Shown: positions 1-64,000, counted from the first letter of the stretch. The stretch is 64,000 nucleotides of DNA from Ignavibacteriota bacterium (GCA_963776275.1 CAVZMI010000014.1:96001-160000), one strand, 5' to 3'. Translations and numbers: made by a program. Notes: a model not told the origin generated them from the letters alone.

Positions 1-1
1 T

Positions 2-1516
2 CAGCTCATCGTCGATGGAAAACCATTCCTGATGCTTGCCGGGGAATTAGGAAATTCAAGTGCATCAGATCTGGAATATATGAGACTCATTTGGCCCAGG
101 TTGGTAAAGATGCATTTGAATACCGTTCTCGTTCCGGTGTATTGGGAACTCCTGGAACCGCAAGAAGGGAAATTCGATTTTACGCTGGTCGATAGTATTA
201 TTCATTCAGCCAGGCGCTACGATCTGAAGGTTGTCTTCCTCTGGTTTGGTAGCTGGAAGAACAGCATGTCGTGTTATGTCCCTCTTTGGATCAAAACGGA
301 TGAGCAGCGATATCCGCGTGCACGCACTAAGGAAGGCATGGCTGAGGAGATACTTACTCCGTTCAGCGATGAGAACAGGAATGCGGACGCCCGCGCTTTC
401 GCCGCATTTATGAAACATATCCGCACGGTGGACGGCATAAACCATACTGTTATCATGGTACAGGTTGAGAACGAGATCGGCATGATTCCTGATGCAAGGG
501 ATTACTGTAAGGAGGCGAATAAACATTTCTCGGAACACGTGCCGACAGAGTTAATGAATTATCTTCAGAAGAATAAGGATCTATTGCCTCCTGAAATTCA
601 TGAACTTTGGCAGAAGGCGGATTTCAAAACATCGGGAACGTGGGAAGAAATTTTTGGGAGGAGCTTGCAAACAGATGAAGTATTCATGGCATGGTATTTT
701 GCGAAGTATACGAACTATGTGGCGGAAGCGGGGAAAAAAGAATATCCATTACCCATGTATGTGAATGCGGCACTGATCCGCCCCGGATACAAGCCCGGGC
801 AGTATCCGAGTGCAGGGCCGCTGCCCCATCTTATCGATATCTGGAGGGCGGCTGCTCCAGAGATAGATTTTTTGGCGCCCGACATTTATTTCAATAATTT
901 TAAGGAGTGGTGCGGGAAATATGATTATCGAAACAATCCGGTATTCATACCGGAAGCAGCCAACAACCAGAGCGTAACTAATGCTTATTATGCGATTGCA
1001 CAGCACAATGCAATGGGTTACAGCCCGTTCTCGATTGAATCGCTTGATGATCCCGAAAACAATCAGGTTTCAAAGGGATATGATGTGCTCCGTCAGCTGG
1101 AGCAGCTGATCATCGAGAACCAGGGAAAGGGAGCGATGGCCGGCGTACTGCTGGATAGCGTAAATCAGACAGAGCGCGTTCAACTCGGAGATTTCACTTT
1201 CAACTTTAAACATGAGTATAGCTGGCGGTATGCGTTCCGATCCGGTGTCGATACGCCGAGGGTCGGTGGGATGATCGTCATGCTCTCTCTGGAGGAGTTC
1301 TTGATTGCCGGCAGCGGGATCATAGTAACATTTGAGTCGCGGACAGACGACAGTGCCATCGCAGGAATTGCATGCATCGATGAGGGCAAGTTTGTCAATG
1401 GCAAATGGGTTGCAGGTCGTCGCATGAATGGAGACCAGGATCATCAGGGAAGGCAAATGCATTTGCCAGGCGGATCGTTCGGAATTCAGAAAGTGAAACT
1501 CTACAAGTACCGATGA
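2..1516 (+). CDS. GH35-like beta-galactosidase (DUF5597 C-terminal domain); 5'-truncated by the window edge
   Basis: Frame is open from base 2 (QLIVDGKPFLMLAGELGNSS). Motifs WELLEPQEGKFDF, WFGSWKN, MVQVENEIG, YPSAGP, IDFLAPDIY and FIPE are typical of Cellvibrio/Xanthomonas-type GH35. Confidence 0.85.
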   Translation, partial: QLIVDGKPFLMLAGELGNSSASDLEYMRLIWPRLVKMHLNTVLVPVYWELLEPQEGKFDFTLVDSIIHSARRYDLKVVFLWFGSWKNSMSCYVPLWIKTDEQRYPRARTKEGMAEEILTPFSDENRNADARAFAAFMKHIRTVDGINHTVIMVQVENEIGMIPDARDYCKEANKHFSEHVPTELMNYLQKNKDLLPPEIHELWQKADFKTSGTWEEIFGRSLQTDEVFMAWYFAKYTNYVAEAGKKEYPLPMYVNAALIRPGYKPGQYPSAGPLPHLIDIWRAAAPEIDFLAPDIYFNNFKEWCGKYDYRNNPVFIPEAANNQSVTNAYYAIAQHNAMGYSPFSIESLDDPENNQVSKGYDVLRQLEQLIIENQGKGAMAGVLLDSVNQTERVQLGDFTFNFKHEYSWRYAFRSGVDTPRVGGMIVMLSLEEFLIAGSGIIVTFESRTDDSAIAGIACIDEGKFVNGKWVAGRRMNGDQDHQGRQMHLPGGSFGIQKVKLYKYR

Positions 1517-1650
1517 AATGTCTTCAATGTCGCGGTTCAGAGTCTGCCATATCAAAAGTGAGTTAAAAATATAAGAGATGGTTTTCGGTATATTCCTTTT
1601 GATAAAAGGAAAAATGAGATAAGATTCAATGCAGTGAAAAAGGGTAGCTG

Positions 1651-1692
1651 AAAAAAGAAAAAGCCGGCTCCAAAGAACCGGCTTTCTTCTTC
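1651..1692. terminator. Intrinsic terminator hairpin (stronger U-tract on the minus strand)
   Basis: aagaaaaagccgg-ctccaaagaa-ccggctttcttc inverted repeat with an A-tract on the left. Confidence 0.7.
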
Positions 1693-1728
1693 ATTCACTA
1701 TTCACAACTCACAATTCACTATTTATTT

Positions 1729-1743
1729 GTGTCCCCAACGGGA
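1729..1743 (-). other. Possible tRNA-Glu 3'-end fragment (att-like)
   Basis: Minus strand reads TCCCGTTGGGGACAC, resembling the 3' T-arm/acceptor strand of tRNA-Glu, followed on that strand by a terminator. No full tRNA is present. Confidence 0.3.
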
Positions 1744-1925
1744 CATAATCAAAAGGAGTGTTTTTTACCGAGTTTTATCGATTTTGTTGAGATTCCTGTA
1801 CGATTTCTCATTTAGGGTATTATGGAGGGGATCGGATGGAGCAAAAAAGTCTTTATCATTTTTTAGCTCAAATGATCCGATTTGATTTGACGACATAACA
1901 ATATTTTTTCTGAAAGAAACAGTTT

Positions 1926-3065
1926 ATGAAAAGGATTGTTTTGCTCTTAGAATCATCACGTGAATTCGGAAGACAATTAATTATCGGTATTGCCCATTAC
2001 TCAAGGCTCAACGGTTCATGGCCTTTTTTAATGAGCCGATAGATCTAAAATCGTCAATTCCTCATTTAACTAGCTGGAAACCGGACGGAATCATTATGCG
2101 TGATTCTTTAGTATCAAAAGAATTGCTGAAACTAAAAATTCCAACAATCCTTGCTATTCATGATTCTTCATATCCAAAAGATGTCCCGGTAATAAAAACA
2201 GATTCCTGTTCAATTGCGAGATTGGCAAGCAAGCATTTTATTGAAAGAGGGTTTAAAAATCTTGCCTTCTGCGGTTTCGATAATTATGACTGGTCTGAGG
2301 GGCGTAAATTATTTTTTAACCGATTCAATAATGAAGCCGGCATTAAAACCTATAATTTTCGCCAATCAAAAAAAATTAAAAACTATAACTGGGAAAATGA
2401 ACAGAAGCATGTGAGAAAATGGATTGCGGGTTTGCCAAAACCTGTCGGTATATTTGCCTGTAATGACGACCGTGGACATCATATACTGGAGGTATGTAAA
2501 TTGGACAATTTAAGAGTCCCGGAGGATGTCGCAGTGATAGGTGTTGATAATGACCCGCTGATATGCGAATTAGAAGATCCACCACTTACAAGTATTGCTT
2601 TAAATGTTGAATCTGCAGGTTTTGAAGCTGCAAAACTATTGGATCAATTAATGAATAAAAAGAAGATTGTTGGAAGTCAAATAATGGTTACTCCAAGTCA
2701 TATAGTTCAAAGACAATCTTCAGACATTCTTGCTGTCGATGACACCGAGGTCGCCCAGGCAATTCACTATATCATGAACAATGCAAAAAATAAAATTCTT
2801 GTTCAGAGACGTCGTAAAAGCAACCAGCATCAGCAGACGATCACTGGAGAAACGGTTCAGAAAATCCTTTCACAGATCCATCTATAATGAAATACAACAG
2901 GTCCGTGTTGAATTGATTTCAAAATTACTCATAGAAACCGACCTGCCTATTTCCCAAATCACTTCTTCTTTTAGTTTTACGGACTGCGAGCATATTTCCC
3001 GCTTTTTTAAGAAAGAAAAAGGGATCGGCTTGCGTGAATTTCGTAAATTTCATAAACCTCTCTGA
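1926..3065 (+). CDS. xylR: XylR-type transcriptional activator (LacI-like sugar-binding domain + AraC HTH), two frameshifts (~2022, ~2800)
   Basis: MKRIVLLLESSREFGRQLIIGIAHY from ATG 1926 joins ORF 2018..2887 (LPKPVGIFACND, VPEDVAVIGVDND, RQSSD) and ORF 2781..3065 (SRRSLEKRF...HISRFFKKEKG). Architecture matches E. coli XylR. Confidence 0.88.
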
Positions 3066-3072
3066 TATCTCT

Positions 3073-3140
3073 CCCGTACGCTATTTGGTTAATTAATAGT
3101 ACAAAATGGCTACTATTTGAACGTCTATGTATTTATTATT
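3073..3140 (+). promoter_or_regulatory. Conserved promoter/operator element copy 1 (putative XylR-activated promoter)
   Basis: cccgtacgctatttggttaattaatagtacaaaatggctactatttgaacgtctatgtatttattatt; closely related copies at 21393-21460 (-) and 23572-23633 (+). Confidence 0.8.
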
Positions 3141-3223
3141 TAGAATATTATGGGAGAGTAATTACCGTCGTTTTCTGTCCTCTAATAATTTGATTCATTC
3201 ACTTTTTTTAGGAGAGACCACAT

Positions 3224-4258
3224 ATGGGTAAAAAATTAAATTATGTTATGTTTTTAGTACTGTTGGCAACCATACATATTAATTTGACCGCTCAGGGAGT
3301 TGATCCGGGGACTGTGAATCTGACCCATTCATGGACATTCAATGATGGAACGACAAATGATCATATTGGTGGCGCCAATGGTACGTTGATGGGGACCGCC
3401 GAGGTATATGAGGGTTCGCTGCTGGCGGTAAATCCTGGCGCATATATGGAAATGCCTGCAGATAAAATCGCGATAAACACATATACCGAAGTTACCATTG
3501 AAGCATGGTTTAGGTCGGTTGCTAATGGAAATACCGGTTATACTATGCTGGCCTTTTTTGGTGATACAAAGAATAGAGTGGGTGTAGACGGCTATTTTAT
3601 ATGCTCGGCAAGGGGCGATAATAAAAGCCGTGCAGCAATCTCCTGCGGCGTGTATTCAAGTCCATGGAACGGCGAAGACGGGGCAAACGGCCCCGAATAT
3701 GACGACGGTGAACTTCATCATATGGTGAGCACTCTGAATGCGACAGAAATAACATTGTATATTGATGGACTGCTCCAGGCATCCGCTCCTCTGGATACGA
3801 ACAACAGTATCGCGAGATTAGGTACAACTCATGCGTATCTTGTAAAAAGCGGATATGAGGATGATGCTACATGGTTGGGTGAGATACTTGAATTTAACAT
3901 GTATAACAAGACTCTGTCGGCGGATGAAGTGCTCTTTCTTTTCAACAGAGGTGCCAGTACGACGGGTGTCGAGAAGGAGATTGCGGGTACTCCGAAGGAA
4001 TATCGCTTGTTACAGAATTATCCAAATCCCTTCAACCCGACGACGACGATTGAATTCGCATTGCCCCGGCGCAGCACTGTTCGTCTTGTCCTTGTAAACA
4101 CAATGGGTCAGGTTGTACGGGAATTAGCTGACGGAGAATTCACAGCGGGCATCCATAGAGTGAAATTAGATGCTTCCAATCTGGCATCGGGCGTTTATTT
4201 TTGCAGAATGCAGTCCGATAATTTTGTCGATGCAAAAAAAATTGTGCTTATGAAGTGA
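3224..4258 (+). CDS. Secreted LamG/concanavalin-A-like lectin-fold protein with T9SS CTD
   Basis: Signal peptide; HSWTFND, VTIEAW, DDGELHHMV, TLYIDG, GEILEFNMYNKTLS (Laminin_G_3 pattern); C-terminal QNYPNPFNPTT...SGVYFCR...KKIVLMK. Confidence 0.8.
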   Translation: MGKKLNYVMFLVLLATIHINLTAQGVDPGTVNLTHSWTFNDGTTNDHIGGANGTLMGTAEVYEGSLLAVNPGAYMEMPADKIAINTYTEVTIEAWFRSVANGNTGYTMLAFFGDTKNRVGVDGYFICSARGDNKSRAAISCGVYSSPWNGEDGANGPEYDDGELHHMVSTLNATEITLYIDGLLQASAPLDTNNSIARLGTTHAYLVKSGYEDDATWLGEILEFNMYNKTLSADEVLFLFNRGASTTGVEKEIAGTPKEYRLLQNYPNPFNPTTTIEFALPRRSTVRLVLVNTMGQVVRELADGEFTAGIHRVKLDASNLASGVYFCRMQSDNFVDAKKIVLMK

Positions 4259-4303
4259 GTTTATGGTGCACGTCTCCAGGATCGGACTGTGTTTGTCGTT
4301 AGT

Positions 4304-4860
4304 CCGGCTTAAGAGACTCAAGAGATTTTGCCATGGTAGAACATTCTCAGGAGGTAGCAGCGTCCCGCCGACAATTTACCGAAGAAGAAAAGACCTAAAT
4401 CGCGCTTGAAGGAATGAGCTGCAGCATCGCGGTTGCCGAGCTTTGTCGGAGGCACGGGATTTACGAACACTATTCCGTCCTTCAGGGAACAATGGCGCGA
4501 ACAGTTTATCGAAACAGATCGTCAGCGTTTTGAAGCCGGCGGTAAGAACGATATCGTGAAAGTGAAGGACCGGGAGATCGCGAAGCTGAAGGAACGTAAC
4601 GGCGATCTGACGCATGACAATGAAGCTTTTAAAAAAGCCAGCGACGAGGGGAAAAAAACCATCGGTCCGATCACTTCCTCGGCCGATTTCACGGTTATAG
4701 CGATTAGTTGGTATCAACCGCAGCCGTTTATACTACACACCTCGGTATCACCAACGAGCAACGAGTAACGAGTAACGACAAAACAGATCTCCTGAAAGAC
4801 CTTGCCGGTTTATATTCTCCGTTCGGTTACCGGAGAATAACTGTCATGGCCGGATATTTG
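4304..4860 (+). mobile_element. Degenerate IS3-family element, 5' part (left end, orfA, start of orfB)
   Basis: Broken frames give SRRQFTEEEK*IALEG, VAELCRRHGI, KDREIAKLKE..GDLTHDNE (OrfA-like) and SPFGYRRITVM (OrfB HTH motif), with stops and frameshifts. Confidence 0.7.
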
Positions 4861-4894
4861 AGTATGGGAGGAATGAGGAGGATCATAAATCGCA

Positions 4895-7800
4895 ATGAAA
4901 AAAACAACCTATTATCGACACGATATTTTCATAATCGCCATCGCATTTTTGATGCTTACGACGGTTCAAGCATTCTCGCAGCCGCTGGCAAGCGGATACG
5001 ACAAATTCATCGGTAATGTATTCGATTCGGGAAATCCCCCTGATAAATTTGAGTTGTACTGGAATCAGGTCACGCCCGGAAACGCCGGGAAGTGGATGTA
5101 TGTGGAACCGGTACGGGATGCCTACTCGTGGTCGCAGCTCGACATAATGTATCAATACTGCATACAGCGGGGAATTCCTTTCAAATATCACTGCTTGATA
5201 TGGGCGGCACAGCAACCGACGTGGATTACGACGCTCGATTCCGCTTCCCAGGCACACGAAGTCGAGGAATTCATCCGTTTGGTCGGCGAACGATACCCGC
5301 AAATGAGCTCTATCGACGTGGTGAACGAGCCTCTGCCGGGTCACAACCAGGCTGGGTATCGGAACGCTCTCGGCGGAGCCGGCACGACGGGATGGGACTG
5401 GGTCATCACCGCGTTTCGATGGGCACGTCAGTATTGCGCTCCGGGAGTGAAACTCATCCTGAACGATTTCGGCATCATCAACAGCAACAGCAATACCGAC
5501 GCATTCCTTGTCATCATTAATCTTCTCAAAGAGAGAGGATTAATCGATGCCATCGGCGTCCAGGGACACCGGTTCGAACTCGAAGGTGCTACAGCAAACG
5601 CCATCACGTATAATCTGAATCGACTCGCGGCGACGGGACTGCTGATCTATATTTCCGAGTTCGATGTGGCACCAAGCAATATCGTAAATGACAACACACA
5701 GCTGACAGAAATGCAGCGTGTTTTTCCTGTGCTCTGGACACACCCGGGCGTGAAAGGCATTACATTCTGGGGATACCTGGCGGGATCGATGTGGCAAACT
5801 GGTGCATACCTGATTCGGTCCGATGGAACCGAGCGTCCGGCTCTGCAGTGGCTGCGAAATTACCTGACTGCAGCGGGCAGTTTCCGCTCCCACAGAAGCG
5901 GCCCCTGGAACGATGTCAACACATGGGAGCGGTACGACGGGAGTTCGTGGATCACCCCCGCACTAACGCTGCCGTCAACTACGTCGAAGATCGTCTCGGT
6001 GGAAAGTGGAGACACCGTTGCAGTCGCAGTCACCGATTCGATCGACCAACTCTGGATATCGCAGGGCGCCGGAATTGTCATTAATCCCGGAAAGACGTTG
6101 ACGGTACAGCACGGCGATCCGCTCGACATCAGCGGTGCGGATATGTTCATTAATGGTTTCGTGAAGTGTTTTGGAACCCTCGCAGCGGGAACCGGCGCAT
6201 CGATTTTCTTCGGGAACGGCAGCTCCTATGCGCACGAACAAAACGGAGGAGCGCTGCCGAAAGCGACATGGGGAGCCGGCTCCGTCTGCATTCTCGATAG
6301 CCTCAAGAATTCGGCTCCAACGAACGGAAATCAGAATTTTTCCGATATCATGTGGAACTCACCCGGCCAAACCGAAAACCTCGGTCTCGGCTGGAACGGC
6401 AACACGATCAGCGGCACTATCACGATTCAGAATACGGGAACAGGGATATGGAATTTCTGCAGCCCTACCGCCGGGGAACGAGATACCGTTAATCTCAATG
6501 GCGATGTCGTACAGTCGGGTGGTCAGGTAGCGGCATGCGGATCTGATGATGCAACCGCGTCGGTCATCGTTAGTCACACCGGAAATATCAACATCACCGG
6601 AGGAAATTTCTCGATTTCCAGAGGTTCCGGTGGTAACGTCATATGGAATCTTGACAGTGGAAATGTATCGATAAAAAATGCAATGACGCAAAATGATTTC
6701 GGGAGTAACGGGAGTCTCGTATTCTGCGGAAACGGTATCGTTCAGACATTGACACTCTCCGGTGTGACATACGGAACGGGTGGATTGCCGGTTGAGGTCG
6801 ACAGCGGTGCCACTCTCAGTATGGGAACAAGTATCCTCGATGGAGAAGGAAATTTTCGGCTGAAACCCGGAGCAACATTTCAGACCGGCCATACAGGAGG
6901 CTTGGATTCCTCCATCATTACGACGGGCATCAGGAATTTCAGCACTTCGGCGTATTATGCATTCAATGGCACAAAAAACATGATTACGGGGATTTCTATT
7001 CCCGATACAGTAGCACGGTTAACTATTAATTGCTCTCAGAATTTGACGCTCTCGAAGAATCTCGTAGTCAATGAAATGGTGGAGATGAAAAAAGGCCACC
7101 TCCTGAACGGCGGCAACATATTGACCTATGGATCAGCTGCAACCTTGAAATACTCAGGATTTATGTCGCAGACATCGTCGGATAATGAATTCCCCGAGAT
7201 TGCAGGTCCGAAGAATCTCATCGCTGCCACCGAAAACGGTCTTATACTCCATTCATCCCGGACGATCGGTGGTACGCTTTCACTACAACGAAAAATGACG
7301 CTCGGTGCAAATTCACTAACTGCATCCTTGACATCCGATGCAACCCCGACCGCCTATGTCGTAACAAACGGCACCGGTAGTCTGAAACTGACGTTAGATG
7401 GAACAGAGGAAACACTTTTTCCGGTAGGGACGGCGACAGCATATGCGCCTGTCTGGATCAGTAATGCCGGAATACCTGATACCCTCGGTGTGAACGTCGT
7501 GTCTGATACTTCGTCAGCCCCGTACGGCGGACGCGTCAACGCGTGCTGGAAAATTGATGAAAATACCCAGGGCGGAGGAAATTATACCTTGCGGTTCGGC
7601 TGGAGTCCCGCACTGGAAAATTCGGCCTTCTCAGCCGATCGCTCCCATAATGCGCGAATATTTCTTCTTTCCGATACGACCGAAGCGGGAACCGGCGCCT
7701 ATACAACCGACTTCTTGACGGCTCCGTACAGCGTTTCGCGCGGAGGTATCACGACACTCGGACTGTTCGGCGTCGGTAGGTTCGGATTCCTGACGGATGC

Positions 7801-8104
7801 GGTGGAACGAAACGACGGCGTTCCAAAAGAAATCCGACTAGCACAGAATTACCCGAATCCGTTCAATCCAACCACCATGATTGTCTATGAACTCCCGTCG
7901 GCGATGAATGTGACCCTCGTAATCACCAATGTTCTCGGGGTGAAGGTTCGGACAGTCGTTGATACACGACAATCAGCTGGTAGATTCTCGACCGTTTGGG
8001 ATGGCACCGACGATCAGCGCCGGATGGTTGCGACGGGGATTTATTTTTATACCCTTACAGCCGGCGACTTGAAATTAACGAAAAAAATGCTTTTGATGAA
8101 ATAA
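4895..8104 (+). CDS. GH10 endo-1,4-beta-xylanase + ~630-aa Gly/Thr/Asn-rich accessory module + T9SS CTD
   Basis: WNQVTPGNAGKW, HCLIW..QQP, DVVNEP (acid/base), IGVQGH, YISEFDV (nucleophile), ITFWGY; CTD QNYPNPFNP...KKMLLMK. Confidence 0.92.
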   Translation: MKKTTYYRHDIFIIAIAFLMLTTVQAFSQPLASGYDKFIGNVFDSGNPPDKFELYWNQVTPGNAGKWMYVEPVRDAYSWSQLDIMYQYCIQRGIPFKYHCLIWAAQQPTWITTLDSASQAHEVEEFIRLVGERYPQMSSIDVVNEPLPGHNQAGYRNALGGAGTTGWDWVITAFRWARQYCAPGVKLILNDFGIINSNSNTDAFLVIINLLKERGLIDAIGVQGHRFELEGATANAITYNLNRLAATGLLIYISEFDVAPSNIVNDNTQLTEMQRVFPVLWTHPGVKGITFWGYLAGSMWQTGAYLIRSDGTERPALQWLRNYLTAAGSFRSHRSGPWNDVNTWERYDGSSWITPALTLPSTTSKIVSVESGDTVAVAVTDSIDQLWISQGAGIVINPGKTLTVQHGDPLDISGADMFINGFVKCFGTLAAGTGASIFFGNGSSYAHEQNGGALPKATWGAGSVCILDSLKNSAPTNGNQNFSDIMWNSPGQTENLGLGWNGNTISGTITIQNTGTGIWNFCSPTAGERDTVNLNGDVVQSGGQVAACGSDDATASVIVSHTGNINITGGNFSISRGSGGNVIWNLDSGNVSIKNAMTQNDFGSNGSLVFCGNGIVQTLTLSGVTYGTGGLPVEVDSGATLSMGTSILDGEGNFRLKPGATFQTGHTGGLDSSIITTGIRNFSTSAYYAFNGTKNMITGISIPDTVARLTINCSQNLTLSKNLVVNEMVEMKKGHLLNGGNILTYGSAATLKYSGFMSQTSSDNEFPEIAGPKNLIAATENGLILHSSRTIGGTLSLQRKMTLGANSLTASLTSDATPTAYVVTNGTGSLKLTLDGTEETLFPVGTATAYAPVWISNAGIPDTLGVNVVSDTSSAPYGGRVNACWKIDENTQGGGNYTLRFGWSPALENSAFSADRSHNARIFLLSDTTEAGTGAYTTDFLTAPYSVSRGGITTLGLFGVGRFGFLTDAVERNDGVPKEIRLAQNYPNPFNPTTMIVYELPSAMNVTLVITNVLGVKVRTVVDTRQSAGRFSTVWDGTDDQRRMVATGIYFYTLTAGDLKLTKKMLLMK

Positions 8105-8143
8105 CACCCCCACGAGAAAATAATTGTAAGCAAAGAAAACGAT

Positions 8144-9754
8144 ATGAGAAAATTTACGATATTCATCATTTCAGTGGTCATATGCTTCGGTTCCGGTATC
8201 ATACTGGCGGCGTCCGGAACGGTGAAGGCAAAAGAAAATCATCAGACGATGGTCGGATTCGGCGCATCGATTGCCTGGTACACGGAAACGCTCGCGAATC
8301 ACCCGCAGAAGGCGGCAATCTACGAATTGATCTTCAACGATCTCGGCCTTGATATCCTGCGGCTGAGAAACAACTACGGCAAACCGGGCGGGGTTGAGAC
8401 ATCGGTTTCAACCATCGTCTCCGATATGAACCTTGTCGCGAACGAACGGCCTCTGATTCTTATGTCGTCGTGGTCGCCGACGTGGGACCTGAAGAGCAAC
8501 ATGAGCGTCAACGGCGGAGGCAACGCCACGCTGAAGAAAGAGAACAACCAGTATGTATACGGCAAATTTGCCAAATACTGGGTCGACGCGTTGACAGCGT
8601 ATCGTGACGCCGGGATCGAACCCGACTACATCAGTATGCAGAACGAGCCGTCGTATGACGCACAATGGGAATCGTGCCGGTTCGACCCAAGCGAAGGGAC
8701 GGTTGCGGGCTATGGAAAAGCTCTCGACACTCTCTGTGCGGCTCTTGATGCGGCAGATCTTCATCCGAAGATTCTTGCGCCGGAAATCCACGGGATCGGG
8801 TACGGTACGCCGGCGAATTATATGTCGACGATCCATAGGAATCTCGTCGATGGATACGATTATCATCTCTATCATGGAAACAGCGGAACAAACAATACCG
8901 ACTACGTAACCCCCGACGGTTTCAACGCCAGTCTCGTATCTGCTGCAAGCGTTTTTAACGGTAAACCAATTTGGCAGACCGAATACGACAGGGGCGACTG
9001 GTTCCAGACGGTCTGGGTGATCCACAACTGTCTGGTTAATGGTAATGTCTCAGCATACCTCTGGTGGGAGTTGACCTGGGGTGAAGGGAGCAAACCGCTC
9101 ATCACGCTCACATCGACTAATTACATAATAAACAAGTTTTACTGGGCATTCCGCCAGTACTCGAAATATATCAGTACCGGTTGGAGGAGGGTAACGTCGA
9201 CGACGAGTGACGACAGCCTCCGCATGTCGGCCTTCGTTAGCCCCGGAGGAGACGCCCTGACGCTTGTGATACTGAATATCGGCACGATATCCAGATCGAT
9301 GGATATCGCGATTGAAGATTTTACAGTTTCCGATGTAACGGTCATACGGACTTCCGACACGGAGGAGGGAAATGAAATAATCTCGTCATACAGCGCATCG
9401 TCGCCAATGGAATTCCCTGCGCACTCTATAACGACACTGGCATTCACAGGTAGTCTCATCACATCGATCGAATCGCCGGCATCAGTTCCAACCGACTTTT
9501 TATTATATCAGAATTATCCCAATCCGTTTAATCCGACCACGACGATTTCGTATACTGTTCCTGCTCGATCGATGGTGCGAATCGAGATCTTCAACGCCAT
9601 CGGACAAAAAGTTGCTACGTTGGTCGATCAGATACAACAAGCCGGCACATATACTGTCCGCTTCGATGCTTCGACTCTCGGCTCTGGTGTCTATTTTTAT
9701 AGAATGATAACGCCTAAAATTACAATGACAAAGGAGATGATTCTCGTGAAGTGA
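8144..9754 (+). CDS. GH30 xylanase-like glycoside hydrolase with T9SS CTD
   Basis: QTMVGFGAS, SSWSP, ISMQNEP, YHLY, IWQTEY, YLWW; C-terminal beta domain and CTD. Confidence 0.85.
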   Translation: MRKFTIFIISVVICFGSGIILAASGTVKAKENHQTMVGFGASIAWYTETLANHPQKAAIYELIFNDLGLDILRLRNNYGKPGGVETSVSTIVSDMNLVANERPLILMSSWSPTWDLKSNMSVNGGGNATLKKENNQYVYGKFAKYWVDALTAYRDAGIEPDYISMQNEPSYDAQWESCRFDPSEGTVAGYGKALDTLCAALDAADLHPKILAPEIHGIGYGTPANYMSTIHRNLVDGYDYHLYHGNSGTNNTDYVTPDGFNASLVSAASVFNGKPIWQTEYDRGDWFQTVWVIHNCLVNGNVSAYLWWELTWGEGSKPLITLTSTNYIINKFYWAFRQYSKYISTGWRRVTSTTSDDSLRMSAFVSPGGDALTLVILNIGTISRSMDIAIEDFTVSDVTVIRTSDTEEGNEIISSYSASSPMEFPAHSITTLAFTGSLITSIESPASVPTDFLLYQNYPNPFNPTTTISYTVPARSMVRIEIFNAIGQKVATLVDQIQQAGTYTVRFDASTLGSGVYFYRMITPKITMTKEMILVK

Positions 9755-10069
9755 GAAGCAGGCGCACATCGGTCTGCGCATAGGTTCTACGTCTGCACGG
9801 ATTAGACGGCAAAAATGTTCGCAGGTAACAACAAACTGGCATTGACGATGCGACGCTTATGAGATCGCTCAAAATATATCATCAACATAACAGAACGAAC
9901 GAGCCGCAAGCACCCGACGCGTTTCCGGAAATCTGCTTATCCGTTGGAGAAAATCTATTTAAAATCAATGCGTTGTAATTGAAGGGAGGTGAATTATCCT
10001 AAAACGTTGATGGATTGAACATCCTGTAAATTACGATTCATTTCAACTAATATGAAAAAGGAGAGAGAA

Positions 10070-11906
10070 ATGAAAATATTTGGTTACTTTCTTGTTGTAC
10101 TCGGATGCCTGCTGATGTTCATGTTTGCACCGGGTACGGTATCGGCACAATATCCGGTATTCATTCCCCACGATTCCACGAATCTCGGGATCTATACGAA
10201 ACTCGGCATGATGGGCGCCGCGTGGGGTGACTTCAATAACGATGGCTATCTCGATCTCTTTCAGACCGGAAACGGTGTGCGAAGCCACTTGTATCAGAAT
10301 AACGGCGGTGTAAGCTTTACACGAGTATCGAAAGACTCGACGAATATGCCGGGAATCTTATTCGACTCGGTTGGTACTGCATATAAAGAAGGAGCCGTGT
10401 TCGCCGATTTCGACAACGATGGCAAACTCGATATCGTCTGGGCAAACCTCGGTCTGGCGATGTATAAAAACAACGGCTACTATTTCGATGATGTGACGTC
10501 CACCGCTTTCGGCACTACGGGAATCGCGAAGGGTCAATGCATCTGGGGAATTACTGTCGGCGATTTCGATAACGACGGCTATGTCGATATAGCGCTCGCC
10601 GGCGGCAACCAGGGGCCAAATTCGCTCGCGGGGCCTGTGTACATTCTCCATAACAACAAGGACATGACCTTCACTGACGCCGCAACGGCGCTCATCAACG
10701 GTAGCCTCGGACTGATCGAAGCGTGGAATCCTGCCTGGGTCGATATCAACAACGACGGATTTCTCGATTTGTTCCTCCCCTGCATCCGTACGGCTCCCGA
10801 GTACTGCGAAATGCTTCTCAATGACGGCGGCGGATTCACGCCGATGGATACAAGCACCGTCGGAGGATCGGGATTGAATATCAGATCGGCCATTGCATCG
10901 GCGTGGGGCGATTATAATAACGACGGGTTCCTCGATCTCATTGTGACTCCTTTTGTGAATGATAACGACGGCAGGCTGAAACTCTTCAGGAACAACGGAG
11001 ACAACACCTTCACGAACGTCTCGGTGGAAGCCAATATCGACACCAACTACGACGGTACCTCACGTGCGCTCGTGTGGGGCGATGTCGACAACGACGGCTA
11101 CCTTGATCTCCTCATGGGGAGTAGAACTCTCGGTCAGAGATTGTTTCACAACAACGGTGATGGAACCTTCGCCGACATATCGCATGAGGTCGCTCTGGAT
11201 ACGATCAAGGGACGCGATGAACGTACCGTTTTCCTTATTGATTACAACAGCGACGGCTTCCTCGATTACTATGGTTCCGGTCTTAACAGCTGGAAACGGC
11301 TCCTGACGAATAGCGGGAACGGTAATCACTGGATTGCGTTCCGGCCTGTCGGTGTTACCGATAATAAGGCCGGAATCGGCGCCCGATTTACTCTCGTGGC
11401 AGGCGGCAAACGGCAGACCCGCGTCATCGAAGGTGGATCAATCGGCGGATGCGGCAACGGCAATCTTTGGGCAAACTTCGGCCTCGGTCCGTCGACTACA
11501 ACGGTCGACAGCGTCATCGTCAACTGGCCGACGGGGGCGAGAGACGTTCTCGACAAATCTCACCATTGTCGATAAATATTATATCTTCACACAGGGTGTC
11601 GGTGCGGTCGTAGGAATCAAGGATCAACAAAGTTCAATTCCAGAGCAGTTCGAGTTGAAAGCAAATTACCCGAATCCCTTTAACCCGTCCACGACGATCG
11701 TTTACGCCCTGCCGAAACAGTCGAAGGTCACGGTCGAAGTATTTGACATGCTCGGAAGAAAAGTCGCGACACTCGTTGATGAAACGAAATCGGCTGGCGA
11801 ATATTCGGTCCAGTTCGATGCAACGAAGTATGCATCCGGTGTCTATGTGTACAAGATGTCGACACCGACAATTACGATTGCGAAGAAGATGATGCTGGTG
11901 AAGTAA
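10070..11906 (+). CDS. FG-GAP/CRTAC1-like beta-propeller with ASPIC/UnbV domain and T9SS CTD; frameshift ~11545
   Basis: Repeated WGDFNNDGYLDL-type motifs; NHWIAF...GIGAR...FGLG...VNWPTG (UnbV). ORF 11334..11906 supplies ANYPNPFNP...KKMMLVK. Confidence 0.82.
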
Positions 11907-11931
11907 ACGCTGTACGGCATTACCCTCAGAG

Positions 11932-11965
11932 AAGGGGGACTTGGCGGAAGCTGAGCCCCCCTTTT
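11932..11965 (+). terminator. Intrinsic terminator
   Basis: aagggggacttggc-ggaa-gctgagcccccctttt just after the FG-GAP gene stop. Confidence 0.7.
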
Positions 11966-12075
11966 AAGTTGTGAGTTATAAGTTGTGAATGAAGAATGTT
12001 ATTAGAACTATCATCGCCCGCTCTTTTATCCACTCATTCGTCCGCTCTTCAGTCTGCCCTGATTGCCATTTAAAT

Positions 12076-12109
12076 AAAAAGCCCCCTCGCCGCGATGGGC
12101 AAGAGGGCT
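12076..12109 (-). terminator. Intrinsic terminator of the minus-strand operon
   Basis: aaaaagccccctcgcc...ggcaagagggct hairpin just downstream of the PorV-like gene. Confidence 0.55.
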
Positions 12110-12131
12110 GGTGAAGTGCACTTCTTTCTTT

Positions 12132-13151
12132 TTAGAAACCTAATCGTACGCTGAACATGTGAACCGCGTTGAGGGCGCCGAAATCGATATACGCATAATC
12201 GAAATTCATTATGGTTCCTGCGATGACATAATGAAGTCCTGCTCCGTAGTTCAATCCCTGCTCCGTATCTTTGGCTGCAAGACCTTTGTATCCGGCCCGC
12301 AGCGAAATCATATCGTTGAACGTATATTCGGCGCCGACGTTGAGCGACTCAACGTCGTCGCTTGGGTGAAGTGCGTCAGCCGAAACGATCAGATTGCTGT
12401 TCAGCGCCCCCTTGAGAACGTCCATGGATACCCCGACGCGGAACAGAAGCGGCAGATCGAAATTATCGGTTTGCAGTCGTGCGTTGATGTTGGCATTGTT
12501 TCCATTCGCTCCCGGGTCGATATCGTGCTGGATCTGCAGGTCGCGGCCATCCAGCTGCATTTTCGAGCCGTAGTTCGAGATGCTCATACCAAGCATGACG
12601 CCGTGGAACCGTGTGTCGAAGAGTGCGCCTACGTCAAGGGCGAATCCGCCGGCACTGGTGTTATAAAGCCTTTCATTGATATATTTCACGTTGATACCGA
12701 TCGAGAACTGATCGGTAAGATTTCGCGCATATGTCAATCCAAAGGCATAACTTGCAGCATCGAACAACTCGCCCGTTCCTTCCGGCTGGGCAATCGTGGT
12801 TCGTTCCATCTCGCCCATTGTGAGAAACGTAGCGTTGACGCCGATGTTTCCGAAGTTGCTCAGTGGAAAAACGATTCCCGCATAGTTGAACGAGAGATCG
12901 GCAATCCATTTGGCGCTGGAAAACATAGCGTCAACATTGTTGAGTTTGGCAATTCCGGCCGGATTCCAGTACATGGCCGATGCGTCGTTCACAACCGAAA
13001 CACTGGCGCTTCCCATTGCGTTTGCCCGCGGACCGACGTCGATCCCCAGAAAGCTCGCAGCGGTCGTCCCGACTTTCGTCACTCCCTGGGCCTGAATATT
13101 CGGATTGCACACCAGCACCAATCCGAGAATGATTAAAATATACTTTTTCAT
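12132..13151 (-). CDS. PorV/PorQ-family (UPF0164) outer-membrane beta-barrel
   Basis: Signal peptide; KVGTTAASFLGIDVGPRANAMG, DASAMYWNPAG, LPLLFRVG, GAEY...LRAGY, DYAY...HMFSVRLGF with terminal Phe. Confidence 0.85.
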   Translation of the reverse strand: MKKYILIILGLVLVCNPNIQAQGVTKVGTTAASFLGIDVGPRANAMGSASVSVVNDASAMYWNPAGIAKLNNVDAMFSSAKWIADLSFNYAGIVFPLSNFGNIGVNATFLTMGEMERTTIAQPEGTGELFDAASYAFGLTYARNLTDQFSIGINVKYINERLYNTSAGGFALDVGALFDTRFHGVMLGMSISNYGSKMQLDGRDLQIQHDIDPGANGNNANINARLQTDNFDLPLLFRVGVSMDVLKGALNSNLIVSADALHPSDDVESLNVGAEYTFNDMISLRAGYKGLAAKDTEQGLNYGAGLHYVIAGTIMNFDYAYIDFGALNAVHMFSVRLGF

Positions 13152-13166
13152 TGTATGTCTTCTCCG

Positions 13167-16100
13167 CTATTTAAGGACTACGAATTTTCCGGTTTTTTCG
13201 CCGATACCGTCGGCTTTGATATGGTAAATGTAAATACCGTACGAAATTTCCAGGTTATCCTTCGAGAGCATATTCCACACCTCCGTCCCATCGATCAGCG
13301 GGGCGTCGTGTTCGAAGAGCCTTCACCAGTTGACCCCGGACATTGAAGATTTTGATCGTACATTTTTGAGGCAGGTGCGTGAAATGGAGAACCCGGTCTC
13401 CACGTCCGTTCGAATAGGGATTCCGCGGTTCCCACGAGTTCGTCACGATGTATGGGTTCGGAACCACCTTGATCATATCGAGCTCGGTCTTTGCCTTTTC
13501 CATATTGACGCCCTGTGCCACTGTGGTGAATTCATAGAGATCGTTGGTGAGAAACGGGTGCGTTAAGTTCAGAGTGAGAATGTCGCCCGATACCGGCAAT
13601 GTCGAGTCTGCCTGAGTTGACGAACTGATGGTGTACCTCACCCACCAGCTAGCAACCGTATCGCCCGGATTCAGGAATATAATTTCATCCGACAGACGTT
13701 TCTTCAAATTGAATGAAAACACCCCACTGCCGCCGTTGGCTGAATCGACTTCCCTGAATGCGAAATCAACTTTCTGGTTTGTCAGTGTGTTGAGAACCGT
13801 AAAGTTGACCCGTTTCGCGGGAATCACCTGCGAGCCTCTTTTGTATACTTTTGATGTGTCGATACCGACTTCCCCGATCACGACCGCATAGTTACCCGCT
13901 GGGAGGATCTCCACTCGTTGTTGGAGATAGGAATAGGGTCGGAAATCATATGTAGGGATACCCGTTTTACTCCACCCGGAGGTGGCAGCGTCGATGCCGA
14001 GTATTCCCGGATTTCCGCTGAATGAGAGTGTGAATCCCTCGACAACCGACACTCCTTCGCTGCCGTATCCCGTGAGCGGGCAGTTTTTCAACAGTGTATC
14101 GCCTGCGGTCATATTTATCAGGTTGAAACCCCCCGTCGCTTTCATCACGCTGGAACCGACCGTGGTATCGCGCGCCACAAAGGAAATCTGATATGTATTG
14201 TTCTCTTTCACCTGGGTATTATCGATGATGTTGTAGCCTATCGTTCCGCTTGCCGTATTTTGTGAACCGGCCATGAATTTCCCGTCCTTGAAACCGGCTT
14301 CAACATATCCGGCTGCTGGCGCTTCAGGCCGCACTACGACGACGTTTTTCCCTTTTTCTATCTCGCCCGAAGTCTGAACCGCAACGAACTTCGTGCATTC
14401 CGACGGGTCGATCCCCAACGAGTCGTCACCATGGTCGAATGAAGTTACGGCGTAGAAGTACGTTGTACCGTTCACCGCGGTAGTGTCGACCCAGTAATGA
14501 CGCAACCCGGTATTATTCCCGAGCCAGAAGTGTATTCCGGCGTTTTGTGCCTGGATGGGTGCAAACCCCGAGTATTCATTATCGAGGTCGAATTGCGCGA
14601 TCGGTTCTCTGGCGATGACGCTTCCATACCCGTCGGTAATCGGTGTGGCATCGTTGAATCCGGGATCCGTTGAACGGTAGATTTTGTATCCTTCGAAGTC
14701 TTTGCCGCTGATTGGATCCTCCGACGATTCGGCAAAATTATCCCAGAAGAGTGTTACTTTATGATCGCCGGCGATAGCTCTAAGCGTCGGGATGAGCGGA
14801 GCCTGGGCGAAGTTGTAGTTCTGGTTGTATGCCATAGCAAAATAGTTCTTGTTCCGGACGAGCGCGTCGAGGTTGATGCCGCAGACAATCGCCATCGAGA
14901 ACCGCTCGGTCTGACCAGGGACGATTGGAAAATATCCCGATCCAAACAGGAGCTCGACGTTCGCCGTCACGAAAGTGTAGGTGAACGATCCCGGAGCCAG
15001 ACCGTTCCACATCATTTCTGGATCGTACTGGAAGACCGTTCCCCAGTCGTAAAGGTAGAAGCTTGTGAGCCCGAGCATATCGCTTTCATCGATATCTGTC
15101 TTGTCGATATGCGGTTCACCCGGAAGGTCCGTTCCCCGTCCGGATGTCGGTAAACCGTCACCTTCGCCGGCATCGCCGGTGTTCGCCAGCCCATCCATAC
15201 CAACGTCGTCTGTCAGAACATTCCAGTCGCCATCGTTATCGATGCCGTCGTCGCGGCGTTCGTCGATCAGGGGATTGGTCTTTCCGTTTGTTGCCGGATT
15301 GGGATCGAGATAGTTGATATATTTATATCCTGTTCCGTCGTCGGCAATATAAAGGTAATGGAAAACGCCGTTCTGGTCGGCACGTCCTCTGTTCTCGTCG
15401 ATAAGTCCGTTGAGGTTATCATCGAACAGGTTATCGCCGATTTCCCTGAGCGTGTCACCGGCGTAATACTTATAGATTCTACCTCCGAATGGAATGAACA
15501 GCGTGTCGAGAGAGGTTTTACCGAGTTTCACCAGTGTGTCGGCAAGGGTTGTAACAACACGATCAAACGTTTTATAATTGATAAGAACGATCTGATCGTT
15601 CGGATTGAGAGCTCTCGATCGAAACATCGATTCTGACATCGTCGGGCCAGGACCGTTCTTTCCGTCGTTATCGTTGTCGATACCGTCGTAAGGATTTCCC
15701 GGACTCTCGAGGAAGGCGCCTCCCATATATCCGACAGGCCTCCAGTTACCGGCTCCGAGATCGTCGGCATCCCACATGTAAGCAATATCGAGGTTCCTGT
15801 CGTATGCAGCCTTGTCATCGCCGGCATCAGGCCCCGTGTTCGATTCACCCATATTGTTTCCTACTTTGAAACCGAAGACATTTTTGTCGAGAAGGTGGGT
15901 TCCGATATTCTGCAGGTCATAGAGGCAGAAGATCCCATCTTTAACCGACGCTTTCGACCATTGAAGTCCGCGAACGTACATCCGCAGGCCGAGGCCCCTT
16001 CGTTTGTGATTCATACTGTCGGGGAAAAATAATGCCATTTTATTGTTGTAGTCGTCGGCAACGAAATAGCTTTCTTCGTCTGCGTTGAATTTATTCTTTC

Positions 16101-16659
16101 CGAAGTATCCGTTCCATGCCGCCTTCAAGGAGTTTCCATCCGCGGCATCATTTCTCCAGCCTGGATCGGTTGCATCGTCCATTTTATCCGGCCAGAATGC
16201 GGGCCATGAGTTCGGCCACTCGGATCTTCCTTTCGACATTGCGATCCTGTTATTGTCCGGATCGGCAAATCCTGGGAGCGGCAGGAATGTCCACCATTCG
16301 TTCGTCACGGGATCGCGCGGTCCGTGCGTTTGCGAGATGTTCATACTCTTGTTCTCACTGAGAAGATGAACGGTGTTTCTGGTCGTATCGATGACTTCAG
16401 CGACCACCATCGGATTTCCGTCAACCAGGTAATAGTGCCCGCTGTTGATCGGCCATTCGCCTGCTACTTCAAGAGGATTTGTTTTGTTGCTGACTCTCCC
16501 TCCGAATGTTCCGTCATTGAACAGGCTCACACGAAAGTCGTTTCCTGAATGAACTCCGATGCGGGTTTCCGAATCCATCCCGTGCAGCGTACTCATCTGT
16601 GCCTGCATAACGGAGGTGGAGAGTATCACCACGACTATGAAAAATAAGATTCTTTTCAT
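13167..16659 (-). CDS. Large secreted protein (~1160 aa) with acidic Ca-binding-like repeats, FN3-like domain and atypical T9SS-like CTD; frameshift ~13315
   Basis: Signal peptide without lipobox; DGIDNDNDG, DDNLNGLIDE, DDGIDNDGDW, DDVGMDG; KVTLFWD..DFEGYKIYRS..YFYAVTSFD; IKVVPNPY..FTHLP..KIFN. The shifted frame continues EVWNMLSKDNLEISYGIYIYHI..GKFVVLK* (TAG 13167). Confidence 0.75.
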
Positions 16660-16675
16660 TCTTTTATCTCCTCGA

Positions 16676-19600
16676 CTAGAAACCTAAGATGACGCCGACT
16701 TCGACCCGGCGGGGCGCCGTGTACCAGCTCGGCTGATTCACGTAATCCTGAACTGTGCTTACCCTGTTGCTGGTATACGGTATCTTTCCCGGATTGATAT
16801 TCGTCGTGTATTCCGGACTTCCCGTATCGCCGTATACCACAGTGGCATCCCGCTGATCGAGCAGGTTGTAGACGTTCACGAAAAATTCAAGGCTGAGCCG
16901 TGATGCGAGCTTGAACGTCCTGTTGATCGTCAGATCAATACTTTTCTGATCAGGACGACGTGCGCTGTTCTGTACCAGACCCGAGACGGCGCCGGCTCCC
17001 ACCGACTCCGCAACCGGGAAGGCGGGTGTGTACGGGCGTCCGCTCCAGTACCTGCCGATGAGCGAAACCGTCCACTGGGACATGTTTAAGATGAATTGCA
17101 CGTTGAGCGTGTGCGTTTGATCCCAGCTCATCGGAATAAGACTCAATACCGGCGCCTGATTTGAAAGCTGGGCGTTGAACGCGTCCTGGGGATTCGAATA
17201 GGTACCTTCGGCTTTCTGGAACGTGTAATCGGCACGGAACGAATAATTGTCGGTGAAACGCTTTTCGATCTTTAACGTAATGCCGCGGACATTCTCGTAA
17301 TCCTTATTCTCGAAGATCGAATACGCAACGCCGGTTTTTAACGTCATGATTAGCGGGCTTGTTCCTACCCAGTCACGCACATCGCGGTAGAATATCGTCA
17401 GGTCGACGCCGATGTCGTCGCTCAGCTGTTGCTGCAATCCGAGTTCGTACATGACCGTCTTCTGCAGTTTGAGATTGGCATTTCCGAATAACGCATCTCC
17501 GGATCCGCTTGACACCTTGAAATCCGGATTGGAGTACAGATACTGAAACTCTGGCGTTTGGCAGAAGTGTCCGTAGGAGAAATGGATCACACCGCGGTCG
17601 GTGATCGGAAATGCGATTCCGAGGCGCGGGCTGAGCGACATTTTTGCATTAACTTTCTTCTGCATGAACGCCCGGCGCTCATCCGGCGTGTATTCATGAA
17701 TTGCACCGGAGGCGAGCTGCTCGGCGATATATTTGTCGATCGTGCCGGCATAGTTCGCGGGCATATCGACCCAGTTTGCGTAGATGTTCTTGTATTTGAA
17801 CGGACTGTAAATATTTGGATCTTCCGGATCGGCGGGTATTACCGAGTTTGGGTCGAAATAATCATAGCGCAGACCGATGTTCAGAATAATGTCGTTGAAT
17901 TCGGTTTTGTCCTGAACATAGGCCGATATTTCCCGGGGCTTCCGATCGTAATCGTTCCGATAGAGGCTTCCGACGGCCGGTATTGCCGGCATGAACGGCG
18001 TAATCGGCTGACCGGATTCATCAGTTTTCGCTACAATTTGGTATCCGTGAAGCGTGATCTCGTGGAGTCGTACTTCGGCCCCGACTTTCAGCTGATGCAT
18101 CTTGCTCACCTGGCTCGTCAAATCGACTTTTCCGACCCAATACGCTGTGCTACGCGTTGTATTCGTGACGTCCATTCCCTTGTTCAGGAAACTATAGGAG
18201 GCCGGTGCGTTGATCGACTCCCGATTGATATATCCGACCGGACCCGCTTGGATCGGGAATGTATTCATATCGTCCGCCCAGTCCGGTGATTGAATCGAGC
18301 CGCGCCTTACCCTGGCTGGTGTATGGATCGAATACCGCGGGAAATATCCCTTTGGTTGAGTCTGCAATAATACTCACAAGATAGGTGTTCGCAGTGTTCG
18401 GATCGTCCCAGACATATTGCTTCGATTCTGAGTAGAAACGACTTATGTGAACTTCATAGAATGTCGATTGTGAGAGGATCTGGTTCAATGTAAACATCAG
18501 TGTCAATCCAGTGGAATGGTACTGTGGCAGTCCATAGGGATCGTATTTGTAGTCGTGGGTGTTGAACTGATTGTAACCGCCCACTCCGGACACGTTGAAC
18601 TGGTAATCAGCAGTGTTGTACCGGAAATAGTTTCTGTCCCTGTCGTTCTTGTTCCAGAAAATGCTAAAATTTGTCTTCAACGACGAGATAGGCTGAAAGT
18701 TCAATTTTCCCTGTAAGGAGATCGCTTTATTCGGATTCATCGCCACCAGAGAGCTATCGCCCGGTGTTCCGTTAGGTCTAAACCAGTTCCTTCCGTAGAA
18801 ATACCCCTTATCATAAATGTATCGACCGTTAGCGAAGAAAGTCAAGTTGTCGCCCGTAAAGGGAACCGGTCCGCTCAAACTGAATTCTCCGTTGTAAATC
18901 GGAAATTCCCCGTTGTAAATTGGATTAAAATTTTTCAGCGGATGATCGCGGGTGCTTGAGACTATTCGTGTAAGTCCTTTAACCGTGGAATCGCTGACGG
19001 TCTGAAGAGACTGGTAGAGTCCAAATCGATCATCGTTGCTGAGATAATCGCCGCCGTAAATTTTGAGCTGACCCGTATAATTGCTTCCACCTTCCTTCGT
19101 GATGATATTCACGATACCCGACATCGCCTGGCCGTATTCGGCATTGAACGTGCCGCTCACGACCTGAACTTCCTGAATGGCGGAGTTTTCGACAGTCGTC
19201 CCCATCCGTCCGTCATAAACGTCGGTTGAGGATATGCCATCAACCCAGTAGGCGATTTCACCGGGTCTGCCGCCGCGCATATGCAGCCGCCCGTCGGACT
19301 CGATGATGCCGGCATTCAATCTAAGGACCTGTTGTAAATTCTGAACCGGCAGACTCTCAATCTGGTCGGCTGTAGTCGTCGAAAGGGATCCAGTCATATC
19401 TTTCACGATAAGTTTTCTTTCAGCTGTCACGATGACGGCTTCAAGTTCCACAGCCATTGGATGTAATTCGGTTAATAGTCGTGTCGTTAAGTCGATGTTC
19501 ACCCGGACGTTCTCGTATTGCACCTGCCGGTATCCGATCATTGTTACCGTAACTGTATAAGTTCCAGGTGGGATGTTCAGGATCATAAAATTCCCATCGA

Positions 19601-19781
19601 CATCGCTCGATGTGCCCATCCTGGTACCTTTCAGGAGGACATTCGCAGCAATCAGGGGTTCCCCGGTAGAAGCATCGGTGATTCTTCCCGATATCTTTCC
19701 GGTCGTGCCCGCAAACAACGCCGTTGCACCCGCCGCAAGCATCAGCAGTGCAAAGAGAAGGATCGAAGTTTTCACATTCAT
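16676..19781 (-). CDS. TonB-dependent outer-membrane transporter (non-SusC type, N-terminal carboxypeptidase-like domain); frameshift ~18250
   Basis: GTTGKISGRITDASTGEPL; plug RGGRPGEIAYWVDG...VSGTFNAEYGQAMSGIVNIITK; barrel GLRYDYF, SPRLGIAFPI, YELGLQQ, NVYNLLD, PRRVEVGVILGF. Confidence 0.88.
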
Positions 19782-19839
19782 AGCAGTTACCTTAATTTTG
19801 TCTGAGTGATTCTATTATTATAGTGCAGTTATGACACGC

Positions 19840-21331
19840 TTACAGATTTAGAAGCTTTCGTAACAATGCGTCGAGCTTCTGTGTGGAGATAAACAAAGGG
19901 AATTCCGGAACAACTACCGGGTATGGCACACCCTGCCTGTAGGCGAATAAATCGATATTTGTCAATGTTATTTTCGCCAGAACAGCCCGGTTTATAACAA
20001 TTCTATTGCTGTATTTCATTTGCAGGTTTTGAAGATACGAGGTCCAGAATTGACGTACTCCTTCCCTGTCGTCGGCATTGATTTTCCCGTCTTTCAGGGT
20101 GGATTCGATAATACGCTTTTGCTCGTCCTGCGCGAGTAATGCATCCTTCCACATTTCGACCGTCCGGAGGAACGTCGTCCGATGCATCAAGCGATCTTTC
20201 ATAGGATTCCAGAGTCAGATAATGATCGCGTACCATGTCGACGACAGCGAGCTTGAATTCCCGTTTGAAGTTCATGCTGTCCAAAGCAGTCGTCCGGAAT
20301 ACCAGCGGATGCGAAAGAATCTCCTTCCGAAAATCCCCGACACTCCAGGTCTTCTTGTCGATGGTGAAAAATGGAGCCCCGAGGTCGATTTCCTCCGCCG
20401 GAATCGGGAGTTCCCTCATCGTAATATGCAGAGAATCGCTTTGCTTTATCCGCACATAGTGTGTGAAGGCGAAGTCGGAGAGGGCGTTGAATGTCGCTTT
20501 ATTGAATTCGATTTTTTTCCCTTTCATCAGATCGGCCTGATATGATGCCCATAATTTCCGGGCTTTCGACTGACGAAGAAAATCCCTGACCTCGGCCCAT
20601 CTCATACGCTGATCGTCACCGCTTACGATCGGATAGTCCACACGGTTCACCACCCGCATCACAATGTATCCGCCTGTCCTAAGTCTCAGCGGGCCTATAA
20701 CCGCTCCGGTATCGAGAGGTGCGCTGAACAACGATTCATGAATCGCATCATCATCGGGATCTTTGAATCGCACCTTTCGGATCGGTTTTTTTCCCGCCGC
20801 CGTCTCAAGTTCTCTGAAAACTTCATCGGATAATTCGGGCGCATTCTCAAAGATTTCCGTAATTCGCCGGGCGAGATCCTGATCGCTCAACATATAGAAT
20901 TCCACCTCGTACTCCCTTTGTGATAGCGTGTAGGCTTTTTTCACTTCGGAGGTATCGAGCCGGACGTTCTGCATACCTACTTCATCCTGAAGTTTATCGC
21001 GCATCGACTGTTCTTTGATGCCTTTGAGCGCGGCTTGAAATAGGGGATTGTTAGGCAACGAGCTTGTTTGCCGGGCTTCGAGTGAAAGAATTTTTTCCGA
21101 GATCAGATTGTCGAGCGCGGCATTTTTATCCTTAAAGTTGTCGGGGCGGATTGTCAGTTCGGTTCGCAGCTTGAATTCTCTCACCGACAGCACCTTGTCG
21201 GCGATGCGGGCAAGGATTGTGCTGTCCGACTGGCTCAGGGCGTCAGTTGCGCAAAAAAGGAACGCCTGGCCGATCCAGAGGAACACACGGAATTTGCCGG
21301 TACGGGTAAAAGTCATACCTATTCTCTTCAC
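19840..21331 (-). CDS. SurA/PrsA-like periplasmic chaperone (parvulin PPIase-like, degenerate); frameshift ~20170
   Basis: Signal peptide; ILARIADKVLSVREF, LDNLISEKILSLEA, VIGPLRLRTGGYIVMRV and a second repeat of this pattern. Continues in ORF 19840..20202. Confidence 0.6.
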
Positions 21332-21392
21332 TCCGGTCTTTCGCTTTATGCGAATAAAAAATTGCCTTTTGGGGATTAACTGTAGTTACCTG

Positions 21393-21460
21393 AATAATAA
21401 ATACATAGATGTTCAAATAGTAGCCATTTTGTGCCATTAATTAACCAAATAGCGTACGGG
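21393..21460 (-). promoter_or_regulatory. Conserved promoter/operator element copy 2
   Basis: Reverse complement cccgtacgctatttggttaattaatggcacaaaatggctactatttgaacatctatgtatttattatt, upstream of the chaperone-TBDT operon. Confidence 0.8.
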
Positions 21461-21499
21461 CGAAATTTTAGATTGTTTTATATAATGTACAAAAGCTAT

Positions 21500-21832
21500 T
21501 CCATTTTTGCCACCATAAAGGAGGAGGTATATTTTCAGGAGACGCTTTCAAACGAGAGAAGAAGCTCGTCGAATATTTTTTAGATACCTGGGAATTTTTT
21601 TGGGGGGAGTCGGCGGCACGCGTCTCTCGGTTTAAAAAAATCACCAGTTGTAATTGAACGGCAATAAAATATATTGTTATGATTCACAGTCAATTTTTTG
21701 CGTTAAGCTCCACGTGAGGTATGATGAACGGAATTATTTTTTCCTGAGTAATGCGACTACTATTTCAAATTATAGAGATAATGGAGAATAAACTAAAGTT
21801 ATTGAATAGAGCAAGAGGCTCTCTTAAGCCGG
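21500..21832 (+). mobile_element. Degenerate IS3-family element, 3' part (orfB integrase C-terminus and possible right end)
   Basis: Shifted frames read SIFATIKEE / RRRFQTREEARRIFFRYL / SRRHASLGLKKSPVVIERQ* (to 21667), matching IS3 OrfB C-termini. tctcttaagccgg at 21820-21832 is the reverse complement of 4304-4316. Confidence 0.6.
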
Positions 21833-21912
21833 GGGTACTGCTATAACCTTCAAGTCGGCAGATTCAATGAAGCTAAAAAAAGTTATATTTCTCATATTTT
21901 AAAAGGACATTC

Positions 21913-23457
21913 GTGATGAAACACATAAGGCAACGAAGAAGTGTTCGGACCTGCATTAGGGGCGTGGTGAGTGTTGTGCTTTTGCATGGTATGGCGTTCT
22001 TTCCGCAGATCCACGCTCAAGGGACTAATGATGCAGTTCTTTATTTAGACAGTATTAAGCAGGTCATCAGAGGATTCGGTGCGGCAAATATACTTCCCTG
22101 GCGTCCTGATATGACAATGGATGAAATAGAGAAAGCTTTTGGTACCGAGACAGGTCAAATCGGATTTACAATACTGCGTCTCCGTGTCCCACACCAGACA
22201 AATGAATTTGGACTCAATATTCCTACCGCTCAATTGGCCAGCTCAATGGGAGTGACAATTATTGCGTCACCCTGGACACCACCTTACTGGATGAAAACGA
22301 GTAAAAGCATAGTAGGTGGCAAACTATACGATACTTCATACGCTTCCTATGCAGCCCATTTGAAATCTTTTGCCGATTATATGTCAAATAACGACGCACC
22401 ATTGCATGCCATCTCGGTTCAAAACGAACCTGACATTTCGGTAACTTATGAATCGTGTGATTGGACTGCCTCAGAAATGCTCAGATTTGTGAAAGAAAAT
22501 GCACCGTCTATTGGTACGAATATCATCGTTCCCGAGTCGTTTCATTTCGACCATGCCTTATCCGATCCTATACTCAATGATTCTGTCGCTGCTGCAAATG
22601 TTTCAATAATAGGAGGACATATTTATGGAGGAGGGCTTGGCAGCTATCCCCTCGCTGCCAGCAAAGGGAAAGAATTGTGGATGACAGAATATCTGAATGT
22701 TGATACATCCTGGACAGCCGTTCTTGCTACCGGCAGCCAAATTAATGATTGTATGAATGTCGGTATGAACGCTTATGTCTGGTGGTATATTGTAAGATTT
22801 TACGGACCGATTAATGAAAATGGAAACGTAACAAAACGCGGTTATGTGATGTCGCAATATGCAAGATTTATCCGTCCCGGATTTGTACGAGTCTTGGCTA
22901 CAATACCTCCGCGGAGATTGCTCACTATAACGGCATATAAAAGCGATTCTAAATTAATCATCGTAGTTGTGAATTCAGGTTCGTCTTCAATAGAACAAAC
23001 GTTTAGAATACAGAACCTTTCAGGCGGAACTGCGGTCTTTACGCCATATGTTACCTCCCAGACCAAAAATTGCGCTCAGGAGAGTGATATTACGCTATTA
23101 AATGGTAGTTTTACCACTACGCTCGATGGATCGAGTATAACAACTTTTGTGGCTGAAGATATTTCAAGTGTAGGTGATATCTCTGTGGTTCCACAAACGA
23201 TCACGCTATCTCAGAACTATCCGAATCCGTTCAACCCGACGACCCGGATTGCCTACACTATTCCTCAGACCGGGTATGTCTCGCTCAAAGTTTACAATCT
23301 CCTCGGCCAAGAGGTGGCAACACTGTTTGAAGGCACTTGTCATCCGGGCCGATATGAAGCTACGTTCGACGCCGCCGGACTTGCGAGTGGTGTGTATTTC
23401 TACCGGCTGAGCGCCGGGCATTTCGCCGAAACGAAGAAACTCTTGTTACTTAGATGA
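21913..23457 (+). CDS. xynC: GH30_8 glucuronoxylanase with T9SS CTD
   Basis: KQVIRGFGAA, GFTILRLRV, IASPWTPP, ISVQNEPD, YESCDW, GGHIYG, KELWMTE, NAYVWWYIVRFYG, KRGYVMSQYARFIRPG; CTD. Confidence 0.88.
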   Translation: MMKHIRQRRSVRTCIRGVVSVVLLHGMAFFPQIHAQGTNDAVLYLDSIKQVIRGFGAANILPWRPDMTMDEIEKAFGTETGQIGFTILRLRVPHQTNEFGLNIPTAQLASSMGVTIIASPWTPPYWMKTSKSIVGGKLYDTSYASYAAHLKSFADYMSNNDAPLHAISVQNEPDISVTYESCDWTASEMLRFVKENAPSIGTNIIVPESFHFDHALSDPILNDSVAAANVSIIGGHIYGGGLGSYPLAASKGKELWMTEYLNVDTSWTAVLATGSQINDCMNVGMNAYVWWYIVRFYGPINENGNVTKRGYVMSQYARFIRPGFVRVLATIPPRRLLTITAYKSDSKLIIVVVNSGSSSIEQTFRIQNLSGGTAVFTPYVTSQTKNCAQESDITLLNGSFTTTLDGSSITTFVAEDISSVGDISVVPQTITLSQNYPNPFNPTTRIAYTIPQTGYVSLKVYNLLGQEVATLFEGTCHPGRYEATFDAAGLASGVYFYRLSAGHFAETKKLLLLR

Positions 23458-23571
23458 AAAGATAACTTGATATGATAAATAAAATTATATTTCCGTTACT
23501 TGTATTAATTTCATTGAACCTTACTGCGGGTTGAACCGAGAAAAATTATCCTGATACATGTTCCTCACTTG

Positions 23572-23633
23572 CGCTATTTGGTTAATTAATAGTCTTAAAT
23601 GGCTACTATCTGAACATCCCTGTATTTATCATT
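23572..23633 (+). promoter_or_regulatory. Conserved promoter/operator element copy 3
   Basis: cgctatttggttaattaatagtcttaaatggctactatctgaacatccctgtatttatcatt, upstream of the GH43 operon. Confidence 0.75.
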
Positions 23634-23751
23634 CATGATGAGATGAATGAGTAATTGCTGCCGCTTTACTCTGAAATCATTAACGCTCGTGAAGTGATTT
23701 TACTTCATTAATAAAATCTTTTATTCTATATGTAATGGAGCCCGCTGATAA

Positions 23752-26034
23752 ATGAACAGAATTTTTACGTTACTGCTTTTTTGCGTTATAGCGTACAGCT
23801 ATAGTCTCTGTCAATCTCCCTCGTTCGATACATTTACAAATCCGGTCATTCCGGGTGATCATCCTGATTGTACGTTGACAAAAATCGGGAACGATTTTTA
23901 TACAACCGGATCGTCGTTCAATCCGACGCCGGTGATTTATCACTCGACAGATCTGGTCCATTGGGAAGCCATTGCGCAGCCGGTGAGCGCTGCATGGTCA
24001 AATTATGGCGACGCACCTGGAGGAGGATGCTGGGGAGGACAGATAGTATACTACAATAATAAATATTGGGATTTTTTCGGAAGAGCTTTTGTCATGTACT
24101 TTGTCACTGCAGATGCACCAGAAGGGCCATGGAGTACGCCAACTCTCATGAATGTCCCGCCACCTGTTCCTGGTTTTGGTGCCGATAATTCTATCTTCAT
24201 TGATGACGACGGAAAATGGTACCTCCTGGTAAAAAACGGACGGGAAAACAACTGGATAGTGGAACTTGGAAGTAATGGCCAGCCGCAGGGAGCTATTTAC
24301 GATTTACGATGGCTCAATCCTGCCCCTTCGTATCCATATAGCTGGGCTGAAGGTCCGGTAATGTGGAAACACAATGACTACTATTATTATTCTTTTGCGC
24401 GCGATGTTGGCGGCGGGCAAAAAGTTTTTCGAAGTACTACGCTGACCGACGATAAAAATTCGTGGGAAAACCTTGGTGATTTCTTTAATGAAAGTGATCC
24501 GTTGAAATATCAATCATTATTTCAAAACCCGAACCACAGTTCTGCCGCTATAGAACTGGACGATGGTACAAGCTGGGTTGTTCATCCTGTATGGCGTAGG
24601 GGAGTGTCGAATGAATGGCTGGGTCAGGGCAGGCAGGGATTGCTCAACCAGGTTATTTATGATGCTAATGATAAACCAATAGCCGATTATCCTGTGAACC
24701 AGCCGAAGGATGCTCCGAAATTGCCAAGCAGCGGCATTCCATGGATGGTGCCTCATTCGGATTTTTTTGATTCCGTCAAAGTAAATCCCGAGTGGTCATT
24801 TTTGGGATATACCCCTAATAATACCTATTCGCTGACCGATCGTCCCGGTTGGCTGCGTTTGTCACCGAAGAGTAGTTCAAAAGCCAATACTGTTATCAAG
24901 AATGATGGAGAGCATAATTACTCATTAATAACCCGTCTCGAATTCGATGCGATGTCAAAAAATGATGAAGCAGGGCTTCGAATTATAAGAGGGGATGCAA
25001 CAAAATATGTCAAACTGGCCAGTTCACTGAATGCGGATGGAAAGAGAATCATTTTTTTTAGTTTTGAAAATACAAGGTATGAGGTTGAAAACAGCGTTGG
25101 TGATACTCTGTGGCTCAGAATGATTAGGGTCAACCATAAAATAGGCGGGTATTATAGCAGCAATGGCAATGACTGGGTAAAAGTCGGTCAAGACGTCGAC
25201 ATTAGTTCGATAGACTCATATACAGATCCTGGCTACCAAGTTTGGGAAGGAACCAGACAAGGTTTATATGTTCAGGGAAGTGCAGCCTTTTTCGATCTTT
25301 ACATTTATCGCGATGCACATACACCTATTCTGGCAGAATGCCCTGCAAACCAGCTCGGTACCACGAGAGCGGTTAAAAGTCAGGATGTCACGGTTCTCGA
25401 TAATATACATGCGAACGACTGGGCGCTGTATGCCGGGGTGGAATTCGGCTCCAACGATTATCCGATAAAGAACGATTCGCTGATCGTTACCGCTTCATCT
25501 GTTGCATCGGGAAATGCCGTCGAAGTGTGGCTCGACTCGCTCGATACCGGCACGAAAATCGGCGAGTGCACTATCGGCAATACGGGTTCACTGAATACAT
25601 TCAAAACGTTCACCGCCGGTGTATCGTCTCCCGTTTACGGAAAGCACGATGTGTATCTGAAATTTACCGGAACGGGAACGGACAAACTGTTCCAGCTCCG
25701 AACATTCTATTTTTCGGATACGACGTATTCCAGTACTTCGATCGGAGAGTTGCCCTCAAACGGGACGCCCAAATCATTTTATCTCGGACAGAACTATCCC
25801 AATCCTTTCAATCCGTCGACAACAATTCAATTCTCTATCCCGAGAAATTCGTTTGTGACTCTGCGATTGTTCGACGCGCTGGGGAAGCACGTCAACGATC
25901 TGGTGTCGGAGAAGCTTCAAGCGGGTGACTATCGTATTCAATGGAACGCTCAGAATTTGGCCAGCGGAGTGTATTTCTATCGGTTGATGGCCGGTAATTT
26001 TTCCGAGACCAAGAAGACAGTGTTGATGAAGTGA
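23752..26034 (+). CDS. GH43 beta-xylosidase/arabinofuranosidase + C2 beta-sandwich + CBM6-like + T9SS CTD
   Basis: NPVIPGDHPD, HSTDLVHWE, DNSIFIDDDG, WAEGP, RPGWLRL; CBM6-like EVWLDS...GKHDVYLKF; CTD. Confidence 0.88.
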   Translation: MNRIFTLLLFCVIAYSYSLCQSPSFDTFTNPVIPGDHPDCTLTKIGNDFYTTGSSFNPTPVIYHSTDLVHWEAIAQPVSAAWSNYGDAPGGGCWGGQIVYYNNKYWDFFGRAFVMYFVTADAPEGPWSTPTLMNVPPPVPGFGADNSIFIDDDGKWYLLVKNGRENNWIVELGSNGQPQGAIYDLRWLNPAPSYPYSWAEGPVMWKHNDYYYYSFARDVGGGQKVFRSTTLTDDKNSWENLGDFFNESDPLKYQSLFQNPNHSSAAIELDDGTSWVVHPVWRRGVSNEWLGQGRQGLLNQVIYDANDKPIADYPVNQPKDAPKLPSSGIPWMVPHSDFFDSVKVNPEWSFLGYTPNNTYSLTDRPGWLRLSPKSSSKANTVIKNDGEHNYSLITRLEFDAMSKNDEAGLRIIRGDATKYVKLASSLNADGKRIIFFSFENTRYEVENSVGDTLWLRMIRVNHKIGGYYSSNGNDWVKVGQDVDISSIDSYTDPGYQVWEGTRQGLYVQGSAAFFDLYIYRDAHTPILAECPANQLGTTRAVKSQDVTVLDNIHANDWALYAGVEFGSNDYPIKNDSLIVTASSVASGNAVEVWLDSLDTGTKIGECTIGNTGSLNTFKTFTAGVSSPVYGKHDVYLKFTGTGTDKLFQLRTFYFSDTTYSSTSIGELPSNGTPKSFYLGQNYPNPFNPSTTIQFSIPRNSFVTLRLFDALGKHVNDLVSEKLQAGDYRIQWNAQNLASGVYFYRLMAGNFSETKKTVLMK

Positions 26035-26198
26035 TATTCTTTCAATCCATGGAGTTGGCGCACCGGTAGGACGGACGTTCCCGAGGCGCCTGTATACAAC
26101 AGAATAGATAAGAGTGCACATCGAGGCAGTCTCCAAAGAAATTATTCCTTCGAACTATATGTTCAATACCCTCGAGATATAACGAAATAGGAGGAGAG

Positions 26199-29100
26199 AT
26201 GAAAAAGGTCACTGGAAGAATAGTATGTCGATCAGCTTCTTTCATGTTTCTCGTCAGCGTCATTATGTATGCGCAGCCTTCGCAATCTCCGAGAACATTC
26301 TGCAATCCCATGAACCTCAGTTATCGGTTCATGGTGGATGCCGTTGACGCACGTGAAGCGGCAGATCCGGTAGTGGTATTATTCAAGGACGATTACTATC
26401 TGTTCGCATCGCGCTCAGGAGGATATTGGTGGTCAAGCGATATGCACAACTGGACATTTGTGATTCCCAGCGGCTTGACCATCATAGAAGATTACGCTCC
26501 CGGTCTGGTAGTTATGAGAGATACTCTGTTTTATATAGGGGGCGCCGGTGGTCAGGTGTTTAAATCCGCAGACCCGAAATCGGGTAAGTGGACAATCGGA
26601 AGCAGCATTAAAGCCTACGGCGATCCCGCCCTCCTCCTCGATGATGACGGAAAACTTTATATGTACTACGGCGTTTCAAATGTGAATCCCATCAGTGTGG
26701 TTGAACTTGATCCGTATTCATTCAGTGAAATCGGTGCCCCGGTCACTCTATTTGGTTCACACGCGTCTTCTTACGGCTGGGAACGACGCGGCGATGATAA
26801 TCTTCTGGATGAACAGCCGTGGATTGAAGGATCCTGGATGGTCAAGTATGACAATAAGTATTACCTCCACTACTCAGCTCCTGGAACTGAATTTAAAACC
26901 TACGCACATGGTATCTATGTTTCGGATTCACCCAAAGGACCGTTTCAATATGCCGACTACAGTCCTTTTTCATTTAAACCCACCGGATTCATTTGCGGTG
27001 CAGGGCATGGATGCACGTTCAGGGATAAGAACGACAACTATTGGTGCGTCGCAACAATGACCATCTCGGTCAAACATATGTTTGAACGCCGACTCGGATT
27101 GTTTCCAGTTTCATTCGATGCTGACGGACATATCAATTGCAATACTGTCTTTGCCGACTATCCACAATATCTCCCCGGAGAAAAAAACGATCCGGGAATT
27201 GATAATCGAACGGGCATGATGCTTTTATCCCGGAACAAATATGTTACCGCTTCATCCTCGCTGTCAAATCACGGGGTCAACTATGCTGTCGACGAAGAAA
27301 TCCGCACCTATTGGTCTGCTCAAACCGGCAATGCCAATGAATGGTTAATGGTCGATTTGGGAAAAGAGTGTGATATCGAAGCAGTGCAAATAAATCTTGC
27401 GGAAGAAGGAACAACACCGGAACTTGTGCGGGGCCGCACGAATCCCGTCTACGAACAGTATGTCCTGCAGATTTCTAGCGATGGTACAAACTGGAACACA
27501 CTTGTCGACAAAAGCGGCAACACGCAAGATGTGCCTCATGATTATATCGAACTTGTCCAGGCAACCAAAGCGCAGTATGTAAAACTCATAAATGTCTTTA
27601 CACCAGGGAATGGGAAATTTGCTGTCCGCGACCTAAGAGTTTTCGGAAATTCAGGCAAAGCAGTCATCAACGATATTACGGGTATTACAGTCAACCGTAA
27701 TGCTGCCGACGGAAGAGATGCCGTCATCCGCTGGTCACCTGTCGACAGTGCTGACGGTTATATTGTACGGTACGGAATTGCCCCGGATAAATTATATAAC
27801 AATTATATCGTTTATGATGCCGATAGTATCTCAATTCACAGCTTAAATAAAAATGTTGAATATTTTTTCTCGGTGCAGTCCTTTGATAATGGTACCGATT
27901 ACTACATTCCTACCGGAGAATTCAAATCATACAAATCGGGAAACTGGAATGAAACCGATACCTGGCAGAGGTTTAACGGTACTCAATGGATTCATCCGGC
28001 CCCTGGTCTCCCCGCACTGACCGACGGACCCATCACGATTTGCGCAGGTCATACGGTCACGATTACCGCGAACGATTCGGCAAACCAGCTTGCGGCAGAT
28101 TCGGGCTCGACTCTTATCGTCAATCCGGGAACAACGTTCAGAGTCGTCGACGGAATAGGAACCGACTTCACGGTCGCCGGGACATTGAGGAATAACGGAA
28201 TAATCAATGGCGGCCCGTCTTCAACATTGAGTTTTATCGACGGGGGAACGTACGTTCATGAACGGGACAGTGGTACGATCCCATCCGCGGAATGGCGGAC
28301 GGGATCGACGTGCCGGATCGAAGGTATTACGGTGAACGCTCCTTCCAACGGAAACCAGAATTTTTATAATGTCGTCTGGGATTGCGTCAATCAGTCGGGA
28401 AATTCAAGCCTTCAATGGAACAATAACACTATCGGCGGTACCATCACAATAATCAACACGGGAACGGGAAGTTGGCAGATGTGCGAACCTTCTGCCGGCT
28501 CTTCGGTGAATGTTACATTGAACGGCGGTATCGTTCAATCCGGCGGCGCATTCACAACAAACGGGACAAACAATGCAGGCACGTCGGTAACAATATCACA
28601 GCGCGGCAATATTGCCGTGACGGGAGGAAACTTTTCGATAAGCAGCGGATCACAGGGGGGAACGGGAACGGCAGTATGGAACCTCGACGGGGATATGACT
28701 ATCAGCAATGCCACCGTGCACAATTCAAATCCTGCCGGCGGAAAATTCGTTATTACCGGAACACATATTCACAGCCTCACGCTCGGAGAAGGCAATACGT
28801 TAACGTCCCTTCCGATAGAAGTAGCCGGCTGTGCAACATTGAGTCTGGGAACGAGTGAATTGGTGGGTTCTGGCTTTTTTATACTCGATACCGGAGCCAC
28901 CGTGTTATCAGGACATCCCGACGGTATTAATGGCAATCTCAAAAATACCGGTACAAGAACTCTATACCCGGAAACTGGGTACGGTTTCAACGGTACCGCC
29001 GCTCAGGTAACCGGAGATTTGATGCCCGATGTAGTCAGAAATTTAATGATGGATAACACCGCGGGAGTAACCCTCTCAAAATCGGTAACCGTGAACGGTA

Positions 29101-30119
29101 TGCTTGAGATTAAGAAGGCGGGCCTTTCTCTTGGAAGTTACACACTTGTCTTCGGCCCGGAAGCGACATTAAAGTATTCCGGCACAACGGCAATGAGTAC
29201 CAGTAATGTCGAATTTCCCGCAACGGGAGGACCGAAGAACGTTTATATCGGTAACTCAAGCGCATCCGGAATCACGCTGCATGCGCAGCGGACTATTAAC
29301 GGTAATCTCCGTCTCTCAGGAAAATTCAGACTGTCAAACAATAATTTCACTGCGGCAACGGCAGACAGAGAAGGTATTACCGGCTTTGTCGTCACGAACG
29401 GCACCGGTTCTCTCGGCATCACGAATGTCGGGACGGAGAAGACCCTCTTTCCGCTCGGCTTATCTTTCTACGCACCGGTCTGGATCATCAACAACGGCGC
29501 GGTCGACGATGTATCGGCAAGAGTCGAATCCGCAACTCAATTGCTGCCCGACGGCGGTAGGGTTCGGGCAAAATGGACTTTGAGAGAAGGCACGGCCGGC
29601 GGCGGAAACTACACGGTGACATTCGGATGGATGACTCAGCTTGAGGACACAAAATTCACTCAGGACAGGAATGCGAATGCGGGCATTTTTCTATTCGCGT
29701 CGGATACTACCGAAGCGGGAACCGGCGGATACACAACGCAGTTCGATTCACCACCGTACACGATCTCACGCGGCGGAATAACCACACTTGGTTCGTTCGG
29801 GGTTGGTAAGTTCGGCACTATCACAGTTGGCGTCAAGAATTCAGAAATGGTACCAACCGACTTCAGTGTGAGTCAAAACTATCCTAATCCCTTTAATCCG
29901 GTAACTCGTATATCCTTCACTATCCCCGAAGATGTTCATGTTTCCTTGAAGGTTTTTAACGTCCTTGGAAAAGAAATTGCAACTATCGTTGATCGGAATA
30001 TGGAGAACGGCGAGCACACATATGAATGGAATGCATCTGATTTTTCTTCAGGTATTTACTTTTATAGGATAACTGCGGGAGATTTTGTCCAGACTAAAAA
30101 GATGATATTGTTAAAATAG
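26199..30119 (+). CDS. GH43 + F5/8 (CBM32-like) + FN3 + accessory module shared with the GH10 + T9SS CTD
   Basis: TFCNPMNLSYRF, REAADP, DPALLLDDDG, PWIEGSW, GAGHG, FERRLG; AVDEEIRTYW..EWLMVDLG; GYIVRYGIAPDKLY; CTD. Confidence 0.88.
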   Translation: MKKVTGRIVCRSASFMFLVSVIMYAQPSQSPRTFCNPMNLSYRFMVDAVDAREAADPVVVLFKDDYYLFASRSGGYWWSSDMHNWTFVIPSGLTIIEDYAPGLVVMRDTLFYIGGAGGQVFKSADPKSGKWTIGSSIKAYGDPALLLDDDGKLYMYYGVSNVNPISVVELDPYSFSEIGAPVTLFGSHASSYGWERRGDDNLLDEQPWIEGSWMVKYDNKYYLHYSAPGTEFKTYAHGIYVSDSPKGPFQYADYSPFSFKPTGFICGAGHGCTFRDKNDNYWCVATMTISVKHMFERRLGLFPVSFDADGHINCNTVFADYPQYLPGEKNDPGIDNRTGMMLLSRNKYVTASSSLSNHGVNYAVDEEIRTYWSAQTGNANEWLMVDLGKECDIEAVQINLAEEGTTPELVRGRTNPVYEQYVLQISSDGTNWNTLVDKSGNTQDVPHDYIELVQATKAQYVKLINVFTPGNGKFAVRDLRVFGNSGKAVINDITGITVNRNAADGRDAVIRWSPVDSADGYIVRYGIAPDKLYNNYIVYDADSISIHSLNKNVEYFFSVQSFDNGTDYYIPTGEFKSYKSGNWNETDTWQRFNGTQWIHPAPGLPALTDGPITICAGHTVTITANDSANQLAADSGSTLIVNPGTTFRVVDGIGTDFTVAGTLRNNGIINGGPSSTLSFIDGGTYVHERDSGTIPSAEWRTGSTCRIEGITVNAPSNGNQNFYNVVWDCVNQSGNSSLQWNNNTIGGTITIINTGTGSWQMCEPSAGSSVNVTLNGGIVQSGGAFTTNGTNNAGTSVTISQRGNIAVTGGNFSISSGSQGGTGTAVWNLDGDMTISNATVHNSNPAGGKFVITGTHIHSLTLGEGNTLTSLPIEVAGCATLSLGTSELVGSGFFILDTGATVLSGHPDGINGNLKNTGTRTLYPETGYGFNGTAAQVTGDLMPDVVRNLMMDNTAGVTLSKSVTVNGMLEIKKAGLSLGSYTLVFGPEATLKYSGTTAMSTSNVEFPATGGPKNVYIGNSSASGITLHAQRTINGNLRLSGKFRLSNNNFTAATADREGITGFVVTNGTGSLGITNVGTEKTLFPLGLSFYAPVWIINNGAVDDVSARVESATQLLPDGGRVRAKWTLREGTAGGGNYTVTFGWMTQLEDTKFTQDRNANAGIFLFASDTTEAGTGGYTTQFDSPPYTISRGGITTLGSFGVGKFGTITVGVKNSEMVPTDFSVSQNYPNPFNPVTRISFTIPEDVHVSLKVFNVLGKEIATIVDRNMENGEHTYEWNASDFSSGIYFYRITAGDFVQTKKMILLK

Positions 30120-30222
30120 TATCGTATTACAGAAACCTTAATTGAATTGTAATTGGCATTGAAGGTTATACATAATTAATGAAAACTCGAAAAAATAGAA
30201 TTTTTAGAGGAGTTTAATAAAT

Positions 30223-31770
30223 ATGAAAAGGAAGCTAAAACCAGGATTTTTTCTTCTTTTACTTTCGCTTTTACCATTGGGTACATTGCCAGCTCAAACT
30301 GCAAAGATTAAAATTGATATCGATAGGACAATAGGAGAAATCGACCCAAAAATTTACGGGGTATTCATGGAACCTATCGAATTTGACCCAAAGCGATTTG
30401 GTTCGAATGATACAATTATTCACAATACCCTTTATGGCACACTGTACGATCCTTCCTCTCCTCTCGCTAACGAAAACGGCTTTAAAAAGAATTTCATCGA
30501 GGCTGCACGAGAGCTTAAAATAACGAACATGCGCTGGCCGGGCGGTAACTATGTTGCAGGTTATAACTGGCAGGACGGTATTGGCCCGAAAGACCAACGG
30601 CCTGTTCGCAAAGAACTGGCATGGGGTGCTATTGACAATAACCAGGTCGGCACCGATGAATGGGTACAGTTAAATATGGCAATGGGTTCCGAGAATGTCA
30701 TTTGTATCAATCTTGGAACCGGAAACATCAATGATGCCCGCTATTGGGTTGAATATTGCAATTCGCCAAAAGGAACGTACTACGCCAACTTAAGAAAAAA
30801 ATATGGCCATGAAAAACCATATGGCATAAAATACTGGTGCCTGGGGAATGAAGTTGACGGTGAACCTTGGATTATGGGTTATAAGAACGCCGATGATTAC
30901 TGCAAAATTGCAAAAGAAGCTGCTAAAGTTATGCGGTACACCGATAATAGGATTAAGTGTATAGCGAATGGATCGTCGAATTACGATAATACTGGCAAGT
31001 GGGTTGACTGGAACTGGAAAATAATCAACGAATTAAGAAATGTTGCCGACTACATATCCATTCATCGCTATTGGGATTATTCCGACGATTACTATGTCTA
31101 TATCGGACAGCGGGCAATGGATCTAGAGGAAAAAATTAACATAACTGCTTCTCAAATTACAGCTGTTAAAACCATATACCGGTTACAAAAACCAATTTAT
31201 TTGTCAGTAGACGAATGGGCACCTTTCAGTAGAGGTTTATTACCTGTTCTGGCAGTAGCCCAGTATTTCAACTCTTTCATACGTCATGCCGATGTAGTTA
31301 AAATGGCAAACTATACCATGTTTACATCACTATTGAGCAACGACAGGGAAAAAGGAACGTTCAAAACGCCATTGTTTTACACATTCAAATTATTTTCGAA
31401 CAATTGCCTTGGTAACTCTATCGACGCTTATGTACGCTGCGATACTTTTAATACAAACGATTGCAAAGGAATTCCATACCTTGATGTAACATCCGTTTAT
31501 GGAAAAGAAACAAATACCCTCCTGATCAATGTTGTAAACCGTCATAAAGACAAAGCCATTAGTACAGAGATAATAAGTAATTCGGGCTCGTTCTCCGGGA
31601 ACGCCCTAATAAGTGAGGTAAACTGCGATGATATTCACGCAGAGTTCACTTTTGACAAACAACAACAATATAACCCCATAACCAAAGAAATGCTGGTTGA
31701 AGGAAACACGATGACCTATTCTTTCCCTGCCCATTCATTTGTTCAAATACAGGTGAAGATTAAAAAATAA
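30223..31770 (+). CDS. abfA: GH51 alpha-L-arabinofuranosidase (signal peptide, no CTD)
   Basis: IYGVFME, MRWPGGNYV..YNWQDGIGP, GTDEW, YWCLGNEVDG, ISIHRY, VDEW, RHADVVKMAN. Confidence 0.92.
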   Translation: MKRKLKPGFFLLLLSLLPLGTLPAQTAKIKIDIDRTIGEIDPKIYGVFMEPIEFDPKRFGSNDTIIHNTLYGTLYDPSSPLANENGFKKNFIEAARELKITNMRWPGGNYVAGYNWQDGIGPKDQRPVRKELAWGAIDNNQVGTDEWVQLNMAMGSENVICINLGTGNINDARYWVEYCNSPKGTYYANLRKKYGHEKPYGIKYWCLGNEVDGEPWIMGYKNADDYCKIAKEAAKVMRYTDNRIKCIANGSSNYDNTGKWVDWNWKIINELRNVADYISIHRYWDYSDDYYVYIGQRAMDLEEKINITASQITAVKTIYRLQKPIYLSVDEWAPFSRGLLPVLAVAQYFNSFIRHADVVKMANYTMFTSLLSNDREKGTFKTPLFYTFKLFSNNCLGNSIDAYVRCDTFNTNDCKGIPYLDVTSVYGKETNTLLINVVNRHKDKAISTEIISNSGSFSGNALISEVNCDDIHAEFTFDKQQQYNPITKEMLVEGNTMTYSFPAHSFVQIQVKIKK

Positions 31771-31979
31771 GCCAATAAACACATCAATCATATATCATAA
31801 CCATAAAGCTTATCTAAAAGAACTGGATTAACAATTCCAAGAGTTGGTAAGGCTCCGTCAGGAAACTGATTCAAGAGAAATCCAGCTGCACCATGCAATA
31901 TAATAGTGTATCGGTGAATCGTAAACCTTGAACATTTTTTTAATGCTGATGGATGGCAAAACTTGAAAGATACATGCTT

Positions 31980-33837
31980 ATGAAAAAAAGTCTAAAACTG
32001 GGATTTGTTTTTTTCTTCCTTTCGCTTTTACCAATGTCTGCACAACGACTGCAAAGCGATAATGGAGATGGGACTTATACCAATCCGGTTATTTATTCTG
32101 ATTTTCCGGATCCCGATGTAATCCGTGTAGATTCTATCTATTATATGGTTTCAACGACCATGTTTATTTTTCCCGGAGTAACCATACTCAAATCGTACGA
32201 CCTGGTAAACTGGGAATATTGCAGCAATGCAGTACAGCGGATGGATTTCAGTCCATGCTACAATCTCGATGGCTGCAACAGGTATTCGCATGGGCAATGG
32301 GCAACCAGTTTAAAGTATCATAATGGTAAATATTATTTATTATTCATAACACTTGATGAAGGTGGATTTCTCTGTACTGCAACAAAACCTGAAGGGCCCT
32401 GGGAAATAAAGAAATTGCCCAGAGGATTTTATGATCCCGGTTTGTTTTTTGACGATGACGGAAAAATATATGTGGCACATGGATATAGTACATATTAATA
32501 TTACTGAACTGGATACAAATTTTGCAGCGAAAGGCAATGATGTCTTGGTTTTTACCGGCGATATCCGGTCCGGACTTGAAGGTACCCATGTATATAAAAT
32601 TAATGGTTACTACTATTTATATTGCACATATGGAGGCGGAGACGGATTTCAGGTAGCTCTGCGTTCAAAAAATATCTATGGCCCTTATGAAGAAAAGATT
32701 GTTATTAGAGACAACGGAAATTTGGGTACAGGTATTCATCAGGGGGCGCTCGTAGAAACACAAACAGGTGAATGGTGGTCGGTTATTTTTCAGGATGGAG
32801 GTGCGTTTGGACGTTTTCCCACTTTACAACCTGTAACATGGCAGGATGATTGGCCAATGGTCGGCGTTAATGGAAAAGGTGTTGTAACATATAAAAAGCC
32901 AAATGTGGGGAAGGAGTATCCGATTACAATATTGCCCACTTCTGATGAATTTGACAGTACCAGCCTTAGGCATGCAGTGGGGATGGAACCATAATCCGGA
33001 TTCAACCAAATGGTCGCTGACGCAGAATCCCGGGTACTTAAGACTTACAACAGCCAAAGTTGTATCTAATTTGCGTGATGCCCGCAATACCCTTACGCAA
33101 AGAATTTTTGCCTATTATTCGAGATCTGTTGCTAACAACTGCTACTGTTAAAATTAATGTTGATAATATGCAAGATGGCGATGTGGCAGGACTTGCAGTT
33201 TTTCAAAATCCATATGCATTTATTGGGATTAAAAAAATGAATGGCCTCAAATATGTTGTAATGGTAAACAATGGAAATACTATTGATTCTGCCTTCATAG
33301 ATACCTCAACAGTATATTTAAGAGCATATGCTTATTATGGCACAAGCCGGGCTTCTTTCGCATATAGTCTCGATAATCAATCATTCACAAAACTCGGCAA
33401 TGAACTCGTCGATGCAATTCAGTCTTTCTATTTTTACCGGGAATAAATTTTGCCTTTTTAATTATGCAACAATAACTACAGGCGGATTTGTCGATTTTGA
33501 CTGGTTTAGAACAGGTATGCCTACACGAACCGAAGTTGCCCCTGAAGAAGGTCTTCCATCGAACGATATGCCCCATAACTTTTTTTTAGGACAGAATTAT
33601 CCGAATCCCTTCAATCCCACAACGGCAATTCAATTTTCGATTCCGAAGAGCTCATTTGTGACATTACAGCTGGCCGACGTCCTTGGAAAGGAAATCCGCG
33701 TATTGATATCAGAACAACTACAGGCGGGTAAATACCGCATTAACTGGAACGCAGAGGATTTGCCAAGCGGAGTGTATTTTTATCGTTTAAAAGTCGGAAA
33801 TTTTATGAATACGAAGAAAACGGTGCTCTTGAAGTGA
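31980..33837 (+). CDS. GH43 beta-xylosidase + C2 domain + T9SS CTD, split by about four frameshifts
   Basis: Consecutive fragments NPVIYSDFPDPD, SYDLVNWE, YDPGLFFDDDG, EGTHVYKING, HQGALV, QWGWNHNP, NTLTQR, FTGNKF..VDFDWF, CTD across ORFs 31953, 32431, 32903, 33060 and 33328. Confidence 0.8.
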
Positions 33838-34383
33838 TGTTCCGTCATCAAGAACCATTGCCAGGAGCTGGCGCGGGTGATATGATTGCTGATTCTGTTT
33901 TTAGGGCCGCGCACAGTTCTAATAGTAAGGCCTACAGAATTCAATCCAGAAATTCCGAGTGCAACTTACTTTGAAAGTGAGTCGCACTTGTTTTTGTATC
34001 TGGTGTTATTTAAATTATGCATTAATTACGGCTTGTTATGGCGAATGGGGATTTTATTATTACGGGAAGATGAATGTCTGTAGATCTCTTGAAAGGTGAA
34101 AAGTCATAATTATTCAGGCGGAGTCGGGTCTCGTGGGCGGTAGGAAGTTATATGCAATCTTGATAATCATGGTTTTGGTAATCGTCTTTCTGCGCAGCCG
34201 GGTATGGAACTGGGGACCTCTGGATGCCATATACAATTATACGGTCGATAATAGGAAGTTCTAAACCTTTTGCCGGCTTCTCCGATGTCCGCCGTTGTGC
34301 GGGATTCCGTGCTATTACCGGATGCAGAATCTTCTGCTACGGGTGTCTCACTGGATATCTTAAACACTAAAACTTATAATCAA

Positions 34384-36327
34384 ATGAATTCAAAAGTTAA
34401 TTGTGGCAAGCTGATTTTTATTCTCTTATTTTTCTTGTCTGTCTCAACTTTTAGCCAGGTGAGACTTCCCCGACTAATAAGTGATGGCATGGTATTGCAG
34501 CGCGATGCTAAAGTAAAAATTTGGGGTTGGTCCGCTAAGAACGAAAAAATTTCAATTCATTTTATTGATTCGACATACAACACGACAGCAAATAGTGACG
34601 GGGAATGGAATTTGATACTTGCAAGAATAAAAGCCGGCGGCCCGTATCAAATGCAAATAAATGCCAGTAATGTCATCATAATTAACGACATTATGATCGG
34701 CGACGTGTGGGTGTGTTCAGGACAATCCAATATGGAATTGCCGATGAAAAGGGTAAGCCCGATTTATCAAAGCGAGATCGCAAACTCGGAAAACAAGTAT
34801 ATCAGACAGTTTTTTGTTCCACAAGTATACGACTTCAATGAATCACGAAAAGACTTACATTACGGCAGCTGGATAGCGGTAGATCCTCAAAACATTCTGA
34901 ATTTTTCGGCAGTCGCCTACTTTTTTGGGAAAGAAATTTATGATAAATATAAAGTTCCTGTGGGTTTAATCAATGCCAGCCTGGGAGGTTCTCCGGCAGA
35001 AGCATGGATCAGTGAAGAGTCTTTAAAGTCGTTTCCTGCATATTATGCTGAGGCACAACTATTTAAGAATGACACACTGATAAAACAAATAGAGGAGCGG
35101 GATAACACGAGAATCCAGGCGTGGTACAGCCTGTTGAGGCAAAAGGATGAAGGTTATCGAAATCCGCAAAAACCGTGGTATGATCCGGATCTGAATACAT
35201 CCGATTGGGCGACCATGAAAATTCCCGGATACTGGTCGGATACTAAACTTGGGATGGTAAATGGTGTTGTATGGTTTAGAAAAAAGGTAAATGTCCCTTC
35301 CACATTAGCCGGAAAAGAGGCAAAACTGATTCTAGGAAGAATCGTGGATGCAGATTCTGTTTTTATTAACGGCGTTTTTGTCGGAACGACAAGTTATCAG
35401 TATCCCCCCAGACGATATGAAATCCCGTCAAAATTATTAAAGGAAGGTGAAAATACCATCGTTGTCCGTGTCATTAGTAATGCGGAGAGAGGCGGGTTTG
35501 TGTTGGATAAGCCATATGAAATAGTGGTCGGGAATGTGTCTATTGACCTGAAAGGCGACTGGTACTATCACCTCGGAGCCGCAATGGAGCCGTTAGCAAG
35601 TCAGACCTTCATACGATGGAAGCCGTCGGGTTTATATAACGCGATGATTGCTCCGCTATTAAATTATGGAATTAAAGGTGTAGTTTGGTATCAAGGTGAA
35701 GCTAACGCAGATAGACCCGTTGAATACAGAGAACTTTTTGCTACGCTTATTCGGGACTGGAGAAAAAATTGGAATCAGGGTGATTTTCCTTTTTTGTTTG
35801 CACAACTGCATAATTTTATGGAAACGAAAAGCGAGCCCTCCGAAAGTAATTGGGCATTATTGAGAGAAGCTCAACTTAAAACATTATCGTTACCAAATAC
35901 CGGAATGGCTGTTACTATTGACATTGGAGAATGGAATGATATACACCCTTTGAATAAAAAAGAGGTAGGGAAAAGACTTGCACTCGCTGCTCAAAGAGTG
36001 GCCTATGGTAATAAAAAGGTAATTTACTCGGGTCCGATTTATGAATCCATGAAAATTAAGGGGAAAAGAGTAACATTATCATTTAAGAACATTGGCAGTG
36101 GCCTGGTTGCAAGGGGAGGCGGAGAGCTAAAGTATTTTGCAATAGCTGGAGCTAATAAGCAATTTGTTTGGGCAAAAGCTAAAATTCAAAAGAATAAAAT
36201 TGTAGTATGGAATGATAAAATTTCAGATCCTGTAGCCGTTAGATACGCGTGGGCAGATAATCCTGAAGGGGCAAATTTGTATAACAAAGAAGGCTTGCCC
36301 GCATCTCCCTTCAGAACCGATGAATAA
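34384..36327 (+). CDS. SASA-type (sialate O-acetylesterase/CE20-like) carbohydrate acetylesterase with inserted beta-sandwich
   Basis: SDGMVLQR, GDVWVCSGQSNM, GGSPAEAW, WYQGEAN, LREAQ, DIHPLNK, VRYAWADNP. ATG 34384 gives a signal peptide. Confidence 0.88.
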   Translation: MNSKVNCGKLIFILLFFLSVSTFSQVRLPRLISDGMVLQRDAKVKIWGWSAKNEKISIHFIDSTYNTTANSDGEWNLILARIKAGGPYQMQINASNVIIINDIMIGDVWVCSGQSNMELPMKRVSPIYQSEIANSENKYIRQFFVPQVYDFNESRKDLHYGSWIAVDPQNILNFSAVAYFFGKEIYDKYKVPVGLINASLGGSPAEAWISEESLKSFPAYYAEAQLFKNDTLIKQIEERDNTRIQAWYSLLRQKDEGYRNPQKPWYDPDLNTSDWATMKIPGYWSDTKLGMVNGVVWFRKKVNVPSTLAGKEAKLILGRIVDADSVFINGVFVGTTSYQYPPRRYEIPSKLLKEGENTIVVRVISNAERGGFVLDKPYEIVVGNVSIDLKGDWYYHLGAAMEPLASQTFIRWKPSGLYNAMIAPLLNYGIKGVVWYQGEANADRPVEYRELFATLIRDWRKNWNQGDFPFLFAQLHNFMETKSEPSESNWALLREAQLKTLSLPNTGMAVTIDIGEWNDIHPLNKKEVGKRLALAAQRVAYGNKKVIYSGPIYESMKIKGKRVTLSFKNIGSGLVARGGGELKYFAIAGANKQFVWAKAKIQKNKIVVWNDKISDPVAVRYAWADNPEGANLYNKEGLPASPFRTDE

Positions 36328-36519
36328 AAACATCAAGTGATGTCTTGGTAACAGAGATTTAGGTAGCAGTCTTTAGTTAGTTTTCTGTTTTAACTCCGAT
36401 CTGCCCATAAAGCCAGAGGAGTACCGGAGGTGAACAGAAGGTGGATATGCTGTAAAAGAATTTTATGATTTTCTATGCACGATTAATTTTGCATCAATAA
36501 GAATTATCTAAAAGGTATT

Positions 36520-37830
36520 ATGAAAAAGATTTCTTATTCTTTATACATTGCAGTAATTCTAGAATTCAATGTAGTGTGCTACTCGCAAAACGTTGTTTCG
36601 CCGTACGAAGTCGGCACATGGTTGGGATTTCGAGATGCAGCTATAAGCTACACTTTTGATGATAATTGCTCCAATCAGCTGGCTTTAGCTGTACCCATGT
36701 TTAATAACTATGGGTTTAAACTGACCCTTTTTACCGTCACAAATTGGTCACCCAATTGGACTGGCCTCAGAAGTGCCGCTTCACAGGGCCATGAGATTGC
36801 CAATCATACCGTATCGCACGCGAACTTTGGTACGCTGACAATAGACCAACAAAAAGCGGAAATTTCGAATGCTTCGAACTTGATAAACTCAAACGTAACC
36901 GATCAGAAATGCATCACTTTTGCCTATCCGTATTGTGCTGAGGGAAAAGATTCACTTTGTGCACTGTATTTTGTAGCCGCAAGAGGTTGCCAGGGATTTA
37001 TTGAACCAAGCACACCCGGTAATTTTATGAATGTAAGCTCGATCATATGCGGAAACCTGGGATCAGTAAAAACAGAACAAGATTTTAAGACCAAAGCAGA
37101 CAATGTCGCTTCCTCAAAAGGCTGGTTGGTTTATTTAATTCATGGTATTGATAACGACGGCGGTTATTCACCCCTGCCGTCGGTCACACTGGCGGCAAGC
37201 CTTGAGTATTTGAATACCAATAAGGAAAAATTTTGGGTTTCTACCTTTGGGAATGTTGCCCGCTACATTAAAGAACGAAATTGTTTATCGGTAACAGAAA
37301 CGTCCTACCAGGACAGCAGCATTACGGTGCAGGTTGCCGACACGCTAGATAATGAATTATATAATGTTCCGGTAACCGTACGCAGGCCGCTTCCGGAAAA
37401 TTGGTCATCGGCAATCGCGACGCAAAATGGACTGCCAATTAATGCTTCAATCGTAGACATTGATTCAATCATATATGTAATGTTCGATGCTATACCTGAT
37501 GCAGGCGAGATTGAACTTGCAAAAACCAGTGCGACAGGCATTAAGACATCACGGGGATCTTCGCCTGTAAACTTCACCCTAGATCAGAACTATCCGAATC
37601 CGTTTAACCCTACAACTCAGATCAACTACTCGGTTCCGAAAAGCGGTTACGTGTCGCTGAAAGTATTTAATCTTCTTGGAGAGGAAGTGGCGACACTGTT
37701 TGCGGGCATACGGCACCCTGGAAAATACATCGCCACTTTTGACGGTGCCGGATTTGTAAGCGGCGTTTACTTATACCGACTACAGGCCGGAAATGTCTCT
37801 ATCGCCAGGAGATTGGTTCTTATAAAGTAA
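36520..37830 (+). CDS. CE4 polysaccharide deacetylase/acetylxylan-esterase-like protein with T9SS CTD
   Basis: SYTFDD, GHEIANHTVSH, FAYPY, YLIHG; CTD. Confidence 0.85.
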   Translation: MKKISYSLYIAVILEFNVVCYSQNVVSPYEVGTWLGFRDAAISYTFDDNCSNQLALAVPMFNNYGFKLTLFTVTNWSPNWTGLRSAASQGHEIANHTVSHANFGTLTIDQQKAEISNASNLINSNVTDQKCITFAYPYCAEGKDSLCALYFVAARGCQGFIEPSTPGNFMNVSSIICGNLGSVKTEQDFKTKADNVASSKGWLVYLIHGIDNDGGYSPLPSVTLAASLEYLNTNKEKFWVSTFGNVARYIKERNCLSVTETSYQDSSITVQVADTLDNELYNVPVTVRRPLPENWSSAIATQNGLPINASIVDIDSIIYVMFDAIPDAGEIELAKTSATGIKTSRGSSPVNFTLDQNYPNPFNPTTQINYSVPKSGYVSLKVFNLLGEEVATLFAGIRHPGKYIATFDGAGFVSGVYLYRLQAGNVSIARRLVLIK

Positions 37831-38037
37831 GGCTTCTTCCCGGACAGCACGAATCTCTTCTTCCAACGGACAATGGATCTATTCGAAACAGGATACTAAA
37901 ACATCATCACGCACTTTTTTCATCAATTGTCTTGCAGTTTTTACCGGATTGTCTTACTTTCTTATTATATCAACCTCCCGATTGCCGGAGTACTTGCGAG
38001 TCAATGTATTAATAAATTTAAAAACAGCGAGGGTCGT

Positions 38038-39537
38038 ATGAGTAATGGGATTCAGAAACTTCCACTGAGAGAAAAAATAGGTTATGGATTTGGCGATTTA
38101 GCGTCCTGTCTGTTCTGGGCGACGATCATGTCACAATTGCTTTTCTTTTATACTGATGTATTTGGTCTGACAGGGAAAGCCGCGGGGTTGATGTTTTTTG
38201 TTTCCAGGATACTCGATGCTTTATTTGACGTGGTCATTGGCATGACAGCCGACCGGACTAAAAGCCGGTGGGGTAAATTCAGGCCATATATACTTTGGGG
38301 GGCTGTCCCGTTGGCTGTGGCCGCAGTTCTGGCTTTCACGACACCCGATTTTGGAGATACCGGGAAACTGATATATGCCTATGCCACATTCATCGTTTTT
38401 ATGTTTCTCTATTCCACGGTCAACATTCCGTATACAGCGTTGCTGGGCGTGATAAGCGGCGACCCGGTGGAGAGAACGAGTGCCTCATCTTTTAAATTTG
38501 TAGGTGCATATTTAGGCGGTTTTATTGTTTCCGCTACAGTTCTGCCGTTTGCCGCGCATTTTGGTCAGGATAATGCCGCTAAAGGATGGCAGATGACGAT
38601 GGGCATCTATGGTATAGCGGCTATTGTTTTCTTTTTAATAACGTTCCTTTCAACGCGCGAACGTATTCAACCTATTGCCAAAGAAAAAACATCGATAAGG
38701 GACGACTTGAAGGACTTGTCAAAGAACGTACCCTGGATGTTGTTATTCGTCGTAACGATTCTATTTATCCTGTTTGTCTGCATCCGTATGAGCGTGACCA
38801 CACACTATTTCAAGTATTATGTCGGAGAACAGGCCAGTCCGTTAGTTGCCCAAATTTATAATTTCCTGTTGAAATATATCATTAATCCGTTGTGCGGCAT
38901 TTTCGGATGGCAGCAGAACATTCTGCTCGACGAAACTCATAAATTTGGCTATGAAGTGCTCGCGTCTATTTTTAATACGCTCGGACAGGGAACATCTCTT
39001 ATCGGTGTCCTTCTGGTTCCCTGGTTTGCCAAGCTTCTTGGAAGGAAGAATGCGGTGATAGTTCTCTTTATTGCCGCGATGATTTTCACCGGCTCATTTT
39101 ATTTCTTCAAACCGGAAAACTTAGTGCTGATTTTTGTTTTCCAACTTTTCGGATCATTGACGGGGGGACCGATTTCCGCGCTTTTGTGGGTTCTGTATGC
39201 CGATACGGCCGACTATTCCGAATGGAAGACAGGCAGAAGGGCCACGGGACTTGTTTTTTCGGCTTCAATAATGTCGAACAAGATTGGATGGGCTGTCGGG
39301 AGCATGATCGCAGCCTTAATCCTGGATAAGACCGGATTTATTGCCAATGTGGTACAAAACATAGATGTCCTGGATGGTTTGAAGGCGATGATGAGCGTAA
39401 TCCCGGTTGCGATTGGAGTGGTTGCCTTAATCATTCTGGCTTTCTTTTATAAATTAGATGAACCGACAATGAAAAAAGTTAAGATGGATCTAGAGTCGAG
39501 ACGACAAGAGAGTGGAGAAAAAGCTGCAACTGCATGA
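38038..39537 (+). CDS. GPH-family (MelB-like MFS) oligosaccharide:cation symporter
   Basis: EKIGYGFGD, FYTDVFG, DRTKSRWGKFRPY, NIPYTAL, ADTADYSEWKTGRR; many hydrophobic helices. Confidence 0.92.
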   Translation: MSNGIQKLPLREKIGYGFGDLASCLFWATIMSQLLFFYTDVFGLTGKAAGLMFFVSRILDALFDVVIGMTADRTKSRWGKFRPYILWGAVPLAVAAVLAFTTPDFGDTGKLIYAYATFIVFMFLYSTVNIPYTALLGVISGDPVERTSASSFKFVGAYLGGFIVSATVLPFAAHFGQDNAAKGWQMTMGIYGIAAIVFFLITFLSTRERIQPIAKEKTSIRDDLKDLSKNVPWMLLFVVTILFILFVCIRMSVTTHYFKYYVGEQASPLVAQIYNFLLKYIINPLCGIFGWQQNILLDETHKFGYEVLASIFNTLGQGTSLIGVLLVPWFAKLLGRKNAVIVLFIAAMIFTGSFYFFKPENLVLIFVFQLFGSLTGGPISALLWVLYADTADYSEWKTGRRATGLVFSASIMSNKIGWAVGSMIAALILDKTGFIANVVQNIDVLDGLKAMMSVIPVAIGVVALIILAFFYKLDEPTMKKVKMDLESRRQESGEKAATA

Positions 39538-39630
39538 TCCATCAAAAAATAGACCAAAATAATAATTCAAGTGCGGGGGGAAAGTACCACGCATCAATCG
39601 TTAATATTGACAGGGTAATAGGATTCACAT

Positions 39631-40623
39631 ATGAAAAAAACAATAATCGGAAACGCGTTACCAAATATTCCGTGGGAAGAAAAACCGAAAGGAAGTACCG
39701 ATGTCCTCTGGAGATACAGCCGGAATCCAATAATCGATTGGAATCCGATACCTAAAGCTGCGCGTATTTTTAATAGTGCTGTATTGCCGTGCAACGGCGA
39801 ATTTGTCGGAGTGTTCAGGGCAGATCAAAAAAACGGACGGGCAACATTGTTCTCAGGAAAAAGTAAAGATGGACTTGCATGGGAAATCGGGCCGGATCCA
39901 ATCCAATGGGTAAATGAGAAAGGGAATCCGAATCCGACAAGTTACGCCTACGATCCAAGGTTGGTACAGATCGATGAGACTTTCTATATCGTCTGGTGTG
40001 ACGACATGCACGGCGCGTCGATTGGTTTAGGTAGAACCAAAGATTTTAAAACATTTATCCGTATGCCAAACCCGTTAATGCCCTTCAACAGAAACGGCGT
40101 CCTTTTCCCGAGAAAAGTCAACGGCAAATATTTATTGCTCAGCCGGCCCAGCGACAGCGGACATACGCCATTCGGTGATATTTTTTTAAGTGAGAGTCCT
40201 GATCTCATCCATTGGGGCAACCATAAGTTTGTAATGGGTAGAGGCGGACAGGGCTGGTGGCAAGGAACAAAAATAGGAGCCGGACCAATTCCGATTGAAA
40301 CTACAGAAGGATGGTTATTATTCTATCACGGTGTTTCGTTTACCTGCAACGGTTTTGTCTATAGTTATGGGGCGGTAATACTGGATATCAATGACCCCAG
40401 TAAGATATTATACAGAACCCGCGATTATCTCCTTACACCGGAAAAGTTATATGAGACGACCGGCTTTGTGCCAAATGTAGTCTTCCCTTGTGCTAACCTG
40501 TACGATGCGGATACCGGGAGAATTGCCGTTTACTATGGTACAGCCGACACCTGTACTGCTGTCGCCTTCACACAGGTAGATGAATTAATTGATTATATCA
40601 AGAAAAATTCGGAAGTATTTTAA
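39631..40623 (+). CDS. GH130 beta-mannoside phosphorylase (GH130_2-like)
   Basis: LPNIPWE..WRYSRNPII, IFNSAV, YAYDPR, NRNGVLFPRK, SRPSDSGHTPFG, KIGAGP, GFVPNVVFP. Confidence 0.9.
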   Translation: MKKTIIGNALPNIPWEEKPKGSTDVLWRYSRNPIIDWNPIPKAARIFNSAVLPCNGEFVGVFRADQKNGRATLFSGKSKDGLAWEIGPDPIQWVNEKGNPNPTSYAYDPRLVQIDETFYIVWCDDMHGASIGLGRTKDFKTFIRMPNPLMPFNRNGVLFPRKVNGKYLLLSRPSDSGHTPFGDIFLSESPDLIHWGNHKFVMGRGGQGWWQGTKIGAGPIPIETTEGWLLFYHGVSFTCNGFVYSYGAVILDINDPSKILYRTRDYLLTPEKLYETTGFVPNVVFPCANLYDADTGRIAVYYGTADTCTAVAFTQVDELIDYIKKNSEVF

Positions 40624-40678
40624 GTCTCATATTTCTGTACGATGATGCTCTCGATAAATCGCTTGGAGGAGTTATAAA

Positions 40679-43069
40679 ATGCAATACGGATATTTTGACG
40701 ACAAAAATAAAGAGTATGTTATTAAAAGGCCCGATACACCAAGGTCCTGGAGTAATTATCTCGGTTCGACAGAATACGGTGCTATCATCACCAATAATGC
40801 AGGCGGATATAGTTTTTATCACTCTGCCGCACAGGGACGGTTTACCCGGCTCCGGTTCAATACTATTCCGATGGATCAGCCGGGCCGCTATCTTTATGTC
40901 CATGATAAAGACAGTAAGGATTTTTGGTCGACTTCCTGGCAGCCTGTAGGAAAATCGCTGAAGGTATATAAATCCGAATGCCGGCATGGTACCGCGTATA
41001 CAAAAATCTTGTCAGAATACTCGAACATAAAAACCGAGACTCTGTACTTCGTACCGTTAAACAAAACCTATGAATGCTGGTTGGTGAAGGTGACAAATAC
41101 AGGCCGGAAAAAAAGGAATTTAAAATTGTTTACATATGTCGAATATGCAAACAATTGGAATATCTATCAGGATCAAATTAACCTCCAGTACTCCCAGTAT
41201 ATTATGAAAATGGGTGTCGTGAAAAAAATGATCGACCACGGCACCAATGTCATGATGCCTTACGGAGAAGAACGAATTGAAGGCGTCGAACAGGCTCGCC
41301 ATTCGTTTTTAGCTGTGAGCGGCGCTCCCGTGAAAGGCTTCGATACAGACCGGAATGTATTCCTCGGGCCCTATCGAACATATGCCGACCCGATTGTAGT
41401 GGAACAAGGACGCTGCAAGAATTCGATAGCCGTTGGCGATAATGCATGCGGCGTCTTGCAGGTCGATATCTCACTTCGACCGGGTGAATCAAAAGAGCTG
41501 GTTGTCCTCATGGGCATCGGGATGGCGGGTATCGAAGGAAAACAGGCGGTGCGAGAGTCGGGGAAACCGGAGAAAGTGCGCAAGGAATTTAACAAGCTAA
41601 AAAGTTTTTGGCATACTCGCCTGAAAGGAATGACCGCCAAAACGCCAGATAAAGAGCTTAACAGCATGCTGAATATGTGGAACCCATACAACTGTCTTAT
41701 CACTTATGCCTGGTCGAGAGCAGCAAGTCTCATTTATACGGGTGAGCGGGACGGCTTGGGATATCGTGATACGGTACAGGATATGCTAGGTGTTCTCCAT
41801 ACAATTCCAGATGAGGTGAAAGAGCGTCTTGAGCTCATGATTACCGGACAGGTCTCTACGGGTGGTGCAATGCCCGTAGTCAAGCCATTTCTACACAAGC
41901 CGGGGAGTGAAAAGGCTCCGGAAGAAAAAGAATATCGTTCGGATGATTGTATGTGGTTGTTCAATACTATACCTGCCTATGTAAAAGAGACCGGCGATAT
42001 CGCATTTTATGACAAAGTTCTGCCGTACGCCGACAAAGGCCAGGATACGGTGGTTGGACATTTAAGACGGGCGATACAATTTAATCTGGATCGTTCGGGA
42101 GCGCACGGCCTGCCCTGCGGTTTATTGGCGGACTGGAACGACTGTCTGGAACTCGGCCATAACGGTGAAACCACATTCGTGGCGTTTCAATTACGATATG
42201 CACTGAAGACCTACATCGAGATTTGTGAAATGCTCAACAAACCCGATGAAGTGCGATGGGCACAGGGTTGTCTCAACAGGTTGGATGAAAATCTTGAGAA
42301 ACATGCATGGGATGGTGAATGGTATCTGCGTGCTTATCGGGCAGACGGTTTGAAATTCGGTTCAAAGGAAAATAGCGAGGCGTCGATTTTCCTGGAACCG
42401 CAACCCTGGGCTATATATAGCGGACATACGTCAAGGGAGCAATCCGAAAAATTAATGGACGTTGTCGATAAACACCTTTCAACGAATTTCGGTCTTATGA
42501 TCTGCGCTCCACCGATCGAAAAAACCGATCCACGAGTAATCAAGGCGAGGTTGTTCAACAAGGGAATGAAGGAGAATGCCTCAGTTTTCTGTCATACCCA
42601 GGGTTGGGCAGTTATAGCTAAAACGCTCATAGGCAGAGGGAAACAGGCTTATGATCTTTATCGAAAATTCATGCCTGCGGCATATAACACAAAAGCAGAA
42701 ATTCGCCAGATCGAACCGTATGTGTATAACCAGTTTACCAACAGCAAATACAATACGCGGTACGGTGCTTCTCGCCTCCCGTGGTTGAGTGGGAGTGCGT
42801 CGTGGGCATATTATACTGTTACACAATATATCCTCGGTATTCAACCGGATTACTCCGGCTTGCGCATCGATCCTTGTATACCGCCTCAATGGAAAGAGAT
42901 TCAGATAACAAGAAGATACAGGAAGAAAAACTTCAACATCAAAATTGAAAATAGGAACGGCGCTCAAAAAGGTGTAAAGAAACTGATCGTCAACAGTGAA
43001 GAAATAAACGGCAATCTTATTCCTTTGGATTTAATGAAAGAAGATAACGAAGTCCTTGTTGTGATGTAA
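40679..43069 (+). CDS. GH94 glycoside phosphorylase (cellobiose/chitobiose phosphorylase-like)
   Basis: MQYGYFDD..EYVI.RPDTP..W.NYLG, GLGYRDTVQD, RSDD, ADWNDCL, WDGEWYLRA, KENASVFCH, EPYVY.QF, WLSGSASW. Confidence 0.92.
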   Translation: MQYGYFDDKNKEYVIKRPDTPRSWSNYLGSTEYGAIITNNAGGYSFYHSAAQGRFTRLRFNTIPMDQPGRYLYVHDKDSKDFWSTSWQPVGKSLKVYKSECRHGTAYTKILSEYSNIKTETLYFVPLNKTYECWLVKVTNTGRKKRNLKLFTYVEYANNWNIYQDQINLQYSQYIMKMGVVKKMIDHGTNVMMPYGEERIEGVEQARHSFLAVSGAPVKGFDTDRNVFLGPYRTYADPIVVEQGRCKNSIAVGDNACGVLQVDISLRPGESKELVVLMGIGMAGIEGKQAVRESGKPEKVRKEFNKLKSFWHTRLKGMTAKTPDKELNSMLNMWNPYNCLITYAWSRAASLIYTGERDGLGYRDTVQDMLGVLHTIPDEVKERLELMITGQVSTGGAMPVVKPFLHKPGSEKAPEEKEYRSDDCMWLFNTIPAYVKETGDIAFYDKVLPYADKGQDTVVGHLRRAIQFNLDRSGAHGLPCGLLADWNDCLELGHNGETTFVAFQLRYALKTYIEICEMLNKPDEVRWAQGCLNRLDENLEKHAWDGEWYLRAYRADGLKFGSKENSEASIFLEPQPWAIYSGHTSREQSEKLMDVVDKHLSTNFGLMICAPPIEKTDPRVIKARLFNKGMKENASVFCHTQGWAVIAKTLIGRGKQAYDLYRKFMPAAYNTKAEIRQIEPYVYNQFTNSKYNTRYGASRLPWLSGSASWAYYTVTQYILGIQPDYSGLRIDPCIPPQWKEIQITRRYRKKNFNIKIENRNGAQKGVKKLIVNSEEINGNLIPLDLMKEDNEVLVVM

Positions 43070-43080
43070 TTGTGAGTTGT

Positions 43081-43495
43081 CCTCCTCCGGCGGGCTCAGG
43101 GCAAGTATCGAGGCCGCGTTGCTGGAATTATTATTTCTTTATAGTTACCTCGATACGTACCAATCCACTCAATTAAAGTGGTGCTTTGCTGACGCGGATT
43201 GGTACTACTCGGTAACCTGGCCCTTTATTTCTGATCTAGGTATAAACAACCAGGTGGCCGAGTTAGAACGCCATTTCAACAACCATATCGAGGCCACTGG
43301 TTAATAAATAAAAATCGAAAATTATTACAATTGATAAATTTTATTTGAGAATCGTTCACCTCGGCTAGCTTTCAAGGTAGCTGTTCGAATCCGCGGTTTA
43401 GTTGTTCGATAGACTCATGATGAGTAAGCTCACCGCGAGTTCGGGGAACTGGATATCGTATAAAACAAGAGGATCAACAGCCAGATGGCCGAACG
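43081..43495 (+). repeat. Cluster of REP-like palindromic elements; homologous to 63659-63943
   Basis: actcggtaacctgg...aacaaccaggtggccgag...catatcgaggccac matches the reverse complement of the 63.7 kb repeats. Confidence 0.65.
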
Positions 43496-43716
43496 TCCAC
43501 CCCACAGATTCACGTTTTTTCCCTCTCAGAAAAACGTAGTATCCCCCCATTATAGTGTATTATCATAGTTGACAATACGGTTATTATCAGCATGATAATA
43601 ATTCCGAGGGATTACCATGACTTGTACCGGAAAAAGCCCTTTTTTATATGGCACAGATGTTGCAAAAACAGAGTCGGCTGTTAGGTGTAAAGTATAGTCT
43701 GGAGAAAGGCATTATA

Positions 43717-44726
43717 ATGCGTACAGAGGTTGCACTTGGCGTGGATATCGGCGGCACCAACACTGCCTTTGGTTATGTGGATCGAAAAGGGAGATGTCTT
43801 GCAAGTGATTCTATTCCTACCAATGCCCATCAGCCGGCTGAATTATTCTTTGGGCGGTTACATAAAAGTACGACAGCGCTTCTCGACAGCATTCAAGAGA
43901 AATGTGAATTGATCGGTATCGGTATCGGTGCACCAATGCAAATTACTACAACGGAACGATAGATCATCCTCCTAATTTAAGTTGGGAGTACGTCAATGTC
44001 TTTGCTGAAATGAGGAAGTATTTCAATGTGCCCGTGGCTATAACGAACGATGCAAATGCCGCAGCCCTCGGCGAATTGTTATTCGGTGCCGCCCAGGGCA
44101 TGAGAGATTTCATTGTCATCACGCTGGGTACCGGATTGGGCAGCGGTATTGTCGCAAATGGCGAATTAATCTATGGAGCGGATGGAAATGCAGGAGAGAT
44201 CGGCCATACGATCGTCGATCTAAAGGGACGGGAATGTGGATGCGGCCGTCGCGGTTGCCTTGAAACATACGTTTCCGCCACCGGTATACGTCGGACGGTG
44301 CACGAGCTGATTTGCAATACCGACGTGCCGAGCGATCTTCGTCATGTGAGTTTCGAGGAGCTGACTTCGAAAATGATCTATGATGCGGCCCAGCGCGGTG
44401 ACCGGCTGGCGCTCGAGGCATTCGAGTACACGGGAAGAATTCTAGGAATGAAACTTGCCGATTCGGTAGCTCATCTGAGTCCGGAAGCCATCGTTTTCTT
44501 TGGCGGTTTAGCTGCAGCCGGCGATCTGCTTTTCAAGCCAACTAAACGATCGATGGAGGAACATCTTTTTGGTATTTTCAAGAACAAGGTAAAACTGCTG
44601 CCTTCAGGGTTTGCCGACGGCAATTCGGCGGTGATCGGAGCGAGCGCGTTGATCTGGAATGATTTGCAGAGAAAATCGGACACACAAGATCGTACTCGCT
44701 TACGGAGAAAATTATTCAATAATTAA
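43717..44726 (+). CDS. ROK-family sugar kinase (glucokinase-like); frameshift ~43935
   Basis: GVDIGGT, GIGIGAP, NDANAAALGE, TLGTGLGSG, GEIGH, CGCGRRGCLE; no HTH. Confidence 0.88.
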
Positions 44727-44757
44727 GAATTGTTCAGGTTAAGTTCCATCCTCCTTC

Positions 44758-44827
44758 ATGTGGGGCTATATCCCGCGCTTTATGATTTCTTGGGAATCAT
44801 ACGGGGTTATGCCCCACATTCTTTTTC
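44758..44827 (+). terminator. Long hairpin/terminator after the ROK kinase
   Basis: atgtggggc...tatgatttc-ttg-ggaatcata...gccccacat followed by tctttttc. Confidence 0.55.
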
Positions 44828-44835
44828 ATATATCG

Positions 44836-44934
44836 CTTGTCATTGTGTTGTTTCTCGGTATCGTTGTGGTGGGTATACTTATCTCAATGTATCTTCCGAT
44901 GTTTGATCTGGTAAATGTTATAGGCGGAGGGTAA
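44836..44934 (+). pseudogene. Orphan 3' fragment of a PilC/GspF (T2SS F family) gene
   Basis: LVIVLFLGIVVVGILISMYLPMFDLVNVIGGG* is the characteristic last helix of PilC/GspF; no upstream body of the gene. Confidence 0.65.
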
Positions 44935-45108
44935 AAGATTATAAGAGGATTTTATAAGTTACCTCTTTTGACGTCGTTTGAAGAGTTGTGATGTGAGAAC
45001 AAAACTATTTAGAAAATATCTTGCGGTTAATTTTAAAAATAATCATCCTCCCCGCGTTCCCCTTGAAGTCTTAAAAAGAGATGCAACCATCATTTCGTAA
45101 TATTTATC

Positions 45109-45757
45109 TTACAAATTTAGTAGATCGTCGATCGATATTGCCGATAGATTAGGAACAACGATCGAAGCGTTCGGCAGTCTTTCCATAGGCCCGATCCCAA
45201 GTGCTTTCATCCCTGCGCGCCGTGCGGCTTCGATGCCGGTAACGGCATCTTCAACGACAATACAGAGGAGAGGAGGGACGCCGAGATTTTTTGCAGCAAG
45301 GAGAAATATTTCAGGGTCAGGCTTTGAATTTTCTATCGCGTATCCATCGACAATGGTATCGATCAATGTTCCCGATACCGACCTGCTGAATAATGGTCTT
45401 TGTGTTACGGCTGTTTGAGGCAACGGCAATTTTAATTCCGCGTTTCCTGAGTTCCTTAAGGGCAGTAAGGGCACCGGGTAGAAGCACTTCATGCGTTACG
45501 GTTGAGAGCGATTCGACATAATACTTATTTTTCCTGTCGGCTAATTCCTGTTTCTGTTCGGGGGTAAAGCTTCTGCCCGCAGCCCTGGTGAGAATTTCCA
45601 CGCACTCCATCCTTGCCACGCCGCGGAATTTATTATTGAATTCATGATTGAAAAAATCGAATTTCTCTTCGTCGGCAAGTTTTTTCCACGAACGGTAATG
45701 GTACTCATCCGTTGAGACCAGTACGCCATCAAGATCAAAGAGTACGGCTTTAATCAA
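45109..45757 (-). CDS. pgmB: Beta-phosphoglucomutase-like HAD hydrolase; frameshift ~45370
   Basis: FDLDGVLVST..HY..W, LADRKN, ASNSRN, SKPDPEIFL, VEDAVTGIEAA. Confidence 0.8.
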
Positions 45758-45821
45758 AGAATTTCTGACTCCTGTATGTTAAGATTTATTGTATAATTTA
45801 CGAAGAATTCCGCCGATTATC

Positions 45822-45861
45822 AAAAAAAATCCCAATCGGTGACGACCGGTTGGGATTTTTT
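45822..45861. terminator. Bidirectional intrinsic terminator
   Basis: aaaaaaaatcccaatcggt-gacg-accggttgggatttttt. Confidence 0.8.
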
Positions 45862-45895
45862 ATGTCCGATTACTTTTGTGCACAAACTTAAAATT

Positions 45896-46571
45896 CTAGT
45901 TTTCCGCGGAAGAATATATATACATGCTTCCCGAGGCGCCGCTTTCCGGCACAAGTTGCAAGTACACAAGTCCGAACTTATGATTTGCCTTGTAGACAAT
46001 TTTCTTCACGCCGGGAATTAGCGAATTTTGCTCGACGGTAATTACTTTGATCAGATACAGTCCGTACGAGAAATCATCATCCGTCGATTTTGTAGTCACT
46101 GTTCTTGTAATTGTCTTGCCATCCGATCCTGTTAATGGGTATTGGTCACCGACACTGCAATCGTATTTCACCATGGTATGGAGTTTATGATCGGGATTAA
46201 ATGTGTCCTGAATACCATCGGAAGTGATTTTAAACTGGACTTCCGTGTTCAATCTGCCCAAAGAATCCTTCATCGACGGCTGGAAATAATTATTCAGAAC
46301 AGCCAGCTCGGGAACCTTGCTGAGGTCAGCCACAATTTTTACCGTAACGATACCGTTGTCGTTTTTTGTAATTGTCATCGGCTGCAAGACAGTATAAATT
46401 TTGTTTCCTATCATTACTCCAGAATTCGTGAATTGAGTTCCAACCTGACCGAGGGGTGTATTTACCTCACCGCCCAAATCGTTCGGACTGTCTCGGACTA
46501 TCGTCTTTTTTACATGAGGCAAAAAATAATGTTAGCAACAAACTGCTGCACAATAGAGCCACTTTTTTCAT
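45896..46571 (-). CDS. Hypothetical lipoprotein; frameshift ~46490
   Basis: ATG 46571 gives MKKVALLCSSLLLTLFFASC (lipobox) KKDD, after a GAGG RBS, and joins ORF 45896..46522. Confidence 0.65.
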
Positions 46572-46748
46572 ACTCAACCTCCTCGAAATATCACATTATC
46601 ACAAAGAAATTTGATTTATTGGAGAATTTTTCCCCTGAAGTACTGAAGAGGATTGTTTATATAAAGTATTCGTATTTTCATAAAAATGCAACAGGTAAAA
46701 CCGGAGTGAAAGGGAAAATATTACGATCTAAGTTTGTATCAGGTCAGA

Positions 46749-47245
46749 TTATTGAGATGACGCCGAATCAGATATGTCGGTTTGCGTATTCTCGTTTTTT
46801 TGTTTCTCGAGTAGGATGGAAAAAATGAGGAAATAGAAAAAGAACGGCGAGAAAAGATTAATGACAAGGATATGAAGGAAACCGATGCCGTAGATGAAAA
46901 GAAATGAGAGAATCAAGAAAAGCGGAATTCACATACAGCGACAGCATAAGGGATTGGAGTCTGATCCGTTGGATAGTATCAGTTTCGATTTTTTCACGGG
47001 AAAAGCAGAGGAATACAAGTCCGCACAGCAGCAAGATTCCCGCAATTTCGTCCGTGATATTGTGATATATAAAGCTGAAATATTTTGTCTCGAAGAAGGA
47101 ATAATAGAATACGAAAACTTTTAAATCCAGCCACTGAGGTTTGAAATCATGCTGAAATCGCAGCAGGCCTATGATAAAACCGGCAGTAGAGAATATCCAT
47201 CCCACGGCTTTGAAATATCGCGGTAAGAGAAAAGACTTTTGTAAA
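46749..47245 (-). CDS. Small hypothetical membrane protein (frameshifted, start uncertain)
   Basis: LLPRYFKAVGW...FSREKIETD...IRLQSLMLSLYVN; several hydrophobic segments. Confidence 0.5.
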
Positions 47246-47460
47246 ATAGGACCACCTTGAATTTTTTAAGATATTTTATTTCGAAATATCACAGATTATT
47301 CACCCGTATAAAGTATCTGGTTTTTGCTTCAATTACAATGGAATGTTGACCGGTCGCCGATACGTATTGGTTTCCGTGATAACGATTATTTGCAATTCAA
47401 CATCAGACTTCTGCTATTCTCTTCGGCGATGAAGTATTAGAATTTTTTATTGTGGTTCAT

Positions 47461-48267
47461 TTAAAGCTGCATCCTTAAAATTCCCTTTCTTAATCTGATT
47501 CTGAAGGCATGGTAAAGGTATAATCCTGCCAGGGAAATATAGAAACAGTTCAGTCCCAATCCTATCCAGAAAAGGCTCCACTTCATTGTGCCAGTTGTCA
47601 GTACATGCCGCCCGGACTCAAAAATATAGGTCGTCGGCAGAATCCGCGCAATGTATTGTGCCCATTGAGGAAGAATGGAAACAGGGTAATAAATTGCCGA
47701 GAACGGCAGCAGGATCATTCCGAATGACCATGCAAGGGCTTGAATTCTCTGTCCGTATCTCATGATCAAACCGGAAATGAGGAGTGCGATCCAGGTTCCG
47801 GCAAGAACAAGCAGAAACACGAACGGTGCCAGATAGTATCCAAAGGTTAGAATATTCACGCTGTACAGAAAAAATGCAAGAAGGGCTACAAGTGATGCGG
47901 AAAGAAATGCTTTTATGAATCCGACAATCACCGACGCAACGATCCACTCGGAAAGCGTCAGGGGAGAGCCGAAAATGTTAATGAGATTTCGACTCCATAT
48001 ATCGTCGAGGAGACCAAACGGGACATCCGAGCTTATCCGCAGTGTGATAAGCCAGAAGATGATTGCGGAGACGATTGCGATTACGAAATAATTGGCACCG
48101 GGCGTTCCGGATTGCGTCGCAAGTGTTTTTTGAAAATAGAGACTCGTCATTCCCCAGAGAAGTACATCGATAATCGGGAATAAAAATATTTCGGTGTATT
48201 TGTCAAAACTGTGCTTGAAGTTGTACAAATGCCTGAGTATTAATGCATAAATGCGGTACGCCTTCAT
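47461..48267 (-). CDS. ABC-2 type transporter permease
   Basis: Multiple TM helices, WSRNLINIFGSP, YYPVSILP.W, LPTTY; overlaps the ATPase gene. Confidence 0.85.
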   Translation of the reverse strand: MKAYRIYALILRHLYNFKHSFDKYTEIFLFPIIDVLLWGMTSLYFQKTLATQSGTPGANYFVIAIVSAIIFWLITLRISSDVPFGLLDDIWSRNLINIFGSPLTLSEWIVASVIVGFIKAFLSASLVALLAFFLYSVNILTFGYYLAPFVFLLVLAGTWIALLISGLIMRYGQRIQALAWSFGMILLPFSAIYYPVSILPQWAQYIARILPTTYIFESGRHVLTTGTMKWSLFWIGLGLNCFYISLAGLYLYHAFRIRLRKGILRMQL

Positions 48268-49178
48268 CTGGTTATCCTATTCACTGTGGAGATGAAATAG
48301 TCTTCGAGCGACGGCTGATCGATGCTGATTTCGTCGTACCGTATTCCGAGAGCAGTAATGTCGCTCAGGAGACGTGCAATCTGTTTCTCGTTGATATCGA
48401 TGATGATAAATCTTCCATCGGCCCTCATTTGCAGTTTTTTCTCTTTACAGAATCTCCGAAGTTTCCTTATATTTTTGCTGACAAGAAGCTGGATATGAGA
48501 AATTTGAATAGTTTTTGCAAGATTCTGGGGCGTATCGTCTGCAATGATTTTTCCACGATTGATGAAGATGACCCGATCACACACTTCCTCGACTTCCGCC
48601 ATGTTATGAGAAGTCATTATGATTGAAATATCCAGTTTTTTCCTCTGATTCGTAATAAACGAACGGACATAGTGAGCAACATCTGGATCTAATGATGCCG
48701 TCGGTTCATCAAGGAGGAGTACCTCAGGAGAATTCAGAAATGCCTTGGCCAGATTCAGGCGAGTCATCTGGCCTGCAGAGAGTGTATCGATGGATTGTGG
48801 TAGTAATTCATTCAGGCCGAATAATTCGACGATCTCATCGATCCGCTTTTTCCGATTTTCGATGGCATAGAGATATGAAAGCACGCGCAGGTTTTCACGG
48901 ACGGTGAGAACCCAGGGTAGATTCATGTAGGTTGAGGAGAAATTTATCCGGTTGAGAATATATTCTCGCTCCGCCGTGAGATTCTTCTCAAAGAAAAATA
49001 TTTCGCCGGCGGTGGGTTCCAGGACGCCCAGCAGCATCTGCAGTGTGGTTGTCTTGCCTGCGCCGTTGGGCCCCAGGAGGCCTAGAATTTCCCCCTTCTT
49101 CAATGAAAAAGAGATATGATCTACGGCAACCAGATTTTCGAAAACCTTCGTAAGGTTGACTACTTCAACGATATTCAT
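48264..49178 (-). CDS. ABC transporter ATP-binding protein
   Basis: GPNGAGKTT, LSAGQ, LLLDEPT, SHNM. Confidence 0.92.
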   Translation of the reverse strand: MNIVEVVNLTKVFENLVAVDHISFSLKKGEILGLLGPNGAGKTTTLQMLLGVLEPTAGEIFFFEKNLTAEREYILNRINFSSTYMNLPWVLTVRENLRVLSYLYAIENRKKRIDEIVELFGLNELLPQSIDTLSAGQMTRLNLAKAFLNSPEVLLLDEPTASLDPDVAHYVRSFITNQRKKLDISIIMTSHNMAEVEEVCDRVIFINRGKIIADDTPQNLAKTIQISHIQLLVSKNIRKLRRFCKEKKLQMRADGRFIIIDINEKQIARLLSDITALGIRYDEISIDQPSLEDYFISTVNRITR

Positions 49179-49331
49179 CAGATCCTGTTTCCAAGATTTC
49201 TTATGAAGAACAATCAAGTATAAGAAGAGGTTGCATTATGTTCAATAGGAAAATTCCGACGAGCCCGTACTGCAACCGGCAGAGGAAAAGAGTCCAGCGA
49301 TTCCTCAGAGGGGTCTTTTTTAAAAAAACGC

Positions 49332-49360
49332 TTGACTTTCACGTTGATCACACGTATTAT
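49332..49360 (+). promoter_or_regulatory. sigma70-type promoter of the galK operon
   Basis: TTGACT-17 nt-TATTAT. Confidence 0.65.
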
Positions 49361-49375
49361 TTCATTTATAGAAAT

Positions 49376-49391
49376 ATGTTAGCGCTAACAT
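49376..49391. promoter_or_regulatory. LacI-family operator
   Basis: Perfect 16-bp palindrome ATGTTAGCGCTAACAT with central CG, between the promoter and galK; a LacI gene lies in the same operon. Confidence 0.85.
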
Positions 49392-49404
49392 AAATTTCGT
49401 ATTG

Positions 49405-50592
49405 ATGAGCATAGAAATGAACGAACCCTCACATTCAAAACAGCTCTTGCTCCAAAAAATATTTGCACACAGATTTGATAACCACACCGACAAAGTAGTC
49501 GTGAGATCTCCGGGAAGAATAAATCTGATCGGTGAACACACCGATTATAATGAAGGATTTGTTCTTCCTGCCGCTATCAATCTGGGAATTTGTTTTGTTG
49601 TTGCGCCTCGAAACGATCGTGAGTTTCATTTTGTCGCAGCGGATATGATGGAAGAAGAATTTGAGTGCACATTACAAACGCTGAATAAATCTTCGAAAAG
49701 CTGGCCGAACTATCTTTTGGGGGTTATCGAACAGATGGTCAAAGCCGGTCATGATCTCCATGGGTGCAATGTTGTGTTTGGCGGAGATATTCCTATCGGT
49801 GCCGGACTCTCCTCATCGGCGGCGGTGGAGGCGGGATTTGCTTTTGCGCTCAATACTATTTTCTCCCTGGGATTGACACCGGTTGAGCTTGTTCATATTG
49901 CTCAGAAAGCTGAAAGGGAATTTGTCGGCGTTCAATGCGGCATCATGGATCAATTTATCAATATCTTCAGCAAAGAGAAGAAAGTATTAAGACTCGATTG
50001 CCGGACGCTGGAATATGAGTACTTCCCCTTTGAGTACGATCATGTCTGTTTTGTGCTATGCGATACGGGTGTCAGCAGACAACTGGCTGCTTCCCAGTAT
50101 AACACGCGGCGAAGCCAGTGTGAAGGCGGTGTCGCATTTCTTCAAAAATATGACGCAACTATCAAAAGCCTTCGTGATGTGACAATGGAACTCCTTGAAC
50201 AATATAAGAATGTTTTTGATCCGCTTCTCTATAAACGATGCGAGTATGTTGTGAGAGAGAATGCGAGAGTCCTATCGGCGTGTGAAGCTCTGCTTAGCCA
50301 CGATCTCCATGCATTTGGCAGGCTTATGTTTCAATCACATGCAGGACTTCGGGATGGATACGAAGTAAGTTGCCGTGAACTCGATCTCCTTGTTGACATT
50401 GCCTCCACTGTTCCGGGTGTGATCGGAGCGCGCATGATGGGAGCCGGTTTTGGCGGGTGCACATTGAATCTTGTAGGGAAACGCCATTGCGAGGAATTCA
50501 CGCAGATCATCTGTTCTGAATATAAGAAAGCAACCAATCGCGATATGCAAACGTATGTAGTGCAGATTCAAGCGGGAACTGCCTTTGTGTGA
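49405..50592 (+). CDS. galK: Galactokinase
   Basis: SPGRINLIGEHTDYNEG, PIGAGLSSSAA, CGIMDQ, GARMMGAGFGG. Confidence 0.95.
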   Translation: MSIEMNEPSHSKQLLLQKIFAHRFDNHTDKVVVRSPGRINLIGEHTDYNEGFVLPAAINLGICFVVAPRNDREFHFVAADMMEEEFECTLQTLNKSSKSWPNYLLGVIEQMVKAGHDLHGCNVVFGGDIPIGAGLSSSAAVEAGFAFALNTIFSLGLTPVELVHIAQKAEREFVGVQCGIMDQFINIFSKEKKVLRLDCRTLEYEYFPFEYDHVCFVLCDTGVSRQLAASQYNTRRSQCEGGVAFLQKYDATIKSLRDVTMELLEQYKNVFDPLLYKRCEYVVRENARVLSACEALLSHDLHAFGRLMFQSHAGLRDGYEVSCRELDLLVDIASTVPGVIGARMMGAGFGGCTLNLVGKRHCEEFTQIICSEYKKATNRDMQTYVVQIQAGTAFV

Positions 50593-50630
50593 GATTCCCA
50601 GAAGAATTCTTTTATGAAAGGTGTGTTTCC

Positions 50631-51677
50631 ATGGAGGAGCTAGACCTGAATACCTCTCCGCACCGACGGCGAAATATACTGACAGGCGAGTGGATTCTTG
50701 TTTCGCCTCACCGCATGAAAAGGCCGTGGCAGGGACAAATCGAAAATTCCGGTGACCTCCGGCGGGAATCGTACGATCCGTCGTGTTATCTCTGCCCTGG
50801 AAACACTCGGGCAAACGGCGAAACAAATCCCAAATATACAAAAACCTTCATATTCACTAATGATTTCAGTTCATTGATTCCGACAACTCACGGAACAGAA
50901 TGTGCATACCACGATTTGCTGGTGGCTGCGCCGGAATCAGGAGTGTGCCGTGTAGTATGTTTCTCACCGAGACATGATCTTTCGCTTGCTGAAATGGAAA
51001 CGGAAGATATCAGGGATGTGCTAGATGAATGGGTTAAGGAATATGAAGAGCTCGGTTCAATGCCGGAAATAAACCATGTGCAGATTTTTGAAAACAAAGG
51101 TGAAATAATGGGATGTAGTAATCCCCATCCCCATGGACAGGTCTGGGCGCAGCATTCCATTCCAACCGAGCCGGCAAAAGAAATTTTCCAGATGCAAAAA
51201 CATATGCACGATCGTCAATCGTGCTTACTCTGTGATTATCTTACTCTGGAGTTGAAGGAACGCACGCGGGTAGTGTTTGCAAATAATGATATTTCCGTGA
51301 TCGTACCGTTCTGGGCTGTATGGCCGTTTGAGACAATAGTCGTTCCACATCGACATGTATCGTCAATCGGTGAATTGACGGAAGGGGAGAGGAATTCATT
51401 TGCCGATATAATTAAACGCCTGACGACGCGATACGATAACCTCTTTCAGATTTCATTTCCATATTCCGCAGGACTTCACCAATCCCCGACAGACGGGCAC
51501 ATTCACCCGGAATATCATACACATATGCATTTTTATCCTCCGCTTCTTCGGTCGGCGAACATTCGAAAATTCATGGTCGGTTATGAAATGCTCGCCGATC
51601 CGCAGCGCGACACCACACCGGAAACAAGTGCATCGCAATTACGGGGAATTTCAGAAGTACATTATTTTAAAAAGTAG
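50631..51677 (+). CDS. galT: Galactose-1-phosphate uridylyltransferase
   Basis: HRRRNILTGEW.LVSPHR.KRPWQG, CYLCPGN, FENKG..MGCSNPHPHGQ, RKFMVGYEM. Confidence 0.95.
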   Translation: MEELDLNTSPHRRRNILTGEWILVSPHRMKRPWQGQIENSGDLRRESYDPSCYLCPGNTRANGETNPKYTKTFIFTNDFSSLIPTTHGTECAYHDLLVAAPESGVCRVVCFSPRHDLSLAEMETEDIRDVLDEWVKEYEELGSMPEINHVQIFENKGEIMGCSNPHPHGQVWAQHSIPTEPAKEIFQMQKHMHDRQSCLLCDYLTLELKERTRVVFANNDISVIVPFWAVWPFETIVVPHRHVSSIGELTEGERNSFADIIKRLTTRYDNLFQISFPYSAGLHQSPTDGHIHPEYHTHMHFYPPLLRSANIRKFMVGYEMLADPQRDTTPETSASQLRGISEVHYFKK

Positions 51678-51685
51678 AGGCGCGT

Positions 51686-52738
51686 ATGAGAGAAAAAGTG
51701 CCATCCACTCGTATCACTGTACAGCAGTTAGCGGAGAAACTTGGAATCTCAGCTATGACGGTCTCGCGAGCGCTGAATAACCGTCCGCATGTGGATCTTA
51801 AAACGCGAAAGAGGGTGCTGGAAGCGGCACGACGGCTTGGCTATAGTCCCGATCTCATTGCGAAAAGTCTTGCACTTAGAAAGACGTACACAATCGGTGT
51901 CGTGGTGCCTGAGATTACCCACTCCTTTTTCCCCGAAGCAATCCATGGGATTGAGGAGGTGACATACAGTCAGGGATACCACCTGATTCTCGCACATTCG
52001 GCCGAGAGTGCCGAACGTGAACGGGATGCCCTTCAGACACTGGAATCGAAACGGGTCGATGGTATTCTCATCTCTACAGCTCAGAATATTTCAGATTTTT
52101 CACAATATAAACAGATTGTGCGGAAGGGTACTTCGCTGGTTTTTTTCGACCGGTGCGTCTGGGGAATTGGGGTGAGTTGTGTCAGTATCGACGACGAGAA
52201 GAGCGCGAGACAGATTACCAGGCACCTGCTGGAACATAGATATAAGCGGTTAGCCCACCTTGCGGGTTCTCCAAAACTCGCTATCAGCAAGGCACGTTTG
52301 CGTGGATTTCGAAAAGCCATCAAGGAATTCAGTCTGTCCGTTGATGAGGGGTTAATAGTGGAATCGGGATTACACGAACCGGGGGGATATGCAGCTATGG
52401 TTAAAATTCTAAGCCTGCCGACAAAAAGATGGCCGCGGGCTGTCGTCGCGGTGAACGATCCCGCCGCATTTGGTGCAATGAGGGCATTGACGGAACACGG
52501 CCTGCGAATTCCCGAAGATATCGCAATCGTCGGCTTTTCAGATGATATTCGGGCTGCAATTATGACTCCTCCTCTGACCACCGTACGGCAGCCGGCTTTT
52601 GAAGTGGGACGAAAGGCTGCACAACGGTTGTTTGCCCATATCAGAGGGCAGGAGAAGTCCGCCACCCGAACCGAAATACAGGCAGAACTCGTTATCCGGC
52701 GGTCATGCGGCTGTCTCTATCCTGAACAAAAGGCATAA
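51686..52738 (+). CDS. LacI-family transcriptional regulator
   Basis: HTH LAEKLGISAMTVSRALN, RVDGIL, NDPAAFG, IPEDIAIVGF, LTTVRQP. Confidence 0.92.
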   Translation: MREKVPSTRITVQQLAEKLGISAMTVSRALNNRPHVDLKTRKRVLEAARRLGYSPDLIAKSLALRKTYTIGVVVPEITHSFFPEAIHGIEEVTYSQGYHLILAHSAESAERERDALQTLESKRVDGILISTAQNISDFSQYKQIVRKGTSLVFFDRCVWGIGVSCVSIDDEKSARQITRHLLEHRYKRLAHLAGSPKLAISKARLRGFRKAIKEFSLSVDEGLIVESGLHEPGGYAAMVKILSLPTKRWPRAVVAVNDPAAFGAMRALTEHGLRIPEDIAIVGFSDDIRAAIMTPPLTTVRQPAFEVGRKAAQRLFAHIRGQEKSATRTEIQAELVIRRSCGCLYPEQKA

Positions 52739-52951
52739 TGGGCATGATGACACCGATATGTGCTCCGGCAATCGGTGAAATGACGTTCGTCGGCTCGATT
52801 CTTTTAGAGCTCAGGCCTCCATAACAAAGAAAGCGTTTTTTCCTGCGTTTTTGTTAAGATATTTTCCCTCTCTTGACTATTTCATTTTTCATTTATTAAT
52901 TGTCACCGACAATTATCTTCGTTTGTGACGAATCCGGAAAGGAGGAGTATT

Positions 52952-53359
52952 ATGTCGAAGATTCAGCGTGTTACTTTTTTCAAGGCAAACCTCAGCGATA
53001 AACCTGGTATGTTGCTCGGAATTATGCAGGAACTCAAGTCAAAGGGTGTCGGACTGACATGCCTCTGGGGCTTCGGGAAACCGGACGGGAATGCGGAACT
53101 TTTTGTTGTAGCAAAAAATCCGGATAAATTAAAAAATATCTGGAAATCTTCGGGCATACTCGCAGAAGAAGGGACGGGTTTCTTTATAAAGGGAGCGGAT
53201 CGAACCGGAGTTCTTGTGAAGAGCCTTGAAGCACTTGCTGGTGCCGGCATTAACATCAAAGCTATGAATGCTGTTGCCGTCGGTGGAAATTATGGCTCAC
53301 TCATATGGATCGGTACTGCCGATATTGAAAAAGCAGCAGAGGTACTGGGGGCGAAGTGA
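52952..53359 (+). CDS. Small tandem ACT-domain-like protein
   Basis: DKPGMLL..L...GV.L and DRTGVLV..LEALAGAGINI repeats; strong RBS. Confidence 0.65.
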   Translation: MSKIQRVTFFKANLSDKPGMLLGIMQELKSKGVGLTCLWGFGKPDGNAELFVVAKNPDKLKNIWKSSGILAEEGTGFFIKGADRTGVLVKSLEALAGAGINIKAMNAVAVGGNYGSLIWIGTADIEKAAEVLGAK

Positions 53360-53414
53360 AATTCTGCATAGCAGGAAAGTTGAGGGTGAGCGGGATCTAT
53401 TTCTGCAGGTAAAG

Positions 53415-53450
53415 AGAAGCCTCCGACATTATGGAGGCTTCTTGTCTTTT
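53415..53450. terminator. Terminator between convergent genes
   Basis: agaagcctcc-gacattat-ggaggcttct followed by a T-tract. Confidence 0.65.
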
Positions 53451-53482
53451 ATAATTCTTTCTGTGAGCTGCTGTTGTAACAT

Positions 53483-53879
53483 CTATTCGGGTTTCGCATC
53501 CAATATCTCGCGTATCATCGAAAGAAGTTCCTTAGGTACGTACGGCTTCTGTGTGATGCCTTTCACTCCTGCCTGCAGCAATTGGTTTTTTACCCCCGGT
53601 TCCAGGAATCCGGAAGCTAAGAATAATCTTCACCCCCGGATTGATCTTACGGAGTTTCTTGAATTCGTCGACCCCTCCAAGTTTCGGCATTCCCGTATCG
53701 CTTATGACAAGTGCAATGTCCTTCTGATACTGCGTATATATTTCGATAGCCTCCTGTCCATCGCTGGCGATGAGCACTTTGTAGCCATTCGATTCAAGCA
53801 GCGATCGTACAAATTCCAGCAGAAGAATTTCATCTTCAACAAGAAGAATCGTTTCAGAGCCGCCGTGTATATCTTTCAT
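53483..53879 (-). CDS. Response regulator receiver domain (possibly fused to the upstream kinase); frameshift ~53620
   Basis: ILLVEDE, SDTGMP; shifted frame ASGFL...QKPY...REILD* (TAG 53483). Confidence 0.8.
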
Positions 53880-53884
53880 CTTCT

Positions 53885-56800
53885 TTAGTTTGAGTCTCCA
53901 TGGATTTTTTTCAAGTTTTGCGGCAGCGGTATATATAGATGGAATGTTGTCCCCGCTCCGATGGTGCTTTCAACGTCGACAAGACCATGATGGGTTTGAA
54001 TAACACCGAGGGCCACAGATAAACCGAGTCCGGTTCCTTTACCCTTTTCTTTTGTGGTAAAGAACGGATCGAAGATACGGGTTCTGGTTTCCTCATCCAT
54101 TCCCGATGCCGGTATCGGTCACGCTAATAATAACATAGTGATCACGATCTGCAGAGGGGAAACGTTGAAGGATTTCTTCGCGTATCACTTTCTTTACTGT
54201 GATGATAAGGTCTCCTCCGTTCGGCATGGCATCCCGGGCATTGACGCAGAGATTCAATAACGCCTGGTGCAATTGCGTCCGGTCGGCATTGATCGTCGGA
54301 ATATCTTCATCGATGATTTCCTTGATCGTGATCATTTTTGAGAAGGTCTCTCTTAACATCGAAAGAAGATCATGCACAAGATCGGGAATATGCACAGGTT
54401 CAAATGAGACATCCGTTTTACGCGCAAACGTAAGGATCTGCCGCACAAGCGATGCTCCCCGTTCCACCGATTGTTTAATGGCATTGATATTCAATAAGAA
54501 TTTCTCGTTTGTCATGCCTCCTCTTTCCAGCAGGGAGGCGTATCCCATTATGATTCCGAGAATATTATTGAAGTCGTGCGCAATACCTCCTGCGAGTGTC
54601 CCGATGCTCTGGATCTTTTGAGACTGTATAAGCTGGTATTGAAGTCGTTTTTGTTCGGTGATGTCCTGGAACACTTCAAGCAATGCTTCCTTGCCCTGAT
54701 AGGCCATTCCGATATGGCTGATCTGAAATATCTTTCCCCCAAAAATGCCGGCTGTTTCAACGACTTCGGGTTTATCGTGTTCAATCCCGTGCCGGAGCGG
54801 ACAGTCCTGGCACTGCTGTTTATCATCCTTGTAGGCGAGCCAGCACTGTTTACCCATAGCTTCGGCACCGACGAGTTTTTTCATTGAATCGTTCATAAAG
54901 AGGATATTTCCCTGTTCATCGACGATATCCATTCCGAACGGCATCGTCTGAAGAAGCAGCTGGTTGAAGGCATTACTCTGGATGAGTGCTTCTTCCGCTG
55001 TTCCTGCAAGGACCACTTGAGAAGCAGTGCTTGCAATGTCTTCTAAATATTGTTTTTCATATTGTTCGATAGCCCGATTTCTGAACATCGCCATGACTCC
55101 GATCGGCTTACCTTCCGTTGAAATGAGTCGATAGCCTGCAAAGGAAACCAGGCCAAGAGATTTCGCCCACTCCCGGTCATGAACTTGGGTGTCATGAACG
55201 ACATCGTTGGTAATAAATTTTGCATCTTCTCCTGATGCGACACGTCCTATTTTGTAGCATCCAAAGGGAACCCTCCGGTGACCGCCGTCAGTGTGAGTAT
55301 AACACCCAGAACTGGATATAAGATGGAGACAGCGAATTCGGTCTACGCAGACATGCGGTCCTTCGCTCACCGCTGCATGCGGGCATCCTTTGTCACAGAG
55401 GTCTGCGTCTCTGACGATCCAGACCCGTGCGAAATCGGCGCCAAATATTTCAACTAGGCCGTCAGTCACGAGTTTGAGTTTTTCATTAATACCCCTTACA
55501 CTGATTAACTTATGTTTTAAATCGCTGATCTTTTTACTATATGTTTCTTGTTGTTTACGCTCGGTGATGTCGCGAACGAACACGAGTGCGCCATCGTGAC
55601 CTTCATATGGGATTGGTACAGCAGAGACCTCCACATCGACTACTGTTCCGTCGAGTTTTAAATATTTTTCTTGTAATGGGGAAGCGTTTTTCTTTTCCTG
55701 GTTGATCAGACGAATGCGCTCCCGAATTCTTTCCCGATAATCCGGATGAAAATCGGTCCATTACGGGCTGTCCCAACAGCTGGCCCTCAGACTCGGCGCC
55801 GAATAACTTCAATGCGGCTGGATTTAGATATGAAAATCGGGATTGGGTCTGCACAAAGACTGTGTCAGGTGCACTTTCAATAAACCGGCGGAAGTTCTTT
55901 TCACTTATCTGCAGTGCTTCTTCGGCATGCTTTCTTTGCTCTTCCATCTCCAGAGATTCGAGTGCAAAGGAGACATTCCTTGCAAGTTCATCGAGCAACT
56001 GTACCTCCTCAAAATTAAAAGCCTGCACTTCATTTGAATAAAAGCTGAAGGTTCCGACTGTCTTGTTTAATATCCTCAGAGGATATACAGCCGATGATTT
56101 ATAACCGCGTTCGAGAGCCCGTTTCCGCCAGTGAATCGAGCGCTCATCACGTTCAATATCGTTATAAACAATGCCGCGGCCGTTCTGAAGATCTTCTCCG
56201 ATTTGTCCTCTCCCCTCGGGTGTATCCGATGGCGTAATGTAGAGATGTTCCAGATAATTGTCGGTCGATCCCGCAGAAGCTGTCGGAGTGATGATATTCG
56301 AATCTTCTTTGAGCAACCCGATCCAGGCCATCGAAAAACCGCCGTCATCGACAGCGATTTTACATGCACCTTCAAGCATCTTTTGCCTGTCTCGCTCGCG
56401 AACGATCAATTGATTGACGTTGCTTAATACGGCATAGGTGCGATTGAGATTGAGAATTTTTATTTCGTTCTGCTTGCGGTCCGTGATGTCGTGCACTGCA
56501 CTAACCAGATGAGTACAACTCCCTTCTTTATCGAAAATGGGAGCAATGCTGACCTCTCCAGTAAACCTGCCTGTCGGATAGTCGGTTGTTTCTTCCCAGC
56601 GGACAATTGTTTTTCCCTGGATCGCCTGTTTGTATTTGTCCAGTACCAGAGTCAGGGATGGCTCCGGGATGACATCGCTGACGAGTTTACCGACAACTGC
56701 TATGGCAGGCAGCCCTATGGTTGAGAGGAATGCTCGATTGACGGAATTGAACCTGTATTCGCCATCTTTAGTCACATCCAATAGGAAAATTGCATCGCCA

Positions 56801-59376
56801 ACAGTCTCGTAAATTGATGAAAACCGCTTCTCGCTTTCACGTAACGCCTGTTCCACTTGTTTGCGGTCGGTAATGTCTTGCACTTGAGAGATGAAGTACG
56901 ATGGATTTCCATCGGCATCATGTACCAGCGAACTGATTAACAATCCCCAAACTACATGTCCATCCTTGTGATAATAGCGTTTTTCAAAGACGGCATTTTC
57001 CGTTTCACCCGCGATCGCCTTTTTGATAAACTCGGGACTCAGGAGTACGTCTTCGGGTACGGCAATAGTATTTACATTCATGCGCTCGAGTTCCTGTTTG
57101 CTGTATCCAAAAATTTCGCACATCTTGTCGTTAACCCGTTTCAAGTTGCCTGCTGTATCTACCAGGCACATACCTGTATTTGCATTCTCAAAGGCAAGAC
57201 GGAACTTCTCCTCGCTATCCCTTAATGCTTCTTGTGCCATCTTCCGCTCGGTGATATCTTGTGCAAATCCAATCAGACCGACAGGAGTGTTATTTTTATC
57301 ATAAATCGGAATTTTATCCGTCTGTACCCATCTGATGCCGTCGGCAGATTCATATGGTTCTATTATGTTAAGTTTAGCGCGCCCTGAGGTTAAAACCTCC
57401 TGGTCATCGTTTGTCATGTCTTGTGCAATCTTTGGAGAATAAAGGTCAAAGACTGTTTTTCCCAAAAAATCTTTTTCAGGTATTTTTTGTGATTCGGCAA
57501 ACGTCTTGTTGACGCGAATGAATTTTCCTTCTTTATCCTTATAGAAAACTATGATTGGAGAAGTATCGATAATGAGCTTAAGTTCCCGCCGCTCTTTTTC
57601 CAGTATTGCTTCTAATTTCTTCCGCTCGGTGATGTCTTCCACGGTACCTTCGTAGTACAGAATTTCTCCATTTACATCGCGATGAGCTCTTGCGCTTTCC
57701 AGAACATGGATCGTTGAGCCATCTTTTCTTATCCATATGGCTTCATACTCTTTAATTTCATCTGCAGCTGCAATGCGCTGTTTAAACTGACTGCGCGGAC
57801 AGGAAGGGTCAAATCCTTCTTCCTCAAGGTTGCGTTTTGAAAGTTCCTCAAGACTTGAATATCCTAACATTCGAATAAGAGTGGGATTTGCGAGAATAAT
57901 GGCTCCATCCAGAGTGGTTTGATAGATTCCGAGCGAAGAATTTTCGAAAAGGCTGCGGTATTGCTCTTCACTCTTTCGAAGAGCTTCTTCGGCCTGAATG
58001 CGCTCGCTAATATCACGAATGATGACCTGATAGAATTTTATCCCATCGATCGCGATCGGGCGTACACTTAATTCAACAGGGAACGTCGATCCATCCTTCC
58101 GTCGATGATTAGTCCTGTAGATGGCACCCTGCTTCTCATTAATGATAGCGAACTCTTCTTCCAGACTTATAGAAGTAGCGGACAAATGCAGATCGACAAA
58201 CCTGAACCCGATAATTTCATCATAAGTATAACCATAAGATTGAAGAGCCCGGTCGTTCGCCTCCACGACAATCAAATCTTCATTCGTCAACAAAATAATG
58301 TCGTTTGCATATTTTATGAGATATTCAAAGTGTGTAACAAGCGCCCGGCGCTTGAGTTCGGCTTCATATTTTTCACGGTAGAACTTTAGGCGCTGATGCC
58401 TCCACCATAATCCCATTGTCGAAGCGGCGGCAAGAATGAGAAAGGATGCTGCAATTCCAACCATCCATGCTTTTTCACGCAGTGGAGCATAGACCTCTTC
58501 CTGATCGACTTTTGTCACCATAAACCATGGTGAATTCGGAATTTTCCTGATTACTGCCAGCACTGGGACACCACGATAGTCGACACCTTCCACCGTTCCT
58601 TCAATTCCCCTTACTGCCATTGAAGCGGTCAGTTTTTCATGGATGACCGGCAGGCGGAGGTTCAATGCGGTGTTTTTTTTATGACGCACGTCGTTAAGGT
58701 AAAGTACGCTGTCGCCTTCGCGGCGAAGTAATAGAGTTTCTGCTGAATGGCTTGGTGTTGGCCACCACTGAATTAGTGGGAAGAGAACCTTATCGATATC
58801 AATTTGGAGTAGAAAGACTCCAACAGCACTGTTCTCGCGTCGCTCATTCGAGACCAGGGGTACAATTAATTCCATATAAAGGTGCGACGACGGTCCTTTT
58901 CTGTGTATATCCGTAAGCAGCACCTCTCGAAGACGAAGAGTCTCCGAAATTTCTCCGTGCGCGATCGAGCACACTGTATCGCCCTCCGACGTGACAGTAA
59001 GCCGTATAGTGCCTTTCGTGTCATAAAGAAATATACTACTATAGTCGTACAAAGATTGTATCGATTTCATCCACACGATAAGATCTTGTCGTCGTTTTAC
59101 CTCCTCCGGTTTTTTGAGGAACGTTTCCACATAACTTGCGATGAATGGGTTCTCCTGGATGATTTTACCATCGGAAAGACGTTCATCACGCCAGTGGACA
59201 ATTTGACTTGACTTGAGATCGGTGATTGCGCTCAACGCATCGTGCTGTTCTTGCTTTAGACGAGTCTTTTGAAAATTAAAGTAGAAATATCCGATGATGA
59301 GGATTCCTATGGCAATCAGCGAGAAGATGCCGAAAATTGCCCAGGGAATTCGTTCGAAATAATTAGAGGATTTCAT
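53885..59376 (-). CDS. Membrane-bound multi-PAS/GAF sensor histidine kinase; frameshifts ~55690 and ~54100
   Basis: Two TM segments around a Cache-like region, many PAS/PAC DITERK motifs, two GAF domains, GGIAHDFNN (H-box), NLCVNARDAM, DTGIG, FTTK..GKGTGLGL. Confidence 0.88.
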
Positions 59377-59638
59377 TTTGCCTGCGCTACTCCTGGTGCA
59401 CCAGGCTTATGATCAAAGAATGTAGAAAAGAGATAATAATAAAAAAGGGAATGTCAGGAAAACGACACCCCCTTGTCTCTTCCATATACCTTATTTTCGG
59501 CATAATTATTGAGTTTCTTTAATTATTATGGTGTTTCTTTAGAATTTGAATTAATAGTTTGTGATAAACGCAATTGTCAGAATATGGTGTCTTTCTTATA
59601 TTGTAGAAGACAAATCGAACTAAAAACAGGGTTATTTC

Positions 59639-62519
59639 ATGCTCTCTGGTGCATATCGAAAACTCTATGACCGTCTGGTCGGCTTTATCCCCAAAATAAG
59701 GCTGCTCCATAATGAGCTGAATTTACTTGGATTCGGGACAGACGCCAGTTTTTACCGTCTCACTCCGCAGCTCGTTGTTCAGGTCGAGAATGAGGATGAA
59801 GTTATCAGGGTGCTTCAGGAGACCTCCAGATTAAAGATCCCTGTGACTTTCCGTGCAGCAGGAACAAGCCTTTCGGGACAAGCGATCTCGGATTCGGTGC
59901 TTATCGTTCTTGCTCCTACCTGGACGAAGTACAAGATAAATGACGACGCCTCGACTATTTCCCTGCAACCGGGTATTATCGGAGCACATGCAAATGTTTA
60001 TCTTGCGCCGTATGGGAAAAAGATTGGTCCCGACCCGGCTTCCATCGACTCTGCAATGATCGGCGGAATCGCCGCCAATAATGCAAGCGGCATGTGCTGT
60101 GGAACCGCACAGAATAGTTACCGCACCGTCAGGGGCATGAGAATTATTTTTCATGACGGGACAGTTCTGGATACGACCGACTCCGAAAGTCGAAGACAAT
60201 TCTGGGTGACGAAAAGTGAACTGGTTTCTTCTATCGTTGATCTCTCCTACCGTATCCGCGCGAACCAGGCGCTGGTTGAGCGAATCCGGCGCAAATATAC
60301 AATGAAGAATACGACCGGATACAGCCTGAATTCCTTCGTGGATTATTCAGATCCGGTTGATATTATCGAGCACCTCATGATCGGTTCCGAAGGAACACTT
60401 GGTTTTATCGCAGAGATTACCTATGAGACAGTCCCCGAACTCGCCAACAAAGCCAGCTCGCTTATAGTCTTTCCGGATATCGAAACGGCTTGTAAAGCTG
60501 TAGAAATTCTTACGACATTTACCGTGGATGCGGTCGAGCTAATGGACCGGGCATCATTACGGTCGATACAGGAAAAACCGGGAATGCCCGAGTTCCTGAA
60601 AAATCTCGACGGCGGGGTCGCAGCCTTATTGGTTGAAACAAGAGCAACTTCACGGGAAAAACTCTCAGAGCAAATTAAAGCTATCGCCCATGCGCTTGTC
60701 TCTGTCCCGAAAATATTCCCCATCTTTTTCCATGCAAATCAGGTGGAGTATGACCGCCTGTGGAATATCAGAAAAGGACTTTTTCCTTCAGTCGGTGCAA
60801 TGCGAGCGACAGGCACGACATGCATTATCGAGGATGTAGCGTTTCCTCTTCCCAGACTGGCCGAAGCTGTCGTCGAGCTGCAAAATCTTTTTGAAAAACA
60901 TGGCTACAAAGATGCTATCATTTTCGGCCATGCCCGCGAAGGAAACCTTCACTTTGTGTTCAGCCAGGATTTCAACCGGCCGGATGAGATAAACCGTTAC
61001 GCCCTTTTTATCGACGAGGTTACTCATCTGGTTGTAGAAAAATACGACGGATCGCTCAAAGCCGAACACGGCACCGGAAGAAATATGGCCCCGTTCGTGG
61101 AGCTGGAATGGGGAAGCGAAGCCTATGCGATGATGCGTGAAATAAAAAGGATTTTCGATCCGGAAAATCTGCTCAATCCTGATGTCATTATCAATATGGA
61201 CGCGACTGCACATCTCAAGCATCTTAAACCGCTGATGCCTGCAAATCCAATCATCGATAAATGCATTGAATGCGGATTCTGCGAAGTGCTATGCCCGTCG
61301 AAGAATTTGTCGATGACGCCGCGTCATAGGATCACCGTTTACCGTGCAATGGTACAACTTACCCAGCAGAAGAGCGAGAAGTCTCGGCTTGCTGCTCTGC
61401 GTCGGGAATTTGACTACTCAGGCGATAAAACCTGTGCGACAGACGGGCTCTGTTCTCTGACCTGTCCGGTCGGGATTGACACCGGATCGTTGATTAAGGA
61501 ATTAAGGTTTGAAGATAACTCACAACTTGCAAATAAAGTTGCCACCGTTATGGCGAAGCACATGAGTTTTGTTGTCAGGGTTGTGAGAATAATCTTAAAC
61601 ACGACTTATGTCATCCGCGGAATCTTTGGCACTGCGTTTATGGAAAAAATATCATCGATTGCCCGAAAGATAACTGCAAATAGATTACCGAAATGGAACA
61701 GGTATGTGCCGAAGGGTGGGAAAAGGGTGAAGGTTAAGTCGGGGGTTGACCCTTCGACTCGTCCCGATATGATATATCGGAACTCGCTCAGGGCGTGGGT
61801 TGAGAGAGAAGGTCGTCTATTTTCCGTCGTGCATTAATCGCGCGATGGGCTTATCGCACGACTATGATGTCCGCGAAGCGGTCACGAAGAAGACAGTCGC
61901 ATTATTGCAGAAAGCGGGGTATGCGGTCGTCATTCCTGAAAAACTTTCAAAACTCTGCTGTGGTATGGCCTTTGACAGCAAGGGATTCAGAGAACAGGGG
62001 ATGATGAAGGCACAGGAACTGGAAGCCGCTCTGCTGAAGGCATCGAATGACGGTGCATATCCTATTCTTGTCGATATGAGTCCATGTCTTTTCCGGATGA
62101 AAGAAACACTTGATCCAAGATTGCAGCTCTTCGAACCGATCGAATTTATTATTGAATTTTTAATCGACAGGTTGGAGTTCTATAAACTGAACAAGACGGT
62201 GGTTATTCATACACCATGCAGTGCCATCGAGATGGGATTGAACGGGAAATTTAGACAGGTAGCGGAACTCTGTGCCGAGAAGGTCATCGTTCCAACCGGG
62301 ATCGGCTGCTGCGGCTGGGCAGGAGACCGTGGTTTTATCTATCCCGAACTAAATGAAAGCGCTCTTGCGGACTTGCAAAGGCAGATTCCACAAGACTGTA
62401 CAGAGGGATACTCTACGAGTCGAACGTGTGAAATCGGTCTATCACTTCATAGCGGCATCAGCTACAAATCGATCGTGTATTTAGTGGACAGGTGCACAAC
62501 AGTGAAAACGACAAATTGA
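59639..62519 (+). CDS. FAD-binding and Fe-S oxidoreductase (D-lactate dehydrogenase Dld-II-like); frameshift ~61805
   Basis: FRAAGTSLSGQ, IGPDPAS, GSEGTLG, KAEHGTG, CIECGFCE..CP, CATDGLC...CP; CCG domains in ORF 61800..62519. Confidence 0.88.
61750..61794. repeat. 45-bp palindromic REP-like element inside the oxidoreductase CDS
   Basis: cccttcgactc-gtcccgatat-gat-atatcggaac-tcgctcagggc. Confidence 0.6.
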
Positions 62520-62706
62520 GTGGTATAGCTAATCGAAATTAGCTTTTTTGGGATCAAGTTTGACATTTCAGAAGTCCACTACTCTGTATCTTCTTTTACT
62601 CCTTACATGCCCAATTCTATTGGTAAGAATTTTAACTTTTTTGACCCTCCCGTGTCTAATGTTGTATGATTGTCATGTCATCGAAAACGATATGGGAGAT
62701 CTCGGA

Positions 62707-63572
62707 ATGAAAATTTTCAAATTCTTGGTATCAGCTTTCATGTTGTCATTTGTGGTAATCCTTTCCAGCTGCAGCAGTACAATTGAGGTGGCCAGCCGTT
62801 GGATGGGACATGAAAATCCGACCGATTCGAGTCTAGGAACAAGTGGATGGGCATTGACGGCAATCAAGGATGAGCCGGTTCTGGTCGGTTTTCGTAATGA
62901 TGACTCGTGCCTTTATATATGCCTCATAGCGCAAAACCACCAGACAGCAAGGAGGATTGTGCTGTCCGGAATGACGCTCTGGTTCGATCCTGAAGGTGGG
63001 AAAGACGAATATATCGGCATCCATTATCCGATAGGGATGCATGAAGCATTTATGCCCGGCAGTCCGGATCAATCCGGCCCGAACAGTGGAGAAGAAGGGT
63101 TTGCTGAACGCCGTGATGAGCTTCTTAAAACTTCTCTCGCAAATGTCGAAATACTCGGTTCCAGGAGAAGAATAAACGGGAAATAAATCCGGTTGTGCAG
63201 CTGAGAGGAATGGCGATCAATATTCAGGATGAAGATCAGCGGTTGATCTACAAACTCAAAATACCGATGAAAAAAGACAACGATCACCCCTATGCAATAG
63301 ATCTCACCAAAGAAAGTACGATCGGCGTACAGATTAAAACTGGATCTGCACCTGTTAATCGTTCTCGTGGAGAAATGGGTGAGGGAGAATCAGGAAGAGG
63401 CGGTGGGCGGGGTGGATATCCGGGCGGAGGTGGGGGATTGGGTGGAGAACGGTCAGGACGTGGTCGATCTCCACGAACGGGGCAAGGACAACGACCGGAG
63501 GCAGCTAAACCGCTTGATATCTCCATTGTTGTTACTCTTGCGAAACCCATCACAGAGCATCTGTCTCGGTGA
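62707..63572 (+). CDS. Hypothetical lipoprotein with Gly/Arg-rich segment; frameshift ~63160
   Basis: MKIFKF...ILSSC lipobox; NDDSCLY..GMTLWF..GIHYP; continues in ORF 63195..63572. Confidence 0.65.
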
Positions 63573-63658
63573 TGTCAATTCATAATTCATCATTCTTATT
63601 TCATAACTGCTTTAGGCTCGGCCACAGAACTGTAGATTCTCTAATAAGAACTTCGAAT

Positions 63659-63943
63659 GCCAGGTCACCGAGTTCTTCTGCAATCTCAATAGCCAGATCA
63701 AAGTCGTGGTCTCGATATGGCTGTTAATATAGCCGATACACTCGGCCACCTGGCTGTTGATGCCGAGATGAGAAAAAAATAGCCAGGTCACCGAGTTCTT
63801 CAGCAATCTCAATAGCCATATCTAAGCCAGAGGCTTATGAGCCTTTGGCTCAGAGGTGACCTTATTAGCAAAGTATTCAATAGCCAGCTCGAAGTCGCGG
63901 CCTCGATATGGCTGTTAATATTGCCGATACACTCGGCCGCCTG
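63659..63943. repeat. Tandem/nested REP-like palindromic repeat array
   Basis: Direct repeats 63659-63695/63782-63818 and 63687-63752/63878-63943, plus an internal hairpin agccagaggc..gcctttggct. Confidence 0.75.
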
Positions 63944-64000
63944 TCTGTCCCAAACATATTCATTCATAATTTATCAACCATCATTCATAACTCACATTTC

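Follow-up and report, generated by a model that had tools for sequence, protein, structure and literature searches.

A conserved module of a TonB-dependent transporter, a T9SS-tailed protein, and a PorV/PorQ-family barrel: a candidate SusCD-independent glycan importer

Organization of the operon

Within the window, i.e., the whole 64,000-nucleotide stretch of Ignavibacteriota DNA analyzed here (GCA_963776275.1, CAVZMI010000014.1:96001-160000), four co-oriented minus-strand genes run from 21331 to 12132 and code, in that order, for a chaperone-like protein, a TonB-dependent transporter, a large protein, and an outer-membrane barrel, with intergenic gaps of 61, 16, and 15 nt. A prior interpretation made from the DNA alone (the sequence-only reading) had described this tight, co-oriented packing; every item that it listed is present in the sequence, and its interpretation as a whole is partly supported. 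The features are as follows:

19843..21331, minus strand: candidate SurA/PpiC-like periplasmic chaperone homologue (blastp clustering, Rotamase domains of homologues, ESM Atlas neighbors)
16676..19781, minus strand: TonB-dependent transporter, ~1035 aa (PF13715, PF07715, PF00593)
13167..16659, minus strand: large secreted protein, ~1163 aa, of an unannotated family (gene calls, structure model)
13167..13467, minus strand: variant T9SS C-terminal domain of the large protein, which begins at VVPNPY and extends to the stop (TIGR04183, tail HMM, predicted complex)
12132..13151, minus strand: PorV/PorQ-family outer-membrane beta-barrel, 339 aa, intact (NF033709, 202.2 bits)
12080..12109, minus strand: terminator-like hairpin at the end of the operon, with 12 pairs (8 G-C) and a T-run after it
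21418..21454, minus strand: locus-specific 37-nt upstream element, 87-123 nt ahead of the chaperone-like gene that opens the operon
3079..3115, plus strand: second copy of the element, before a Laminin_G_3/GH10/GH30 enzyme unit
23572..23608, plus strand: third copy of the element, before a GH43 gene

The 37-nt element forms the core of a ~70-nt conserved stretch. Its three copies share their orientation relative to the downstream gene, precede their transcription units by about 90-180 nt, and are the only ones in the whole 3.7-Mb genome; no match is expected by chance in the window (100 shuffles), and a relative with 85% identity (locus L001) retains the element at all three orthologous sites. 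The proposal that the operon shares a promoter element with the enzyme operons thus stands. At the other end, the terminator-like hairpin starts 23 nt past the barrel stop and is the strongest of 14 in a region whose overall hairpin count is not above that of shuffles.

Relative to the intact genes of L001, three of the four operon genes are split by single-base (+1) insertions, which the sequence-only reading had not recorded: one near 20174 divides the chaperone-like gene into frames 20003-21331 and 19843-20214; another near 18245 falls in the transporter gene, which also has a 21-nt in-frame insertion near 18924; and a third near 13318 falls in the gene for the large protein. Were these real, the chaperone, transporter, and large protein would be inactivated and the operon dead in this genome, a reading favored by there being a long homopolymer at none of the three sites. 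Against it, the downstream frames are each open to the normal end, with products 79-99% identical to those of the relative, and other genes are also split, namely a neighboring FG-GAP gene, the PorZ-like gene, and the barrel gene of another module. The further splits and the open downstream frames point to indel errors; hence, the insertions are probably assembly artifacts and inactivation of the operon is unlikely.

The chaperone-like protein and the SusC-unlike transporter

Neither the window copy nor the intact L001 copy of the chaperone-like protein has a Pfam or NCBIfam hit. However, its gene clusters by blastp with genes of 19 of 36 loci; its homologues from other loci contain Rotamase domains (5/5) and a SurA_N-type hit (4/5, above the cut-off only in L041), and its ESM Atlas neighbors are PpiC clusters. 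These homologues support the earlier description of the first gene as SurA-like, and suggest, by sequence relationship, that its product belongs to the SurA/parvulin chaperone family.

The transporter shows a CarboxypepD_reg-like N-terminal domain (PF13715) followed by a plug (PF07715, 38 bits) and a large barrel (PF00593, 85-94 bits), with the latter two above their cut-offs as expected of a TonB-dependent receptor. It had been described as devoid of the SusC signature, and it indeed falls outside that family: the intact orthologue reaches 73.8 bits against the SusC/RagA model TIGR04056, over model positions 2-206 only, versus a curated cut-off of 368.25 bits. Across the genome this model finds 22 matches, the best at 93.6 bits and none over the cut-off. 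The absence of SusD, initially noted for the window, extends to the whole genome (96.4% complete), where the SusD models PF07980 and PF14322 give 0 matches, with Bacteroides thetaiotaomicron being matched as a positive control. Hence, the search for a SusCD pair elsewhere in the genome recovered neither a SusD nor a SusC-family gene over the cut-off. Nevertheless, SusD co-occurs in 73 of the 126 genomes that carry the large-protein family, indicating that the module cannot be regarded simply as a replacement for SusD and that the notion of its acting in place of SusD does not apply generally.

The large protein has a predicted sugar-enzyme-like fold

The large protein has a Sec signal peptide without a Cys and gives no Pfam or NCBIfam hits, in keeping with the initial account of a protein with neither lipobox nor catalytic motif and with DxDxDG-like repeats (DNDNDG and DNDGDW). 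Its AlphaFold2 model (pLDDT 80, pTM 0.69) comprises, in order, a galactose-mutarotase-like beta-supersandwich with Asp-rich loops, beta-sandwich domains, and the variant tail. Residues ~18-758 of the model match the N-terminal supersandwich of GH94, GH15, GH65, and GH116 enzymes and the aldose epimerases (Z of 20.6 for 8rf9, 20.3 for 9ju0, 20.0 for 6ggy, and 19.4 for 1lf6, with rmsd of 3.0-4.3 Å over 246-276 aligned residues). Unlike this predicted fold, the sequence shows no detectable similarity to these proteins (7-10% identity over the aligned residues among the top ten matches), and the model is further distinguished by large Asp-rich insertions. The model thus assigns the protein a galactose-mutarotase-like fold, which is common in sugar enzymes and is not by itself proof of binding. 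The family displays 47% mean column identity, about 50% identity across phyla, and many invariant Asp, Glu, and Trp residues, a conservation that is unusual for a ligand-specific binder and would fit an enzymatic or structural role equally well.

A variant T9SS tail paired with its own barrel

The tail of the large protein was earlier singled out as unlike the canonical ones nearby, and this holds. TIGR04183, whose type-A cut-off is 23 bits (27 bits for PF18962), scores 19.4 bits on the intact orthologue, 17.4 bits on a second intact family member, and 14.6 bits on the paralogue; canonical tails align with the core of this tail but lack the extension found N-terminal to it. A close homologue of the large protein is nonetheless named a type-A protein by NCBI. 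In searches of this genome with an HMM of the tail, the top six hits (126 to 35 bits) all lie at most 908 nt from a PorV/PorQ-family barrel gene, whereas canonical tails score at most 29 bits, with their matches missing the first ~35 positions of the model. The nearest named relatives of the variant tail are those of PorZ and PorU, and the tails of sister modules match the PorZ C-terminus (E of 1.6e-7 and 2.2e-5).

The adjacent barrel matches NF033709 (PorV/PorQ family) across model positions 1-325 of 326, with its 202.2 bits well over the cut-off of 90. It is neither PorV nor PorQ proper, with 88.1 bits for NF033710 (cut-off 250) and 110.8 bits for NF033711 (cut-off 220), and also falls below the PorV2 equivalog cut-off; a better PorV_fam match (309.6 bits) occurs elsewhere in the genome, near SprA on contig C20. 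The sequence-only reading had invoked type-B tails and their PorP/SprF barrels as the precedent, which is the wrong family: the tail scores only 13.5 bits (E 0.078, cut-off 27) with CHU_C (PF13585), and PorP/SprF is not among the Pfam matches of the barrel at E up to 1. The tail instead appears to be a divergent type-A domain, and the apt analogy is the anchoring of PorZ on PorQ.

The prediction of the tail-barrel complex, which had been proposed as a check, recovered an interface with ipSAE of 0.90, 0.90, and 0.91 in three runs as opposed to 0.00 for the best of three controls; the partner pLDDT is no lower than 78, and the runs have at least 90% of the contacts in common. Of solved complexes, 58 of 80 attained the mark used, as did 2 of 110 mismatched pairs, but the score may mirror likeness to solved PorV-type complexes, and specificity over the canonical PorV of the genome does not follow from it. 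Together with the six variant-tail proteins that all occur beside barrels, this supports the earlier suggestion of a dedicated barrel, i.e., a private partner for the unusual tail. The genome also encodes T9SS components, namely SprA, PorU (over its cut-off), a PorZ-like gene that is split, and 11 barrels of the PorV/PorQ family.

Conservation and glycan-related context of the module

A survey of gene neighborhoods, as the sequence-only reading had recommended, found the transporter, large protein, and barrel genes adjacent in all 20 loci picked to span families of the phylum. Of 26 loci examined outside the phylum (KSB1, Ignavibacteria, WOR-3, Marinimicrobia, Calditrichia, and Balneolales), 24 have the transporter gene immediately upstream of the large gene, and 12 of the 13 with room for it have the barrel gene adjoining the latter. 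An exception is L003, where two tandem large genes are accompanied by neither a transporter nor a barrel hit. The suggested congruence of the partners was also recovered: the distance matrices of the three proteins correlate with r of 0.90-0.92, a value that kinship inflates and that 0 of 1000 permutations equals. Likewise, in each of two paralogous modules of this genome all three proteins have identical nearest neighbors. The genes are supported as a real, strictly conserved module of glycan-utilization loci, for which we found no published description.

Pfam searches on the window neighbors bear out the previously noted xylan locus, with a GH10, two GH30-like, and two GH43 proteins (one with CBM6), a GH35/42-like protein, an alpha-L-arabinofuranosidase C-domain, a SASA esterase, CE4, an MFS_2 transporter, and a LacI-type regulator; Por_Secre_tail occurs on eight of the scanned neighbors. 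Across loci, the neighbors are glycan genes, mostly for alpha-glucan (CBM20, GH13, LacI), with xylan genes (GH10, GH30, GH43) here and in relatives. A homologous neighbor is present in 18 of 36 loci, and the 24 neighbors scanned include Por_Secre_tail (20/24), CBM_20 (11/24), and alpha-amylase domains (6/24). A putative LacI-type regulator cluster, of which one member was Pfam-scanned, is found in 8 of 36 loci. Members of the subfamily seen in the window are flanked by GH10/GH3/CBM4_9 in L040 and by GH10/GH30/GH43 in the window itself, whereas the L005 module neighbors a sugar ABC binding protein and GH94. The cargo of one sister module bears CBM_5_12. In some loci, the neighbors are of a non-glycan type (GcpE, a rhomboid, and an amine oxidase in L009).

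Proposed function and alternatives

Based on these observations, we somewhat favor the interpretation of the operon as an outer-membrane glycan-import system operating without SusC/SusD. Here, xylan-derived oligosaccharides released by the T9SS-secreted GH10, GH30, and GH43 enzymes would be captured by the carbohydrate-enzyme-type supersandwich head of the large protein and passed to the TonB-dependent transporter, which would move them across the outer membrane, with the MFS_2 carrier of the locus moving the sugars across the inner membrane. The large protein, presumably exported by the T9SS, would be tethered beside the transporter, as its variant C-terminal domain would be left uncut and stay on the extracellular face of the dedicated barrel. 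PorZ is similarly held on PorQ and PorU on PorV (PMC5562754); a review (PMC10202324) proposes that cognate PorV-like barrels shield the tail from cleavage. The SurA/PpiC-like protein would be a periplasmic chaperone for the large barrel or the cargo, and the common upstream element would co-regulate the operon with the enzyme operons. The capping of the transporter by the large protein in place of a SusD lid, as originally envisaged, is still conjectural.

Alternatively, the large protein might represent a new family of surface enzymes (hydrolases, lyases, or epimerase-like proteins) and trim the polymer prior to import, with the barrel still tethering it but with no role as a lid or binding partner. 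Aldose epimerases adopt the supersandwich fold, as do domains of many GH and PL enzymes; GH174 fucanases match the model (Z of 15.0 for 9k1g and 12.2 for 8jd7), and the strong conservation of acidic residues would be in line with catalysis. Yet searches with Pfam, NCBIfam, and a PDB sequence profile detected no catalytic family; the matched domain in GH15, GH94, and GH65 is a non-catalytic N-domain whose (alpha/alpha)6 catalytic counterpart is absent from the model; many of the invariant Asp residues occupy DxDxDG-type loops, which typify calcium sites; and secreted GH enzymes are already encoded at these loci. We accordingly judge a primarily enzymatic role to be improbable. A comparably low likelihood attaches to the barrel being only a private export shuttle that substitutes for PorV at the SprA translocon, with the large protein then released or LPS-anchored independently of the transporter. 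PorV proper does work as a shuttle (PMC5562754), the barrel matches the PorV and PorQ models alike without reaching either equivalog cut-off, and the predicted complex cannot separate transient from stable binding. However, a mere export helper would need neither the strict adjacency of the barrel gene to both the transporter and cargo genes nor the co-divergence of the three proteins, and the tails are more like the retained ones of PorZ/PorU than canonical cleaved ones.

Least likely is the import of non-glycans or an outer-membrane housekeeping role, with the CAZyme surroundings being incidental. The neighbors in L009 and the family copy number of only 1-3 per genome are compatible with such a role. 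It is countered by the recurrent starch-binding and amylase neighbors and the LacI cluster, the xylan and cellodextrin genes adjoining subfamily members, the restriction of the upstream element to this operon and the xylanolytic operons, and the CBM_5_12 of the sister cargo.

Relationship to known systems

The glycan-import interpretation invites comparison with the SusC/SusD (RagA/RagB) systems, with which the module shares a ~1000-aa transporter with a CarboxypepD_reg-like domain encoded directly before its surface partner, several paralogous copies per genome, and, as in the PULs/utilisomes of Bacteroidota, substrate-specific loci that also encode secreted glycoside hydrolases, carbohydrate-binding proteins, and a regulator. 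It differs in the transporter falling under the SusC/RagA cut-off, in a ~1160-aa all-beta partner with a T9SS tail and no lipobox rather than a TPR-like SusD lipoprotein, and in a third obligatory gene, the barrel, with no SusCD counterpart. The PorZ-PorQ/PorU-PorV pairs of the Porphyromonas gingivalis T9SS attachment complex similarly combine a type-A-like tail, proposed to be uncleaved, with an anchoring barrel of the same family; in contrast, the barrel here is a private paralogue encoded beside its cargo and a nutrient transporter, the cargo lacks PorZ or PorU domains, and this one genome has six such pairs in addition to the components of the T9SS itself. Type-B cargo with PorP/SprF (e.g., SprB/SprF) resembles the module in clustering a non-canonical-tail cargo gene with its own barrel as a proposed anchor but differs in both tail and barrel family. 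The SusD-less loci of Proteobacteria (e.g., Xanthomonas), as covered in the review PMC13543919, also feature TonB-dependent glycan import without a SusD partner, but there without a T9SS-tethered partner or PorV-type barrel.

The module recurs across many relatives of Bacteroides and probably serves to import sugars without a SusD lid. More speculatively, and at somewhat less than even confidence, FCB-group bacteria outside Bacteroidia might possess a second, undescribed glycan-import architecture, in which the transporter and a T9SS-delivered supersandwich capture protein, held beside the former by an uncleaved, specialized tail docked non-covalently on a private PorV/PorQ-type barrel, form one stable complex. 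Like SusCD pairs, such trios would diversify onto new substrates (alpha-glucan, xylan, cellodextrin, chitin) through duplication of the whole module, and the T9SS would then be a builder of uptake machines and not only an exporter.

Gene content and integrity of the operon

The four genes of the operon lie on the minus strand, separated, from the first gap to the last, by 61, 16, and 15 nt, and are followed by a terminator-like hairpin that is the best in the region:

Features of the operon
21331..19843, minus strand: SurA/PpiC-like gene (496-aa-class product), read in two frames
19781..16676, minus strand: TonB-dependent transporter, read in two frames
16659..13167, minus strand: gene for the large protein, read in two frames
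13151..12132, minus strand: PorV/PorQ-family barrel, 339 aa
12109..12080: terminator-like hairpin of 12 pairs (8 G-C) followed by a T-run, 23 nt past the barrel stop

Three of the four genes thus occupy two reading frames apiece in the window. Alignment with L001, a peat MAG contig that is 85% identical and carries all four genes intact, locates one extra base in the window near each of 20174, 18245, and 13318, as well as an in-frame insertion of 21 nt within the transporter (~18904-18924, minus strand) that duplicates 7 residues (PIYNGEF). These breaks could mean that the operon is dead in this genome; we favor indel errors of the assembly over real inactivation as their probable cause, because past each frameshift the frames remain open up to their normal ends and because other genes are also split. 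The gene at window 10052-11906 (plus strand), for an FG-GAP/ASPIC-UnbV protein whose T9SS tail is canonical, falls into the overlapping frames 10052-11575 and 11334-11906, the fourth frameshift within about 20 kb, and its ortholog in L001 is a single 611-aa ORF; elsewhere in the genome, a PorZ-like gene (contig C21:119661-121907) is in three pieces with intervening stops, and the barrel gene of another module is likewise split.

The transporter combines a CarboxypepD_reg-like N-terminal domain with a plug and a barrel, and reaches only 73.8 bits against the SusC/RagA model (cut-off 368.25), in a match limited to the first 206 model positions. The window's copy of the first gene, which the sequence-only reading had called SurA-like, is degenerate and yields no family match of its own. 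Blastp clustering groups it with module-adjacent genes in 19 of 36 loci, its homologs from other loci contain PPIC-type rotamase domains (5/5 tested) and SurA-like N-terminal matches (4/5), and PpiC clusters are its ESM Atlas neighbors in both features and structure; the designation therefore probably holds at the level of the family.

Conservation of the module

Three of the four genes singled out by the sequence-only reading (transporter, large gene, and barrel) recur together well beyond this genome. A cross-phylum scan with one genome per species yielded 26 loci (Ignavibacteria, KSB1, WOR-3, Marinimicrobia, Calditrichia, and Balneolales); in 24 of them the transporter lies immediately upstream of the large gene, and of the 13 loci with contig room for a barrel, 12 have it next to the large gene. 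A transporter is missing from L018, whose contig begins 148 nt ahead of the large gene, and from L003 (KSB1 contig, 10001-16463), where two tandem large genes have no transporter or barrel match within 10 kb; L003 is the exception for the barrel as well, and the only break in synteny where the contig allowed one to be seen. Within the window's phylum, homologs of the large protein occur in 126 of 301 sampled genomes (E 1e-20 or better), and three families of the phylum have none among the genomes searched (0/63, 0/22, and 0/16). Transporter, large gene, and barrel are adjacent in all 20 phylum loci that were chosen to span families rather than drawn at random, in the order transporter-large-barrel in 18 and transporter-barrel-large in two. 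As a side observation, one locus (L054:2704-14504) has inside the module a duplicated barrel, the two copies looking identical, and part of another large gene, and in a different locus (L056:5901-18895) an additional large gene lies upstream of the transporter.

Pairwise distances of the three proteins across 31 loci correlate at r 0.90-0.92, a value that none of 1000 permutations attained and much of which is explained by kinship. The two paralogous modules of this genome have identical nearest neighbors for all three proteins, module by module, which shows that duplication takes in the module as a whole.

The variant tail and its private barrel

The precedent first invoked for the tail and barrel, a type-B C-terminal domain served by a PorP/SprF barrel, was ruled out by family tests. 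The tail is not of type B, and the barrel belongs to the PorV/PorQ family (202 bits vs. a cut-off of 90), scoring under the cut-offs of PorV proper, PorQ proper, and PorV2; PorP/SprF is absent from the family matches listed for it. Against the type-A model, the tail of the intact ortholog reaches 19.4 bits (cut-off 23), and canonical type-A tails are found on eight scanned neighbors of the operon.

An HMM of the family's last ~106 columns was searched against all 7393 open frames of at least 100 aa in the genome. The proteins with the six best scores (126, 102, 66, 59, 58, and 35 bits) all have a PorV/PorQ-family barrel within 908 nt, five of them within 300 nt; matches 7 to 11 (29-27 bits) have no barrel in the vicinity, and most other matches score at most 29 bits and cover the core only, from about model position 36 onward. 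The six best matches thus mark out a subclass of tails that have an N-terminal extension and accompany private barrels. The tails of sister modules (n=2) match the PorZ model at its C-terminus (E 1.6e-7 and 2.2e-5), and one family member weakly matches the ends of the PorU and PorZ models. The genome also has a T9SS of its own, encoding SprA, PorU (962 bits), a 310-bit PorV_fam barrel near SprA, and the above PorZ-like gene, which falls below its cut-off (241 vs. 260 bits) because it is split.

The proposed binding of the tail by the adjacent barrel is recovered in a predicted complex of barrel residues 22-339 (32-row alignment) and tail residues 1041-1155 (50 rows), with ipSAE of 0.90, 0.90, and 0.91 over three runs vs. 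0.00 for the best of three controls. The partner has a pLDDT of 78 or more, and no fewer than 90% of contacts recur between runs; 58 of 80 solved complexes attained this mark, as did 2 of 110 mismatched pairs. Because PorV-type complexes with tails have already been solved, the pass may reflect likeness to those structures, and it says nothing on specificity.

The large protein

The large protein has a Sec signal without a cysteine and contains the motifs DNDNDG and DNDGDW. A known enzyme or solved relative was sought with Pfam, NCBIfam, and a PDB sequence profile, none of which returned a match (best PDB E 0.32), and all 30 of its ESM Atlas neighbors are unnamed. At least 3919 homologs pass E 0.001 among 8000 candidates scored; the best 120 are 838-1286 aa long, and none carries a precomputed Pfam domain.

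An AlphaFold2 model built from 50 aligned sequences (mean column identity 47%) has pLDDT 80 and pTM 0.69. In a fold search of 48,161 PDB representatives by a method independent of Foldseek, residues ~18-758 superpose on the β-supersandwich found as N-terminal domain in GH94, GH15, GH65, and GH116 enzymes and also in aldose 1-epimerases, with Z 20.6 (8rf9), 20.3 (9ju0), 20.0 (6ggy), and 19.4 (1lf6) and rmsd 3.0-4.3 Å over 246-276 aligned residues. Only about 260 of the 740 residues of this head align, and the sandwich is accordingly modeled with large insertions, Asp-rich loops among them. The remainder of the model is all-β and ends in a β-sandwich tail. Foldseek with the whole model retrieved low-TM FN3/Ig-domain chains only (PorZ 5m11 at rank 4, TM 0.09), which says little more than that the C-terminal half consists of β-sandwiches. 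To our knowledge, the β-supersandwich is almost confined to carbohydrate-active proteins.

Glycan context and relation to SusD

By its gene content, the window is a xylan/hemicellulose locus: genes are present for GH10, for GH30-like and GH43 proteins (two each), for a GH35/42-like protein and an arabinofuranosidase C-domain, for SASA and CE4 esterases, for a LacI-type regulator (2018-2887), and, downstream of the xylanolytic genes, for two further components:

37927-39537, plus strand: MFS_2 sugar transporter
40679-43069, plus strand: GH94 phosphorylase

The former is the likely inner-membrane step, and the latter likely represents a cellodextrin or related β-glucan branch of the locus. The claim that the operon has the same promoter element as the enzyme operons is supported: the genome contains exactly three copies of a 37-nt element (0 expected), each of them lies 90-180 nt upstream of its unit and is oriented towards it, and the units are the operon, a Laminin_G_3/GH10/GH30 unit, and a GH43 gene. 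All three sites are retained in L001, and an element common to the three units argues for their co-regulation.

Clustering of flanking ORFs across 36 loci placed a homologous neighbor downstream of the barrel in 18, a second conserved neighbor in six, and a cluster of putative LacI-type regulators, of which one was Pfam-scanned, in eight. The 24 conserved neighbor proteins include Por_Secre_tail (20), CBM_20 (11), and α-amylase (6) domains. L040, a locus of the window's subfamily, has CBM4_9, GH10, and GH3, and in a further locus (L005) the neighbors are GH94 and an ABC protein that binds sugar. The CBM_20 and α-amylase neighbors point to a mostly α-glucan family, of which the window and L040 would represent a xylan-associated branch.

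Neither SusD (PF07980, PF14322) nor a SusC-family transporter was found in this 96.4% complete genome, and the module likewise occurs without SusD in many close relatives. SusD is present in 166 of the 301 sampled phylum genomes: 73 have both it and the large family, 53 the large family only, 93 SusD only, and 82 neither. The 73 genomes with both rule out strict complementarity, and the module is best described as a parallel system, not a strict SusD replacement.

Proposed function and alternatives

We propose that the large protein would act as a tethered capture partner of a TonB-dependent glycan importer, assembled via the T9SS; this is the best-supported reading, for which the PorZ-PorQ and PorU-PorV pairs set the precedent, and a review proposes that cognate PorV-like barrels shield the tail from cleavage (PMC10202324). 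The large protein might instead be a surface enzyme and not a binder, a possibility kept alive by the high conservation of the family and its invariant acidic residues; its model has no catalytic (α/α)6 domain, and a fold in common with sugar enzymes need not mean a function in common. Another rival is that the barrel might only shuttle its cargo out. Finally, the cargo of the module might not be a glycan, a reading to be weighed with the carbohydrate-related neighbors of its loci.

Text searches of the literature, with supplementary locus tables outside their reach, returned no description of the module. For the xylan locus of Rhodothermus marinus, a genome paper lists three hypothetical proteins after a TonB-dependent receptor, next to a true SusC/SusD pair, and Rmar_1070-1073 are passed over as "hypothetical proteins" (PMC6987092); in Melioribacter roseus, Mros0761-0759 of a starch operon were called SusC, SusD, and SusE (PMC3534657). 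Both sets are candidate positional equivalents of the module genes that were passed over or labeled SusC/SusD/SusE.

The SusCD paradigm leaves the outer-membrane passage of oligosaccharides unexplained in glycan degraders that lack or under-use SusD, namely Ignavibacteria, KSB1, Calditrichota, Marinimicrobia, Rhodothermia, and Balneolia. Soils, peat, sediments, and the ocean all harbor these lineages in abundance. The module, with its specialized secretion tail and private barrel, is a concrete candidate for SusD-free oligosaccharide import. If this holds, PorV/PorQ barrels would pass from secretion accessories to general surface anchors, and the module would provide an annotation marker for polysaccharide loci overlooked by SusC/SusD-based PUL predictors.

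Related modules in the genome

Six of the 11 PorV/PorQ-family barrels over the cut-off in this genome sit in an arrangement of transporter, tail-bearing protein, and barrel: the window module, one same-family copy on another contig, which is preceded by a LacI regulator, and four with middle proteins of 636-1063 aa that are unrelated in sequence, one with a CBM_5_12 domain. Besides the window module, three modules of this arrangement lie upstream of the window (contig C14:12001-47000), among them a tandemly duplicated pair; a 418-419-aa protein comes after each, with an IPT/TIG domain in the one scanned; the CBM_5_12 cargo on this contig suggests a chitin or cellulose module. On another contig (C34:3335-6814), where searches found no transporter nearby, two tandem PorV/PorQ-family barrels are separated by 86 nt from a 545-aa protein whose variant tail matches weakly, and which may form with them another cargo-barrel pair of a different kind.
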